The position numbers and the translations under genes are program-made. 64,000 nucleotides of DNA from Candidatus Bathyarchaeota archaeon (lineage in GTDB: Archaea > Thermoproteota > Bathyarchaeia > TCS64). The stretch spans positions 160,001-224,000 of the forward strand of contig CAVYLP010000001.1 of NCBI GenBank assembly GCA_963769425.1. Direction: 5' to 3'. Below are positions 1 through 64,000 of this stretch, one piece after another. Position 1 is the stretch's first letter; every line of letters starts with the position of its first letter. The notes under the pieces were generated by a model, which did no database searches, was not told the origin of the DNA, and saw nothing but the letters and a program-made list of their open reading frames with translations.

Positions 1-2
1 TC

Positions 3-140
3 AGCGCGGTGACGAGGATAAAGGGTCTGGATAAGCCTCAGACACACGAGGACTGGGACGCGATAGGTGAGGCATGGCGCCCTTGGAGGAGCGTCGCCGC
101 CCGCCTCGCTTGGTTCGACTACCTCGACGGGAATCCCTGA
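3..140 (+). CDS. 3' end of DNA-3-methyladenine glycosylase (AlkA/HhH-GPD family), partial
   Basis: Manual translation SAVTRIKGLDKPQTHEDWDAIGEAWRPWRSVAARLAWFDYLDGNP*; WRPWRSxA is typical of the AlkA C-terminus. Confidence 0.75.
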   Translation, partial: SAVTRIKGLDKPQTHEDWDAIGEAWRPWRSVAARLAWFDYLDGNP

Positions 141-644
141 TCACTTCATCCGTTCATTCTGGTAGACCCCGCTGTATCCCTTCTCCACCTCGTCTGTGGA
201 GTAGAAGATGAGCTGCGCGACGCGTGCGTCCTGCTTCAACCTTATGCCGTGTGGGTTGTGGACGACGAGTAGGCTGCTGCTCCTACCTTGATACCCGGGG
301 TCCCACACCGCCGTCTCTATGGCGGCTGCGTTGCGGAGGACTGTGCTCCTGCTCCGCGCAAGGGCGACAACGTTCAGCGGCATCTTCACAGCCTCGTTGT
401 AGACTATCATATAGCAGCCTTCAGGGAGGGTGTACCACCCGTCCGCCCCGGGCCTCAACTGCCTCGTCGGTGCTAGTTTCCTCTCCTTGTTATCGAAGTC
501 GACGGCACCAGCGCCCCAGTAGGCGTGGACCTCCTTTAGGCTGAGGTCGAAGCCTGCGGGCTGGAGCTGCTTCTCGAGGTCGACGTAACCCGTTATGAGC
601 TGCTCTGTCTCGATCAGTTGCTTGAGTGCCTTGGAGTTAAGCAT
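141..644 (-). CDS. dut: Archaeal-type dUTPase (dCTP deaminase/dUTPase family)
   Basis: QPAGFDL, RSRST, WDPGYQGR, ARVAQL and YSGVYQ motifs; the deaminase catalytic Glu (TLE) is absent. Confidence 0.8.
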   Translation of the reverse strand: MLNSKALKQLIETEQLITGYVDLEKQLQPAGFDLSLKEVHAYWGAGAVDFDNKERKLAPTRQLRPGADGWYTLPEGCYMIVYNEAVKMPLNVVALARSRSTVLRNAAAIETAVWDPGYQGRSSSLLVVHNPHGIRLKQDARVAQLIFYSTDEVEKGYSGVYQNERMK

Positions 645-693
645 CGCCTATCAGTTCTGCATACTGTTGCCCTGAAAATAAAAAGGTGACCGG

Positions 694-1035
694 GTGAACC
701 TTTTTTTCAAATGCCCCAGCGATAGTAATGGAAGTACTCGCATATGGATCATCTTGTACTCTGAGAGTAGAAAAATCAAACATTTAGATAATCACCTACT
801 CGCAATCCTTACCGACCTCCTACCGGCCAAGCTCCAAGGCACCACCTTCAGCTTGAATATGACCGGTTCCAGGCTTGGCTTCATCCTCGGACCCATCATT
901 ACGAGGCTACTATATCTTGCCCCTGGGTCGTCGATTCCATTCATCGGCGCTGCGGTGATCTATGCCCTCGCCTTCCCAGTCACGTACCTCTTGAATGACG
1001 GGGCTGAAAGGAATACCCAAGAGCATGATTCGTGA
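694..1035 (+). pseudogene. C-terminal fragment of an MFS transporter
   Basis: From ~790 reads LTDLLPAKLQGTTFSLNMTGSRLGFILGPII followed by TM helices, like the last MFS helices; N-terminal part absent. Confidence 0.55.
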
Positions 1036-1079
1036 TAAATCGCAGGAATTACTTACTCGTGCCAAACGGAGAAGAGATA

Positions 1080-2330
1080 TTAGCTTTCAATCGAAGTCTG
1101 TGGACTTTTCTGATTCATCCATCTCCAAATAAAAACCATCGAGTACGCGAATGCAATTGTATTCGCGATGGCAACTCCGAGTATAATTGGGTCTGTCCAC
1201 GTTATTAGAATGCCTTCGTTCAGGGTCATCATCGCATATACCAAGTTGATTAGCAGTGTCACCGTGATCACCCCGTAGATTGTCCAAACCCTCTTCACGT
1301 ATGGAATCATCAGGGCCAAGAAGCTTAGCGAGGGGAAACTGTACCGCTCGTGAATTCTTGTCGGGAGCATGAAGAATCCGAAGAGGAGTATGAACGCCGC
1401 GAAGAAGACGAGCATCTCCCCCCTTGACTTCAGCCGCTCATCAACAGAGTCTAGGGCGAGGAAGGTCACGACGACGAACATCATCCACCCGATCAGGTAG
1501 GGATTGATGAAAAGGTAGCCTTGGGTGTCAGGCCTCCACATGCCGAAGAGGGCCCAGAGGTTGAAAGCGTTCACGGATGTGTAGGGGTATTTGCCGAAGC
1601 CGAGCAGGTATATGTTGGTCAAGAACGTGATGGGGTTGTCCCACTGGAAGGGCAAGATCATGAGCAGGGTGATGGCAGCGATTATCAGGGTGGATGCGAG
1701 CATCCTACGTAACCCGAACTTCTTGTAGACGAGCAGGGCCATGAGTGGAGCGAGGGCGACGGCCTGGGGCTTTGTAAGGACCGCGAGTGTAAACGTTGAG
1801 ACCGACAGTGTGAACTTCCCCGAGAGAACCAGCACGAAGGATAGCAGGAGGAAGAACGTGTAGATGGAGTCGAACTGGCCCCAGACTGAGGAGTTGAAGA
1901 GGACGGCGGGGTTGAAGGCGTAGGCCGCTGCCGCCAAAAGGGACACCCTTAAACTTGAACGAGACCTCACGAATGAGAATATCAGGTAAACCGTCGCCAT
2001 ATCGAACAACGTCGGAATCAGTTTCACGACATAGGTGATCAGATTCGTCCCGAACAAGGAGAGGCTCTTCGCCGCGCTCCCGAACAGCCAGAAGAGGTAG
2101 ACGTTGAGGGGCGGATAATCACAGTTTGTAACCGAATAGAATGTCTTAAAGCCATAGTCAGCGGCGGCCCTTAACCAGGAAATGTAGAGAGTCAGGTCTC
2201 CCCGAAAGCCTTGCATGGGGAAGAGAAACAGTCTGACCGCGAGGGCACCTAGTATCAGCGCGGCGAGTGGGGTGAACTCCGCCCTCCTGGAAGTTGGGTT
2301 AATCCTGGGGTCCTCCTTCACCACACTCAC
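1080..2330 (-). CDS. GT-C fold membrane glycosyltransferase (mannosyltransferase-like)
   Basis: DYPP, FNPA, WGQFDS, KPQ and HERY motifs; multiple TM helices. Confidence 0.8.
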   Translation of the reverse strand: MSVVKEDPRINPTSRRAEFTPLAALILGALAVRLFLFPMQGFRGDLTLYISWLRAAADYGFKTFYSVTNCDYPPLNVYLFWLFGSAAKSLSLFGTNLITYVVKLIPTLFDMATVYLIFSFVRSRSSLRVSLLAAAAYAFNPAVLFNSSVWGQFDSIYTFFLLLSFVLVLSGKFTLSVSTFTLAVLTKPQAVALAPLMALLVYKKFGLRRMLASTLIIAAITLLMILPFQWDNPITFLTNIYLLGFGKYPYTSVNAFNLWALFGMWRPDTQGYLFINPYLIGWMMFVVVTFLALDSVDERLKSRGEMLVFFAAFILLFGFFMLPTRIHERYSFPSLSFLALMIPYVKRVWTIYGVITVTLLINLVYAMMTLNEGILITWTDPIILGVAIANTIAFAYSMVFIWRWMNQKSPQTSIES

Positions 2331-2436
2331 GCCGCAAGCATGAAATATCTTTCCCTAGCAGCTAAAAAATGGGTAATCTACGGGATTCGTCTCCTCTGAT
2401 TTATATCCAAAGTTGAGTCTTATCATGGATCACGGT

Positions 2437-3426
2437 ATGCGCTTCATAGTCTACGGTGCTGGTGCAATAGGCGGCACCATAGGGGGCCACCTCTTCAGGA
2501 CCGGACACGAAGTCGTCCTGGTGGGGAACGGCAGGCACGTGGATCAGATCAACGCCAAAGGTCTCAAGCTGTTAACACCCGACGAGACCTATGTTCTGCG
2601 AGTCCCCGCCTGCAAGAGGGCGGAAGAGCTCGCCCCATTCCAGAACGACGACGTAGTCATACTGGCGGCGAAGTCCCAACACACAGCTCTCTGCCTCGGT
2701 CAGCTCAAGAACGCGGGCGCAGAGAGGAGCCTCCCAATCTTCTGCGCCCAGAACTCAATAACCAACGAACCCGCCGCTACACGCGTCTTCGACAACGTCT
2801 ACGGCGCGATGATCAATCTGCCCGCCATCTTCCTAAACCCAGGCGAAGTGATCAACCCCATCACGGGCAACGCAGGCTTCATCGAGGTGGGACGCTACCC
2901 CCGAGGGGCCGATGAACTTACGAAGAATGTCGCTTCCGCTCTGAATGTAGCGGGGTTCGCTTGCAGTGTGAATGAGTGGGTGATGCGGGCGAAGGCGGCG
3001 AAGTGCATCCTCAACCTCGGCAATTCCCTCGAGGCGATAACGGACGGCAGGGGTGACGGGGAAGAGTTCATACAGTTCGCGAGGAGTGAGGCGGAGAAGG
3101 TCTGGAGGCTCGCGGGCATCGAGTGGGAGGACTTCGAGTTGTACGAGCGACGCGTCAAAGCTATAAGGGGAACGAACAAGATGCCGAAAGGCTACGAAGG
3201 ACAAAACAAGCGCAGTTCCACTTGGCAGAGCCTCACCAAAGGAACAGGGAACATCGAGGCTGAGGCATTAAACGGTGATATAGTTAAGTTGGGCCGATCC
3301 CTCGGGGTCGAGACGCCCTACAACGAGACCCTGTGGAAGGTCGCTGAGAACATGGCCGCCAAGGGCGAGAAACCAGGGAGATACAATGCCGAGGAACTGA
3401 CACAGATGGTAGATACCCGCAGCTGA
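2437..3426 (+). CDS. Ketopantoate reductase (PanE/ApbA) family oxidoreductase
   Basis: GAGAIGG Rossmann motif, AKSQ, QN, SSTWQSL, EAEALNG and TPYN. Confidence 0.8.
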   Translation: MRFIVYGAGAIGGTIGGHLFRTGHEVVLVGNGRHVDQINAKGLKLLTPDETYVLRVPACKRAEELAPFQNDDVVILAAKSQHTALCLGQLKNAGAERSLPIFCAQNSITNEPAATRVFDNVYGAMINLPAIFLNPGEVINPITGNAGFIEVGRYPRGADELTKNVASALNVAGFACSVNEWVMRAKAAKCILNLGNSLEAITDGRGDGEEFIQFARSEAEKVWRLAGIEWEDFELYERRVKAIRGTNKMPKGYEGQNKRSSTWQSLTKGTGNIEAEALNGDIVKLGRSLGVETPYNETLWKVAENMAAKGEKPGRYNAEELTQMVDTRS

Positions 3427-3669
3427 AAATTGAAGTCATTGGATTTTATACTAGGCCAGGAGCGATTCGACCTTAATGGGTTTAGGTCCAATAATTATTG
3501 AGTGACCACTGTTTTGGCCATTTGGCTAGGTTTGGGTTTGACCGTTTATTCGCGTTGTGATGCGAGTGTTGCGTTAATGGGGTGTTTTGTCGAGTTTGAC
3601 GTTTGTCTTATACATTGAGTCATAGACCCTCATACGGAGGGGGGAGTGGGTTACTAGTAACAAATAACA

Positions 3670-3994
3670 TGATGTTTCTTCTAGCAACCGACAACCGTTT
3701 ATTTGCAGACATATTTGTCCTCGACGAACTCCTATATATATCAAAAAAGAGATATGGCATATCATACGACATAACTAAGGAATTCATCGACGACGTTATC
3801 CTACCAGTAACAGAGATTTCTTCCTTAGACTTGAAAGATTACAAAACCGTTATAGAGGTGATGAAAGAGACTAAGATGAACCCATCGGATGCAATACACG
3901 TCGCATCGATGAGACGAAACGATATTAAACACATAGCTTCAGAGAATATGGGTTCGACAAGGTCAAAACAATAAAACGGATCTGGCTACCATAA
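3670..3994 (+). pseudogene. PIN-domain (VapC-like) nuclease remnant
   Basis: VLDELLY...PSDAIHVASM...IASE, then -1 frame FDKVKTIKRIWLP*; N-terminal Asp strand and antitoxin missing. Confidence 0.65.
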
Positions 3995-4067
3995 TCTCTC
4001 TTCTCTTTTCGACCATGTGGTAGTCATGTGTGGTGAAGGTATTTAGAGCTCCTTGGCAGGTAATATA

Positions 4068-4117
4068 ATTGACATTTCATCGAACTTAATTATAATTAAA
4101 TTCGATTTATGGTCAAT
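4068..4117. promoter_or_regulatory. Imperfect inverted repeat with 11-6-11 core ATCGAACTTAA-TTATAA-TTAAATTCGAT (4079-4106)
   Basis: Read directly; arms differ by one mismatch; outer ATTGAC/GTCAAT pair; lies in a long intergenic AT-rich region. Confidence 0.5.
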
Positions 4118-4692
4118 AATATAGGATTAAAGGCCGCTTATCGACCGAATGATGTGCCAGTTTACGGTTATTACCCTATGATTACGGGCGTATCGTCGCA
4201 GTCGTCTGAGAGCTCTGATTTCCTATGCTTTGGTTATATAATCACGGCGGGTTGGTGCGGATTTTCCCAGTGGGTTTAAAGTCGAGAGTAAGGTGGGTGG
4301 TGAATGTGTTACGGTTTAAAATGGACCTGAAACAGGGTTCTCAACACGTTGAAAACCCCTAAAAAGGTAAGCCGTATTAACCTTGTACATTTGAATGTAC
4401 GGTCGATATTATTGTTCTAACCCGATCTATCGATTTATTATCTATCAACTTTTCTTTCTGTTTGCCTCAGTATGCCTATGATTTTTAGCGTTGTCTTATC
4501 TTGAAGATGTTAGCGGTTACCAGCAGAATGTAAACTCTGCTTAGACGGTGTTTCACGCTCGTTGAGGGTAGATACAGATATACCCGGGAAAAATTCGCTG
4601 AGAGGTATTTTAGCTCAATCCAGTTCGAGTTTACTTGGGGCTAAATCCATGTACATTTTTTCCCCATAATGTACGTTTTATTAACTATTTAT

Positions 4693-5265
4693 TTATGAGA
4701 CGGAGAGTGATGCATAGCCACCCTGATAATCATGTGAAATTACAATATGGAAGTTAATATCGGCCTCTCCAGTGTTGGGATCCACGGATATTTGGAAGAA
4801 TAGTGTTTTGCTGGTATTGGTGGCAACAGAAAGTGGGTACTGATATGTTATTTCCTTTATAATTTTCTTTGAATTCCCAACTAAATGTATCCCAGGAGTT
4901 GAAAGATCTGTAGTGACGAACATCCACATGCTATCTGGAGAAGGTGTCGATTCTAACATCGTATAAGTGACTACAACAGTTTTGGTAGCAGATTTCTGAC
5001 CAGCTTCAACGGTTCCAAAATCTATGCCAAGTGGGTCCACTACCCATAATTCAGTACTCTTACCCTGACCCAGCGATGAAGGCGAAGCTGGAGGAACCGT
5101 GATGTGAACATCGACAACTGCGTTGTATCTGTCGTGAAGAGCTTGGATTGCATTTGAACTATACACATTATAACCGTATCCAGTAATTACTACGAGTACG
5201 ACTCCCACTAAAATTATCATAACCGGTAGAATACGTTCTCTCATCGTTTCATCAGCCTTCTCCAT
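4693..5265 (-). CDS. Hypothetical membrane-anchored/secreted protein
   Basis: 190-aa ORF with N-terminal TM segment and beta-rich domain (IDFGTVEAG). Confidence 0.65.
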   Translation of the reverse strand: MEKADETMRERILPVMIILVGVVLVVITGYGYNVYSSNAIQALHDRYNAVVDVHITVPPASPSSLGQGKSTELWVVDPLGIDFGTVEAGQKSATKTVVVTYTMLESTPSPDSMWMFVTTDLSTPGIHLVGNSKKIIKEITYQYPLSVATNTSKTLFFQISVDPNTGEADINFHIVISHDYQGGYASLSVS

Positions 5266-5326
5266 TCTTCATCGAATTCTTCTTTCGAGACATCCTTCTT
5301 GAAAATCATCATCTCACAACGCCCAA

Positions 5327-5445
5327 GTAAACATGTATTAGTTTACATATTTAACGTTAACGTATATTAGTTTACATTGTAAAATATGACTTAAGATATT
5401 TAACCGGATGAGAACTCTTAAAAAGGTAAACTGACACAGGTTAAC
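5327..5445. promoter_or_regulatory. Three palindromic operator-like boxes GTWAAC-N8-GTTWAC
   Basis: 5327-5346 GTAAAC-ATGTATTA-GTTTAC; 5356-5375 GTTAAC-GTATATTA-GTTTAC; 5426-5445 GTAAAC-TGACACAG-GTTAAC; between divergent genes, one of them an HTH regulator. Confidence 0.65.
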
Positions 5446-5453
5446 TTGGGACT

Positions 5454-5927
5454 ATGAGCTTCTCGACGGCGTACCTTACTATAAGGGAAATAGGCATCTG
5501 GGACCTTAGAAGACAACATAAGACGCAGGCAGAGATAGGTAGACTCCTAGGTTTCACGCGACAGGCATCGAATAGAGCATTTGATGTCATTGACACCAAG
5601 ATTGATAAGGCTTTCAATGAAGCAGCGGTCTCCAATAGCCTCATGGTGAGGAGCATTAATCTCATCGACGGCATAATGGAAGCTTATAGTCCCATACATA
5701 AGATGCAAGTTTTAGTGAGCATGTCCCGAATAAACGGTCTCAGGATCTGGTACATGCATGAAGGACACTGCGACTCTTGCTCCGAGGAGAAGAGCTGCAG
5801 GAAATTTCTCGAGGCTGAGGCGTCTGAGAGGGGTGTTGAGTTAACAAAGGAGGATTGGGGGTTGCCGCCGACTCTACTTGTGTTAAAAGTCTTCTCAAAG
5901 TACTTAGGAGGTTCGAAGGTTGTTTGA
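5454..5927 (+). CDS. HTH DNA-binding protein with C-terminal Cys cluster
   Basis: TQAEIGRLLGFTRQA HTH; HCDSC..C motif. Confidence 0.75.
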   Translation: MSFSTAYLTIREIGIWDLRRQHKTQAEIGRLLGFTRQASNRAFDVIDTKIDKAFNEAAVSNSLMVRSINLIDGIMEAYSPIHKMQVLVSMSRINGLRIWYMHEGHCDSCSEEKSCRKFLEAEASERGVELTKEDWGLPPTLLVLKVFSKYLGGSKVV

Positions 5928-6687
5928 GAAGTTGATTTGTTTTATCTGGGACGCTTGCCCGTTCCCGCCGGGGCTTGAGCCGCCTCGGAAAGAGGGCCTA
6001 TTTTCAACTATAGTAAATGGTAGGTCAACTAATTCTCTGATATATTATGAAAAATGGTATATTGTCTTTTCTTTGTTAGTGTTCTTTATCACTGTGCATG
6101 TTTTACTCTATAATTCTCCGCTCATACTTTTGCTTTGGATGTTTTCACCTCATTTCCTATTTGGAAGTTACCTTAGCCTGACGTCGAGAGTGCAAAAACC
6201 GAAGTATGTTATGAGCAATGTTGTACTACGTGCAATTTGAAACTAGTGGAATAACTTCTTTTACTAAGCTCAATTGTCGGTTGCACTATTTGCTAGTAGT
6301 ACAAAAGGAGGTTTGCAGACGTTTATAACAGTTGATGTATATAACAATTTTTAAATCTAAACCTATTAATATTATTCTAATTTTAAAATGGATTATTTTT
6401 TAAATAAACATGAATGATAGGTTTTATAACTTAGATAATGAGTGTCAACTTTAGTTTCTTAAAGTCGTATTCAATAGAATTTAGTTATTGTGCACACTTC
6501 AAGGGTAACCCTTTTTAGCATTTATATTAATGGTGAGCAGAAAGATGGGTTGACCGACATAGATACTTCTAGAAAATTGAGAAAATTGCCAAACTCTATA
6601 AGTGCCAATTTATTGTTTACAGGTGTTCTAAAAAGTGGTTTTAATACCGATGAGGGTTCGATCAGCCATTAACACGGATGACGTATC

Positions 6688-9600
6688 TTGAATAGAGCCA
6701 CTAGAACCATCCTCCTATTGACTACAATCTTTCTATCACTGATGTTGTTATCTGAGGCGATCAACTTTGCTCCAAAGGTTCCAGTAATAATTCACATAGC
6801 CGGTCAGAAGGAAAACGATTCCAACTCAACGGATCCCGACTTCGGTGAGACTACGGGTTCCATGACCTCAATTGACTCGGGGAAGAACCTCGGTAGCGCA
6901 AGCCTGTTCGAGTTACTTGGAGCCCCTCAGACACCCTACATCAGGTTGCAGGCCTTAGAAGTCTACGACGGGGGCTTCTGGTTCGCCTTCAATGGAACAT
7001 TGAAGGACTATGATCATCGGCCTATTGAGCATGATAATGCTGGGCTCACTGGGTCACTCGCCTCTTTCTACGTGAATCCCATTTACCCGCTGAAGGGGTT
7101 CATCCCATCAGTAATCTATACATCCGAGATTGGGGGATCTGACCAACTCATCTATTACCCTAATCAGCTAGCGTTTTACTCAAAGACTCCGGTTGGCCCT
7201 TATCCTGTCAGATATTATGAATGGTCTCCTCAGGGCTTCAATCTAGAGAATAGTCGACTATTGACAAGCGGAAAATACGTCGCTATCCCGGAGAATCTCA
7301 CCGAGAGGCTGAAGCCATTAGCTTTAAGCATCACCCAGGGGTCCGTTAATGACTACTCCAAGCTGCAGGCCATTGAGTCCTATCTATTGACTCATTATAC
7401 GTATGATTTGAAGTATAACTCTCCCCCGGAGGGAATCGACCCAGTGGAATGGTTCCTATTCGAGGATATGAGAGGCGTATGCTGGCACTTTAACTCAGCA
7501 TTCGTCCTTCTGGCTAGATCGATTGGTCTCCCAGCGAGGCTCGTCACCGGATACATGGTAGATCCCAGAGCAGAGTATCAGGTTGTTAAAGCGGATCAGC
7601 TTCATGCGTGGGCAGAGGCTGAGTTTGATGGATATGGCTGGGTTATTTTCGATGCGTCCCCTGGACAAGTTCTGGACCATGAAGCTCCTGGAATAATACC
7701 AACAAACACGGCGATTACCAATCAGGACAATGTCTGCCTCAAAGGCAAGACGTTTAGTGTTGAGGGCACGGTCACCTCTCCGGTTGGACCAGTAAATGAT
7801 GTCAAGGTAATCGCTTACATGAAGTTGACGAAATTTGACGAGGGCATCCCCGTGGGATTCTCGCAAGTTGTTAACGGAAGCTACCTGATCACCTGCGAGG
7901 CTCCTAGATACTTGAATGTCGGCGACTATTTCATCGAGGTAAACACGGTCACGAATAGGGTTTATATGGGGTCCTCTAGTGACCCACCGATTATGCTCAA
8001 AGCCGAGACTTTCTTCAACGTGTCCCTCCCATCGATGGTCATAGCCGATAAGCCATTCAATATCGAAGGTGTGCTAAGGGAAAAAGAGAGTTCAACAGTC
8101 GTCCCCAACGTCTTTTATTACCTTGAAGCAGACGAACCAACTCTGAATTGGGACGTCGTCGATGGCGGAATACAAATAATCCTGGGGGGATTTAGTGGAA
8201 CCAACAGCTCAGGATCCGTAGGCACAACCATTTCGTTAGGCAACGTAACTGAAGTGCCGCCGAATCAGTGGACTATTCATAGTAACCTTTACGAATACTA
8301 TTCGGGACAAACGGGTAAAATTATTATTTCAAGGGGCGGATTGCCGCCCGGCAATTACTCATATACACTGAGATGGGATGGTACCGAGTATCTCCTCCCC
8401 GCGTCCGAGAGCAAGGTGATTTGGTCAGTTCCCCTCACGGTGACACCAAAGACGCCTGAGAAGATATTCAGGTCTGAAACAACCCAACTTACCGGAACCA
8501 TACATGCCATGAACCTGACGGGGGGCAATGAGAGAGTGCAAATCATTAAAAACGGCATGTACATGGGAAGCGTGGTAAGTGATGACAATGGAGTCTTCAA
8601 GCTGCCCTTAACTATGGCTCAGGACAGCCCCCTAGGAAATATAACTATAGAATATGTGTTGGAGCGTAACAATTACATTGCAACTAGGAACGCCACAGTT
8701 TACGCAAAGACACAGCTAATTACACTTGACCAAAAACTAGGCTACTGGTATAATCCTTTCAACGTCACAGCTTGGCTAACTGATGATTTCAGTGAACCCA
8801 TGCAGGGGATGAACGTCACATTAAGCTACATCGACGGCGGAGTGTCGACAACTCGTACTTTGACTACTGATGAATCGGGTTCAGCTGTGTTTCCTATAAA
8901 GTTAACCACGAGCCCGGGCTCCGACATAGTTCACTTCAATTTAACGTCGCAGAATTATGGATTCTACTACCCCGCTAGACTTGAAGAAGACATAAGTTTC
9001 ACACCTGTGGTGGATTACATTGGCTCAAGTCTTCAGATCTTCCTTATTGTTGTCTCTCTTGTTACGGTGTTCTTCTTCTCGAGAAGAGCCATAACTTCTC
9101 GAGGCGTGAAGATAAAACAAGAGAGAACAAGGAGTGCATCGGTCATCGAGCCCGAGTTATCGACGTTGGTTCAAACCGATGAACTCGGATTAGGCTACAT
9201 AAAACCAATGGAGAATGACTTCTCAATCGATATAGTTACTCCTCAGATTAGAGCCCCGTACCTGACGGTCTGGGGCGTGGACGATCCATTGATTCTGGAT
9301 ATCACGCTGAGTGATAAGAAAGGTAAACCAGTATCCAATTCCAAGTTGATAATCGATGATGGAGAGAAATCAACTTCACTTGTGACCAGTGAAAAAGGAG
9401 AGTTGGAATTCACCAAATCATACGCTGATCTAGGGATTAAAGAAGTCAAGGTACGATATAATTATGCAAAAGGCCCTGTTGAGTGTATATTCAGAGTTAG
9501 GATCGTGGCGTATAGGAGTGAAGTGATCAAGCTGCTGAACGAGTATCTAGAGAGGGTTAGAAAGGAGAGGGATTTCAGTGATAAGCATACAGTCAGAGAG

Positions 9601-9768
9601 ATCATTGAGGCAATAAAACTTAGAACCCCAAAATCGAAGCACCAAGACCTTGAGACACTCGTCGACCTCTTCGAGGAGGCTGAATATAGCTTACATTCTA
9701 TCAACCGCGAGTATTATGAGCGATTCTATTCCGCTGAGACGCGGAGTCTGGAGGTCTTTAAATTTTGA
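6688..9768 (+). CDS. Transglutaminase-like domain membrane protein with Ig-like repeats
   Basis: GVCWHF (Cys), LHAWAE (His), FDAS (Asp) triad; PARLVTGY; N- and C-proximal TM; C-terminal FEEAEYS (DUF4129-like). Confidence 0.85.
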   Translation: MNRATRTILLLTTIFLSLMLLSEAINFAPKVPVIIHIAGQKENDSNSTDPDFGETTGSMTSIDSGKNLGSASLFELLGAPQTPYIRLQALEVYDGGFWFAFNGTLKDYDHRPIEHDNAGLTGSLASFYVNPIYPLKGFIPSVIYTSEIGGSDQLIYYPNQLAFYSKTPVGPYPVRYYEWSPQGFNLENSRLLTSGKYVAIPENLTERLKPLALSITQGSVNDYSKLQAIESYLLTHYTYDLKYNSPPEGIDPVEWFLFEDMRGVCWHFNSAFVLLARSIGLPARLVTGYMVDPRAEYQVVKADQLHAWAEAEFDGYGWVIFDASPGQVLDHEAPGIIPTNTAITNQDNVCLKGKTFSVEGTVTSPVGPVNDVKVIAYMKLTKFDEGIPVGFSQVVNGSYLITCEAPRYLNVGDYFIEVNTVTNRVYMGSSSDPPIMLKAETFFNVSLPSMVIADKPFNIEGVLREKESSTVVPNVFYYLEADEPTLNWDVVDGGIQIILGGFSGTNSSGSVGTTISLGNVTEVPPNQWTIHSNLYEYYSGQTGKIIISRGGLPPGNYSYTLRWDGTEYLLPASESKVIWSVPLTVTPKTPEKIFRSETTQLTGTIHAMNLTGGNERVQIIKNGMYMGSVVSDDNGVFKLPLTMAQDSPLGNITIEYVLERNNYIATRNATVYAKTQLITLDQKLGYWYNPFNVTAWLTDDFSEPMQGMNVTLSYIDGGVSTTRTLTTDESGSAVFPIKLTTSPGSDIVHFNLTSQNYGFYYPARLEEDISFTPVVDYIGSSLQIFLIVVSLVTVFFFSRRAITSRGVKIKQERTRSASVIEPELSTLVQTDELGLGYIKPMENDFSIDIVTPQIRAPYLTVWGVDDPLILDITLSDKKGKPVSNSKLIIDDGEKSTSLVTSEKGELEFTKSYADLGIKEVKVRYNYAKGPVECIFRVRIVAYRSEVIKLLNEYLERVRKERDFSDKHTVREIIEAIKLRTPKSKHQDLETLVDLFEEAEYSLHSINREYYERFYSAETRSLEVFKF

Positions 9769-10896
9769 TTAGGAAGATGACTCGATCCATCTCACTCTTA
9801 ACCTTAATCTCCATATTTCTGGTAGCCACAATTCTTGTACTGGGATATGCAGTAGCCTCATTCATAGCGTTAATAGTTCTACTATACACCTCCATCGTCG
9901 TCTCAAAACTCTATAAGGGACAGCTCGTTTCCGCGTTAACAACCAGCCTTAATCTGCTCTCAGTTCCAACCTTCGTTGCGCTTCTACCATCCTGGGAGGG
10001 AGCCTATCCATATTTTAAGCCGCTTTCCTATTCGATTCTTCTGGGAGTGTTAGCATACTCCTTTTTCTTGATCATTAACTCAGTGTCGGAGAACTATCGG
10101 GAGATCATATACCCTGTTTCAAGAAGTATGCTCCTAGCGTTAGTGGGACTGATTCTCTGGTATCTTATCGAATCAAATCATATCTCCCAAGACTGGGATA
10201 CGGGAGGGAATAGGCTACGTCATTCTAGTCAGCTTCTTAGGTACGGGTTTGTTCTCTCTGTTCGAAGCTATCAGGGAGCTCCCAGGGAGAACCATCTCTT
10301 TTATAGCTACATACCTGAGCAGAAACTTGTGGCGGAGGTCTATTTTCCTCCTGTTGACCTCGGCTTACCTGTTCGTCGGCAGAGGCATTCTAATAAATAG
10401 ATATCCTGATGCTCAGACTTACCTGATAGTAGCTGAATGGATCACTCTTAGCGCATTAGTGCTCCGATCATATTGGCAGTTCAAGGGATTCATTGAGAAC
10501 GAGTACGTTAAGCCGGATCAAATTGAGAATTGGAGCCGCCATGTACAGAGTATCGAATGGGCGACCGACGAGAGGATGAAAGGGATCGCTGATTCGATAC
10601 AGGACTTTCCTTGACCGAGGAGTCAAAGACTCCCTCGTCGTCTGCCTCGTAGGCTTGATGAGGGACGCAGGTGAACTTGAGGACAGCATAACGTCAAGCC
10701 TCTCTCCACTAATTGAATACGAGGACTTGCGCCCCGGTGTCGTATTCCACACGTTGCAAAAGGAGTACATTGAAGAGAAGAATAGGAAACGTCGCATGTC
10801 GATATTCTCCGGGACACTCAGCCAGTTGAGTAAGATAGGATTGAAGATACAGTTGCCAGAAGGCACATTATCTACAGCGAATGAAGGTGACCTAAA

Positions 10897-10906
<10 letters not shown>
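9765..10906 (+). pseudogene. Multi-pass membrane protein, split by about two frameshifts
   Basis: Consecutive overlapping ORFs 9765-10400, 10249-10614 and 10655-10906 in different frames. Confidence 0.55.
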
Positions 10907-11872
<966 letters not shown>

Positions 11873-11877
11873 CTCCA

Positions 11878-13331
11878 ATGCCTCTCACCCGACTTTCCCT
11901 CAATCTGCTCACAACCTCATTCATCTTCATCGGCCTTGGGATGGCTCTCGGGAGTCTACCCTTAATCTACGCGGGCTTTGCGCCACTCATCTTCTTCGGA
12001 TTATCGCTTACCTTGCCCAGCGTTGAATCTATTGAGATCGAGCCAGTTGATGAACAGTTGGAGGTTTCCAGGGGCGAAGTAATCGAGTTAACGAGAAACG
12101 TCACTTTCAGGGGAGGCGTCGGATACGTTGTACTCTACGAGGAGGTCCCAGAGCCCTTCGAGTTGGTGGAAGGGGACAATCTTCAACTCCACGTTAAGGA
12201 CTCTAAGGATCTCCACGTATGTTTCTCATACAAGTTACGATGTACCCGCAGAGGCGTCTACGACTTCAACGAAATATCTTATAACATCCGACACGTCCTG
12301 GAATCGACTACCTCGAAAAAGGGTACACTGAATCTGAAGCAGAAAATCGTGGTTAAGCCTCCCCGAACGAGTGTTAGGCGCATCCGAGACCAAGCAGCGG
12401 TCGATAGGTTTGCCGCTACCTTCCGACTCCAAGATGCAGCTAGGAATCGTGTCACATGACTTCAAGGACCTAGCAACGTACCAGAGCGGAGACCCCTACA
12501 AGCACATAAACTGGAAGGCAACAGCCAGAACAATACAATCGTCAACCGACCTCCCCATAGTCAACGAATATGAGAGGGAGGGAAACAAGGTGGTGTGGAT
12601 TTTCCTCGACGCCTCGCCGAAGATGGAGCTCGGGAACAATGTCACGAACGTCTTTGAATATGGTGTCCAGGTAGCCCTAGGATTAGCTGAGTACTATGTT
12701 CAGAGACGATGCATGGTAGGCTTTTCACTATACAATAATGATGCGGTTAGTCAACCCAGTGCTTCCCCGGTGATTCAACAAGAAGAAATCGATGAAGAGG
12801 TGAAGAGAACACTTCCCGACCTCTTCCCCGCGGACCCTCTCATTCAGGAGAATAACACTTCAACTAAAACTCGACCCTCATCTACTCTATTCAGCCTCAC
12901 CCCAGAAGCGGGTAGACAGCAGCTCCACAGAATTGAAAGACTCCTCCAGAGCACCGAGGCCGATAGAGTCTCATTCAACCTTAAGCAGACCTTGAGACTC
13001 AACAAGAATCATCTTGAAAGCGCCAACCCGATGACTTTCCTTATCACCAGTGCGAGACGCGATAAAATGGACCTCCTCCACGAGGAACTCCTCGACCTCG
13101 AGGCAACAAATGGAAAAAGCAGGAGAGTAGCAGAAACAGACCTATCTGATCAACATCCAGGGGTACAGCCTATCCTCGAAGACCGATGCTGAGAAAGTGG
13201 CTGCACAGATAATGAAGTACGAGGAGGAGACTCTGCTCAGGAGAGCAATCACCGGAAAGGTGACGCTAATCAACTGGGATCCATCGGAGACTAGCTTCAC
13301 GACCACCCTGATAGCGGAGGCAACGCAGTGA
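11878..13331 (+). pseudogene. DUF58 domain protein (two frameshifts)
   Basis: RRGVY, YQSGDPYKHINWKATAR, NEYERE and FLDAS; frames change at ~12395 and ~13110; C-terminus LINWDP...EATQ* ends at 13331. Confidence 0.8.
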
Positions 13332-14065
13332 TGAGGACCGAACCCCTGTATTTACTCCAGGTGATTCTCGTCGCGTTAAGCACCGCTGTAGCTCTCATCT
13401 CGTTTCTGAGCTCAACCTTATTCTCAAGCTTCTCAAGCTACGCATATCTACTCCTTCAAAATAACACGATTTACAACTCGATACCTCTTGGAAAAACGAT
13501 TCTCGTCGAGTTGGCGTTGACAATATTCTTTGTTGTGATAGTGTCAGTTGACCTGAAGCAGGAGAACTTCAGCTACATTTACATATACAACCTGATTCTC
13601 TTCGCCCCCGAGGTCTTGAGCCACTCACAGGTCAACTACCTGAATCTTCTGGATCTCTCACACCTATTCTCACCCAATAGAAGCCTACAAACAGTAATCG
13701 TCACGGGACTCATCATAGTCTTGTCGTCTTGCATGATCGAGTTCGTTTCAAAGGAACGAGAGATCATGCACAACTACCACACCCGAGGAGTCCCTGGGGA
13801 AGCCGTGCACGGTGGTGAAATAGCATCTCTACAATACACCCTAATGATTGGGGGATCAACGTTCATTATAGTCCTCATCCTATTGGCTGTGAACTTTTTC
13901 CTAGACTATTCTAGTCTCTCAATATTTGCCATGCCTTACCAACCGTTAGTCCTCGGGATAGCATCCATCATCTTTCTCTTGACAGGGCTATTCATATTCA
14001 TGAACTATTTTCCCAATAATAGTAAAAAAAAATGTCTAATTAAAACAACAAGCCGTGCATCTTAA
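13328..14065 (+). CDS. Hypothetical multi-pass membrane protein (end of MoxR operon)
   Basis: 245-aa hydrophobic ORF overlapping the DUF58 stop. Confidence 0.65.
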   Translation: MMRTEPLYLLQVILVALSTAVALISFLSSTLFSSFSSYAYLLLQNNTIYNSIPLGKTILVELALTIFFVVIVSVDLKQENFSYIYIYNLILFAPEVLSHSQVNYLNLLDLSHLFSPNRSLQTVIVTGLIIVLSSCMIEFVSKEREIMHNYHTRGVPGEAVHGGEIASLQYTLMIGGSTFIIVLILLAVNFFLDYSSLSIFAMPYQPLVLGIASIIFLLTGLFIFMNYFPNNSKKKCLIKTTSRAS

Positions 14066-14440
14066 GATTATATATTAGGGAATTCGTAAAGGTTGAATAT
14101 GACAAAGTAATTTTTCAAGCTTTAACAGATTTAATAGAAGATATCCTAATTATGCGATCGTGAAAGCCAAATCATGAAAAGTAGACACTTAATCAAAGCT
14201 TTGATCTTAAAGAGACGAATGTTTGGTCGGAGCCGATCTGGATGAGAAGAGAAGTATTGGGGGGATTGGACGCCGTTTCTACTCATTCTTGTGATTGGGT
14301 TAAGCACATTATTTTTACGTCAACGGCGGCATCAACGGACATAGGGCAAACTCTAATTGGTTTTTCTAAGTTACGACCTTCTAGGGATACTCAAAAAATC
14401 ATTAAATACCTTAAGATAATTTATGCTATATTCAGGATTT

Positions 14441-14860
14441 TCATATATTTCGCTTATTTTTCACGGCGTATTCAATACTTCTTGCCAGGTTATGGTAGTG
14501 AGCGAGTGTCTCCTGCTTCCTGATATAGTAGTCTACACCTGCGGCGAGGGCGGCTTTAGCGACCTTCTCGCTCTCCCAACTAGTGTAGATGATGAAGGGG
14601 ATGTTGCTCTTCTTCTTTACTTCGGTACAGAGTTGGATTCCGTTCATCTCCGGCATCTTGTAGTCGGAGACTATGCAGTCAAAGCTCTGGTCGGTGAGGA
14701 GCATCAGGGCTTGTGATGGTGTCGATGTCGTGGTAACTTTCAGTGTTGAGTTCTCAAGGTTGAGACTAACTAGCTCAGCATTGTCTTCTTCATCGTCTAT
14801 TAATAGGACGCGAGTGATGTTCTTCGTATTCCCGGTTTTTTCCTGCACGGATGCCACCAT
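14441..14860 (-). CDS. Stand-alone response regulator receiver protein
   Basis: LLIDDE, SDYKMPEMNG and YIRK. Confidence 0.85.
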   Translation of the reverse strand: MVASVQEKTGNTKNITRVLLIDDEEDNAELVSLNLENSTLKVTTTSTPSQALMLLTDQSFDCIVSDYKMPEMNGIQLCTEVKKKSNIPFIIYTSWESEKVAKAALAAGVDYYIRKQETLAHYHNLARSIEYAVKNKRNI

Positions 14861-15186
14861 GTACGGATACTGAGTTGCTGAATGATGGGGAGCGAGTAGT
14901 TAAAAGAATGATCAATTTAGCCCCCAGGTATTGGGTTTACGCTAAACATTTTTTTTCTAACTGCGTTTTCCAGATACGTAGTTTCACATTACTTGAAAAT
15001 TCTTGAAACAAATATATACCATTCTTGTTCCTAGGCATCTATTATTAATTAATAATAGAGGTTAAAGATGCGGCTAAGAAACAACTTTGCTAGGTTGCAT
15101 AGTATGTAGATGCTTGAATCATACATTACTCATGTGGAAGTTGATAAATAGAATTTTTTACCTAATACAATTAAAAGTGATGTCTT

Positions 15187-16938
15187 TTGGCCAAGTGTCC
15201 GAGGTGTGGAGCTGAAGTCGTCGACCCTGTGAAGTCTTGGTCAATGATCGGAAAGCCTGACAGATCTGGAGAGATGTTCAAGCTGACGATCGGTCTGTAT
15301 AATTGCGTTTGCTCCGATAAGAGTTTTAGAAGCGTTATCGGGAAGGAGAAGATAACCCTGAGGGGGGTTCTAGAAAAAAATAACTCACTGGAAGAACAAC
15401 TGATGGAAGCTACAAATAAAAAATCCGAGTTAGAGTGTATTGTGAAGACTCTCGAGGAGGAGAAAGCCCAGCTCTTCGCCGAGGTTGAGGCGCTTAGAGC
15501 CATACCGGTACTTGAGGAAAAGGTGTCTACGCTCGAATCTGACATAGCGAGACTTCGAGAAGAGAAGGGCACGTTGATGAGCAGGCTCACTAAGCTTGCC
15601 ACTGATGCTGCACCAATTGTTCAGCCAGAACCCGTCGAAAAACCGCTGGAAGCCTACATCTCTGAAGCCGCGAATATTGAGGCACCAGCCCCCATCGAGG
15701 AGAGTATATGCGAATGCAATGAAGCTGGAACCGACGAGACCGTGACCGAGTCACCTGTGATTGATGCCGTCGCTACAGACGCATCGGCGCCGGTAGATCT
15801 GCCCGTCGAGACGTCTATTGAGGAGAAGCCAATGGATGTCTCTCCGATTGAAGTTACCCCTGTTGAGGTTATCTCGGAGGAAGCACTGACCATAACGGAG
15901 GCATCGACAGAGACACTTTTGAGTGATACGTTGACGATTGAGGAGAAGATCATTGAAATTCCTGCCGAAACCGTAGTTTCTGATATTCAACCAGTCGAGG
16001 CTTCTCCCATAGATGAGGCACCATCCGTCATTGATGCATCTCCGATAGACGCAGTAAGTATCGACTATCAGCAGGCCGAGACGCCCGCGATTGAGAACCC
16101 CGTTGTTATCGAAGTGGTTGAGGTAGCCCCGCTGGAGGCAGTCCAAGTCGATGTTTCCCCAAGCCAACCTCAAGTCGTTGCACCAATAATAGATGAAAAA
16201 ACCGTAGCTGCTCCGATGATAGAATCTCATGAAGTACCTGTCGAAGCGAAGCCAGAAACTACCCCGATGACCACAGCTCCGGTTGAAACAGTAACAGAAT
16301 TTGCTGACAAGACTAAGGAGGTATCAAGTGAGCCACTTATTGCTGAGCCCCTCATTGAGGTGAAACCTGTTGAGGTTGCCCCAGCGGTAACCGTCCTAGT
16401 TGAATCACCCACACTTGCAGAGGAAAATTTTGTGGAGATCCCTTCACCCGTAGTTACATCCATCAATGAGCCTTCGATAGGTGAAACGCCTATTGAGGAC
16501 AAATTAACGGAACCAGCCATAGATGTCGTTGATCCGGTTGAAACGCTTGATGAGGTGATATCAGGGATGGCTAAGGAGATAGAGGAAGAGAAGCCAGTCG
16601 AAGAAACTGTCTCTGAATTAACCCCTCAGAGTATTTCCGAGCCCGTTCAGGTAACGCCCGTTGAAACTGCACAACCTGAATCGAATACCAAAGAAACAGA
16701 GGAATTGGCTGAAGCTCAAGTAGTCGAACCTGCACCCACGGAGGCTCAAAAAGTTGAGGCGCCGGTTGTAGAAACAGTCATCGCTGAAACTCCCAAGGTC
16801 GAAGAATTAATCGCTGAGACCCCCGTTGTAGAGAACCACTCATATGTTGCCAATTTGGTAGAAGTTGTCACCGAGGTGAATGCAGGCGAGGCTTCGAAAC
16901 CATCCGAGGAGAAACAAACGGAATTAATTGTAGTTTAA
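15187..16938 (+). CDS. Cren7-like zinc-ribbon domain + coiled coil + long acidic P/E/V-rich tail
   Basis: N-terminus KCPRCG..PVKSWSM.GKP..TIGLY.C..KSFR resembles the Cren7 pattern (KVW..IGLF..KYFR); heptad region ~60-140; about 440-aa low-complexity tail. Confidence 0.6.
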   Translation: MAKCPRCGAEVVDPVKSWSMIGKPDRSGEMFKLTIGLYNCVCSDKSFRSVIGKEKITLRGVLEKNNSLEEQLMEATNKKSELECIVKTLEEEKAQLFAEVEALRAIPVLEEKVSTLESDIARLREEKGTLMSRLTKLATDAAPIVQPEPVEKPLEAYISEAANIEAPAPIEESICECNEAGTDETVTESPVIDAVATDASAPVDLPVETSIEEKPMDVSPIEVTPVEVISEEALTITEASTETLLSDTLTIEEKIIEIPAETVVSDIQPVEASPIDEAPSVIDASPIDAVSIDYQQAETPAIENPVVIEVVEVAPLEAVQVDVSPSQPQVVAPIIDEKTVAAPMIESHEVPVEAKPETTPMTTAPVETVTEFADKTKEVSSEPLIAEPLIEVKPVEVAPAVTVLVESPTLAEENFVEIPSPVVTSINEPSIGETPIEDKLTEPAIDVVDPVETLDEVISGMAKEIEEEKPVEETVSELTPQSISEPVQVTPVETAQPESNTKETEELAEAQVVEPAPTEAQKVEAPVVETVIAETPKVEELIAETPVVENHSYVANLVEVVTEVNAGEASKPSEEKQTELIVV

Positions 16939-17144
16939 GGATTAAAGATCTGGAACATCTGGGTTATCTTCCTATTATTCTTAAAATGAATGTAATTTTA
17001 CCAACTCTATGTGAGGAGTTCCGCTCAGGTCGCACACCTGTTTTTGGAGCAAAATGGGAAGATAATTAAATAAAATTATCTATAAAATTAATGCTCGCGT
17101 CAACGTACTAGGTTATTTGAGTTCTTGGTTTTGCTCTCGCGAAC

Positions 17145-17357
17145 CTACAAGATTCTAATCAAACTCGACAAACTCAAAGGATAATCACTGGACAACGATT
17201 CTGCTTCACCCTTAGACAATCCCGATGAGACGAGTATCTTCTTAAAACGCCTCAGGGCAGCCCAACGCCAAAAGGGGAAAACGAGTAAGAAAAGTAAAAC
17301 AGTGATAAGGATCTTCTCCGAAGAAAATAGGATGGAGAAATAACTCGGGAGGCGCAA
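17145..17357 (-). CDS. Small hypothetical membrane protein
   Basis: 70-aa ORF with one TM, directly downstream of 17363-17650. Confidence 0.45.
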   Translation of the reverse strand: MRLPSYFSILFSSEKILITVLLFLLVFPFWRWAALRRFKKILVSSGLSKGEAESLSSDYPLSLSSLIRIL

Positions 17358-17362
17358 TCCGC

Positions 17363-17650
17363 CTACTCATCCCTTCGGCCACGGGCCTCCCTCATGACGT
17401 TCGACCACTTCGTCAACGTCCCAAGGTACTCCCGGGTCATCTCCTGAGCCTCAGCCTCAGGTATCCCACCCTCGATCAGGCTCTTTCTGAAGACTGCGAC
17501 CGACTTACCGATATTGGCAGCCGCCTCGGGGGAGAAGAAGCTGTCCAGCACGCCCTTGATTAGCATAGGGATCTTTTCGCTGACCGACTCCATGATCTCA
17601 GCGATCTCCTTGGGGTCCATTCTCTCATGTTTCGGGTTTTGACTCATCAT
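17363..17650 (-). CDS. Hypothetical helical protein
   Basis: 95-aa ORF with coding-like composition (LIEGGIPEAEAQEMT). Confidence 0.65.
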   Translation of the reverse strand: MMSQNPKHERMDPKEIAEIMESVSEKIPMLIKGVLDSFFSPEAAANIGKSVAVFRKSLIEGGIPEAEAQEMTREYLGTLTKWSNVMREARGRRDE

Positions 17651-17723
17651 CTATTCCTCAACTAATAGGTATGTGATCAATCGGTATAGGGTTGGTGCAA
17701 AGAACTGATCAATAACTGATCAG

Positions 17724-18149
17724 TTAAATCAGCTGATATCGCTTTGTCTCAGTTTTGGAGACAATTTTTTCCTTTAGGAGTACATCTATGTGCTTCTTCA
17801 CAGTAACCCTGGATGCTTTCCCTCGTATGCTCGCCATCTCCCTCGTTAACTCCGATATATTCATCGGGCCTTTCAAAGCCAACACGTTGAGGACCTCTCT
17901 CGTTATCTCGTCTTTGCTCTCAGTGTTTCGGTCGAGGTAGTGTTTTACTTCGAGTAGTCTCTGTAGCATTTTTAGTGGCTCGTCGTAGAGTTGTGCGCCG
18001 ATTTTGAGGTCGTGCATTAGGGAGGCGACCTCCGGGTATCTTCGGGTCTCTGTGATCATTGCTTCGAGGCTATTTAACCGGTGGATGACCTCCTCCAGTT
18101 TTTCGTTTACATCTTTGAGGTCTCCAGCCATGCTAACCACTCTCGTCAA
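17724..18149 (-). CDS. Coiled-coil + winged-HTH transcription regulator
   Basis: LALKGPMNISELTRE...SRVTVKKHIDVL wHTH. Confidence 0.7.
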   Translation of the reverse strand: MTRVVSMAGDLKDVNEKLEEVIHRLNSLEAMITETRRYPEVASLMHDLKIGAQLYDEPLKMLQRLLEVKHYLDRNTESKDEITREVLNVLALKGPMNISELTREMASIRGKASRVTVKKHIDVLLKEKIVSKTETKRYQLI

Positions 18150-18416
18150 TACATGTTCTAGAAATTATATTATCATTGCCAATGTAGGCGCGCGAGATAA
18201 GTTAAAATTGCTATAATTACGAGTTGCGAGAGTCCTAAGAACAGTTAGAATAGTTTAATTCACCAAGATTAAAAGCCACGCGCCGATCTGGACAAAACTC
18301 CGAGACTGCAGACCTGCTTCAGCAACTGCTCAAGTACATCCGATCGTTCTTGTACGCGTGCGCAAAGAACCTTGAAACCATTTAGGTTTGAAAATCGCTA
18401 GACTCGCCTATTTATT

Positions 18417-18689
18417 TCATTTGCTTTCCTCTTTATCCTCGATCCACCAGATCCAAGATTCATCCTCGATGCGTTTTCCTTTAATCGTTCCTCTGACCCT
18501 CATCAGGTTTAACGCGATTATATTGTCAGATATACAGAATGGAACATACTGAACCTCTTGCTGTAGTTGCCTTGTAGTCAAGGGTTTTTTTGCTCCGCTG
18601 AGGATAGAAACAATGAGCTCTGGTCCAACCTTTTTTGATTCACCCATTTGATTCATCTTCAGATAAAATAACGATAGAGAAACTATCAT
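18417..18689 (-). CDS. Small winged-helix-like protein (likely start 18647)
   Basis: KKPLTTRQLQ...LNLMRVRGTIKGKR...WIWW. Confidence 0.55.
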   Translation of the reverse strand: MIVSLSLFYLKMNQMGESKKVGPELIVSILSGAKKPLTTRQLQQEVQYVPFCISDNIIALNLMRVRGTIKGKRIEDESWIWWIEDKEESK

Positions 18690-18772
18690 AATCTGATTGA
18701 TTATGCCTTTTACCCCAAACCCAAAATTAACTCTATCTTAATTTTATTTATTTCTTTTCTTCTCTCTTCCTC

Positions 18773-18997
18773 TTATCCAGTCTGTGTCTTTGTCTGTTCT
18801 GGTCTCCTTCTATATACAACTGCGATCAGTACCACAATGCCTAGCACGATGAGGATGGTGCCAAGCCCAGAGCCACGAAACGGCATCCCAGGAACAAACA
18901 CAATCAATGCTCCAACGATCAACAAGATCAGACCTACCAAACCCAGACCCATATCTTGTTGTTTGTTCATCTTTACAGTTGCCACCTTTTCACCCAT
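18773..18997 (-). CDS. Small two-TM membrane protein
   Basis: Two hydrophobic helices followed by a basic tail. Confidence 0.6.
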   Translation of the reverse strand: MGEKVATVKMNKQQDMGLGLVGLILLIVGALIVFVPGMPFRGSGLGTILIVLGIVVLIAVVYRRRPEQTKTQTG

Positions 18998-19479
18998 TTC
19001 AAAAACCTTCCATTAGTGGAAATCGTTACTTATCTAATATAACATTATCCAACCGAAACCATAACACTCCCGTGGTTGTTTTGCCCGCGAGTAAAAATTG
19101 TTCTATATTCGCAACCTAAGAAACCAGCTCTTAATCTCTCCTCTAAGATACTTCGATAGAAATGGCTCTTCATTAGTAAGAGTCGCAAGGGTCTGATGCT
19201 TCTCATGTCTGATCCTTTTAACCTCAACCTTCGTCTCGAAGAATCAAGCTTATCAAGAAGGATCTTTGTCCCTGAGTATTGCCAAATATTCCCTCTCACT
19301 CTTTTTCGTGTGACTCCGAGGACTCAGCCTTCACCCTAAAATCCCTTTACTGATACGTTGACAATACAACCAGGAAATCATCGATCAGATATCGGTAGAA
19401 CTCCTGAAAATCGCAGATAAGACTTAGCCATCTGAGTGAAAGCAGTTATCTAAAATAGTTTTAGCCTACAGATTAGACG

Positions 19480-20415
19480 ATGCCTAAAATAACCTGCCTC
19501 GCCGGCGGAGTCGGAGCCGCACGACTCCTCCAAGGCCTCATCAAAGTCGTACCCCCGAAGGACCTAACCATTATAGTCAACACAGGCGACGACTTTGAGC
19601 AACATGGTCTACATATCTCCCCCGATGTCGACATCATCACCTACACACTCGCAGGCATCGTTAACGAGCAGACTGGCTGGGGCATACGCGGCGACTCCTT
19701 CCAATGCCTCAAGGCCCTGGGCATACTTGGACACGAGACATGGTTCAACCTCGGCGACGCAGACATGGCCACCCATATAAGCAGAACCAGACTCCTCAAG
19801 GAGGGCCACACACTATCCGAGGTAACGACTATGCACGCCAAGTCACTCGGCGTAGAGGCCAGAATTATCCCGATGACCGATGATCCATTCGCCACGCATA
19901 TTGCTATTGATACTGGGCTCGTGCACTTCGAGGAGTACCTCGTTCATAGGGGGGCATCCGATGCTGTCAGGGGTGTGAAATATGTGGGAGCGGAGGAGTC
20001 TAGGCCTGCCTCGGGGGTAATTGACTCATTGATGGAGGCGGATTACGTCATTGTGTGTCCTAGTAACCCGATTGTGAGCATCGGCACAATACTTAGAGTC
20101 CCCGGAGTCCGAGATGCATTATGTGAAACCGAGGCGAGGGTTACAGCGATCAGCCCCATCGTAGGCGGTGCACCCGTTAAAGGTCCTGCGGACAAGATCA
20201 TGGCGGGTATAGGGTTAGAAGTGTCATCCCGCGCCGTCGCGGAGCTATACCGGGACTTCCTCGATACCTTCATAATTGATAACCGGGATCAGAGCCACGC
20301 CGAGGCGATCGAGGGATTGGGAATTAATGTAATGGTTACGAACACGATTATGGGTACCCTTGAGGATAAGGTGGCTCTAGCTGAGGCTGCCCTTAGATCA
20401 TTAGGTAACCTGTAG
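19480..20415 (+). CDS. cofD: 2-phospho-L-lactate transferase (F420 biosynthesis)
   Basis: LAGGVGAA, NTGDD, SPDVD, WFNLGDAD, PSNPIVSI and GPADK. Confidence 0.95.
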   Translation: MPKITCLAGGVGAARLLQGLIKVVPPKDLTIIVNTGDDFEQHGLHISPDVDIITYTLAGIVNEQTGWGIRGDSFQCLKALGILGHETWFNLGDADMATHISRTRLLKEGHTLSEVTTMHAKSLGVEARIIPMTDDPFATHIAIDTGLVHFEEYLVHRGASDAVRGVKYVGAEESRPASGVIDSLMEADYVIVCPSNPIVSIGTILRVPGVRDALCETEARVTAISPIVGGAPVKGPADKIMAGIGLEVSSRAVAELYRDFLDTFIIDNRDQSHAEAIEGLGINVMVTNTIMGTLEDKVALAEAALRSLGNL

Positions 20416-20427
20416 GCGACTTAGAGG

Positions 20428-21093
20428 ATGGGAGGGGTATATGCTCTTGTGCCGGTGAAGATGCTTCGGGACTCGAAGTCCAGACTATCAAGCATCCTTG
20501 ACCCTGAAGAGCGTGTGACCCTTACACTTATGATGCTCGAGGATGTGGTTAGGGAGATTCAATCATCGGGACTAGTCTCGAAGATTCTAGTAGTGACACC
20601 TGATGAGAGGGTCATCCGGTTCGCCGAGAGGCTCGGCATCGGGTCTTTCGCGTCGAATTCGGGGGATCTTAACACTGATTTGGAGAACGCGTTAGCCTGG
20701 TGCAGCGGTGACGAAGCTGGATCTGCGTTGATTGTCTTAGCAGACCTGCCTACCCTCTCGGGTGATGATCTAAGACACATAATCGAGCAGGTTTCCCGTG
20801 ACCCAATCGTCGTGATTTCACCTTCGAGAGATGGTGGCACGAATGTGCTCTTTATGCACCCATGTGGATTAATTAGGCCTAGCTTTGGTGTCGGGAGTTA
20901 CGAACGACATATACTTCTATTAAAGTCGATCAGCACTGACGTGAGGATCTATAGATCTTTGGGCACATCTCTGGATATAGATACGCCAGATGACGTTCGT
21001 GAACTCTTAGCGACAAAGGATTCTTCTAATTCTCCGTTAAAATCCTTGGTATATTTACGAACGATTATCAAAATGTCTAACTCATCGATTTAA
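20428..21093 (+). CDS. cofC: 2-phospho-L-lactate guanylyltransferase
   Basis: VPVK, SKSRLS, ADLP, DGGTN and DIDTPDD; adjacent to cofD. Confidence 0.93.
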   Translation: MGGVYALVPVKMLRDSKSRLSSILDPEERVTLTLMMLEDVVREIQSSGLVSKILVVTPDERVIRFAERLGIGSFASNSGDLNTDLENALAWCSGDEAGSALIVLADLPTLSGDDLRHIIEQVSRDPIVVISPSRDGGTNVLFMHPCGLIRPSFGVGSYERHILLLKSISTDVRIYRSLGTSLDIDTPDDVRELLATKDSSNSPLKSLVYLRTIIKMSNSSI

Positions 21094-21187
21094 ATTGCGC
21101 GCGCGATAGAGGACGGCGACAACGTAGCGCAGATACGCGACGGAGTCTCCTACGACTTTAAGCAAGTGAAGAAGCTCGAAGCTGATT

Positions 21188-21493
21188 TTACCTCTTCCAC
21201 TCCCTCAGCAAATCACCGATCTGCTCACCGAGTGGCGTTGCGTGTGCAGTTAGCTGAATGTTCCTGTGTGTATAATGTGTGTCGATCATCACCAAGCCAA
21301 CCTTGCATAAATCATCTAGGACCTTACGAAGGTGCTCATTCTGGTCGACCCCCTCGACCTGGATCGTTAGGACAAGGCCCGCGGGCTCGATGCATCGGGA
21401 TAGAGCATCAGCGTAGGCTGGAAGCTCATCATCGATTCGTTGCTTCTCCTTCTCAACCAGAGCATAGAGTATAGCCTTTAGTCTATCAGACAT
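21188..21493 (-). CDS. Hypothetical protein, possible winged-helix C-terminus
   Basis: 101-aa ORF; LDDLCKVGLV...ATPLGEQI. Confidence 0.5.
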   Translation of the reverse strand: MSDRLKAILYALVEKEKQRIDDELPAYADALSRCIEPAGLVLTIQVEGVDQNEHLRKVLDDLCKVGLVMIDTHYTHRNIQLTAHATPLGEQIGDLLREWKR

Positions 21494-21771
21494 ATGGAAG
21501 CGTCAGGAATCCATGAATAAGAGCAATGTGGATATACTGCAAAGACGATGGACAAATTTGAACCAGTCACCCTACAACTTTTTGTAGAGTTCCCTACCAT
21601 CTCGATAACTCATGAAAACGTGAATAAGAGTACTCAAGATCGGGTTCTTTAAAATTAACAACCTCCCAAAAAAGGCCGCAGATTATCTTCAGAATATTAT
21701 CAGTAAACTGGTGCACGAAACAATATATACAGCGATGTAAGGTTTCCTCCAAACTCATCGAGGTACTTTTG

Positions 21772-21924
21772 ATGAATAACCCGGATACTGATAAGAAAGT
21801 CAAATGGGGTGGTAATTGCCCAGTATGTGGAGCAATCAGATCGATATACGCTGGCGTCGATTTTTCTCAAAGGAAGCTGGTTTACAAATGTCTAAAGTGT
21901 CATACGGTATTCCCCCACACTTAA
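21772..21924 (+). CDS. 50-aa zinc-ribbon microprotein (CPxCG...CxxC)
   Basis: Manual translation MNNPDTDKKVKWGGNCPVCGAIRSIYAGVDFSQRKLVYKCLKCHTVFPHT*; below the ORF-track cutoff. Confidence 0.6.
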   Translation: MNNPDTDKKVKWGGNCPVCGAIRSIYAGVDFSQRKLVYKCLKCHTVFPHT

Positions 21925-21963
21925 TTAGCAGAATGAAAATTGCACGCTACGCGCGCATGATAT

Positions 21964-22179
21964 TTACTCTTTCAGAGCTACCTTCACGGACCACTGAATC
22001 TTCTTGGATAGAACCTCAGGTTTAGAGTCAATCCCATTCTTCTTAACATAGTCGGTAACCAGTTTATCGACCTTCTTCCTGATTGACTCGGATTCGAGCT
22101 CATGTACAAGCATCACGCTGACCTCTTTGGTCAGGTCATCACCCTGCTTCATCGTTAAAGCCGGCATTCTCAACCACAC
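21964..22179 (-). CDS. Small hypothetical protein
   Basis: 71-aa ORF with protein-like composition. Confidence 0.5.
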   Translation of the reverse strand: MWLRMPALTMKQGDDLTKEVSVMLVHELESESIRKKVDKLVTDYVKKNGIDSKPEVLSKKIQWSVKVALKE

Positions 22180-22552
22180 CTCAGTTTTCCAATTAAAATA
22201 TTGAATTCAATGCTTTATAAACAGGTGAATAAGAAAAACGGATAATTGGCGATTCAACTTTTTCGTAAGGATTATGTATCAATAAAGTAGTTTCCAAAAA
22301 CGGATCTGGTGCCTGGAAAATGTTGGATAACAATGTTTTCAACCTGATGTGCACAGTAATAAAGAACGAGTATGAGAGGAACGCCGAGGAGTGACGAGCT
22401 GCGCCGGTCCTAAGCACCATTATGCCAAATAAGACACCGAATGCACCCTTCTGACATCGAGATCCTGAACCACCAAAGAGACGACAAAATCAGCGAGGTA
22501 CTTTAAAAATCGGTCTCCCTTCCCCTCACCCGCACCACGTAGATTTCTCACC

Positions 22553-22980
22553 AAACCCCGCTGCACACTCTTCCACGTATTCAGCTATATATAGCGAAGT
22601 CATCGGGGACGCGTCGCCGGAACCATCTGAAACGTGTCGAAAACCGTTGAATATCGATTGAAAACCGTTGCATTCCGTGTGCCTTCAACATCCATTGAAG
22701 GGCGTGGGACGCGATTCATTGAACGATGTGAATAGAGGTGGGTTGAGTGGACGCCATTCAGTCGAAGGCGTAACTCAGTTTGGATGCGTTTAGTCATCGG
22801 TGTGAAGGGTGTCCCGTGGAAACACCTTATTAGTGGTTACCACTTACAGGGAAACATCATGGCAAGCGGGTTGGCGAGGGGAGGACTCGGGGAAGGCATT
22901 CGGTTGATCCTCTCAGCTGGTGTTGGGGGATATGACCGTTTTAAACCGGTATTATTCAATAAAGGGACAAGGCAGCGCGC
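22553..22980 (+). ncRNA. Multi-copy ~425-nt structured non-coding element, copy 1 (candidate ncRNA or non-autonomous mobile element)
   Basis: About 89% identical by manual alignment to 54849-55274; multiple hairpins with + strand G-U pairs, a compensatory change, and terminal CGCTGC/GCAGCG pairing. Confidence 0.6.
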
Positions 22981-22982
22981 GA

Positions 22983-23137
22983 TACGTTCAACTCGAAAAG
23001 GTACTCTTCAAGGAACAGAATGAGGGTTTCACTGCAAGGTCTCCAAGACAGTCGAAGAGGTGGTTGAGCTAATCGAGTTTGGCTTCGAATACTTCAACGA
23101 GATAGACTAAGTATTCCCCTACAGGAAGCGCAAGTAG
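22983..23137 (+). pseudogene. C-terminal remnant of a tyrosine integrase
   Basis: YVQLEKVLFKEQNE / FHCKVSKTVEEVVELIEFGFEYFNEID*VFPYRKRK* (frameshift plus stop); resembles, from memory, the C-terminal tail of Bathyarchaeal tRNA-adjacent integrases; converges on the tRNA 3' end. Confidence 0.65.
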
Positions 23138-23160
23138 AAACAGGGCTCGGTTGGATGAGA

Positions 23161-23238
23161 TGGCGGGCCCGGTGGGATTCGAACCCACGACCATCAACTC
23201 CGCAGGCTGATGTCATATCCTGGCTAGACCACGGACCC
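23161..23238 (-). tRNA. tRNA-Arg (GCG), intron-less, encoded CCA
   Basis: GGGTCCG acceptor/CGGGCCC-G-CCA; anticodon arm TCAGC-CTGCGGA-GTTGA; GGTTCGAATCCC T-arm. Confidence 0.97.
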
Positions 23239-23313
23239 AGCACCCAAACAGACCTGTTTCTCCTAGATAAGCTCTACCCAGAGCTTATAGACGGGGTCCG
23301 CGGGCACATATCC

Positions 23314-24484
23314 ATGGCGGGGGAGGCGGAGGACAGGGCGGGGCTCCTCAGGGTCCTCTACGTCACAATCTTCCTCACCGCCACGGGACTCGGCACCGCC
23401 TCCTTCATGCTCCCCGTCTACGCGACTAGCCTCGGCGCCAACTATATCGACCTCGGCCTAATGGGGGCGCTCCGGAACATCGTCTACACCATCATGACCC
23501 TCACGGTCGGCTACCTCCTCGATAGGTTCGAGAGGATCAGGATATACGTCGGCTTCATGTTCATCGGCGTCGCCGTCGTCGCCCTCTTCGGTATCATGAC
23601 ACAGGTCGCCCTCCTGATAGCGTGGAGCAGCCTGCTCGGCCTCGTCTCCGCGGCGTTCTGGGTGACCGCGAGCACGGTCACAGCGAACATCTCGCCCCCC
23701 GAGAGGCTTAGCCAGTCGATGGGACGCTATAATTTATCGTGGATTATTGGTTTTGTCGTGGGGCCAACCGCCGGCGGCTACATCGTCGACGCCTACGGAT
23801 ACCAGACACTCTTCCTCTGCTTATCCGCCGTCATTGTAACGAGCATCGTAATTATCTTATGGAAGATTAGGCCGGCTAATAACGCTCCGCAATAGCAGTA
23901 GTTCCAAGGGCTCCAGTCTTGCACCACTTAAAGGACTCGCCCTCGCCTACCTCACACTCATCCCCTTCACCTGCATCCTCGGCATCTACATGGCAATAAT
24001 GCCCGGATACCTGAAGCTAGTCGGGCTCACTCCAGCGATCGTTGGGCTTCTCCTCACGATGACGAACGGGGTCCGCGGGGTTGGCTTCTTCAACGCTGAG
24101 AGGTTCATCAATTGGGGAACTAGGAGGTCAGTATCCCTAGCTTCTCTTCTCCTATTCACTGGGATGATCGTCTTCTCATTCGCGTCCTCCACCCTAGAGT
24201 ACGTCATCCCATTAGTCCTGTACGGCATCGCAGCGGGAATAATGACCCCGTTAATGCTCGACTACATCGCAAAGCGATGCGACAAGGGGAGCCTTGGCGC
24301 TGCAATGGGGTTCCATGAGGGAGTATACGGAGTCGGTATGTGCCTCGGCCCACTTGTGGGTGGAGCAATAGCTGACATCTGGGGGCCGCCACTCCTCTAC
24401 AGGCTCCTTGCTGTACTCGCCCTAACAATGCTTCCACTAGCCTACACGCTCTCGAAAAGAGGGGACAAGAAGACCTCGGATTAA
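23314..24484 (+). pseudogene. MFS transporter (one frameshift near 23880)
   Basis: GYLLDRFER motif A-like in the N-half; C-half GAAMG..GVYGVG.CLGPLVGG in another frame. Confidence 0.8.
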
Positions 24485-24585
24485 ACGAAAATGAGGTTAA
24501 ATGATCTTCTTCTCGTGCAGTGACTTGTTATCAGCGTCCAGGTAACCTGCGACTTCACGGAGGACTTCGTCGGTATGAGAATCAC

Positions 24586-24875
24586 CGCTGCTAGGAATAA
24601 CGGCGTGGAAAAAACGTTATACCACCCTACTAGGAATCGGAACCCTGCTACATGGAGTCGGAACCCCGCTAGGTGGAGTCGGAACGCCACAGGTAGGAGT
24701 AAAATCGTGTTTCATGACTCCCGCTACGTGGAAGAGACTCGCCGCTGCAGGAGTTGGAACCCCTGCTACTAGGAATCGGGACGCCGCTGCTAGGAATTGG
24801 GAAACCCTGTGGCTTGGAGTCGGAACGCACCAGCGGGTGTCGGTGCCCTTGCTACTAGGAGTCGGAACGCCGTTG
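24586..24875. repeat. Degenerate ~21-bp tandem repeat cluster, consensus GCTACTAGGAGTCGGAACSCC
   Basis: Units at 24626, 24647, 24668, 24744, 24765, 24786, 24809 and 24851, plus partial units at 24586 and 24689. Confidence 0.8.
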
Positions 24876-25174
24876 CAGGGTTTACGGGGAGGAGTGTTCA
24901 TTTGAGGAAATACGTCTTCACGGAGATTGAGCGGAGGAGGCTCGAGGAACTCATCACGAGCTTAAAGAGATAATGAGTGACGTGAGCGGGATAGAGTCGG
25001 CCAAGCTGAGGGAAATGGATGTGATGATCAGGGCCGTAAGAGCTTCGTGAAATTCAGTCGAGTTCTCTAGGGGATGACCTTGCTACGAGCCATCTACTAC
25101 ACTTTGTCTTTCATCCGTGACAGGAGTCACTTCATCGGGGGTGTTCTAGACACGAAGACTGGTAAACTTAATTT

Positions 25175-25540
25175 TTACTTGTTTTCGCTTAGGAGTTTCG
25201 CCTTGATATAGCTACGGTGGCAATGAGTTTCATCCTTCTCGGCGCAGAGGAGGATGACTCGATGATGTGTTTCCACAAGTATGCGGAGTTTCCGGAGACC
25301 CTCTGCTTCATCTACTAACGTCGGGGGCAGTTGACGAGTCTTATTCCCTAGCTCCTTTATCCATGTGTATCGGTCTCCCAGACGGTTGATGAGTCCCCTT
25401 TGAGTGTAGACTCCGAGGAAGGCGTGAAAGGGATCCTCTCGCACGTCGACGACTACGTCGGGGTTTAACGCCTCAAGCTCGGCAAAAAAAACATCGGGCT
25501 TCTTCCCACCGTACCCAATGGTGAACACATCCGCTGCCAT
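25175..25540 (-). CDS. DUF488 family protein
   Basis: FTIGY, VVDVR..P, ELGN and LLCAE...CHR. Confidence 0.85.
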   Translation of the reverse strand: MAADVFTIGYGGKKPDVFFAELEALNPDVVVDVREDPFHAFLGVYTQRGLINRLGDRYTWIKELGNKTRQLPPTLVDEAEGLRKLRILVETHHRVILLCAEKDETHCHRSYIKAKLLSENK

Positions 25541-25590
25541 GGTTTGATACCTATAAGAAAGAGTTTATAGTAATTTGTCTCTGTTCATCC

Positions 25591-26391
25591 ATGGAGAGGG
25601 CACATTACCTCTGGTTTCAGATCGGCAACTTCGTGGCTTTCTTAATCGTTCTCGTGATGAACTTCTTAATCGACAAACTTCCCGTGAATGGAGTCTACAC
25701 GGCTCAGGTCTCCGACTCCTACCCGAACCTCTTCACACCCCCGGGGTATGTCTTCGCCATCTGGGGGGTAATCTACCTAATGGCGCTGCTATTCGTGGCT
25801 TACCAAGTTAGGCCAAGCCAGATTTCGTCTCCCTACATCGGTAAAATAGGGTGGCTCTACCTCGGAAGCGCCCTCCTAAACTCCTCGTGGCTGATCGTCT
25901 TCCACTACTCATACGGGATTCCGCTTCTCTACCTTGTCTCCACTGCTCTGCTCATTCTCCTCCTCGTGGACCTCACCACCATCTACCGTAGACTAGACAT
26001 AGGGGGAAGCGAGGTGCCACATAGGGAGTTCAAACTCGCCGTCCACGCCCCGATGAGCCTGTATCTCGGGTGGATATCCGTGGCGACCATAGCAGGCATA
26101 GCGTCCGCGATAAATGCGGTAATACCCGGGATACCCGTGGAGATTCAATCAATAGTGACGGCGATTATGCTGTTCGTCGCCCTGGGGCTTACCCTATACA
26201 TGCTGTGGGACAGGAGGGACCTTGCCTTCGGGGCGGTTGTAATCTGGGCCGTCGCAGGTATATCACTCAAGCAGGCGGATAACCCGATAATCTCCATGGC
26301 GGCCCTGATCGTGCTCGCAGTCGCTGCAGCCGCTGTATTAATCTTCCCCAGCGTCAGAAGGATCAGACTTCTCAGCTACTACACGTCTTAG
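25591..26391 (+). CDS. Tryptophan-rich sensory (TspO/MBR-like) membrane protein
   Basis: SDSYPNLFTPPGYVFAIWGVIY and YLGWISVATIA. Confidence 0.8.
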   Translation: MERAHYLWFQIGNFVAFLIVLVMNFLIDKLPVNGVYTAQVSDSYPNLFTPPGYVFAIWGVIYLMALLFVAYQVRPSQISSPYIGKIGWLYLGSALLNSSWLIVFHYSYGIPLLYLVSTALLILLLVDLTTIYRRLDIGGSEVPHREFKLAVHAPMSLYLGWISVATIAGIASAINAVIPGIPVEIQSIVTAIMLFVALGLTLYMLWDRRDLAFGAVVIWAVAGISLKQADNPIISMAALIVLAVAAAAVLIFPSVRRIRLLSYYTS

Positions 26392-26915
26392 ACGCGTTTG
26401 ACGCAAGGGGCGACCCACCTCAACGCCAGTGAGGCGACAACATAACCAGACGCTACGAGGGTAGACCACCAGACGAACCATGTGGTCGGGTACATCAGGG
26501 ATAGGCCCAGGGATATGAAGAGGACCGTGCCAATGTGCCTCCCGAGGGGATCCGAGCCCGGTACGGGCTTGGCTGCGACGAACTGAGTGAAGGCTAGTAG
26601 GATCAGCGCCAGAAACCATGGGGAGATGAGACCGACGCTAATTAGGTAGGCGGAGACCCCGGCGACGAGTCCGAAGTCCGCGAAGGCGTCCAGCATAGAG
26701 CCAAGTATAGACTCAGCGTGTAAGCGCCTCGCGATGATACCGTCGAGTAGATCAGTGGCGCAGGCGTAGATGTAAATTGGGACCCCGAGGCTTCCCGACT
26801 GAAGCTGGATGAGGAGCAGGGGGGTCGCCATGAAGCGTGTGCTGGTTAGGATCGAGGGGGCGACCGACGCGACCACGCTCCACCTGAGCCAACCAAGTGT
26901 TCGAGGCGCCCCCAT
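26388..26915 (-). CDS. CDP-alcohol phosphatidyltransferase family protein
   Basis: TDLLDGIIARR...GSMLDAFAD signature. Confidence 0.85.
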   Translation of the reverse strand: MGAPRTLGWLRWSVVASVAPSILTSTRFMATPLLLIQLQSGSLGVPIYIYACATDLLDGIIARRLHAESILGSMLDAFADFGLVAGVSAYLISVGLISPWFLALILLAFTQFVAAKPVPGSDPLGRHIGTVLFISLGLSLMYPTTWFVWWSTLVASGYVVASLALRWVAPCVKRV

Positions 26916-26928
26916 ACAACACCAACTC

Positions 26929-27492
26929 CTATGGCTGAAGCGACTCCGCAGCTGCCTCGGCTATCCCCTGGGCGTCCGAGGAGCCAAACTGGGGTTCATT
27001 AGGCGACATCGAGTAGACCGCGATGGAGAGGACCTCCTCGCCCCCCATTGACACGACCCTGGACTTCATCCATTGGAGAGCCTCGGAGCCGGCCCCGGCA
27101 CCCGTGAGGACGACCGCGACCCGCTTGCCCGCGAGGCTCCCGAGCCTGGTGAGGTAGGACTGCATGGGTACGGAGGGCTCACCCCCGTAGATGGGAGAGA
27201 CGAGGGCCACCAGAGTGTATCCGGTCAGGTCGGTCGGGGTCTGGGAACTCGCTGTGGTGACCTCAACGTGCCAACCGTTTGTGGTAAGGCCACTCGCGAA
27301 TGAGTCGGCGACGCCCTGCTCAAAACCGCTGATACCGGGGTCGCTAATCACCAGTGCCTTTGGACCACTGCTCTGAGGGTTGATTGCTGTGACCGGCGAG
27401 GGGTTCTCCGCCGTAATCGCCCATAGGCTGTAGCCGAGTACGCCGACCAGAACGAGAAAGACGCCGATTAATACTTTGAAGGCGAGTCTCAT
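26929..27492 (-). CDS. Membrane-anchored flavodoxin-like protein
   Basis: N-terminal TM; SPIYGG and LAGKRVAVVLTGAG. Confidence 0.7.
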   Translation of the reverse strand: MRLAFKVLIGVFLVLVGVLGYSLWAITAENPSPVTAINPQSSGPKALVISDPGISGFEQGVADSFASGLTTNGWHVEVTTASSQTPTDLTGYTLVALVSPIYGGEPSVPMQSYLTRLGSLAGKRVAVVLTGAGAGSEALQWMKSRVVSMGGEEVLSIAVYSMSPNEPQFGSSDAQGIAEAAAESLQP

Positions 27493-27550
27493 ATCCGTCT
27501 CATGGGCTTAGAGGAGGACGTAAAAAAGTATTACCCCCGAATGCAACGGT

Positions 27551-28996
27551 TTACTCGAGGGCAGCATCAACCGGCGAGAGGGGCGCGTGGGCCACCCTCT
27601 TCCCCCTGAGGATAGAGGGGATGATCGCAAGAGTGTTGAAAGCCGCGAGCCATAGGTAGGTCGTCTTCATCGCGTCGAGGAAGAGCAGCTTGTTCGCGTC
27701 GGTCAGCTCAGCCACCTGCTCCGTGATTATCTGACTGAGCAACTGGTATGGCATGACCATCGCCATCAGGAGGATCGCAATGTTGAGGCTTATCGTGAAC
27801 CCGATGCTGAACATGATAGACCTAAAGGCGGAGGCTATGCCCCTGCGCTCGGGGGGGACAGCTCCCATTATGGAGCTCATGTTCGGGGAGCCGAAGAGCC
27901 CCGTGCCGACGCCGAAGATGAGAGTGTACACCAACACGTAGGGGTAGGGCGTATTAATCGAGACGGTTGAGAAGAGGTATAGGGACAGACTCGTTATTAG
28001 AAGCCCACTCGTCGTGAACGGGAGCGGGCCATATTTGTCTGAGAGCCTGCCGCTAGTCAACCCGACGACGAGACCGACGATCTCAAAGGGTATCAGCCTA
28101 ATGCCAGCGTCGAAGGGGGAGAGACCCAGCACGATCTGCAGGTATAGGCTGAGAAGTAGAAGCACCGCTCCCCAAGCAGCGGCGTTGAGCAGTTGGGCGA
28201 TTACACCCCCCGTGAACTCCCTTATTCCGAGAAGCCTTAGGTCGAGGATGGGGTGCTCTATCCGCCTCTCATATCCCACGAAAGCGGCGAGGCTTAACAC
28301 GCACACGAGCATGAGGAGGTAGACAGTGTTCACCTCGGTGAGGCCGTACGCCTGGAAGGTGAGGGCAAGCAGGAAGCTCGTCAGCGTCACCGTGAATGTG
28401 AGCAGGCCAACGATATCGAATGGCTCGTTCTTCTCGGTCTTCCCCACCTCCTTGAGCCTCTTCCAGGCCCACAGTGTGCCGAATACGCCGACGGGGACAT
28501 TAACCCAGAACAGGGCCCTCCAGTCGAAGAGGGCGAGCAGGACACCGCTCAGCGTGAGGCCCGCCATGGCGCCGAACCTGAAGGAACTCATGTTTAGGCC
28601 GAGGCTGAACCCGAGCTCACTGATAGGCGTCGCGTCGACGATCATCGCCACACTATTCGTATTCAATATGCCCGAGCCGATGCCCTGCAGGAACCTGAAG
28701 GCTATGACCTCAGTTGGGCCAAATGAGAAGCTGATGAGGGCGGAACCCAAGGTGAACAGGGCGAAGCCCACGATGTAGATCTTCACCCTGCCGAACATGT
28801 CACTGACGCGCCCGACGAGGAGGAGTACAATAGTACTGCCGAGCGTGTAGGCTTGCGTAAGCCAGATTGCCTGCTCCGCGTCAGCGTGAAGTGCGGCGGC
28901 GACCTGGGGGAGCCCGACTATGAGGATGCGGGAGTCTATCCCGGCCATTAGGACACCTATTGTGGTGACGGTGAGAACTGTCCACTTGTAGTTCAA
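27551..28996 (-). CDS. DHA2-family (EmrB/QacA-like) MFS efflux transporter
   Basis: GRVSDMFGR, RFLQGIG and WRALFWVNVPVG; about 14 TM. Confidence 0.9.
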   Translation of the reverse strand: MNYKWTVLTVTTIGVLMAGIDSRILIVGLPQVAAALHADAEQAIWLTQAYTLGSTIVLLLVGRVSDMFGRVKIYIVGFALFTLGSALISFSFGPTEVIAFRFLQGIGSGILNTNSVAMIVDATPISELGFSLGLNMSSFRFGAMAGLTLSGVLLALFDWRALFWVNVPVGVFGTLWAWKRLKEVGKTEKNEPFDIVGLLTFTVTLTSFLLALTFQAYGLTEVNTVYLLMLVCVLSLAAFVGYERRIEHPILDLRLLGIREFTGGVIAQLLNAAAWGAVLLLLSLYLQIVLGLSPFDAGIRLIPFEIVGLVVGLTSGRLSDKYGPLPFTTSGLLITSLSLYLFSTVSINTPYPYVLVYTLIFGVGTGLFGSPNMSSIMGAVPPERRGIASAFRSIMFSIGFTISLNIAILLMAMVMPYQLLSQIITEQVAELTDANKLLFLDAMKTTYLWLAAFNTLAIIPSILRGKRVAHAPLSPVDAALE

Positions 28997-29145
28997 CAGA
29001 TCGGCCTTCTGTTTTCAGCGATGAGGCGCTTAGGCTGAACTTAAGGTGATCTATCCCGCCTCCCATAGACTCCATAGAGTAGAATCGTTAGGTGTAACTC
29101 GTTAACCCTCTAGGTTAAATATGGTTCATAACTTGAGTCTAGTCT

Positions 29146-29934
29146 ATGAAGCCAAGCAAGGTTGAACTGATCTACTACTCACCCACAGGCACCTCGAAGA
29201 AGGTACTAGAGGGTGTCGCGAAGGGCCTCGGAATCAAGGGCGTCGAGCACATAGACCTGACCACCACCGAGGCGGCGACTAAGAGCCACTCCGTCCCAGC
29301 GGGGGAACTGGCGGTCATCGCCGTCCCAGTCTACGGCGGGCGCGTCCCAATCGTCGCGGCCCAGAGGCTTAAAACAGTCAAGGGAAACGGCACACCAGCC
29401 GTAATCGTCACACTCTACGGTAACCGGGCATTCGAGGACGCCCTAATCGAACTCAAAGACATCGCTACAGAGCAGGGGTTCAAGCCCGTGGCCGGCGCCG
29501 CGTTCATCGGTGAGCATAGCTTCTCCAACGACTCTACACCAATAGCCGTTGGCCGCCCCGACAAGGAGGACCTTGAGAAGGCGAAGGCCTTCGGCGAGAA
29601 GGTTAAGACTAAGATCGAGGGAATGGAGAAGCCCGTCGAGGTCAATGTCCCAGGAAACAAACCATACAGAGAGAGAAACCCCGTCCCCAGGGCCCCCGAG
29701 ACCACGGCAGAGACTTGCACCCTATGTGGCGCTTGCGCCGAGGTCTGCCCCACGAAGGCGGTCACAGTAACCGATAAGGTCGAGACGGTGAAAGAGAATT
29801 GCTCCGCATGCTCCGCCTGCGTAAAGGCCTGCCCCACTGGTGCTAGGGTCTGGACGAATGAGGGGGTAAAGAAGGCGGCGGTCTGGCTCGTAACTAATTA
29901 TAGCAAGCGCAGGGAACCGGAGTTCTTCCTCTAG
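29146..29934 (+). CDS. Flavodoxin-like + 2x[4Fe-4S] ferredoxin fusion (EFR1-like)
   Basis: YYSPTGTS, YGNRAFEDAL and two CxxCxxCxxxCP motifs. Confidence 0.88.
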   Translation: MKPSKVELIYYSPTGTSKKVLEGVAKGLGIKGVEHIDLTTTEAATKSHSVPAGELAVIAVPVYGGRVPIVAAQRLKTVKGNGTPAVIVTLYGNRAFEDALIELKDIATEQGFKPVAGAAFIGEHSFSNDSTPIAVGRPDKEDLEKAKAFGEKVKTKIEGMEKPVEVNVPGNKPYRERNPVPRAPETTAETCTLCGACAEVCPTKAVTVTDKVETVKENCSACSACVKACPTGARVWTNEGVKKAAVWLVTNYSKRREPEFFL

Positions 29935-31032
29935 CCTCTCCACACTTTTTCGAAAAGTTTCACGAAGTTGAGGCCAAGTATCTTTTTTATCTCCTGGTCG
30001 CTGTAGCCCCGCGCCACGAGGCCCATCGTGAAGTTGGGCATATTCTCCATCCACCCGTAGCCCCACGACTTGTCCATCGGGGTGAAGTAGTCAACGTCGA
30101 CCCTCCCCGGGTTCTTCCAGATGAAGGCGGCGCGTGTGACCGAGTTGGGGAACTCGAGGTCACTGCCGAAGCCCACGTTGTCGACGCCGACAACGTCCAC
30201 GAGCACGTCGAGCTGATCCATGAGGTCGTCAGTCAGGGTGCTCTTCCCCGCCTTCTTCACGAAGAAGGGCGTCACGCCGACAACGCCACCCTTCTCGACG
30301 CACGCCTTCATCATGTCGTCGGGCTTCCCGCGCTGCTTAGAGTAAGCGACAAAGTCTCCCCAGAGGCTAGTGCTCCGGTTCGCCCACTCCGCGTAGCCGC
30401 CGGGCGTCTCTGGGGCCGACTTGCGGGGAATTACGTGTGTGAAGCTGACGGGGTCCTTCGACTGGTTTATCGCGTCCCAGCATGTCTTGTCCCCCGTGTG
30501 ACTGAGGTCGATGAGTATGCCGAGCTTATTCATCCTCTCCACGACCCTCTCACCGAAGGCGCTGAGGCCTGCGTCCTTCTTCTCCCTGCACCCGGCGCCG
30601 ACCTCGCCCTGCCAGTTGTAGGTCAACTGCATAGCGCGCAGCCCGTGCTCGTAGGCGACGTCGAGGAAGTCTACATTTCCTTCGAGGAACATCGAGTCCT
30701 GCGGCCCGTAGATGATGCCGTGTTTCCCCTCCCTCTTCGCTCTCTCGATGTCCGCCCCCTTCCTGACGAGCAGCACCCGATCCTTGTTCTTATCCGCCCA
30801 CTTGTTGTGTTTCATCAACTCGGAGAGGGCCTCGGAGAAGCTCCTCTGCATGCAGACTGTGAGGTTTGAGGCGGTTAGGCCGCCCTTGATGACGTCGTTG
30901 AGCCACATGTTCTCGGCGACGTAGTCGATGACGGCGACTATGCTGCTGTCTATGACTATGCTCTCCCTGTGGAGGGCCTCGGCGTGGGCAAGCTCATCCT
31001 TTGTCAGTGATAGAGTAGCTTCTGGGAGCCAT
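29931..31032 (-). CDS. Membrane dipeptidase (peptidase M19) family; ATG at 31032 is one base out of frame
   Basis: QLTYN, GLSAFG, IDLSH, FTH, GFGSD and KKILGLNF; the reading frame continues upstream of 30908 (AEALHRESIVID). Confidence 0.8.
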
Positions 31033-31071
31033 GTGGAATCAACGTAGCGTGGGAATAAAAAACGTGGGGGG

Positions 31072-32763
31072 TCAGCAGCCGACGACCCGGGACTCGTAGT
31101 TTGTGAGAGTCGTCGTGACGCCGCCGTGGAGCATCTTCGTCTCCGGGTCCCTCAGGACCCCCACGGGCCTCGCCCAGCTACGAAGCTCCTCGTCGACCCA
31201 GTCGAGGTCGTGACCCATAGCCCTGAGCCTCTCCCTCACCTCGGGCGAGAACCTGCTGTCGATGAAGAGGCGCCCCGTCTCCCGCGTGCAACGCGGGGCC
31301 TCGATTGCCTCCTGTATCCCCATCTTGAAGTCGATGACGTGTAGGATCACCTGCATTACGGCGACCGGTATGTTTCTACCACCTGGTGCGCCGCAGGCGA
31401 GCAGGGGTGATCCGCCCTTCAGAACGACTATCGGGCAGACGTTCTGTATCCTCCTCTTCCTCCCGTCGATGGAGTTGGCGTGCCCCGGCTCGGGGTTTAA
31501 CCCGTACATCGCGTTGTTCATCGTTATCCCAGTCCTGGGGACAACGACGCCGGAGCCGAAGAGGTTGACTAGGGTCTGGTTTATGCAGACCATGTTCCCC
31601 GCCTTGTCCGCGACGGCCAAGGAGGTTGTGTGGTCGGGCTCGAATGGCCAGGGCTTCCCGAACCCGATCTTCGCTGCCCTATTCGGGCTCATCTTCTTCC
31701 TCAACTCCGTTGCGTACTTCTTCGAAACCAGCGCCCTCTGGGGAACCTTCACGTAACCGGGGTCTCCCATATACTCAAACCTGTCAGCGTATGCGAGCCC
31801 TATCGCGTCCCCCACTAGATGTAGGTGCTCAGCCGAGCCGAAGCCGTACCCCGCGAGGTCGTAGCCCTCCAAAATATTGAGCATCTCGACCAGTGTCGTG
31901 CCGCCGTGGGTGGGGTCGTAGATGACCTCGTGGCCCCTGTATTTACCGGGCTCGGGCTCGGAGACTATGGGCTCGTACATGGCGAGGTCCTCGCGGCTGA
32001 TGAGGCCTTTGTTCGCCTCCATCTCCTCAGCTATCGCGTCCGCGATCCACCCCTTGTAGAAGGCGTCCCTCCCGCCCTCGGATATCGCCTTGAGGCTCTT
32101 CGCCAGGTCCTTCTGGACGAACATCTCCGGCTCGGGGATGTCGTAGCTGAATGGGATGTAGGGGAACTGGGAGTCGTGCAGGAATGTCCTCCTCCACTCG
32201 GGGAGGTGCCAGAAGGTCTTCATGCGCTGGAAGATGTAACCAGCAGTCCACCAGCCGACTGGGAAACCCTCCTCGGCGACGCTTATCGCTGGTGCTAAAA
32301 CTTCGGGTAGCTTCATCGTCCCGTGGCGCTCTAGCGCCTCGATGAGACCAGCCACGGTCCCCGGCGTAACGCAAGCCCTGTGGCCGAGGACGTTGGCGTC
32401 GCCAACGACGCTCCTCCAACCCATCCACCCAGGCTCAGTCGCCTCGGACAGCTCGTACATGTCGGGTGTGCAGTCCTTCGAGGGCCTCCCGACGTAGTCC
32501 ACTATAACGTTCTCCCCGGAGGCCATGTGGATGGCCATTACGCCCTCCCCGCCGATGCCGTTCATCGCGGGCTCGACGACGCAGTCCATGAAGGCCGCCG
32601 CCACCGCCGCGTCAACTGCGTTCCCCCCGCGCCGAATCATCTTGCACCCCGCCTCCCCGATGAAGGTGTGCTTCGAGGCCACAACCCCGTTCGAGGCGAC
32701 GCCGTCGTGCCTACCGGGACCACCCCAACGCCTAAGCTGATAGACGAGCCCAGAATCAGACAT
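31072..32763 (-). CDS. ggt: Gamma-glutamyltransferase
   Basis: GGNAVDAAVA, GIGG, HTTSL nucleophile, FGSG, NN and GAPGG. Confidence 0.92.
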   Translation of the reverse strand: MSDSGLVYQLRRWGGPGRHDGVASNGVVASKHTFIGEAGCKMIRRGGNAVDAAVAAAFMDCVVEPAMNGIGGEGVMAIHMASGENVIVDYVGRPSKDCTPDMYELSEATEPGWMGWRSVVGDANVLGHRACVTPGTVAGLIEALERHGTMKLPEVLAPAISVAEEGFPVGWWTAGYIFQRMKTFWHLPEWRRTFLHDSQFPYIPFSYDIPEPEMFVQKDLAKSLKAISEGGRDAFYKGWIADAIAEEMEANKGLISREDLAMYEPIVSEPEPGKYRGHEVIYDPTHGGTTLVEMLNILEGYDLAGYGFGSAEHLHLVGDAIGLAYADRFEYMGDPGYVKVPQRALVSKKYATELRKKMSPNRAAKIGFGKPWPFEPDHTTSLAVADKAGNMVCINQTLVNLFGSGVVVPRTGITMNNAMYGLNPEPGHANSIDGRKRRIQNVCPIVVLKGGSPLLACGAPGGRNIPVAVMQVILHVIDFKMGIQEAIEAPRCTRETGRLFIDSRFSPEVRERLRAMGHDLDWVDEELRSWARPVGVLRDPETKMLHGGVTTTLTNYESRVVGC

Positions 32764-32846
32764 GATCAGTGATCGTCGGGATGGTTTAAACCCCTTCCCG
32801 TGCCCCGGGGTTAAGCTTGAATATCCGAGGGGCGCATCCCATACCC

Positions 32847-33173
32847 ATGTCCGAGAAACTTCAGGAGTTCCTAGCGACAGGTAAGGACTGGGCGAAGGTG
32901 AAGACCACCGTCCCCGGCGTCTTCATACAGAAGCTACCATCCTACCACGGCCAGCCCGCACGCCTCGCTATAGAGGTAAACCCAGTCGACGCCTCCGGCG
33001 CCCCCACGAAGAGGAAGGGCCTCCTAATCCGGGATGTCTCCGAGTATGAGGAGTTCAAAGAGATACTCAGCAACGAGAAGATGGAAACCGTCTTCGATAT
33101 GCTCGACAAAGTAAACCCCCCGACTCAGAAAAAGCAGAGGGGCGGCCTAGAGGACGACGTAATCGACATCTAG
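32847..33173 (+). CDS. Small hypothetical protein with acidic C-terminal tail
   Basis: ATG at 32847; beta-beta-beta-alpha pattern; ends LEDDVIDI. Confidence 0.7.
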   Translation: MSEKLQEFLATGKDWAKVKTTVPGVFIQKLPSYHGQPARLAIEVNPVDASGAPTKRKGLLIRDVSEYEEFKEILSNEKMETVFDMLDKVNPPTQKKQRGGLEDDVIDI

Positions 33174-33214
33174 CCACCCAAAACCTCTTCCCGCTATTTG
33201 TCAATCCTAGATTA

Positions 33215-34300
33215 ATGAGCAAGAAAGACTCGATTCTCGACCTTTTCTACAGGCTCGCTGAGGTCCAAGCCCCCTCCGGCTTCGAGGAGCCGATGATGAA
33301 GGCATTCATCGACGAGATCAAACCATACGTCGACGAAGTCCACGAGACCCCCCGCGGCAACGTTATAGCAACGCAGAGGGGCACCGACCCAAAGGCTCCA
33401 AAGGTAGCCCTAGTTGCCCACCTCGACCAGATCGGATTCATAGTCTTCAACGTAGATCCCACTGGCTTCGTGAGGTTCAGAAAGATAGGCGGAAGCGTCA
33501 CCCGCGCAATACAAGGGCAGCATCTTCAGATACTCACCGAGAAAGGCCCCGTCCTTGGCGTCGTTGGGATGAAACCCGGCCACATAACCACCCCCGCCGA
33601 GGCAAACACGATTCCCCAAATAGAGGACATGTACATCGATATCGGCGCCGCCAGCAGAGACGAAGCTGAGGCGATGGGTGTGAGGAACGGCACACCGATA
33701 ACCTACTCCACAACACCCGTCAAGCTCGCCAACGACTTAGTCGCGGCTCCCAGCATCGACGACCGCGCCGGATGCACTGCGGTGATTCTCGTTGCTAAGT
33801 CCTTCGCTAAAAAGCGCCCCAAAGCAACAATCTACTATATCGGCTCCGTTGAGGAAGAGATAGGACTCAGGGGGGCAGAAACGTGCCTACACGACCTTGA
33901 TGTCGATATGGCTGTCGCTGTCGACACCTTCCCCGCAGGCTACCAACCCGACGTCAATATGCGCGACATCTACTATGAGGTCGGGAAGGGGCCGGGCCTC
34001 CATGTGGGGGAGATCGGCGAAAGGGTCCGTATTCAGAGCCAGCAGGTTCATAGATGGCTCCGCAAGACTGCTGAGGCTCACGACATCCCACATCAGGTCG
34101 GTATAATGAGCGGGGGCACAGATGCTATGTCAATGATGCAGACCCGCGGAGGCATCCCATCAGCAACAATAGGCATACCTCGCCGCTACAGTCACAGCCC
34201 CGTGGAGGTCTTTTCCCCTAACGACCTTGAAAACCTCATCAAGATAATCACCACAGCAATACAAGAGCTTGGTCCAAGCTTTACAACTGCCAGAATTTAG
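33215..34300 (+). CDS. M42 family aminopeptidase (TET-like)
   Basis: AHLDQIG, DDRAG, EEEIGLRGA, GGTDA and YSHSP. Confidence 0.92.
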   Translation: MSKKDSILDLFYRLAEVQAPSGFEEPMMKAFIDEIKPYVDEVHETPRGNVIATQRGTDPKAPKVALVAHLDQIGFIVFNVDPTGFVRFRKIGGSVTRAIQGQHLQILTEKGPVLGVVGMKPGHITTPAEANTIPQIEDMYIDIGAASRDEAEAMGVRNGTPITYSTTPVKLANDLVAAPSIDDRAGCTAVILVAKSFAKKRPKATIYYIGSVEEEIGLRGAETCLHDLDVDMAVAVDTFPAGYQPDVNMRDIYYEVGKGPGLHVGEIGERVRIQSQQVHRWLRKTAEAHDIPHQVGIMSGGTDAMSMMQTRGGIPSATIGIPRRYSHSPVEVFSPNDLENLIKIITTAIQELGPSFTTARI

Positions 34301-34409
34301 GCAGTGAAACATTTACACCACGAATATTAGCTATAATTAACTAATATAATAGTAAATAATATTATAACTCCATCACCATTTAAAAAAGGCTAAAATAACT
34401 ACATAAGGC

Positions 34410-34766
34410 ATGGGCAAAGGCTCAATTCTATTAGTCGACGACGACACGATGAGCAGCCAAATATTGAGCTTCATTCTCACGGATGAGGGCTATGATGTCG
34501 ATCTTGCTGAGACAGGGGAATTGGGCGTCGAAAAGGTATCTATGAAGAAGTTTGACCTAGTGCTCTTGGACTTTCTTCTACCAGATATGAAAGGACATGA
34601 CGCATCAGTAATAATGAAGAAAGTTTCACCAGATACTAAAATAGTGCTGCTAACGGGGTATTCTAAGAGTGGTGATGAGACAAACGAAAAAGACTATGCG
34701 CGGGTTCTCCTGAAACCAATTCACCCTGAATTAATTCTCAAAACGATAGCAGAGGTCCTCGGCTAG
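34410..34766 (+). CDS. Stand-alone response regulator receiver protein
   Basis: LVDDD, LDFLLPDMKG, LTG and KP. Confidence 0.88.
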   Translation: MGKGSILLVDDDTMSSQILSFILTDEGYDVDLAETGELGVEKVSMKKFDLVLLDFLLPDMKGHDASVIMKKVSPDTKIVLLTGYSKSGDETNEKDYARVLLKPIHPELILKTIAEVLG

Positions 34767-34878
34767 ATAACTACTAAAGTGAAAATTAGAAGCATATTAT
34801 AAATCACATATTATGAAATATTAACAATATTGCAAGGTATTTCTACTTCCACTCTCACCAATATCATTGGTGGGTTAG

Positions 34879-35631
34879 TTGGTTGACGTCCGCTTGCTCA
34901 AGATGACCGGTTACCTCCTAAAGGAGAATTACTTCGATAAGGCGATCCTGCCGCTGGGGTCAACGGAATATCACGGTGACCATTTACCCTTTGGTACGGA
35001 TACACTTGTCGCTGAGAGCTTAGCCGAAGCTGTAGCCCAGCGGGTGAACGGGATGTTGTGCCTCCCCGCCCTCCCCTTCGGCATGAGTCGCCACTACTCC
35101 AGCTTCCCCCTCTCCATCACTCTTTCTACGGAGACCCAGATACATGTGATCAAGGAGATTTTGGACTCCCTGAACCAGCAGGGGCTACGAAGGCTCCTCA
35201 TCATCAATGGGCATGACGGAAATCTCCCAGGGATCGAGGCTGCGACGAGAGAGTACCGCGTCGAACACCCCGAAATGAAGATAGCCGTTCTCGACGCCTG
35301 GTGGATATCAGCTGTTGAGCTTCTACCTAAGGGGACCTTCGAGGCTTGGGGGGGCCTCGGCCACGCGGGGGAGGCCGAGACATCAATAATGTTGAAAGTG
35401 GCGCCAGAGCTCGTGAATCTAAGCAGGGCAAAGGGACATGTTCCCATTCTCCCCGAACACGTTCAGGTCAAGTGGCTTTTCAAGGAGATCACCCCCTTCG
35501 GCGTCACCGGCGACCCGACGAAGGCAACGTCTGAGAAGGGCATACTAATGTGGAACGCCCTTGTAGATCACCTAGTCTCCTTCGTCGAGGACATGGACCG
35601 CGACGGCTGGGAAGTCGACAAACAGCAGTAG
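34879..35631 (+). CDS. Creatininase family amidohydrolase
   Basis: GSTEYHGDHLPFGTD, NGHDGN, GHAGEAETS and GDPTKAT. Confidence 0.9.
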   Translation: MVDVRLLKMTGYLLKENYFDKAILPLGSTEYHGDHLPFGTDTLVAESLAEAVAQRVNGMLCLPALPFGMSRHYSSFPLSITLSTETQIHVIKEILDSLNQQGLRRLLIINGHDGNLPGIEAATREYRVEHPEMKIAVLDAWWISAVELLPKGTFEAWGGLGHAGEAETSIMLKVAPELVNLSRAKGHVPILPEHVQVKWLFKEITPFGVTGDPTKATSEKGILMWNALVDHLVSFVEDMDRDGWEVDKQQ

Positions 35632-35681
35632 CATCGTATGTGTTTTATCCCCAACCCCGGGCATTCATACCGGGATTAGTC

Positions 35682-36863
35682 ATGAAAGTACTTGTGCTCG
35701 GTACCGGGAAGATGGGTTATGGCTTAATGAAGGACCTTGTGGCCCAGAAAGAAGTTGAGGAGATAGTCGCGGCCGACGCGAACATCGACGCCGCGAAGAA
35801 TGTCGCCGCACGGATCGGCAACGACAAGGTGAAGGGCACCCAGAAGCTCGACGTCACCGACAAGAAGGCGACGGTGAAGCTCATCAAGGGCTTCGATGTA
35901 GTCATTGCCGCCATCCCGAGGACGTTCTGCGACCAGGCAATATCTGCCACAATCGAGGCTGGCGTAAGCTGGGCAGACATCGCGGCCGACTTCAACACGG
36001 TCTTCAGCATGGATGCGGCGGCGAAGAAGGCGGGCGTCACCGTTATCCCCCACTGCGGTCTAGACGTCGGCACCGACAGGATACTCCTCGGTGTCGGCTC
36101 GAGGAAGCTCGACAAGGTGGATAAGCTCTATGTAGCCTGCGGTGGCTTCCCACAGAAGGGGACACCCGGCTACTACAATCCGCTCAATTATAAGATCAGC
36201 TGGAGTTGGCCATTCGCCATACAGGGCAGCATTGGCACATGTAAGATCCTCAAAAATGGCAAGACCATCGAGATCAAGGTCCTCAGCGACCCAGGACCCA
36301 TAGAGTTCCCGGAGCCCCTCGGAATGCTCGAGGCATACACCAACAGCGGCCTCATGGACACGGTGGAGCACCTCGATCTCAAGGGGGTCAAGGATGCATA
36401 TGGTCAGACCATCAGGTGGCCAGGCCACTGCGCCATGTGGACGAAGCTCAAGGACCTACACCTTATGGACAAGGAGCCCTTGAAGGTGAAGGGCGTGGAC
36501 GTGAGCCCGCTCGAGTTCTGGGAGGTGTGGGGCAACAAGTACCTCCAGTACGAGCCCGACGAGGGGGACGCCATCTGCCAGCGCGTCATCGTCAGCGGGA
36601 AGAAGGACGGGGCATCCGCCTCCTACACCTACGAGTTCATGGAGTTCCAGGACTTCAAGAACGGCCTCTCCGCCATGGCGAAGACGACGGCCTTCCCCTG
36701 CAGTATAGTCGGCCAGATGATAGCGAAGGGGCAGATGAAGGTACCCGGCGTCATCCACCCGGCGAGGATCGGCTACGATGAGAAGCTCTCCGACATCTTC
36801 TTCAAGGAGATGGCGCGCCGCGACATCAAGATAACGGAGAGCTTCAAGAGCCCCCTCAACTGA
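35682..36863 (+). CDS. Saccharopine dehydrogenase / lysine 6-dehydrogenase family oxidoreductase
   Basis: GTGKMG, CGGFPQ, YKISWS, TIRWPGH and SAMAKTT. Confidence 0.85.
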   Translation: MKVLVLGTGKMGYGLMKDLVAQKEVEEIVAADANIDAAKNVAARIGNDKVKGTQKLDVTDKKATVKLIKGFDVVIAAIPRTFCDQAISATIEAGVSWADIAADFNTVFSMDAAAKKAGVTVIPHCGLDVGTDRILLGVGSRKLDKVDKLYVACGGFPQKGTPGYYNPLNYKISWSWPFAIQGSIGTCKILKNGKTIEIKVLSDPGPIEFPEPLGMLEAYTNSGLMDTVEHLDLKGVKDAYGQTIRWPGHCAMWTKLKDLHLMDKEPLKVKGVDVSPLEFWEVWGNKYLQYEPDEGDAICQRVIVSGKKDGASASYTYEFMEFQDFKNGLSAMAKTTAFPCSIVGQMIAKGQMKVPGVIHPARIGYDEKLSDIFFKEMARRDIKITESFKSPLN

Positions 36864-36957
36864 TCCCTTTTAGACAATCGTCGAATAGATCATCTACCAG
36901 CATCGCCTAGCTTTTATCACTGATCGGGAAAGCTATCTGCAAGAAGAGGCTATACGC

Positions 36958-38229
36958 ATGGTATCGAGCAGAATCTCAGGCTTCTATAAGATGCCCGTCG
37001 ATGAGCGGCTCAAGATCGTCGCCGAGCAGGTCGGACTCACCCCCGAAGAGGTAAAGCTACTCAAGGCGGGCGGCGGACTCGGCATCGACCAGGCAGACCA
37101 CATGACCGAGAACGTGATCAGCACCATCAACTACCCGTTCAGCGTCGCGGTCAACTTCATGCTAAACGGCAGGGACCTCCTCATACCCATGGCGGGGGAA
37201 GAGCCCAGCGTCGTCGCTGCCGCGAGCAACATGGCGCGCATAATGAGGAACGGCTTCGGCATCAAGGTCACGAGCAGCCCACCCATCATGATCGGACAGA
37301 TACAACTCACTGACATTCCCGACATGAAGAAGGCCATCAACACCCTCCGCGAGAGGAAGCAGAAGATCCTCGACATGGCGAACGAGGTCGACCCCGTCCT
37401 AGTCAAGTTCGGGGGAGGCGCTAAAGATCTGGAGTTGCGCCCTCTAGAGACCCCGGCGGGACCGATGCTCATCTGCCACCTATTAGTCGACTGCCGCGAC
37501 GCCATGGGCGCCAACGCCGTCAACACGATGGCTGAAACCCTCGCACCCATGCTGGCCGAGCTCACCGGAGGCAAGTCCCTCCTACGCATCATCAGCAACC
37601 TCGCCGACAGGCGCACCTGCAAGGCCGAGGCCGTGGTGAAGAAGGAGGACATCGGCGGAGAGGACAAGGTCGACAGGATTGTCAAGGCGTGGGCATTCGC
37701 TGACGCGGACCCCTACAGGGCATCCACCCACAACAAGGGCATCATGAACGGCACCATCGCCGTCGCTCTCGCCTTCGCACAGGACCACCGCGCCCTTGAG
37801 GCTGGCGCACACGCCTACGCGGCGAAGACCGGTAGATACCGCAGCCTCAGCAAATGGAGCAAGAACAGCGACGGCGACCTCGTCGGGGAGCTTGAGATAC
37901 CGATGGCGGTCGGCCTCGTCGGAGGCGCGACAAGAAGCCACCCCATGGCCCAGATCGCCGTGAAGATCCTCGGGTGCACGAAGGCCCAGGAGCTTGGTGA
38001 GGCAATGACTGCGGTCGGCCTCGCGCAGAACCTCGGCGCCCTACGCGCACTCACACAGGAGGGCATACAGCAGGGCCACATGAGGCTCCATGCGAGGAAC
38101 CTCATTGTGATGGCCGGCGCCACTCCCGAGATGATGGACGAGGCGGTGAAGCAGCTCATCGAATCCGGCCAGATCCGCTTCCCGAAGGCCCAGGAGATAG
38201 TCGCCAAGCTCAAGGGTATGAAAGCTTGA
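36958..38229 (+). CDS. hmgA: HMG-CoA reductase, class II
   Basis: ENVIS, EEPSVVAA, DAMGAN, THNKGIMNG and GIQQGHMRLH. Confidence 0.93.
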   Translation: MVSSRISGFYKMPVDERLKIVAEQVGLTPEEVKLLKAGGGLGIDQADHMTENVISTINYPFSVAVNFMLNGRDLLIPMAGEEPSVVAAASNMARIMRNGFGIKVTSSPPIMIGQIQLTDIPDMKKAINTLRERKQKILDMANEVDPVLVKFGGGAKDLELRPLETPAGPMLICHLLVDCRDAMGANAVNTMAETLAPMLAELTGGKSLLRIISNLADRRTCKAEAVVKKEDIGGEDKVDRIVKAWAFADADPYRASTHNKGIMNGTIAVALAFAQDHRALEAGAHAYAAKTGRYRSLSKWSKNSDGDLVGELEIPMAVGLVGGATRSHPMAQIAVKILGCTKAQELGEAMTAVGLAQNLGALRALTQEGIQQGHMRLHARNLIVMAGATPEMMDEAVKQLIESGQIRFPKAQEIVAKLKGMKA

Positions 38230-38738
38230 CGATCCTCATAGATGACGCCGGTACCGGCGACCTCCTTTGGGGTGTCGTCATCGGCGCATACCAACCCGAG
38301 ACGGACACCTTCCTCTACGACATCATAGACGTCTCGTTCTTCAAGGAGGGGACATTCCAGGAGAAGAAGCACTTCGAGGAGGCGGCGAGGATATCTCTGA
38401 ACCTCGTCGAACGCCTAAACCCGAAGACCTATGAGAAGATCAAGGTCTGCCAAGGTGATATACTCAACATCGCCGCGGAGAGGCTCAAGGAGCGGTACGG
38501 CGAGGACACCGTCGAGCGTGTCCACGTGGAGGGGCGCGCCCAGGAGCTAATCGAGGGCGCCTACACTGACGAGCTTCGGAACCTCGGCTACGAGCCGATG
38601 CCCGACCGCACCGAGAGGTGGGGGAAGAGCTTCTGGCACATGTACGACTGGGTGAAGAGGGACCCCGAGGAGAGGGTCAAGTGGGCGAAGACTGGGTTCC
38701 CCAACCTGAGGAAGTTCAAGATATTCCAGAGCCGCTGA
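38226..38738 (+). CDS. RNase H-like (RNase HII-like N-terminus) hypothetical protein, paralog of 63311-63832
   Basis: ILIDDAGTGD..GVVIG, IKVCQG and WAKTGF. Confidence 0.6.
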   Translation: MTILIDDAGTGDLLWGVVIGAYQPETDTFLYDIIDVSFFKEGTFQEKKHFEEAARISLNLVERLNPKTYEKIKVCQGDILNIAAERLKERYGEDTVERVHVEGRAQELIEGAYTDELRNLGYEPMPDRTERWGKSFWHMYDWVKRDPEERVKWAKTGFPNLRKFKIFQSR

Positions 38739-38779
38739 TAATCTTATAACCGGTGGTGCCACCAGATTCAGCGATAAGG

Positions 38780-39307
38780 ATGAAGCCCTGGCTCCTCAAC
38801 ATACTCGCCTGCCCCATCGACAAGCACCACCCCCTCGAAGCCTACTTCTTCAGCTGGGAGACCCCCGAGAAGGATGTAAAGAACATCATAGCCGACGCGG
38901 GGAAGCCCAAGAAGGAGCTGGAGGAGAAGTACAGGATTCTCAGGAAGCAGTTGAGTGATGGTACGATCAGCCCCCTCTCAGTCGCTGCTATAAAGGACCT
39001 CACGGGATCGAAGGTTACAATATCCCTCCAGGTGAAGGCGACGAAACTGCTGCAGAGCAAACCCGAGTCGAAGGAAGACCTAGACACTCTGTACAGTTAC
39101 CTTAACACCCTCGATGTTAGGGAGGGCCTCCTAGTCTGCCCGGAGTGCGGGCGATGGTACCCCATCGGCCGATCCGTCGAGACCATACCGGAGCTAATGC
39201 CGGATGAGTTGAGGGAAGCGGAGAAGGAGTTAGAGTGGCTCGGTAAGTGGAAGGGTGTCGTACCCAAGAAGGTTCTAGACGAGGGTAAGCCCTTCAAACC
39301 GGAGTAG
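38780..39307 (+). CDS. Trm112-like protein with large internal insertion
   Basis: LLNILACPIDKH...EGLLVCPECGRWYPI...IPELMPDELR. Confidence 0.8.
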   Translation: MKPWLLNILACPIDKHHPLEAYFFSWETPEKDVKNIIADAGKPKKELEEKYRILRKQLSDGTISPLSVAAIKDLTGSKVTISLQVKATKLLQSKPESKEDLDTLYSYLNTLDVREGLLVCPECGRWYPIGRSVETIPELMPDELREAEKELEWLGKWKGVVPKKVLDEGKPFKPE

Positions 39308-40079
39308 GCGGCGCTGGAGACTCGGGCACCTGAGGCGCCGGGGCCGCGGCCATCTCGTCCTTGTACGACTTCCACGTGACCCATACGTACCATAGGGCTA
39401 CTACACCCCAGGCGGTGGTCACGGCCTCAGAGGCGATCACCCCCCACTGCCCAGCGTAGATGGCGGTGAAGTTCAGGAAGAAGTGGGACGCAATCGCTAC
39501 GCCCACGAGGTAAGGCTGCTTCTGCCGGAAGGACTGGAGGATGAGGACGCTCATCCCGAGGTGAAAGGCTATTGCGGCAAGCCTCTCCCAGACGCCGACG
39601 AGGACGTACCACTCGGGCGTCGCCGCTATCGAGTTGAGCTGGGCGGTGGTCAAGGTCTGTGGGTAGAAGTAGACCACAACCGCTGTTGAAAGGACGGATA
39701 GACCCACAAGCAGCATGGACTCGATGCCCCCATGCCCAGCCCCGTACATAATGCCGTTCTCAAGCTTATGATCCTTTATGGCAAACCTAAAGGCCACCCA
39801 GCGCGCCCCCTCCTCGAAAATGCCAGCCGTGAGAGAGGGTATGGCGATACTCAGGTAGATGTAAGCGGCGCCGCTAAAGTTGTCGTAGATCCAGACCGCC
39901 GCATAGTTGTTTATCGGCAGCCTGACGACGAAGGCCGTTACCCACATCGCAGCGCCGATGAAGAAGATGGTCCACTTGGCCCCCAGCTTTGAGCCAACCC
40001 AGAAGCCGAGGATCAGAGGGATGAATATCTCTAGGAGCCCCGAGGCGAAAAGTGTGAGGAATAGCGTGAAACTGACCAT
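39294..40079 (-). CDS. YhfC family intramembrane metalloprotease
   Basis: AGIFEEGAR, GHGGIES, ER..A..FH and H..LN. Confidence 0.88.
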   Translation of the reverse strand: MVSFTLFLTLFASGLLEIFIPLILGFWVGSKLGAKWTIFFIGAAMWVTAFVVRLPINNYAAVWIYDNFSGAAYIYLSIAIPSLTAGIFEEGARWVAFRFAIKDHKLENGIMYGAGHGGIESMLLVGLSVLSTAVVVYFYPQTLTTAQLNSIAATPEWYVLVGVWERLAAIAFHLGMSVLILQSFRQKQPYLVGVAIASHFFLNFTAIYAGQWGVIASEAVTTAWGVVALWYVWVTWKSYKDEMAAAPAPQVPESPAPPTPV

Positions 40080-40201
40080 AACTAGGTAGTCGGGGCGAGG
40101 CGTTATTACACTTTACCCCAACGTAGTGAATTAGGTAAAATCGAGAACGAATATGAAATCGAATCTGAGAAGCAACTAGTGTGGAGCGAGTCTATACCTG
40201 T

Positions 40202-40366
40202 TTAGCGGCCTCTGCTCTTCGTCCTCTTAGGGCGAATGTTCTTACTGTGGCACTTGCGACACTTTGTTGCGTTCTTGGGGTTGGTGGCGCCGCACTGCCT
40301 ACAGACGGTCTTCTCTAGGTTCGCTTCGCGGCTGAGTTCTGTCTTGAATGGGTCACGTAGAGCCAT
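40202..40366 (-). CDS. rpl40e: 50S ribosomal protein L40e
   Basis: Manual translation [54 protein letters not shown]. Confidence 0.92.
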
Positions 40367-40544
40367 GTCGATCCACCTTTCAAACGGGCTCTGAAGCTAT
40401 ACGGTCCGGGGTATATTATCTTTTCTCAGATGGAAAGGGGTTATTTGAGGCTCGACGATAAAGTGATAGTGATATAGTCTGCGATGCGGTTGAATATGTA
40501 TATCAGCACCGAATTGAAACAAATGGAGCCTTAACAGGCGCTTT

Positions 40545-41945
40545 GTGCACTTGGGAAAGGAAAATAAGGGAAAGGCTGACGCCTATACCAGAAGCGACCC
40601 GACTATGATCGAGTGGTTGATCACCGCCTACTTCGCCAGCTTTATGGTCGTCTCAGTGTACACGGTGGCGCTGCTCTTTGTCATAGTCAGGTACAGGCGC
40701 TACAGGGCGCCGGCCTCCGTCGACATCTCCAAGGATACTCCCAACGTCACGGTCCAGCTGCCTGTCTACAATCCCGAAAGGGGGGCCTTCATCCGGTGCC
40801 TCGACACAGTCGTGAAGATGAGCTACCCCCCGGAAAATCTACAGATACAAGTGCTCGACGACAGCACCAAACCGGATGTGGCGGGGTTCGTCCATGACGC
40901 CTGCGCGTCTAGGGGTGTCGAGTTCCTCCACAGGGAGACTAGGGAGGGCTATAGGGCGGGGGCCTTCGCCAGCTCGATGCCCAGTGTGCGCGGGGAGTAT
41001 ATAGCCATCGTAAACGTCGACTGCATACCCCCCGCAGACTTCCTAGAGAGAATGGTGGGCGCGATACATGCCGACCCCAAGATCGGCTACGTGATGTCCA
41101 ACCACGTCTATCACAATAGGTCGTTTAGCGGCCAGACCCAGGTCACCTCCATAATACTGGACATGGGTATAATGAATCTGAACGGGCTCCCCATGCTCAC
41201 GGGATTTGGGGTCGTAATCAGGAAGCAGGCGCTCCTTGACGCCGGTGGTTGGCAGGGGGACACGATCTGCGACGACTACGACACCGGCGCGAGGATACTG
41301 TCGAGTGGCTACGGCTCACTCTTCTTGAGGGACGTCGAGTTCCCGTGCGAGGCCCCCGACACGCTGAAGGAGTACAGGAGGACGGCGGAGAGGTGGGCAC
41401 GGGCCTCAGGCCAGTACATGCGCAAGGACGTTGGCACGATCATAAAGGGTAAGATGGATAGGGTTGACAAGTTTCTCCTCCTAACCCTCTCGACAGGGTT
41501 CGTCCAGATGCTCGCCAGTGTCGTCAACCTGATCGCTGTCTTCGCCTTAATAATGCTAAACGCCATACCTGGGCCCCAATACGCCGCCCTATGGAGTATA
41601 GTTTCCGTCACAGGCTTCTCACTATACGTCTACTACTACCACGTCACGAAGTTTAGGGGGCTACCGATGAGGAAACATTTCCGCGACCTAGTCCTCGCTG
41701 TCGTCGTCGGCTACGGCTCCATCTTCTTCCTCACCTACAACCTCCTTAGGGGGATGCTGGAGACTGGGGCGAGCAGGGCGAGGATGAAGGTGAACTCACT
41801 TTTGGAGTGGACGGTGGTCGACGGTCTCTTCGTCGCGGTGACGGGCTCCACGCTCCTCTTCGCGCTATTTTACCGCAACGCCATCTTGGCGGCCTATATG
41901 CTGCTAAACTTGGTGGGAATCACCCTGATCAGGAAGAAGGCTTAG
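40545..41945 (+). CDS. GT2 processive glycosyltransferase-like protein with degenerate motifs (likely start ~40605)
   Basis: QLPVYN and LDDS present; NVD, CDD and TAERW replace DxD, ED and QxxRW; C-terminal TMs. Confidence 0.8.
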   Translation: MHLGKENKGKADAYTRSDPTMIEWLITAYFASFMVVSVYTVALLFVIVRYRRYRAPASVDISKDTPNVTVQLPVYNPERGAFIRCLDTVVKMSYPPENLQIQVLDDSTKPDVAGFVHDACASRGVEFLHRETREGYRAGAFASSMPSVRGEYIAIVNVDCIPPADFLERMVGAIHADPKIGYVMSNHVYHNRSFSGQTQVTSIILDMGIMNLNGLPMLTGFGVVIRKQALLDAGGWQGDTICDDYDTGARILSSGYGSLFLRDVEFPCEAPDTLKEYRRTAERWARASGQYMRKDVGTIIKGKMDRVDKFLLLTLSTGFVQMLASVVNLIAVFALIMLNAIPGPQYAALWSIVSVTGFSLYVYYYHVTKFRGLPMRKHFRDLVLAVVVGYGSIFFLTYNLLRGMLETGASRARMKVNSLLEWTVVDGLFVAVTGSTLLFALFYRNAILAAYMLLNLVGITLIRKKA

Positions 41946-43366
41946 TTCCCCAGTGGCGCGATGCTGAAGGCCACCGCGAAGTAGCCCATCCAGTAGACGA
42001 GGAGGTAAGCCATTATGCCCCAAGACGCGTTGACGAAGGCGAACATTATCCCGAGCGAGGTGTAGACGAGCATGAACATCTCGAGCCACGGCAGCTCCTT
42101 CAGCGTGGCGTAGCTGGACTCTATTTTATCGCTCTTCTTCACGACGTTGTACTTAGGGACGCGCTCGTATTGGCCCCCGTTCTTCATGAGCCCTTTAAAC
42201 ATTTCAACGGAGACCTTTGCGGAGATACCGTAGCCGACGAGGGCAAGGAGCCCGATGTAGGGGAGTTTCTTGAAGAGGCTCTGGTTCTGCCACCTCAGGG
42301 TGGCGTAGTAGAGTGTGAAGCTGCTGAGGGTGCATACCCCAAAGAGGCCGACGTACCATGGTGTGGTTACGTACGGGAACTTGTTCATGGCGAGGAGGGG
42401 GACCGTGACGAGTAGCCCAATGAACATCCAGAGTATGACCATGTAGTAGGTGAGGTGGATGCTCGCCTCGACCTTCTGGAGGAGGGTGCGTGGGCTCTTC
42501 CACACTGCGCCGAGGAACTTCTTGGCGCACTGGACGCTTCCCCTCGCCCACCGACCCTGCTGGGTCCTGAAGGCAGCCATGTTTGGGGGAATCTCACCCA
42601 TGACAGTGAGGTCCCGTAGGTAGAGGGTCTTCCACCCCTTGTTCTGCACCCTATAGCTGATGTCTATGTCCTCACTGAGTATGTCCCAACTCCACCCGCC
42701 GACATCCCTAATCGCCTCGGTCCTGAGGAGACCCGCGGAGCCATTGAAGTTGACTATACCTATGGCGCTTCGGGCGGACTGCTCCACGATGTGATACGCA
42801 TCTATGCCGAGGGAGAACGCCTCCGTGAACTTGCTGTAGTCCCTGTTAAGGTGGTCCCACCGAGCCTGGACTATGCCTATCTTGGGGTCAGTCTCTATTG
42901 CTGCAACGGTACGTTCGAGGAAATCCCTCGGGGGGACAAAGTCGGCGTCGATGACGGCGAGGTACTTGCCGTGGGTGAACTCGAGGGCGTTCTTGAGGGC
43001 CCCCGCGCGGTAGCCGATGCGCTCGGGGCGGCGGATTACGCTAATGTTGATCCCCTGTGCGCTCCTTACGGCAACCTCCTTATCCACGATCTCCTTCGTC
43101 TCGTCGGTACTGTCGTCGAGTATTAGAACCTCAAGCTTGTCACGTGGCCAGTCGAGGTTACATATAGCGTCAATCAGCCTCCCGACGACGTGCTTCTCGT
43201 TGTAGACGGGAAGCTGGATGGTGACCATGTTGTGGTTCCTGACGATGTTCGGGCTGGGTCCCTTGTACCTCCGAGAGTAGAGGACCATGACGAAGCAGTT
43301 GTACCCGTATGGTAGCATCAGGAAGGTGAAGAGGAAGTAGAGGGCTACCAGGACTGTTTCTATCAA
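41942..43366 (-). CDS. GT2 processive glycosyltransferase (cellulose synthase-like/CslA-like)
   Basis: QLPVYNE, LDDSTD, IDADF, FNGSAG, SED and QQGRW. Confidence 0.9.
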   Translation of the reverse strand: MIETVLVALYFLFTFLMLPYGYNCFVMVLYSRRYKGPSPNIVRNHNMVTIQLPVYNEKHVVGRLIDAICNLDWPRDKLEVLILDDSTDETKEIVDKEVAVRSAQGINISVIRRPERIGYRAGALKNALEFTHGKYLAVIDADFVPPRDFLERTVAAIETDPKIGIVQARWDHLNRDYSKFTEAFSLGIDAYHIVEQSARSAIGIVNFNGSAGLLRTEAIRDVGGWSWDILSEDIDISYRVQNKGWKTLYLRDLTVMGEIPPNMAAFRTQQGRWARGSVQCAKKFLGAVWKSPRTLLQKVEASIHLTYYMVILWMFIGLLVTVPLLAMNKFPYVTTPWYVGLFGVCTLSSFTLYYATLRWQNQSLFKKLPYIGLLALVGYGISAKVSVEMFKGLMKNGGQYERVPKYNVVKKSDKIESSYATLKELPWLEMFMLVYTSLGIMFAFVNASWGIMAYLLVYWMGYFAVAFSIAPLGN

Positions 43367-43450
43367 GCTTGTGCCTCGTCATTTCATCGTTTGCTTGTGG
43401 GGGCGGTTAGCACTCAAGCCCCACGCGGAGAAAAGGGTTGTGGGTAGTGA

Positions 43451-44206
43451 CTAGAATAGTACGCTCATGCAGGTGAGGGCGCCATCGCACTTCTGTATCT
43501 CAGAGACATTGAGGACGACGACGTCGAAGCCCGCCTCCTCCACCATCTTGTGGGCCTCCGGATAGCCCTCCGCCATGAGGACGGTATCACCGACTGCGAG
43601 GGTGTCCGCAGCGTACTCGTTGTCGCTGGGCGGGATGATGATCTGGAACCCCTCGAGGGCGGGGTGGGTCGCGTACCGCTCAGTGGCGATCATTATGTCC
43701 CTCCCGAGGTAGGTCACGTAGCTCTTCAGGTGCATGATGGATGGGTCGAAGACGGTGGCGACTGGCACCTCGAGCCACTCCTGCATCTGAGCGATGCCCT
43801 CGGGGTTCGTCCGCTGGCTTATCCCGCTGATGAGCTTGTCGTCGAGGTGGACGACGTCTCCCCCCTCGACGGTGGCGGGGCTGGTCGCCCTTTTCACCTT
43901 GAGGTACTGCTTGAGGACCGCCTCAACGCCTGTTTCCTCACCACGGCGGCTCGTCTTCGCCATCCTGCAGATGAGGGCCTTACCACCGTGAACGACGACA
44001 TTATCCTCGACGAAGACGGAGTCGGGGCGCTCGTCGTCCCGTGGGACGTGTATGATCTCAAGCCCGATCTCCTTCAGCGCCGAGCAGTAAGCTGCGTGCT
44101 GCTCCCTCGCCAGATTTAAGTCGAGGGTCGAGTGGAGGGGGTGCGTCGACAGGCAGCTCTTGTACCTGTTGCCTATGTCGCGGACGAGTGCTCTCTTAGG
44201 CTCCAT
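43451..44206 (-). CDS. Dimethylarginine dimethylaminohydrolase family (amidinotransferase superfamily)
   Basis: PDSVFVED, RRGE, EGGDV, RTN, HLKS and DGALTCMS. Confidence 0.9.
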   Translation of the reverse strand: MEPKRALVRDIGNRYKSCLSTHPLHSTLDLNLAREQHAAYCSALKEIGLEIIHVPRDDERPDSVFVEDNVVVHGGKALICRMAKTSRRGEETGVEAVLKQYLKVKRATSPATVEGGDVVHLDDKLISGISQRTNPEGIAQMQEWLEVPVATVFDPSIMHLKSYVTYLGRDIMIATERYATHPALEGFQIIIPPSDNEYAADTLAVGDTVLMAEGYPEAHKMVEEAGFDVVVLNVSEIQKCDGALTCMSVLF

Positions 44207-44304
44207 AGAAGACACTGTTTGGGTTGATCGGTGGATTGCCCTTAAAACCGTTGAGCTCGCCAAACCTTAAACCGTTGTCCACCTCCACATAGCTGTGAAG
44301 AAGT

Positions 44305-45402
44305 ATGCCAGTTGACATGTACAAGGTCCTGAAGGAGCTCATGAGCGCCCCAGCCGTGACGGGGTTCGAAGAGCCGAGAAGGAAGAAGGTAATCGAGCAG
44401 TACTCGAAGTACTGCGATACGGTCTCCGTTGACGTTATCGGGAACGTCGTGGGGACTATCGGCTCCGGGGAGAGGGCGGTGATGCTCGCAGGACACTACG
44501 ACCAGATCGGGTTCCTCGTGAAGCACGTGGACGAGAAGGGGTATGTCAGCTTCGACCAGGTCGGCGGCTGGGACCCACGCGTCGCCTATGGGACGAGGGT
44601 GAAGATATGGGTCGGCGACGGAGTGGAAGACTTCGTCGTCGGCACTATCGGGACGAAGGCGGCACACCTCACGGACGCCGCCGAGAGGGAGAAGGCCATC
44701 CCGCTCAAGGACATGAGGATAGACTTAGGTGCATCGTCTGCGGAGGAAGCTGAGAAGATGGGGGTCAGGATCGGCTGCCCGTGCACACCGATCGCAGAGG
44801 TGGAGTACCTCGGAAAGGAGGGATCAGACATGGTCATCGGCCCAGCCTTCGACGACGTCTGCGCAGTTGCTGCTTTCATAGAGGCCCTCGACATCCTCAC
44901 TAAGGACCCGCCGAAGAAGGTTAAGGTCTACGCAGTCGCTACGACTCAGGAGGAGATAGGTCTCAGGGGGGCGCAGGTCAGCGCCTACAACATCCAGCCC
45001 TGGGCCGCAATCGCGGCGGATGTGACGCATGCTGTTGCGCCGGGGGTAGATGCTAACAGGGTCGGGGACGTCCAGATCGGTAAGGGCCCCGTCGTGGGTA
45101 TAGGCGCCAACTTCACCCGCGCTCTCTGGGAGATGATGGAGAAGGAGGCGAAGAGGGGAAAGATACCCGTGCAGAGGCAGGGCGTCCCATCCGCAAGCGG
45201 GACCGACGCCTGGGCCATACAGGTCACACGTGGCGGTACCATCACCGGCCTAATAAGTCTCCCCAACCGCTACATGCACAGTCCCAACGAGGTCGTCAGC
45301 CTCAGCGACCTTACAAACGCCGGGAAGCTCATAGCTGCCACTGTAAAGGCCCTCGACAAGAGTAGCCTCCAGCACAACGTCGAGGTCTACAGGAAGAAGT
45401 AG
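44305..45402 (+). CDS. M42 family aminopeptidase (TET-like)
   Basis: GHYDQIG, FDD, QEEIGLRGA, DVTH, GTDA and YMHSPNE. Confidence 0.92.
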   Translation: MPVDMYKVLKELMSAPAVTGFEEPRRKKVIEQYSKYCDTVSVDVIGNVVGTIGSGERAVMLAGHYDQIGFLVKHVDEKGYVSFDQVGGWDPRVAYGTRVKIWVGDGVEDFVVGTIGTKAAHLTDAAEREKAIPLKDMRIDLGASSAEEAEKMGVRIGCPCTPIAEVEYLGKEGSDMVIGPAFDDVCAVAAFIEALDILTKDPPKKVKVYAVATTQEEIGLRGAQVSAYNIQPWAAIAADVTHAVAPGVDANRVGDVQIGKGPVVGIGANFTRALWEMMEKEAKRGKIPVQRQGVPSASGTDAWAIQVTRGGTITGLISLPNRYMHSPNEVVSLSDLTNAGKLIAATVKALDKSSLQHNVEVYRKK

Positions 45403-45430
45403 TCGATAAAATTTTTCAACGGACTCCCCA

Positions 45431-45901
45431 ATGGTTCATTGGGGAAGCTTCCTGAAGACATCACAGATCATCGGGGTTGTTCTCATCATCCTTGAGGTTG
45501 CGGGGGTGGGGTTGTTCCTGCTTAGCGGGCAGACCATATTCTCGCTGATAGGTACGGTCACGCCAAAGGGAGGCGCACCAAACGTCTCAGTCGATGAGCA
45601 TACCCAGGTTGTAACTATAACGTTCACCTTCACACCCCACAACACGGGCTATCTAGCCGCCCGCTTGAACCTCGGCTTCGGCCTCACGCTCACGGATGGC
45701 TCCTTCACCGTTAGAAACACCACTTCGATCTACCTCACACCGGGGGCGCAGCAAAACGTTGACCTATCCATCAAGGTGCCGGTTAGCAAGTTGCAGGAAT
45801 ACGCCGATGCGAAGGGGACCCTAGACATCTACACGAGTATAATCACTCTGAACGATCTTGTCAGGATCGACTACAACTCGAAGGCGGAGGGAGGCGGCTG
45901 A
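45431..45901 (+). CDS. Hypothetical membrane-anchored protein
   Basis: N-terminal TM plus beta-rich domain. Confidence 0.65.
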   Translation: MVHWGSFLKTSQIIGVVLIILEVAGVGLFLLSGQTIFSLIGTVTPKGGAPNVSVDEHTQVVTITFTFTPHNTGYLAARLNLGFGLTLTDGSFTVRNTTSIYLTPGAQQNVDLSIKVPVSKLQEYADAKGTLDIYTSIITLNDLVRIDYNSKAEGGG

Positions 45902-45902
45902 C

Positions 45903-46403
45903 ATGGTGCTGAGGTGGGGCGAGGTAGCCAGTGCGCTGCTCACGTTCCTCATCCTAGTCGTGCTACCCCTGGCGGCCATCCGGCTCATCCCCCTGCAGAC
46001 ACTCGACCAGCTAGCGGCGACGGGGCTCGACGTACAGAGCCTCGCCACTCAGACGGCGCTGCTCGGCCTCGTGGTATCCGCCATCTCCCTTGCCAAGGCA
46101 ATCACCGCTAGCACTTCCATAGCCTACCTGATTCTCGACGTATCCTCGAATCTCGTATCACTCGCTTTCGCCCTCCTCATAGTAGGTGTCGGAAACATCG
46201 GGAGTCTTGGCTACAGTAGCTTCAAACTCACGCAGGGAAAAGTCACAACAGAGATACTCCTAGATCTCAGGGTATTCATCTGGCTGACTATAGGGGTGGT
46301 GGCCCTCAACGTGTTACAGGCTCTGGTGAAGTTCCGCGATGCAAGTGCAGAGGAGGAAAAGAAACGCCGTGAAGCGGACCTAAAATTCCCTAATATAGTT
46401 TGA
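45903..46403 (+). CDS. Hypothetical multi-pass membrane protein
   Basis: About four TM; ATG at 45903 immediately after the previous stop. Confidence 0.65.
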   Translation: MVLRWGEVASALLTFLILVVLPLAAIRLIPLQTLDQLAATGLDVQSLATQTALLGLVVSAISLAKAITASTSIAYLILDVSSNLVSLAFALLIVGVGNIGSLGYSSFKLTQGKVTTEILLDLRVFIWLTIGVVALNVLQALVKFRDASAEEEKKRREADLKFPNIV

Positions 46404-46442
46404 ACTAACGTTTTATTCAGGCGCGGTTGTTAGTGGGTTAAA

Positions 46443-47459
46443 TTGATTCGCGTTGCGATCAGCGGAATCCCACGTGGCCACCAGTCACCACGCCTAGACG
46501 GGAACTGGCTCACGGAGAAGCAGCGCCAGAGAATTCTCTCAGTCTCGTCGAAGATTGAGCTACGGGAGCTTCCCGAGCAGGTCGTCCACGATATGGAGTG
46601 GGTCGAGGGAGTGGAGGTTGCCCTCGTTGAGGGTGGTAACTACACGCACTACACTGGTGAGCTTGACAGGGCGGACTACGAAAAGTTCTTCACGCCCAGC
46701 CTCCGCTGGGTTCAGCTCTGCAGCACGGGCTTCAGCGACAATATAACCACAGAGATAATCGACGGAAGGGTCACCCTCACTAACAGTCCCGGGATACACA
46801 CTATCCCGATAGCGGAGAGCGTCATGGCTGCGGTGCTTGAGCACGCGAAGCGCTTCAGGCAAAGGAGGGTTGATCAAAGAGATCGTAGGTGGAGGCAGCT
46901 CATGTGCGAGGACCTTGAGGGGCAGACGATCCTTCTCATCGGCCTCGGCAACCTGGGTAAGCGTGTTGCAAACCTTTCAAAGGCGTTCGACATGCGGGTC
47001 ATCGGTACAAAGAAGACAATCGAACCGGTGCCCAACGTCGACGAGGTCTTCCCACCATCGAAGCTAGTAGATCACATCCCCGAGGCGGACTATGTGGTGG
47101 AGCTCGCCCCTCTGACCACAGAGACGGAGGGACTCATCGGCGAAGCCGCCTTCAGTGTGATGAAAAGGAGCTGTTACTTCATCAACGTAGGCCGAGGCAG
47201 GGTTGCCGACGAGGAGGCGATGACGAGAGCATTAAAGGAGCACCGAATCGCGGGGGCATACCTAGATTGCTTCGGCGTCGAGCCCCTGCCAGCGGATAGC
47301 CCACTCTGGGGGTTGGACAACGTCTTTCTGGTGCCGCATGACAGCCACTCGAGCCCGAAGATCGGGGAGAGGCTCGTCACCCAATTTTGTGAGAATCTCA
47401 GTAGGTATGTCGCCGGGGAGCCTCTGCTAAACGTCTGCGATCCCCGCCGCGGCTATTAG
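46443..47459 (+). CDS. D-2-hydroxyacid dehydrogenase family
   Basis: GLGNLG, FINVGRG, AYLDCF..EPL and VPH. Confidence 0.9.
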   Translation: MIRVAISGIPRGHQSPRLDGNWLTEKQRQRILSVSSKIELRELPEQVVHDMEWVEGVEVALVEGGNYTHYTGELDRADYEKFFTPSLRWVQLCSTGFSDNITTEIIDGRVTLTNSPGIHTIPIAESVMAAVLEHAKRFRQRRVDQRDRRWRQLMCEDLEGQTILLIGLGNLGKRVANLSKAFDMRVIGTKKTIEPVPNVDEVFPPSKLVDHIPEADYVVELAPLTTETEGLIGEAAFSVMKRSCYFINVGRGRVADEEAMTRALKEHRIAGAYLDCFGVEPLPADSPLWGLDNVFLVPHDSHSSPKIGERLVTQFCENLSRYVAGEPLLNVCDPRRGY

Positions 47460-47491
47460 AGTTAAATCCCGTCCGCGCCACTTCTCCCCCG

Positions 47492-48340
47492 ATGTCTCTT
47501 CTCTTTAGGAAGCTCGGCGCGAGGCTAGGGGAGGCCTCGGAGCGCTACGAAGGCGTAATGGGGGTCGCGGTCAAGGACCTCACCAACAGCGATTTTTTCG
47601 CGGTCAACGGCGACGAGGTCTTCCCCGTAGCGAGCACCATCAAGGTACCGATACTGATCGAGTTCTACAGACGAGTAGAAGCGAAGACCCTAGACCCTAT
47701 GTCACCTGTGACGTACGTCGAGGCGCACAAGACGGGCGGGAGCGGGGTCATCAAGACACTGACCCCTGGGACAGTGACGATGACCATCATCGACTACGCC
47801 ACGCTGATGATCAACGTGAGCGACAACTCTACCACCAACTACTTCATCGACCTACTCGGGATGGACCAGATCAACGCGCTCATCTCCACGCTCGGCCTCA
47901 GGGAGACGCGCCTCGCACGGAAGATGATGGACCTCGAGGCGTTCAAGGCAGGGAAGGACAGTTTCACTACGCCCAGAGAGCTCATCGCAATATTCGAGGA
48001 ACTCCACAAGCCCAGCATCCTGAGCCCTTTCGTCTGCGAGGAGACACTGAAGATGCTTGGGAAGCCGAAGGAGGGAATGGTTCAGGGAGTCATCAGGAAT
48101 GCAGTCCCTGACTCGGTCGAGGTTGCAGATAAGTCGGGGTGGGTCGGTGGGGCGACACTCGACGCAGGCATAGTCAAGCAGCAGAGGCATCCATACGTGG
48201 TAGCGCTCCTAGCCAAGCATATCCCTGCCTCCGATCTCCACATGGTTAACGCCCTCAACGCTCTCACTGAGGCTGCGAGGCTCATCCAAGCCTACTTCGA
48301 GGAGGTCTCCGCCTCCACCCCACATGGGCGGAAGCTCTAG
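47492..48340 (+). CDS. Serine hydrolase, class A beta-lactamase-like
   Basis: ASTIK (SxxK), SDN, TTP and DKSG. Confidence 0.85.
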   Translation: MSLLFRKLGARLGEASERYEGVMGVAVKDLTNSDFFAVNGDEVFPVASTIKVPILIEFYRRVEAKTLDPMSPVTYVEAHKTGGSGVIKTLTPGTVTMTIIDYATLMINVSDNSTTNYFIDLLGMDQINALISTLGLRETRLARKMMDLEAFKAGKDSFTTPRELIAIFEELHKPSILSPFVCEETLKMLGKPKEGMVQGVIRNAVPDSVEVADKSGWVGGATLDAGIVKQQRHPYVVALLAKHIPASDLHMVNALNALTEAARLIQAYFEEVSASTPHGRKL

Positions 48341-48388
48341 CGGGGCAGTGTTTAAGACCGAGAACAGTCGCCATGTTTTGAAGAATCA

Positions 48389-49339
48389 ATGCCCACCGCA
48401 AGCATAACCCACGGCGACGACCTCGACGGCCTCACCTGTGGGGCGATACTAATCCACCTCTTCGACGCGGTGGTGACCCCGGCGAACTATGACGACCTCG
48501 AGGAGGCCCTCGCCGGCGTGGGAAAGGACGTGGATAAGCTTTTCATAACGGACCTGAACCTCAGAGAGGCGCTCATCCCCTACATAGAGACGATTACCAC
48601 ACACGCCTCAGTCACTATAATCGACCACCACCCCATGGAGGCCAGCCTAGCCAAGCGCCTACGCGACCTAGGAGTCGAGATAGTCCACGACACAAAGGAC
48701 TGCGCTGCAGCACTCGTTTACGACCACTTCAAAAACAAGCTGGAGATCGACGCAGCGCGCCTAGCCGCCTACGCCGCCGTCTCCGACATGTTCGAGGACG
48801 GACCCGTTGCCTCGCGCCTAATGGACGGCATGGACAGGAAGTTTGTGCACCACGAGGCGTTGATGCTCAGTGCAGCGCTGGGGAGCAACCAGTCCACTTC
48901 CTTCAAGGTGAGACTCCTCCGGGAGCTTAGCAATTATGCCTACCCCCATAGGATCAGGGGTGTAGTTAAGGCATCGGTCGACCAACTCGAAAAGATCGTG
49001 AGGATCAAGGAGACGATCAAGGGTAGGGTGCGGGTCATCGGTCGCCTCGCCGTCATGGAGTGCGGCGACGACTCCTCCACCGGAGAGGTCGCCAACATAA
49101 TCATGGACACAATGCTCGTCCCCGTGGGCATGTGCTGGAAGGACCAGGGGGAGATGGTGAACATAAGTCTCCGCGGCGAGAGGAGGCTACCCGAGCACCT
49201 CGGAGACCTCGTCTCAAGTCTCTCGGCCAAGTATGGTGGCTTCGGCGGGGGCCACGCCCGCGCGAGCGGCGCGAAGGTGCCGAAGGAGAAGCTCAACGCA
49301 TTCATCGAGGAAATCGCGAAGGCCCTCAATGGACATTAA
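48389..49339 (+). CDS. DHH/DHHA1 family phosphoesterase
   Basis: HGDDLDG, ITDL, IDHH, SLRG and GGGHARASG. Confidence 0.88.
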   Translation: MPTASITHGDDLDGLTCGAILIHLFDAVVTPANYDDLEEALAGVGKDVDKLFITDLNLREALIPYIETITTHASVTIIDHHPMEASLAKRLRDLGVEIVHDTKDCAAALVYDHFKNKLEIDAARLAAYAAVSDMFEDGPVASRLMDGMDRKFVHHEALMLSAALGSNQSTSFKVRLLRELSNYAYPHRIRGVVKASVDQLEKIVRIKETIKGRVRVIGRLAVMECGDDSSTGEVANIIMDTMLVPVGMCWKDQGEMVNISLRGERRLPEHLGDLVSSLSAKYGGFGGGHARASGAKVPKEKLNAFIEEIAKALNGH

Positions 49340-49772
49340 GCCTCTGCCTCCACCTCGCCCTCTTCTTGGCGTCCCTTATCCGCTCGTCGAGGGGCCTCAT
49401 GCGGGTGGGATTGAAGGGCATCCACTCATCCCTCTCCGCGTCGGGTCCTATCAACTCCGTGCTTCTGCAGATTGTGAGGCGAAGGTTCTCGATGCCGTTT
49501 GTAGGGATGTCTGTCTGTAGGACCTTCATGGCTCGGGCGAGGCGAATCATCGCTGAAAGCTTGAATGGGTCGTCGAGCCCGAACTCGTCGGCTCGCCTGT
49601 ACGTGACCTCCCTCTCCTGCCCCGTGTCGGAGTAGACGACAACGTCCACGTTCTCGTCCCTCGCCTGCACAGGGTAGAAGAAACGGCGGAAGACCCTTAC
49701 CCGGGTCCGCCTCCCCTCAAAGACGACGACAAGCCCCGGCTCGGCGGAGGACACGGTATACTCGTCGCCCAC
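49326..49772 (-). CDS. Hypothetical protein
   Basis: 148-aa ORF with coding-like codon usage. Confidence 0.6.
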   Translation of the reverse strand: MGDEYTVSSAEPGLVVVFEGRRTRVRVFRRFFYPVQARDENVDVVVYSDTGQEREVTYRRADEFGLDDPFKLSAMIRLARAMKVLQTDIPTNGIENLRLTICRSTELIGPDAERDEWMPFNPTRMRPLDERIRDAKKRARWRQRLNVH

Positions 49773-49839
49773 GCGTTGAAAAGACCACGGGTGGCGGTCA
49801 ACCGTTTATACCCCCGACGGGCATCTCTGATCGATAATC

Positions 49840-50600
49840 ATGAAGCTCGCAGAGGTCTCCTGGGTCGAGGCGCAAGCGATCCTGAAGAAGGTCGACACCG
49901 TCATCCTGCCCGTGGGGAGCACGGAGCAGCACGGGCCGCATTGCCCTCTAGGTACGGACCACATGACGGCGGACGCCGTGGCAAACATGGTCGGGGACAG
50001 GGTCAAGCTCCCGGTTCTCCCCGTAGTCCCAGTCGGTGTCAGCAGCCACCACAGGCAGTTCCCCGGCACACTCTGGGCGCCACCATCGGTCTTCCGGGAG
50101 TACGTCAAAGCCATAATACTCAGCGCCTCAAGCCACGGCCCACGAAGTTCATAATAATCAACGGCCACGGCGGCAATACTGCTAGCCTCAAGGAGGTCGC
50201 TGAAGACCTACGAAGCGACGAGGACATATTCGTCGCCATTGCTACCGCATACCCGACTAAATTGGACGGCCACGCCGGAGAAGATGAGACGAGCATCATG
50301 CTCTACCTACGCCCCGAGCTGGTGAAGATGGAGAAGGCCGTCGACACTAAGCAGAACGAGGCCTTGGCCGGCATCAGGATGAAGACACAGAAGGTAGGCC
50401 CCGCCGACTTCGGCTTCGACACGATTGACCTAAGCCCCACTGGGGTATTCGGCGCGGCGGGAAAGACGATCGAGGCGACGAAGGCGACCGCCGCACACGG
50501 CGAGGAGATCGTAAAGACCCACGTCGATGAACTATGCGCCTTCGCGGAGGAATTGAAGAAGGCGAAGCTTGAGGAACTACTCCCAAAGCCACACAAGTAA
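49840..50600 (+). pseudogene. Creatininase family protein (one frameshift ~50140)
   Basis: GSTEQHGPHCPLGTD in one frame; NGHGGN and GHAGEDETS in the next. Confidence 0.85.
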
Positions 50601-50621
50601 GCGGAAACCGAGTAGATTCGG

Positions 50622-50978
50622 CTACTTCTTCGGGATTTTACCACGCATAAAGAGGGCGACGACCCCAAGAACAACCATCGGCAACCCGAACATCGGGTTG
50701 ACGAGTGTCAGGAAGAGCCCGGGGAGGATCAGCAGAACCCCGGATAGGAGGGCGAAGAGCCTGCTTGGGCGGAAAGCCGCGGCGACAGCGAGCAAGCCCC
50801 CGAGTATAGCCGGTACCATCACGTAGGTGACGAGTTGGAAGAGCAGGGCGTCCTCTCCGCCGGTTCCGTTGAAGCCTCTTATCCCAGCCGTCCCGACGAG
50901 GATAATGCCGATTAGTAGCGTAATTATCCCAATGACCAGAAACACGATCTTCTGTGAACTCGACAAATTAGACCACAA
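50622..50978 (-). CDS. Small hypothetical membrane protein
   Basis: About four hydrophobic helices. Confidence 0.6.
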   Translation of the reverse strand: MWSNLSSSQKIVFLVIGIITLLIGIILVGTAGIRGFNGTGGEDALLFQLVTYVMVPAILGGLLAVAAAFRPSRLFALLSGVLLILPGLFLTLVNPMFGLPMVVLGVVALFMRGKIPKK

Positions 50979-51021
50979 AAAGGCGGTGATATGTAGTATA
51001 AATAGGTATTGAAAGGAAGTA

Positions 51022-52023
51022 TTAGAGTAGGAATCCGCCCTTGAGGGGGTCGTCGGGGTCGATGACCACCTGCGTGAACGCGGTGATGTAGGCGGAGGCG
51101 AGGACGTCGGGGACTATCGCCTTGTATTTCCCCACCTTGACCTCCTTCGCGATCCTGCCAGTCATCACGGTGCTGATGGTGGACTCGAACTTGACCTCCT
51201 GCCCGGGCTTCAGCTCGCCCTTGCCGTAGAGGGCAGCCATCCTCGCGTTCGTGCATGTGCCCGCGGGGCTCCTGCACGTCTGCTTGGGGCCGAAGACGTT
51301 CCAGTGCCTGCTCGTGTACTCCTTCTTGCTCGGCTTCGTGTAGAAGGTGACGAGGTCGAGGATATTCAGTTCGGGGTACACAGGGTGGTCTACTTTGATG
51401 CTGTCGGCTATGAAGTTTCTTATCTTCCACCCGAGGGGTATCCACTCGCCCTTGTTCTCGAGGGTGGGTTTTAGGCCGATGCTGTCCGCGTTGATGAAGG
51501 CATACCAGAGCCCGCCGTAGGCGATGTCCGCTTCGACTTCGCCCACCTTGGGGACGTCGAACTTCATCGTCTTCCAGTAGAAGCTGGGGACGCCCTGCAT
51601 GGCGATGCTCTTGGCGACGCCGTCCTTGACCTCGACCTTCGTCTTGACTAGGCCGCTGACGGTGTCGAATGTGATCTCCGTGTACGGCTCCTTGACGTCG
51701 ACCATGCCCGTGTTGACAAGTGCGGCGCTACAACTGTACGTGGAGTCGCCGCAGGCGCTGAAGTATCCGTCGGTCCAGAGGTAGATGACTCCGACATCTG
51801 CCTCGGGGACGGTGGACTCGGTCAGGACGCTGCCGAGCATGCCGTCGAAGCCTCTCGGCTCCTTCATCAGGGTGCCGAGGAGACTGTGGTAGTGATCCTG
51901 AAAATACTTCTGCTTCTCCGCCATCGTCTTACCGCGTAGCTTCGGCAGCCCACCGACGACGATCCTCGTGGACTCGCCGCTGCAGTGGGTGTCGATGCAC
52001 GAGAGGTACCTGCTGAACTTCAA
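51022..52023 (-). CDS. Proline racemase superfamily protein (variant active site)
   Basis: DTHCSGESTR, EPRG, ACGD, DIAYGG, RSPAGT and DDPLKGGF. Confidence 0.88.
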   Translation of the reverse strand: MKFSRYLSCIDTHCSGESTRIVVGGLPKLRGKTMAEKQKYFQDHYHSLLGTLMKEPRGFDGMLGSVLTESTVPEADVGVIYLWTDGYFSACGDSTYSCSAALVNTGMVDVKEPYTEITFDTVSGLVKTKVEVKDGVAKSIAMQGVPSFYWKTMKFDVPKVGEVEADIAYGGLWYAFINADSIGLKPTLENKGEWIPLGWKIRNFIADSIKVDHPVYPELNILDLVTFYTKPSKKEYTSRHWNVFGPKQTCRSPAGTCTNARMAALYGKGELKPGQEVKFESTISTVMTGRIAKEVKVGKYKAIVPDVLASAYITAFTQVVIDPDDPLKGGFLL

Positions 52024-52061
52024 ACCGGTTACACCGAGTAGAGGTTAGGCTCGACGCGGAT

Positions 52062-52544
52062 TTAACCTGTTACGTCGAAGCTCATCTCTAGGAGCTGCTT
52101 ATTGGCGCGGTAACGCCACTTCTCGATCTTGATCCCGCCGACCTCCCCCGTCTTAGCGCAGTGTTGCTTCCCGCAGGTGTTGACGTTCCAGTTGGGTAGG
52201 TGGAAGACCTTGACGACCTTCAGTTCAGCTGGGAGGGGAAAGAGGTCGTATACGTCGTCACCCCAGCGAGCCTCGGCGTCGCCGCGGGTCATCTCGTGGA
52301 CCTCTGTAGGGACGTCCTCCCCGATCTTCTGGTTCGCTGCCTCCTCTATCCTCTGCATCTCCTCGTCGGTGGGCTTCCTGTCGAACTGGACGGTTAGTCC
52401 TCCGTGTGTTCCTTGGCTGTAGGCGCTGGTGGACCACTTGGCGCCCCTGCCTAGGACGTGTACCACCGCCCCCTTCAGTATGTGGATGGCGGTGTGGCTC
52501 CTGACATCATCAGACGCGACCATTTCCAGAACCCATTCAGCCAC
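52062..52544 (-). CDS. alaX: Stand-alone alanyl-tRNA editing protein (AlaX-S type)
   Basis: HTAIH and CGKQH zinc motifs; TGEVG. Confidence 0.85.
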   Translation of the reverse strand: MAEWVLEMVASDDVRSHTAIHILKGAVVHVLGRGAKWSTSAYSQGTHGGLTVQFDRKPTDEEMQRIEEAANQKIGEDVPTEVHEMTRGDAEARWGDDVYDLFPLPAELKVVKVFHLPNWNVNTCGKQHCAKTGEVGGIKIEKWRYRANKQLLEMSFDVTG

Positions 52545-52632
52545 TCGGAATATAAAATTGGGGGGCAGACGACCCTGACTAGGTAGAGGTCAACTATATA
52601 TTTGGGTGTCAGTTCCTCTACAGGGATAAAAG

Positions 52633-53289
52633 ATGACCGAGACCAAGCAGTACACAGGGCGGCTCGCCCCGGTCAAGAAGTGGCTCGACGGAGTCACCGA
52701 GAAGCACCTAATTAGGGGCGCGGGCATCGTCCTGCTGACGGGTCTGTTGGCTGGTGCCACGGCTTACACAAATGCCTCGAAGATTCAGATCCCCGTCACG
52801 GGAACCGCGGGCGTCGCAGGCATGGTCCAGTCCATAGCCGCAATCGCGGCGGTCATAGTGACCCTACTCGGGTGGGTCATTTCCTCGGTCATCTACCACG
52901 TGGGCGCAAGTGTTCTCGGGGGGAAGGGGAGCCTCAACAGGATGTTCGCCCTCGCGGGGTACGCCTCGATCCCCGCCCTCGCCCAGCAGCTGCTCCGATT
53001 CGTCAACTACGCCATCCTCAACCAGACCGCAATCACGTCAACAGGTGGCATCTTAGGGACGATCCTCAACTACTTCAACTTCTTCTCGATTATCGGGTTG
53101 ATACTCGTAGGCATCGCGGTGATGGTCAACTACGGGCTTTCTGGAAGGAAGGCCGCCTTGGTCGCCCTACTGCCAACGATCATCAGCATCGCCCTCGCCC
53201 TGCTCGCCCGACAGTTATTCGGCGGGTTAACAGCCGCCTCAGCGAATCAGGGCAGCGGCCTCTTCGCCGGTATGAGGCGACTTGGGTAA
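52633..53289 (+). CDS. Yip1 domain membrane protein
   Basis: LGGKGS...GYASIP...NYGLS.RKA. Confidence 0.75.
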   Translation: MTETKQYTGRLAPVKKWLDGVTEKHLIRGAGIVLLTGLLAGATAYTNASKIQIPVTGTAGVAGMVQSIAAIAAVIVTLLGWVISSVIYHVGASVLGGKGSLNRMFALAGYASIPALAQQLLRFVNYAILNQTAITSTGGILGTILNYFNFFSIIGLILVGIAVMVNYGLSGRKAALVALLPTIISIALALLARQLFGGLTAASANQGSGLFAGMRRLG

Positions 53290-53371
53290 GCGGGTTTCAA
53301 ACGCATCACGACGAACGACATCTATCTGGACGATACCCATAGTTCAGTGATAGGAAAATTTTCCATTAAAA

Positions 53372-53524
53372 TGGAGGTGCCCAAGTGTTCTCACCTAGGG
53401 GACGAAGGATTCCCAGGAGCCTAAGCCCCCGGGGCCTTACGCAGCCCGTCCCTCTTGGTTCGGCGTCTCGGGGGGGTCTTGAACGCTGCTCCGACCCTTG
53501 AGGCGCTCCCACCTGGGCAATCCA
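53372..53524 (-). ncRNA. Candidate free-standing ~150-nt structured RNA
   Basis: Closing stem GCCCAGGUG/CACUUGGGC, nested stems with minus-strand G-U pairs, TTTAAC box about 28 nt upstream, U-run downstream. Confidence 0.55.
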
Positions 53525-53738
53525 TACATTAACCTCAGCGGTTAAACAATCTGCGTTGCATCGTGCATACAACTACGGGAGATTATACCGGAGATCAACC
53601 CCAATTATTGTCTCCTACGACTAAACAATGTCCCATAATATTGACGCGTCGATTAATTGTTGGCGAAGAGCAAACAACAAGTACGAATACATTCCGCTCT
53701 TAACAGTTTTAATGCTGATTAACCTCAGTGGATGGAGG

Positions 53739-54242
53739 TCACGGGGGCGTCCATGAGATGTACCTCGACGTGGTGTACCTCTGCTTCTGAGACACCCCGA
53801 AGCCGCTCCTGATGATCTCCGGGAGCACCTGGTTCGCGAACTTCTCCGTCGGCTGGCCCGGAACTATGCCCTCGCAGTCGGAGTCGAGGTAGATATAGTA
53901 GATCTTGTCCCCGAGCCTGTAGGCGCTGTTGTCGCCGCGGGGGTAGACTGGTTTGTGCTGTATGCGAAAAGGGAAGAGGCGGCAGGCGGTGGGCTTCATG
54001 CCCTGTATAGTGCATATCCACCTGTCCATGAGTGGGCGCTGGAGAACGCAGCGGCGATCGGGGCCGTTCCGGAGGTAGACCTTGCCCGTGCCGTACTCGA
54101 AGACGCCCTGTCCGCAGGCGCTCCCGACCTTCACGAACTCGTCCATGCGTAGGGGGACCCTGTAGCCGACGCAGCAGTTACCACATGCCCTGCACTGCCA
54201 GTTGGCGACCTCACGCCAAGGTATGAGAGTCTTGTCCCCCAT
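53739..54242 (-). CDS. YkgJ family cysteine-cluster (CxxCxxCC) protein
   Basis: CRACGNCC, RCVL, CTIQ..KPTACRLFPF and CEGI. Confidence 0.85.
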   Translation of the reverse strand: MGDKTLIPWREVANWQCRACGNCCVGYRVPLRMDEFVKVGSACGQGVFEYGTGKVYLRNGPDRRCVLQRPLMDRWICTIQGMKPTACRLFPFRIQHKPVYPRGDNSAYRLGDKIYYIYLDSDCEGIVPGQPTEKFANQVLPEIIRSGFGVSQKQRYTTSRYISWTPP

Positions 54243-54380
54243 GTCGGTCTCTAGCCCCTGTATGCTTGAAACCTAAATACTTTGCCGAGACTTACCCCGC
54301 ACGTTAGCGACAAAATCGGTGCTTAGAAGACAGGATCGGGCCATGGAAAATTTTTACATTGTCTGGATCAAATTGGCTCC

Positions 54381-54690
54381 ATGCAGCACTCCCTCAGGGT
54401 AGATTAAGGTTCATCGACTTCACACGCGGCGTGATCATGGCGTTGATGGCGTGGGACCACATCGCGGGGTTCTGATACTCACAGCACTATGGGAGTGAGG
54501 GCCTCGGGGGGCTCTTCCCCTACCTGAACGGCGACCTCCTCCCCTTCATAGCTCGTTTCATCACCCTCTACGCCCCCACCTTCTTCTTCCTCTCCGGGAC
54601 CTCCATAGCCATTTCCACGGCCCGGAAGCTGCAGAAAGGTGTGAGCCAGAGGGAGATATCGCTCCACCTCATTAAGCGGGCGGCACGCGC
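54381..54690 (+). pseudogene. N-terminal fragment of DUF1624/HGSNAT-like membrane protein
   Basis: IDFTRGVIMALMAWDH..*...RFITLYAPTFFFLSGTS...HLIKR; internal TGA, truncated at ~54680. Confidence 0.7.
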
Positions 54691-54848
54691 ATCCGACACG
54701 AGGCACAGAGGAAACAACTAGTAACAATGGCTCGAAGCCTCCGAACCAAATAAATAACACTCGCTCACCGAACCAGGGCCGATGCTCTAAAGATAAATAC
54801 GATTTTAAGAAAGCTACTTAGGAAACTCTCAACAACAAGGCTTCCTAA

Positions 54849-55274
54849 AAATCCCGTTGCATTCTCCTCCACACATTCAGCTATATATAGCGAAGTCGTC
54901 GGGGACGCGTCGCCGGAACCATCTGAAACGCGTCGAAAACCGTTGAATATCGATTGAAAACCGTTGCATTCCGTGTGCCTTCAACATCCATTGAAGGGCG
55001 TGGATCGCGGTTCATTGAACGATGTGAATAGAGGCGGGGTGGGTGGACGCCATTCAATCGAAGGCGTAACCCAGTTTGGATGTGTTCATTCATCGGTGTG
55101 AAGGGTGTCCCGTGGAAACACCTTATTAGTGGTTACCACTTACAGGGAAACATTGCAAGTCGGGTTGACGAGAGGTAAACTCGGGGAAGGCATTCAGTGA
55201 ATCCTCTGAGCCGGTGTTGGGGGTTATGACGATTTAAAACCGGTATTAATCAATAAAGTGACAATGCAGCGCGC
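54849..55274 (+). ncRNA. Multi-copy ~425-nt structured non-coding element, copy 2
   Basis: Direct-orientation homolog of 22553-22980; terminal stem CGTTGCATT/AATGCAGCG. Confidence 0.6.
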
Positions 55275-55361
55275 TATAATCCGGGCAGGCTGTTGACTGA
55301 GTTCATTCTACCTGCTGTGAAATGAGAGATCCCATTTTCAAAAAAGGATGCTCTAGTACGT

Positions 55362-55529
55362 CTAGTCCTCGCCACGCTTGTGCTTCTTCTCTGCCTCCTC
55401 AAAGTCGTAGAGGTAGGGGTAGATGTCGTTGTGCTGCTTGATGAGTTTGAGTGTGAACCCCGCGAAGACGACTATCATGGCGATGGCCGCCACGTAGATT
55501 ATGATGGTATATACGAGGACTGTGTCCAC
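55362..55529 (-). CDS. 55-aa single-TM microprotein
   Basis: Manual translation MDTVLVYTIIIYVAAIAMIVVFAGFTLKLIKQHNDIYPYLYDFEEAEKKHKRGED*; GTG start with GGTGGA upstream. Confidence 0.65.
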   Translation of the reverse strand: MDTVLVYTIIIYVAAIAMIVVFAGFTLKLIKQHNDIYPYLYDFEEAEKKHKRGED

Positions 55530-55561
55530 TTAATCCACCATCAAGGGCTGTGCGGAGCGAT

Positions 55562-56062
55562 CTATTGAAGCTTCCCCTTGCCCGCGAGGGATAGGGACAT
55601 GACCCAAGCGTCCTCCCCATCGAGGTAGTAGCCATAGTTCCGCTTCGTCTTCGCGAAGCCCAACCCCTCATAGAGCTTGACGGCGGGCTCGTTCCCGACG
55701 CGCACCTCTAGGTAGCACTCCGTCGCTTCGTAGGTCACCGGGCCCCTCTTCATCGCCTCGAGCATTAGCGCCTTCGCCATGCCTCTGCGCCTGTAGGACT
55801 CCCTGACGGCTATGGAGACCACGTGGAGCAGCCGCGCCGGGCTGAGGTTGCGAAGCTTGCTAAAGCCGCGCTCTACCCGGCACATAATGTACCCCTGTAT
55901 CTCACCGTCCGCCTCGGCTACTACGAACGTCTCCGGGAACCTGCTGAACAGCTCCCTGTAGAAGCTGCTGCTGTAGTTCTCGGGGAGGCACTCGAAGTTT
56001 ATGGCCATGACCCTGTTCAGGTCCTCACCCTTGAATGTTCTTAGTGTGAAGCCTTGGCTCAT
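55562..56062 (-). CDS. N-alpha-acetyltransferase (RimI/Ard1 family)
   Basis: CLPENY, HVVSIAV, RRRGMA, LEVRVGN and YYLDGEDA. Confidence 0.9.
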   Translation of the reverse strand: MSQGFTLRTFKGEDLNRVMAINFECLPENYSSSFYRELFSRFPETFVVAEADGEIQGYIMCRVERGFSKLRNLSPARLLHVVSIAVRESYRRRGMAKALMLEAMKRGPVTYEATECYLEVRVGNEPAVKLYEGLGFAKTKRNYGYYLDGEDAWVMSLSLAGKGKLQ

Positions 56063-56109
56063 CCCCGATTCTCCTTTCAATCAGAGAAACGCGGATTTAA
56101 ACACGTCGG

Positions 56110-57276
56110 ATGCCTCTGCAAGGCTTTTTACCGTTTCGGACGGAGGGAGAATCGAGAGGCTTGTCGGGGGACTATCTGGTAAGCGCCGAGATAGACGGCT
56201 TAGTTGAGTCCTTCTTCGTTGTCGAGGAGAGATTCAAGGACAGGGAGACCCCAAACTACATAGTCTCCCAGAAGATACCGGGCGACAAGCAACGCGTTCT
56301 GAAGAACTCCTTCAGGAACTTGGCGGATAGGCTGAGGTCAATGGGGTACCTCGCTGAGTTCAGGTGGATAGTCGGCAAGTACTACGTAACCATCACGCCG
56401 AGGCCAACGGAGGCGAAGAGGAATAGCAAGAGGAACCGCCTGCTCTTCGCGGTGACTGTGGGAACGGTCTTCCTCGATGGCTACCTGAGGAGCGGTAACC
56501 CGGTGCTAACACAAGTTTTAATGGCTGGGACGCCAGTGTTTGTCAACGCCCTCATATTCACACTCGGTATAATCGCTGTCTTCGGCATCCACGAGCTGGG
56601 CCATAAGCTCGTATCGGAAAGGAGAGGGGTACGCGCCTCGTGGCCGTTCTTCATCCCGGCTCCCCCGGGACTCGGGGGGACGTTCGGAGCAGTGATAAGC
56701 CAGGATGAGCCACCCACGAACCGGGACGACCTATTCGACCTCGGACTCTCGGGGCCCTTCTTCGGCTTCGTTGCGTCGATCATAATAGGGATTGTCGGGA
56801 TCTGGCTCTCCTACACGGTGCCCCTCAGCCAGGTCTCGAACTGGGCCGTCGCCTACCCCGAGATCAGGTTCCAGCAGATACCCATGCCCATCGCCATGCA
56901 GATGATTTCAGACTGGATAAGACCCGCCGCGAAGGATACAGTGCTCGTCCTCCACCCCCTTGCCTTCGCGTCGTGGGTCGGGTTCCTCGTGACCTTCGTC
57001 AACCTAATCCCCAGCTGGCAGCTCGACGGGGGACACGTCATCAGGTCCCTGTTCGGGAGGGAGACGCATAAGATCATCTCTATCGCGGGGGTCTTCCTCC
57101 TGATGATCTCGGGTTACGTAATCATGGCGGTGATAATCGCATTCTTCCTGATGAGGGAGGGGACGGAGTCGATGGCGCCCCTCGACGATGTCTCGCCGAC
57201 TAGCCTAACCCGTAAGATCGGCTTAATCGGCTACGCCATTCTCATGGGGCTGTCGCTCATCGTTCTGCTCCAGTAA
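56110..57276 (+). CDS. Site-2 protease (peptidase M50) family
   Basis: HELGH, GTFGA, SGP and NLIPSWQLDGGH. Confidence 0.92.
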   Translation: MPLQGFLPFRTEGESRGLSGDYLVSAEIDGLVESFFVVEERFKDRETPNYIVSQKIPGDKQRVLKNSFRNLADRLRSMGYLAEFRWIVGKYYVTITPRPTEAKRNSKRNRLLFAVTVGTVFLDGYLRSGNPVLTQVLMAGTPVFVNALIFTLGIIAVFGIHELGHKLVSERRGVRASWPFFIPAPPGLGGTFGAVISQDEPPTNRDDLFDLGLSGPFFGFVASIIIGIVGIWLSYTVPLSQVSNWAVAYPEIRFQQIPMPIAMQMISDWIRPAAKDTVLVLHPLAFASWVGFLVTFVNLIPSWQLDGGHVIRSLFGRETHKIISIAGVFLLMISGYVIMAVIIAFFLMREGTESMAPLDDVSPTSLTRKIGLIGYAILMGLSLIVLLQ

Positions 57277-57288
57277 TACTCAAGAATT

Positions 57289-58551
57289 CTACTGTGGACT
57301 GGGCGTCACCGCGGGTGTCCCGACTGGCACGGTTGAACACCCGTAGGGAATGACGAGTGTCCGGCGCCCCCTCCTCCCATCACTGGCCTTCATGTAGGCG
57401 TCGTTAGCTGTCCTCGCGACTGTTACACCTAGGGGCTCGACCATGTACTTCGGCAGGCTGGAGACGAGGAATACCTGGCTCTTGAATGTCGCCGCCTTGA
57501 GCACCTGGAGCGCCTCGGCGCCGAGGGCGTATCGCCTCTCCAACTCGGATTGCTGATCGACTTGGGCGAGGGTGCTAAATGTCTCAGCACCCAGTCCCTC
57601 GGGGCACTCGGCGAGGAGTACGATGGCTCCGCCCTTTTTAACGAGCCGCGTCGTTGACTGGAGGGCCCAGGCCGCCGAGTAAAGGTTGTAGTCGTGCTTG
57701 GCGCCCCCCGCGCTCACGATGACTATGTCCGCCCCCGCCTCGGCATTGATCTGGTAGCTGGCGCCGAGTGTGTAGATGGCCTGTCCCCATGTCTCCTCTA
57801 TGGCGCCCGCGAAGGCGGATAGGAGCTTCCCGCGGGGGTTCGTCACTAGTTGGATGGCGAGATCACACCCGGCCAGCCGCGCCGCCTCGAGGGCATCCTC
57901 CTTCACTTGGTTGAGCTCGACGATCCCAGGTCTCACATCTCCCCTGAGAACGAGTTTCTGGTGGGTCTCAGCTGTCTCGGGTGAGGCGAGGCCGGGCATA
58001 ATCGCGGTGTGGGCCCCGGTGAATCCCGTGTAGCCATCCGCTTCCACCTCCCCGACTGCCATCTTCACCTTCGCATCAACGTACGCCTTGTTCATCGAGA
58101 GGGGCGTCTTCTGCTTTGTCTCACCCAGTTTGGCGAGTGTGGTGGTATTCCTCGTGTGCTCTACGAGGTTCACCCCTTTGAGGTCATCGGATGACTTCAA
58201 AGCCTTTAAAAGCTCCTTGCCACTCCGCTCACGGACACCGTTGGCGACTATGACGGTGATCTTGTCCCTAGGGACAATGAGGTTGACGAGTTGTGTGACG
58301 ATAGGGGCGAGGGCGGCCACCGCGTTGGCGGGCATCGTCGTCCCCTCGACTGCGATGGACACCGTGCAGTCTGGTCCCACAAGTTCCTCCAGCCTCTTCG
58401 AGCCACGCGGTTCGGCGAGAGCCCTGTTGACAATCTCCCTAGCGTTGAGTTGGGGCTCCTGCCTCACAGGCTCGGCTATGCTGAGGAGGTCTCTCATGTC
58501 GACGGTTACGTAGACTTCGGTGTTCCCGTAGGGTAGCCAGCATTCCACCAA
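57289..58551 (-). CDS. LarA (lactate racemase)-like domain protein with degenerate active site
   Basis: LPYG, ALAEP, G.T...TP..MN, GF.G...IMPG, SAGG and AECPEGLG. Confidence 0.75.
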   Translation of the reverse strand: MVECWLPYGNTEVYVTVDMRDLLSIAEPVRQEPQLNAREIVNRALAEPRGSKRLEELVGPDCTVSIAVEGTTMPANAVAALAPIVTQLVNLIVPRDKITVIVANGVRERSGKELLKALKSSDDLKGVNLVEHTRNTTTLAKLGETKQKTPLSMNKAYVDAKVKMAVGEVEADGYTGFTGAHTAIMPGLASPETAETHQKLVLRGDVRPGIVELNQVKEDALEAARLAGCDLAIQLVTNPRGKLLSAFAGAIEETWGQAIYTLGASYQINAEAGADIVIVSAGGAKHDYNLYSAAWALQSTTRLVKKGGAIVLLAECPEGLGAETFSTLAQVDQQSELERRYALGAEALQVLKAATFKSQVFLVSSLPKYMVEPLGVTVARTANDAYMKASDGRRGRRTLVIPYGCSTVPVGTPAVTPSPQ

Positions 58552-58713
58552 GTGAGTTCAGAAAGGTATACTATCCTAGAGTTTCTTATTATTATGGGCT
58601 AAAAAGCAGCTCCGGTTTGACTCATGTAATTCCAATTTTCGAGAGTTAATAATCCTATTCGATCCCGAAAACGGTTTATTCCACCCCGCCCCAGCGGGTA
58701 CCGGTGCTATGTT

Positions 58714-59286
58714 TTGCCATCTGAAAAGAGGATAACCTACTATGATAAGCTGGGAGAGGAGAACACGCTGCCCACCTTTGAAGCAGCGAAGAGGAGGGCG
58801 GATGAGTTAGGCATCAAGGATATACTCGTAGCCTCGACCCGTGGCAGCGTCGGGCTCCGCGCAGCGGAGTTCTTCAAGGGGTACAACCTAGTCGTCGTCG
58901 CACATAGCCAGGGCTTCAAGGAGATGGGACGCAACGAGATGTCAGACGACGTCCAAGATAAGATCAGGGGAGCAGGTGGAAGGGTACTCGTGACGGGCCA
59001 CGCCTTCGCGGGTGTGAGCCGCGCCATTAACAGGAAGTTTAACACCATTGGCCCAGCGGAGCTAGCAGCAAGCGTCCTCCGCCTATTCGGACAGGGAATG
59101 AAGGTCTGCGTCGAGATCACTTTCATGGCTGCAGACTCGGGTATGATTCCGATGACGGGGGACGTCGTGGCCATCGCTGGCTCAGGGAAGGGCGCGGACA
59201 CTTCCGTCGTAATAAAACCCGCATACCTCAACGACATGTTCGACCTTTACGTGAAGGAGATCATAGCAAAGCCCAACACCCGCTGA
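58714..59286 (+). CDS. Pyruvate kinase alpha/beta (C-terminal-like) domain protein
   Basis: GEENT, VASTRG, GQGMKVCVEI..MAADSG and GADT. Confidence 0.8.
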   Translation: MPSEKRITYYDKLGEENTLPTFEAAKRRADELGIKDILVASTRGSVGLRAAEFFKGYNLVVVAHSQGFKEMGRNEMSDDVQDKIRGAGGRVLVTGHAFAGVSRAINRKFNTIGPAELAASVLRLFGQGMKVCVEITFMAADSGMIPMTGDVVAIAGSGKGADTSVVIKPAYLNDMFDLYVKEIIAKPNTR

Positions 59287-59332
59287 GCACGCGGGGAATC
59301 AATTTTTTATCTCGTGTCCAGCATGAGAAACC

Positions 59333-59803
59333 ATGGCGAACCTAGTCGAGCAACTCAAGGAACAGAAGAAGATGGAGCTAAGCCACGTCAAGGAGTTAAA
59401 ACCTAGCGTGGCGAAGGCTCAGAACAAACTCGTCGCCGCACTTCTGGAGAGTATAGTACTGGACAGCCAAAAACACGCGGCCATATGCCAGGCCCTCGTC
59501 GATGTTAGGGCAGGCGAGATGCCCGCCTCCACGGATTTAGACAAAGGCGCAGTACCCGATCTCCAACAGGAAATAAAGCAGCTCATCAGAGTCGAGGCGG
59601 ACATGCTGACGCGTGTCGGGGTAATGGCCCGCGAGGCGAAGGATAGGAGGGTGAAGGTGATGATTCAATACATCCTTGAGGACGAAAAGAGACACCACTC
59701 CACTCTTCAGGCTCTCTCCAACATGATGGATCGGGGTAACGTAACTTTAGAGGATTACTTGGAGCTGTTCCAGAAGTATATGGTTGTCCCTAGTAGAGGA
59801 TAG
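59333..59803 (+). CDS. Ferritin-like four-helix protein
   Basis: DSQKH and DEKRHH diiron-type motifs. Confidence 0.75.
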   Translation: MANLVEQLKEQKKMELSHVKELKPSVAKAQNKLVAALLESIVLDSQKHAAICQALVDVRAGEMPASTDLDKGAVPDLQQEIKQLIRVEADMLTRVGVMAREAKDRRVKVMIQYILEDEKRHHSTLQALSNMMDRGNVTLEDYLELFQKYMVVPSRG

Positions 59804-59804
59804 C

Positions 59805-60341
59805 TTAGGCGAAGACCGCGAACTTCTCCTTCTTCGCTTTGCAGACTGGGCACTGGTCAGGGATCTCCCCCTCGGTGGTCCAGCCGCAGACCTCGCAGAC
59901 ACCTATCTGTTTGAGATCGGCGTCCCTGTTCTGGTCTGCCGCCTCCTTGGCTTTCGCGTATAGGCCTGCGTGGGTCTTCTCGGCTTCCCATGCATAGCGA
60001 AACGTGATCTCGGCGCCATACTCCTTCTGGTCCTTCGCCACTGCCATGTAGGAGGGGTACATCTCGTTAACCTCGTGGGTCTCCCCGTCTATGCCGTGCT
60101 GGAGGTCCTCGGCGGTTGACCTGCTCCCGAAGAGGGCGCCGCCGAAGGTGTTCTGGGGCCCCTTAGTCATTATGTTTCGGTAGTGGTTGCCCGCGTGTAT
60201 TCTCTCTGCATGGGAGACGGCTGTGAAGAGGCGGCTTATGTTTGGAAAACCGGACTCTGCGGCCCTCTTCGCGAAGATGAGGTACCTCATGTGTGCCTGG
60301 CTCTCCCCGCTGAAGGCGCTGATCAGGTTCAGCTCGGTCAT
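59805..60341 (-). CDS. rbr: Rubrerythrin
   Basis: AFSGESQA, AERIHA, GETHE..MYP, AEKTH and CEVCG...CPVC. Confidence 0.92.
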   Translation of the reverse strand: MTELNLISAFSGESQAHMRYLIFAKRAAESGFPNISRLFTAVSHAERIHAGNHYRNIMTKGPQNTFGGALFGSRSTAEDLQHGIDGETHEVNEMYPSYMAVAKDQKEYGAEITFRYAWEAEKTHAGLYAKAKEAADQNRDADLKQIGVCEVCGWTTEGEIPDQCPVCKAKKEKFAVFA

Positions 60342-60404
60342 AGTTCTAACCATTTTTATCACTATGGGGATCATTGGGACGGCGGTTTTTATCGGTTGCT
60401 AGAA

Positions 60405-60486
60405 GGCGGGGTGGGGAGGGCATACCATACTCGTCTCAACGTTTATGGTCGGCGTACACGTCGACAAGACGTCCCCCCGCCCCGAT
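60405..60486. other. GC-rich structured intergenic element between divergent rbr and PfkB genes
   Basis: Stem CGGGGTGGGG(A)GGGC/GTCCCCCCGCCCCG enclosing mutually exclusive hairpins; TATA-like boxes on both flanks. Confidence 0.45.
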
Positions 60487-60565
60487 TCTCCCCGAGGAAC
60501 CCCGATGTATAAACCTGACCAAGAGTCAGCCTCCCCCTTTTATCTTCTCGACCCATTTGCTAGGC

Positions 60566-61450
60566 GTGGAGCCAATCGCCGTCGTCGGCCACATCGCTAT
60601 AGACCGGATCATCAACCGCGGCGGTGAGCGGCGGCAGCTCGGCGGGCCACCCACATACATCTCATTGATAACCAACCTGCTCGGCGTCCCACTTGTCACT
60701 GCGACGAAGGTGGGCGGGGACTTTCCTGACGAGTATGTCTCGGAGCTGGAGGCGAGGGGTCTGGACATCCGCGGCTCCGTTGTGCCCTCTGCGGAGACGA
60801 CGCGCTTCGTCCTAGACTACACTGGCACGGAGAGGGGCCTCGGCTATGAGAGCCTTTGCGACCCAATTGAGCCTCGGGACGTCGAGAGGCTGCCCGACGC
60901 TGCTATCCTTGCTCCCATAGTCGGGGAGATATCAGTGGAGACGCTCCGAGTCATAAAGTCGAGGAACATCGCCCTCGACCCGCAGGGATTCGTGAGGAGG
61001 CTTGAGCCAGGAGGCTCGATAAGTCTCCAACCATGGTGCGACGTTGAGCTTCTTAGCCGCCTATCCGTCTTCAAGGCATCGGAGCGGGAACTGCGCCTAG
61101 TCGCGGGAGAAGGGGGTTGGGTTGGCTTGGAGAAGCTGGTTAGGCTCGGGGTGAAGGTCGCGATTGAGACGCGTGGCGGGGAGGGCGCCCAAATTAGGTA
61201 CGCTAGTGGGAGGATGATCGTGCCCGCATATGCAGGGGAGACGGTGGACACCACTGGTGCGGGGGATGCCTTCATAGCTGGCTTCTTCTCCGCCTACGCC
61301 TTCGGGGAGAGCGTCGAGTGCAGCGCCGCTCTGGGCTCCGCGGCAGCGTCCGCGGTCGTTGAAACAGTCGGGCCCAGAATAAAGATCGGGAGAGCAGAAC
61401 TATTCGAGAGGGCGGAGAAGGTGCTCGACGGGATCAGGCTTCTAGCCTAG
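60566..61450 (+). CDS. PfkB family carbohydrate kinase
   Basis: GHIAID, GGP, VGGD, DPQG and DTTGAGDAF; GTG at 60566 follows a TTTTATC box. Confidence 0.88.
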   Translation: MEPIAVVGHIAIDRIINRGGERRQLGGPPTYISLITNLLGVPLVTATKVGGDFPDEYVSELEARGLDIRGSVVPSAETTRFVLDYTGTERGLGYESLCDPIEPRDVERLPDAAILAPIVGEISVETLRVIKSRNIALDPQGFVRRLEPGGSISLQPWCDVELLSRLSVFKASERELRLVAGEGGWVGLEKLVRLGVKVAIETRGGEGAQIRYASGRMIVPAYAGETVDTTGAGDAFIAGFFSAYAFGESVECSAALGSAAASAVVETVGPRIKIGRAELFERAEKVLDGIRLLA

Positions 61451-61945
61451 CATCCTCTTCGAGACGAAGTAGACGCTGAGGGCGGCCACTAGACCGACTC
61501 CCCACATTGCGTAGTACCCCAAGTCGGCGTAGGGGTTGTAACTTCGGTCGGCGTTTTCAACCGTGGACGCGGCATCGGACTTTGTCCCCGCCGCCTGTGA
61601 GGCAGTTGCCGCGGCATCAGCAGCGATAGTAGTTCCAGTCGCAGCTATGCTAGCAGTCAATGCCGCTGTACTCGTCGACGGAACTTCGAACCCCGAGGAG
61701 TTGTTCGGTGTAGTTATTACAAATGCTGCTGAGGAGTTTGAAAACCCTCTGCCCGTGACTACTGTGTCTCCCGCCGTGGAGGTCTTGTTCAGCGTGGACT
61801 CAGGTGCTGCCCCCGAGTGCAGGGTGGGCGTCTGAACCACCGCTGGCGCCGCGAAGTTGGAGAGCTGCCCTGGCAGCAGCCCGACCAGCATCACCCCGAC
61901 GACAACCGCTAATACCGCGTATATACCCGTCCTCATCGCTGTCAA
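61442..61945 (-). CDS. Hypothetical S/T/A-rich protein with terminal TM helices
   Basis: N- and C-terminal hydrophobic segments with a low-complexity middle. Confidence 0.65.
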   Translation of the reverse strand: MTAMRTGIYAVLAVVVGVMLVGLLPGQLSNFAAPAVVQTPTLHSGAAPESTLNKTSTAGDTVVTGRGFSNSSAAFVITTPNNSSGFEVPSTSTAALTASIAATGTTIAADAAATASQAAGTKSDAASTVENADRSYNPYADLGYYAMWGVGLVAALSVYFVSKRMLG

Positions 61946-62014
61946 TCTATACCCATCCCGCCGACTCTCTTAATGCTAGGCTTCCGAACACCCGTTCTAC
62001 TGTTAGAACAGCGA

Positions 62015-62449
62015 TCAGCTCGGCTTCTCCCTCCAGATCTTGACCGTCTCGTACCAGAATACGGCGGCTGGGACGAGACCCATGACGAGTGTGGTGATGT
62101 ACTCCCGGGTGGGGATGAAGGGGAAGGTGGCGAGGAAGGTCACGAGCATGGACGTGACGAGTACGGCGTAGAAGAGGAACCTGGGGAGCATCACGCCCCC
62201 GACGCTGACGAAGCTGCGGAGGACGCCGACCTTGACCTCCTTGATGAGATGGTAGTCCCCGTAGGCGTTCTCAACAAGGCCGAGGTCCTGAAGCTTCTGC
62301 AGGTGGTAGGCGGCGACGCTGGGGCTGCTGAAGCCCAAGGCTCGCTGGACCTCGCGGACGCCCACCGTCTCCTGCCCACCCTTTAGGATGTGCATATAGA
62401 CGAGGAGCGTCTTCCCCTTCAGCTCCGACTCTATGTTGGCGTCGTCCAA
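62015..62449 (-). CDS. Membrane-tethered winged-HTH regulator
   Basis: VGVREVQRALGFSSPSVAAYHLQKL wHTH plus two C-terminal TM. Confidence 0.8.
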   Translation of the reverse strand: MDDANIESELKGKTLLVYMHILKGGQETVGVREVQRALGFSSPSVAAYHLQKLQDLGLVENAYGDYHLIKEVKVGVLRSFVSVGGVMLPRFLFYAVLVTSMLVTFLATFPFIPTREYITTLVMGLVPAAVFWYETVKIWREKPS

Positions 62450-62493
62450 TCGGCTTCACCTTTAAGAAAAATGTGAGACATTTAACATTGGCG

Positions 62494-63345
62494 CTATGGG
62501 AGGAGATTAAGGATGGCGAGGGTTGCGTGGACGGCTTCCTCTGTGCGGACCGTCTCCGTCCCCTGCTCCGGGATCAAGTTGAGGTTGAACTGGAAGCAAT
62601 CCGGGACTTCCCTGTTCTCGTGCTTCAGTATCTCCTGTAGCCCAGCGCGGGGGCTGCCGAATGCGACGAGGATATTGCGGGCCTCCATGAGCCTTGTCTT
62701 CAGTCGCTCTTCCTCAGATGCTATGGGCGCGCCCGTCCTGCTCGTTGCTATGGTGAGGTCGTAGTAGCCGCTGGAGGCCAGCTCGCCGAGCGGCTTCCTC
62801 GACGCCTGTATCTCGTAGCCCCAGTAGTGTGGGATGTCGATCCTCCTCGCCATCTCGCAGCGAGGCTCTGTGCCTATCTCAACGATCTTTACTGTGACCC
62901 TACTACCGCGGGAGGGGGACTTGCCCACGAAGCGTATCGACTTATCGACTCCTATGTCGACGACGTTTACGCCCTGCTGATCGAGAAGGACACCTTCGCG
63001 GAAATCGCCAACGCGCAGGTTCGCGGCATGGGCCTCTAGTTGATGGTGGGGGGTGCGTAGTGGCTGGAGTGTGCCCGCGTACTGTAGCTCGGGGCGGATC
63101 TTGTAGAGATACTTGCGCAGGTACTGAGGCGTCTCGACGTAGCCGAGGATGAGCTTGATAAGTGCCGACTCGTCGGGTTGGTCGGGGTAGATGACTATCT
63201 CCTCGGCCCTGAAAATGGCGGCGCTCCGCGCGACGCGGCCTATGACCTCGGTTTTGTCCCTGAGGTTCACGTACTCAGCAACCAGGGACGCGGGGACTGC
63301 AATCGAAAGCCTACTCCTTCGCCTGCTCGGGGTCAAAATCTTCAC
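62494..63345 (-). CDS. SPOUT RNA methyltransferase (SPOUT1/MTH1-like)
   Basis: ETPQYLRK, PLRTPHH, FREG, YWGY, FGSP and QGTETVRTEEA. Confidence 0.9.
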   Translation of the reverse strand: MKILTPSRRRSRLSIAVPASLVAEYVNLRDKTEVIGRVARSAAIFRAEEIVIYPDQPDESALIKLILGYVETPQYLRKYLYKIRPELQYAGTLQPLRTPHHQLEAHAANLRVGDFREGVLLDQQGVNVVDIGVDKSIRFVGKSPSRGSRVTVKIVEIGTEPRCEMARRIDIPHYWGYEIQASRKPLGELASSGYYDLTIATSRTGAPIASEEERLKTRLMEARNILVAFGSPRAGLQEILKHENREVPDCFQFNLNLIPEQGTETVRTEEAVHATLAILNLLP

Positions 63346-63832
63346 CTGCTTTTAACCTAGGCCAAGCCTTCCAGCCCGTCTTTACGAGGCGCTCCCGCTT
63401 ATCAACGTCTCGGAGCACCCACGCGAGGAAGCTGTCGAAGCCGCGTAGCTTCCTAGCCTGGTCGGGGGTGCCTACACCGAGGCGACTCAGGTGCTTGGCG
63501 TACTCCTCCTCCGCGAACTCCTGAGTGATGCCTGTTATCTTGCTTGGGACGACCTTGTAGCCCTCGTTGGCGAGGGCCTTCCTGACTTCGGAGAGTATGT
63601 AACCAGTGCAGACGTGGACGGGCTCATCCTTAGTGATGCCGAGGGCTTCTGCCCCCTCCCTCACGATTCGGAGGACATGGTGGAGGTAAGCCTTCGTCTT
63701 GAAGGCTGATCCCTGGAACGTCTCGACAGGCACCTCGCCGACGTACCTCTCGTTTGTTCCGACTCGCCGCATCACTATTACAGCTCCCCCAACTAGGTCG
63801 CCCCAGCCTGAGTCATCCACCTCGACTACCAT
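63311..63832 (-). CDS. RNase H-like hypothetical protein, paralog of 38226-38738
   Basis: VEVDDSGWGDLVGGAVI, VHVCTG and VKTGW. Confidence 0.6.
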   Translation of the reverse strand: MVVEVDDSGWGDLVGGAVIVMRRVGTNERYVGEVPVETFQGSAFKTKAYLHHVLRIVREGAEALGITKDEPVHVCTGYILSEVRKALANEGYKVVPSKITGITQEFAEEEYAKHLSRLGVGTPDQARKLRGFDSFLAWVLRDVDKRERLVKTGWKAWPRLKAGEDFDPEQAKE

Positions 63833-63870
63833 GTGATCGGAAAATTATCGGCGCGGCTGTTTAAAAGGGG

Positions 63871-63999
63871 CTAGCCCCGCTTAAGTCGGTCGATTGATTC
63901 AACAGTGCTTGGGTCCTTGCCGTAGAGTACACCGAGGTAGGCGCTCACATAGTCGCCCACGTAAAGCAAACTAAGCATCCGGGCTAAGTGGCCCTCTCC
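63871..63999 (-). CDS. 3' end of bifunctional phosphoglucose/phosphomannose isomerase, partial
   Basis: Manual translation GEGHLARMLSLLYVGDYVSAYLGVLYGKDPSTVESIDRLKRG*. Confidence 0.8.
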   Translation of the reverse strand, partial: GEGHLARMLSLLYVGDYVSAYLGVLYGKDPSTVESIDRLKRG

Positions 64000-64000
64000 A

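Follow-up and report, generated by a model that had tools for sequence, protein, structure and literature searches.

A dispersed repeat family with IS-type ends in a Candidatus Bathyarchaeota genome, probably descended from a small mobile insertion cassette

The two window copies and the family to which they belong

The window analysed here, a stretch of 64,000 nucleotides from the genome of a Candidatus Bathyarchaeota archaeon, carries two copies of a repeat in the same orientation. Copy 1 is located between cofD/cofC on one side and a tRNA-Arg gene and an MFS transporter gene on the other, and copy 2 follows the 5' part of a membrane-protein gene. The cofD (2-phospho-L-lactate transferase) and cofC-like genes upstream of copy 1, at 19480-21093, belong to coenzyme F420 synthesis. 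Two adjacent plus-strand ORFs, 23155-23895 (246 aa) and 23990-24484 (164 aa), both match MFS_1 and may represent either two separate genes or a single one that a frameshift or stop has divided; tandem repeats with a period of 21/42 nt (24633-24879, 2.5-3.3 copies, 68-87% matches) are found just 3' of them. The left flank of copy 1 has no counterpart in the genus. At gathering score, the tRNA-Arg is the only Rfam match in the window. The parts of the two copies that are used throughout are as follows.

22405-22981, plus strand: copy 1 at its full extent, from BLAST to the complete copy C4:377136-377722 (88%) and from a multi-way alignment
22546-22917, plus strand: core of copy 1, non-coding, at least partly present in 14 of 14 copies and, among the genomes searched, found in this genome (G000) only
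22584-22595: TATA-box-like palindrome GCTATATATAGC, conserved for the most part (alignment columns 46-56, 11 in all, are invariant), with a putative promoter role
22823-22846: block of 24 nt containing AGTGGTTACCACT (22832-22844), invariant in 14 of 14 copies and the longest invariant run (columns 290-313)
54689-55274, plus strand: copy 2 at its full extent, consisting of module B, core and right arm; BLAST to C6:356170-356703 covers 54689-55212
54689-54848, plus strand: module B, ~160 nt, found only in copy 2 and in the long copy C6:355967-357100
54849-55212, plus strand: core of copy 2, from alignment

A preliminary description of this DNA, made from the letters of the window, had reported a duplicated element of about 425 nt. 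Its two copies are indeed present in the same orientation, 22553-22984 and 54849-55278 being ~90% identical over 432 nt by BLAST, with 93% identity between 22553-22852 and 54849-55148 and 85% between 22867-22984 and 55161-55278. The homology, however, runs further left than had been described, to 22405 in copy 1 and to ~54689 in copy 2, and the number of copies is not two but 14. A BLAST search of the own genome (G000, 2.55 Mb) located the core at 14 loci spread over all 6 contigs, with 80-93% identity, and a covariance model built from its best-conserved 116 nt recovered the same 14 loci. All 14 are situated outside ORFs of at least 100 aa, as judged from crude ORF calls. The complete copies measure 508, 510, 515, ~600 and 628 bp, in addition to one long form of 1134 bp. 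Terminal inverted repeats (TIRs) are present at both ends in six of the 14 copies and at one end in another six (four right only, two left only), and the remaining two, C1:414797 and C2:92732, have neither. Both window copies belong to the class with the right TIR only: copy 1 has kept its left arm and lacks the left TIR, which takes up ~43 nt at the start of a complete copy, no pattern match being found there, and copy 2 lacks both the left arm and the left TIR.

The BLASTN comparison that had been proposed at the outset was productive within the genome, where it yielded the 14 copies, whereas in 400 other genomes of the class it returned the core only as three partial matches of 27-73 nt (G006, G042 and G102). 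With the covariance model, none of 70 further genomes of the family yielded the core. Two public collections (genome and metagenome contigs), from which records of this genome itself may be absent, gave 0 matches in four exact-motif scans, and a distant blastn search of phage and plasmid collections with 22405-22984 found no match. The TIR and the subterminal arms, unlike the core, are found in several genomes of the genus.

Folding, coding capacity and conservation of the core

The preliminary description had presented the element as a highly structured candidate for a new large ncRNA or ribozyme, based on seven stems with 54 pairs. The sequence features from which it started are real: the palindromes GCTATATATAGC and AGTGGTTACCACT and a repeated AAAACCGTTG are present, and copy 1 accommodates all seven stems. 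The 432-nt stretch nevertheless folds no better than dinucleotide shuffles, with MFE z-scores of -0.68 on the plus and -1.43 on the minus strand, which does not bear out the term highly structured. The pair A22746-T22775 is replaced by G-C in copy 2 (alignment columns 211/241) exactly as had been noted, but across the full family it is unpaired in eight of the 14 copies. In the 14-copy alignment none of five measures for the 54 pairs exceeds the shuffled control: 90.7% of the cells are paired, compared with 35-45% when the partners are slid (a contrast expected by construction), and 312 of 500 shuffles reach that value; pairs with two-sided change number 2 as opposed to 1.8 in shuffles, 316 of 500 of which reach the observed number; and the covariation score of the proposed structure is reached by 471 of 500. 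RNAalifold predicts 85 pairs on the same alignment, one of them with two-sided change. The power of these comparisons is low, as the 14 copies are closely related (effective sequence number 1.12), and missing covariation alone is weak evidence.

It had further been argued that most substitutions in the stems work only on the plus strand. Where cells deviate from the Watson-Crick pair of the majority (such cells are not independent events), we counted 29 of the G-U type, 18 of the A-C type (which pairs only on the minus strand), 20 other mismatches and 1 compensatory change, so that no clear strand preference emerges. Folding at the level of the alignment gives z -3.1 on the plus versus -2.6 on the minus strand, values that are generous because column shuffling does not preserve dinucleotides, and the SCI is 0.69 versus 0.66; such similar scores on both strands fit DNA palindromes. 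The GCAGCG half of the proposed terminal stem, moreover, sits inside the right TIR of the transposon. The hairpins that were noted first are DNA palindromes and a transposon inverted-repeat end, not a selected RNA fold. In line with the preliminary description, no Rfam family matches the element at gathering score; permissive settings gave two chance-level matches (E 0.17 and 0.89), far below gathering, and none was found on the long copy. That description had itself named a transposon end and the lack of significant covariation in a larger alignment as findings that would tell against its ncRNA or ribozyme alternative, and both were encountered.

No codon periodicity is seen in the core, where the variable sites are distributed 32/27/28 by phase; reading frames shift between copies and no ORF is conserved across them. 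A plus-strand ORF has no Pfam match. On the minus strand, an ORF of 52-85 codons occurs in most copies (in another frame in two of the 14) and was rejected as a coding candidate, its variable sites being spread 21/14/16 by phase with no bias; it has no relative at near lengths in a collection of 5.8 billion proteins. A scan of 22300-23300 for sigma-70 promoters and intrinsic terminators, which was not designed for archaeal promoters, returned 0 sites each.

Across the copies 33.5% of the alignment columns vary, and they do so unevenly along the core (variance/mean 2.2-2.6, permutation p 0.0004-0.005), although two bins account for part of this unevenness and one of them holds multi-base differences in two copies. 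Taken with the 24-nt invariant block, the uneven variation could mean that part of the core is under constraint. The motif TCCCGTGGAAAC at 22812-22823 adjoins the invariant block and resembles, by resemblance only, the 13-bp mini-ORB TTCCAGTGGAACT; each element has one such site. The mini-ORB is described as being recognised by Cdc6/Orc1 in Pyrococcus, and a single mini-ORB as giving no stable Cdc6 binding (PMC1904270).

Ends, partner IS and nested architecture

Alignment of the copies with their flanks reveals an inverted repeat of ~28 nt at the outer ends. A pattern scan detected it at the right end of both window copies and at the ends of further copies. The same scan located a TIR pair 1274 bp apart at C3:52070-53343 that encloses a 278-aa ORF at C3:52266-53102 with a Pfam DDE_Tnp_1 match above cut-off (E 4.8e-17) and a weak DUF772 match. 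The first 23 of the 28 nt of the TIR match the end of this 1274-bp IS, and the 23-nt end GCGCGCTGCCTTGTCCCTAAATT is identical between the right end of the IS and the left end of the element. A second IS copy starts at C3:327483 (to ~328756) and has a 279-aa ORF with 84% aa identity to the first; the two copies (L021:1071-2344, corresponding to C3:52070-53343, and L022) measure 1274-1278 bp, and further, broken pieces of the IS are found on C4 and C2. The genome therefore contains two full-length DDE ORFs of 278/279 aa within ends that match those of the element, as would be expected of an autonomous IS able to act in trans. An IS110-family transposase gene (361 aa, DEDD_Tnp_IS110 and Transposase_20; L022:2427-3512) adjoins the second IS copy.

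The presumed partner resembles IS5/IS1182-type IS in having DDE_Tnp_1 and a weak DUF772 match, and carries the 23-nt ends of the element. Unlike them, it scores below all cut-offs of the NCBIfam IS-family models, the best being IS1182 (72.8 bits, cut-off 270) and IS5 (49.4 bits, cut-off 140), so that its placement in either family is tentative. The interior of the element has no similarity to that of the IS, and a tblastn search of the elements with the IS transposase found no match. The window itself contains no transposase of the DDE_Tnp_1 IS type. Direct repeats in the manner of a target-site duplication were not seen around the six complete copies or the IS; MITE direct repeats are reported to wane with age (PMC10969869), and a duplicated target might be concealed by the terminal GCGCGC, which reads the same on both strands.

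The origin of the arms can be traced to a sister genome, G016. It contains a TIR element of ~500 bp (L027:1447-1947, or G016:C8:329836-330336) that has the same ends and subterminal sequence, and whose sole gene is an intact winged-helix ORF of 120 aa at L027:1526-1888 with HTH_5 (ArsR-type) and Lrs14-like matches. The protein has a Cys-rich tail. Judged by its sequence, this is a transposase-less mobile cassette with a putative DNA-binding protein. Full-length, stop-free matches to the 120-aa ORF, seven in all, are found in four of 17 other genomes of the genus (G016, G011, G012 and G002). In G000, three broken remnants are listed, to which tblastn adds short stubs of the N-terminus from other copies; the passenger gene that is intact in G016 is destroyed in every G000 copy seen. 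The cassette-derived and inserted parts of the window copies are listed below.

22441-22497, plus strand: what is left of the winged-helix ORF in copy 1, namely its first ~19 codons, from alignment with the G016 ORF and C6:356048-356101
22498-22545, plus strand: first part of the DNA that interrupts this ORF, common to C4_377, C6_480 and C6_356
22844-22918, plus strand: fragment captured from the 3' end of a coding gene, which resembles the final ~25-35 codons for a 293-aa protein in G006
22918-22981, plus strand: right arm of the cassette in copy 1, from alignment with the right end of the G016 cassette
22953-22980, minus strand: right TIR of copy 1, a pattern match at C1:182953-182980 with 4 mismatches to the 28-nt TIR pattern
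55247-55274, minus strand: right TIR of copy 2, a pattern match at C1:215247-215274 with 5 mismatches

The nesting is most completely preserved in the long copy, C6:355967-357100, in which codons 2-19 of the winged-helix ORF precede the core and codons 18-34, 77-107 and 110-120 follow it. Since remnants of the ORF lie on both sides, the core and module B interrupt the gene after codon ~19. When the ORF remnant of copy 1 is read on into the insert, a stop is met at 22504-22506; the rest of the winged-helix gene is deleted from this copy, and for that reason its core abuts the right arm at ~22917/22918. A further break of the cassette gene, at the codon that is also affected in the repeat family, is found at C1:94820-94955 (L023:821-956), where a solo left TIR and the first 18-19 codons of the ORF are followed by unrelated AT-rich DNA. 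Four copies, each preceded by unrelated DNA, have one internal start in common (TCTCACCAA, corresponding to 22545-22547), which is also where module B is inserted; random decay does not explain such a shared start. The 3' ends, on the other hand, vary among core copies, and five copies terminate within the proposed RNA fold.

At its 3' end the core carries ~73-99 nt that are a fragment of an unrelated gene. By tblastn the similarity to the G006 protein amounts to 60% over 25 aa in copy 1 and 60% over 35 aa (E 3e-6) in C6:356629-356733, and blastn gives 78-80%, with 78% over 73 nt. The remaining ~300 nt of the core have no similarity to the IS, nor to the G006 locus beyond those 73-99 nt. The 293-aa gene of the source type in G006 (L028:1100-2342, G006:C153) has a weak DUF5678 match (E 0.016-0.039) and adjoins a CRISPR array of 37-nt repeats; this repeat is absent from G000. 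The same gene lies ~2.3 kb from the orthologue of the tRNA-Arg/MFS locus of the window, which puts copy 1 close to the region orthologous to the surroundings of the fragment's source gene.

Origin of the family, rival readings and insertion sites

Given these findings, we consider it probable that both copies in the window, now decayed and truncated on the left, belong to a MITE-like family of non-autonomous transposable elements that has 14 copies and descended from a small mobile insertion cassette. Of the two alternatives left by the preliminary description, a ncRNA or ribozyme selected for its single-stranded fold is not upheld, and a non-autonomous mobile element is right, in view of the 14 dispersed copies and the TIRs that match a DDE IS; the family is new, while its kind is already known. 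The ancestor would have been a cassette of ~500 bp with IS-type ends around a winged-helix gene. This gene would then have been interrupted after codon ~19 by the core, the 3' part of which would be the captured fragment of another gene. An IS5-type DDE transposase would bind the shared ends and move the element in trans, and the copies would later decay by deletion. Mobilisation in trans by the DDE transposase of the end-sharing IS is likely and is, on the sequence comparisons, the best-supported account of a transposition that we infer. Both window copies are probably immobile now because the left end has been lost.

MITEs, MICs and solo IRs are described as IS-related objects that are activated by a cognate transposase (PMC3129680; PMC10969869), and prokaryotic MITEs as typically <500 bp (PMC10969869). 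The family shares with MITEs the lack of a transposase, an intergenic location, internal hairpins, TIRs that match an IS of the same genome and a multicopy, dispersed occurrence (14 copies on 6 contigs). It differs from them in the larger size of its complete copies (508-628 bp, and 1134 bp in one case), in the lack of direct repeats at the element ends, in an interior that is unrelated to the IS and forms a mosaic with two gene fragments, and in the loss of one or both ends from most copies, both window copies included. Mobile insertion cassettes (MICs) are described as IS-type ends around passenger genes without a transposase (PMC3129680). The ancestral form in G016, G011, G012 and G002, a ~500-bp TIR element with one 120-aa winged-helix gene, is alike, whereas in the G000 family the passenger gene is broken in every copy seen, and for this reason the G000 family behaves as a MITE rather than as a cassette. 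Gene-fragment-carrying non-autonomous transposons are known from plants as Pack-MITEs. The element is comparable to them in carrying a captured fragment of a host-type gene together with the start of another gene, but its fragments are short (~19 and 25-35 codons) and frame-shifted among copies, and nothing suggests their expression.

Other readings of the core have to be set against this transposon origin. The possibility that it is a multicopy gene for a large structured ncRNA or ribozyme, selected for its plus-strand fold, draws on local hairpins that are kept in most copies, on a consensus folding energy below that of column-shuffled alignments and on blocks that are invariant in 14 of 14 copies. 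It has to contend, however, with single-sequence z-scores close to those of shuffles, with covariation no better than in shuffles, including the pair broken in eight copies, and with a minus strand that scores about equally; the Rfam search at gathering score, the 70 other family genomes without the core, the five copies that end inside the fold and the stem half that is a transposon TIR also speak against it, and we regard this reading as very unlikely. Another reading holds that the best-conserved ~270 nt of the core (~22581-22855) are a functional module riding the transposon, spread to 14 sites and kept by selection, either as a putative RNA gene with a TATA-like promoter or as a protein-binding platform made of the 13-nt palindrome and TCCCGTGGAAAC. 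We hold this to be quite improbable; if true, it would represent a rare archaeal mobile regulatory or RNA element.

It is also unlikely that the conserved core of the transposon is functional cargo at the level of DNA, namely a mobile protein-binding or promoter module, for instance for a regulator or for Orc1/Cdc6. The TATA-like palindrome, the 13-nt palindrome and the TCCCGTGGAAAC motif would be its candidate sites, and uneven conservation with the 24-nt invariant block around AGTGGTTACCACT, the 11 invariant columns of the TATA-like palindrome and the mini-ORB-like stretch at 22812-22823 can be cited in its favour, as can promoters and protein-binding sites borne by MITEs, which are described as known in bacteria (PMC10969869). 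Yet a co-oriented ORF of at least 100 aa is found downstream of only five of the 14 copies and seven lie between convergent ORFs (crude ORF calls), a single mini-ORB is reported not to bind Cdc6 stably (PMC1904270), the unevenness stems partly from the two bins mentioned above, and among the genomes searched the core is limited to one. Finally, it might be speculated that the core represents a second mobile unit in its own right, which uses a non-TIR mechanism, inserted into the winged-helix cassette and also moves alone. The internal start shared by four copies beside unrelated DNA, the insertion of module B at that position, the variable 3' ends and the two copies without either TIR are consistent with such a unit. 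One of these two, C1:414797, nevertheless runs into a remnant of the cassette ORF, and C6:709309 ends in the right TIR of the cassette, so that both derive from the composite; only the 3'-truncated C2:92732 is free of all cassette sequence, and the core has no conserved target, hairpin end or encoded enzyme, which renders an independent unit highly improbable.

We contend that a candidate new large ncRNA should in this case be corrected to a transposon-derived repeat. The family provides an example, from an uncultured lineage, of an IS-ended cassette that loses its passenger gene, gains foreign fragments and multiplies as a MITE-like family. Annotation should mask the IS ends and the loci of all 14 copies ahead of any search for RNA genes.

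The transposon origin also helps in reading rearrangements, as is evident at copy 2. The search for empty sites that had been proposed at the outset gave a mixed outcome: relatives lack the element at the copy 2 locus, but that site is also rearranged, and neither of the complete copies C6:853725 and C3:349312 yielded a clean empty site, the synteny of their flanks not being kept in relatives. In G008, G012 and G006 the outer flanks of the copy 2 locus are 15-26 nt apart, without the element. Homology to G002 ends at ~54683 and resumes at ~55350, and between these points G002 has ~800 nt of the membrane-protein gene; G000 keeps the 5' part of this gene (to ~54683), and the element replaces its 3' ~800 nt. 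Given that the element is present where relatives are without it and that part of a host gene is missing, insertion appears to have been accompanied by loss of host DNA. The 75 nt that follow copy 2 (55275-55349) match a different G002 contig (C24:19029-19109, 89%), and the region 54389-55349 is rearranged relative to the genus.
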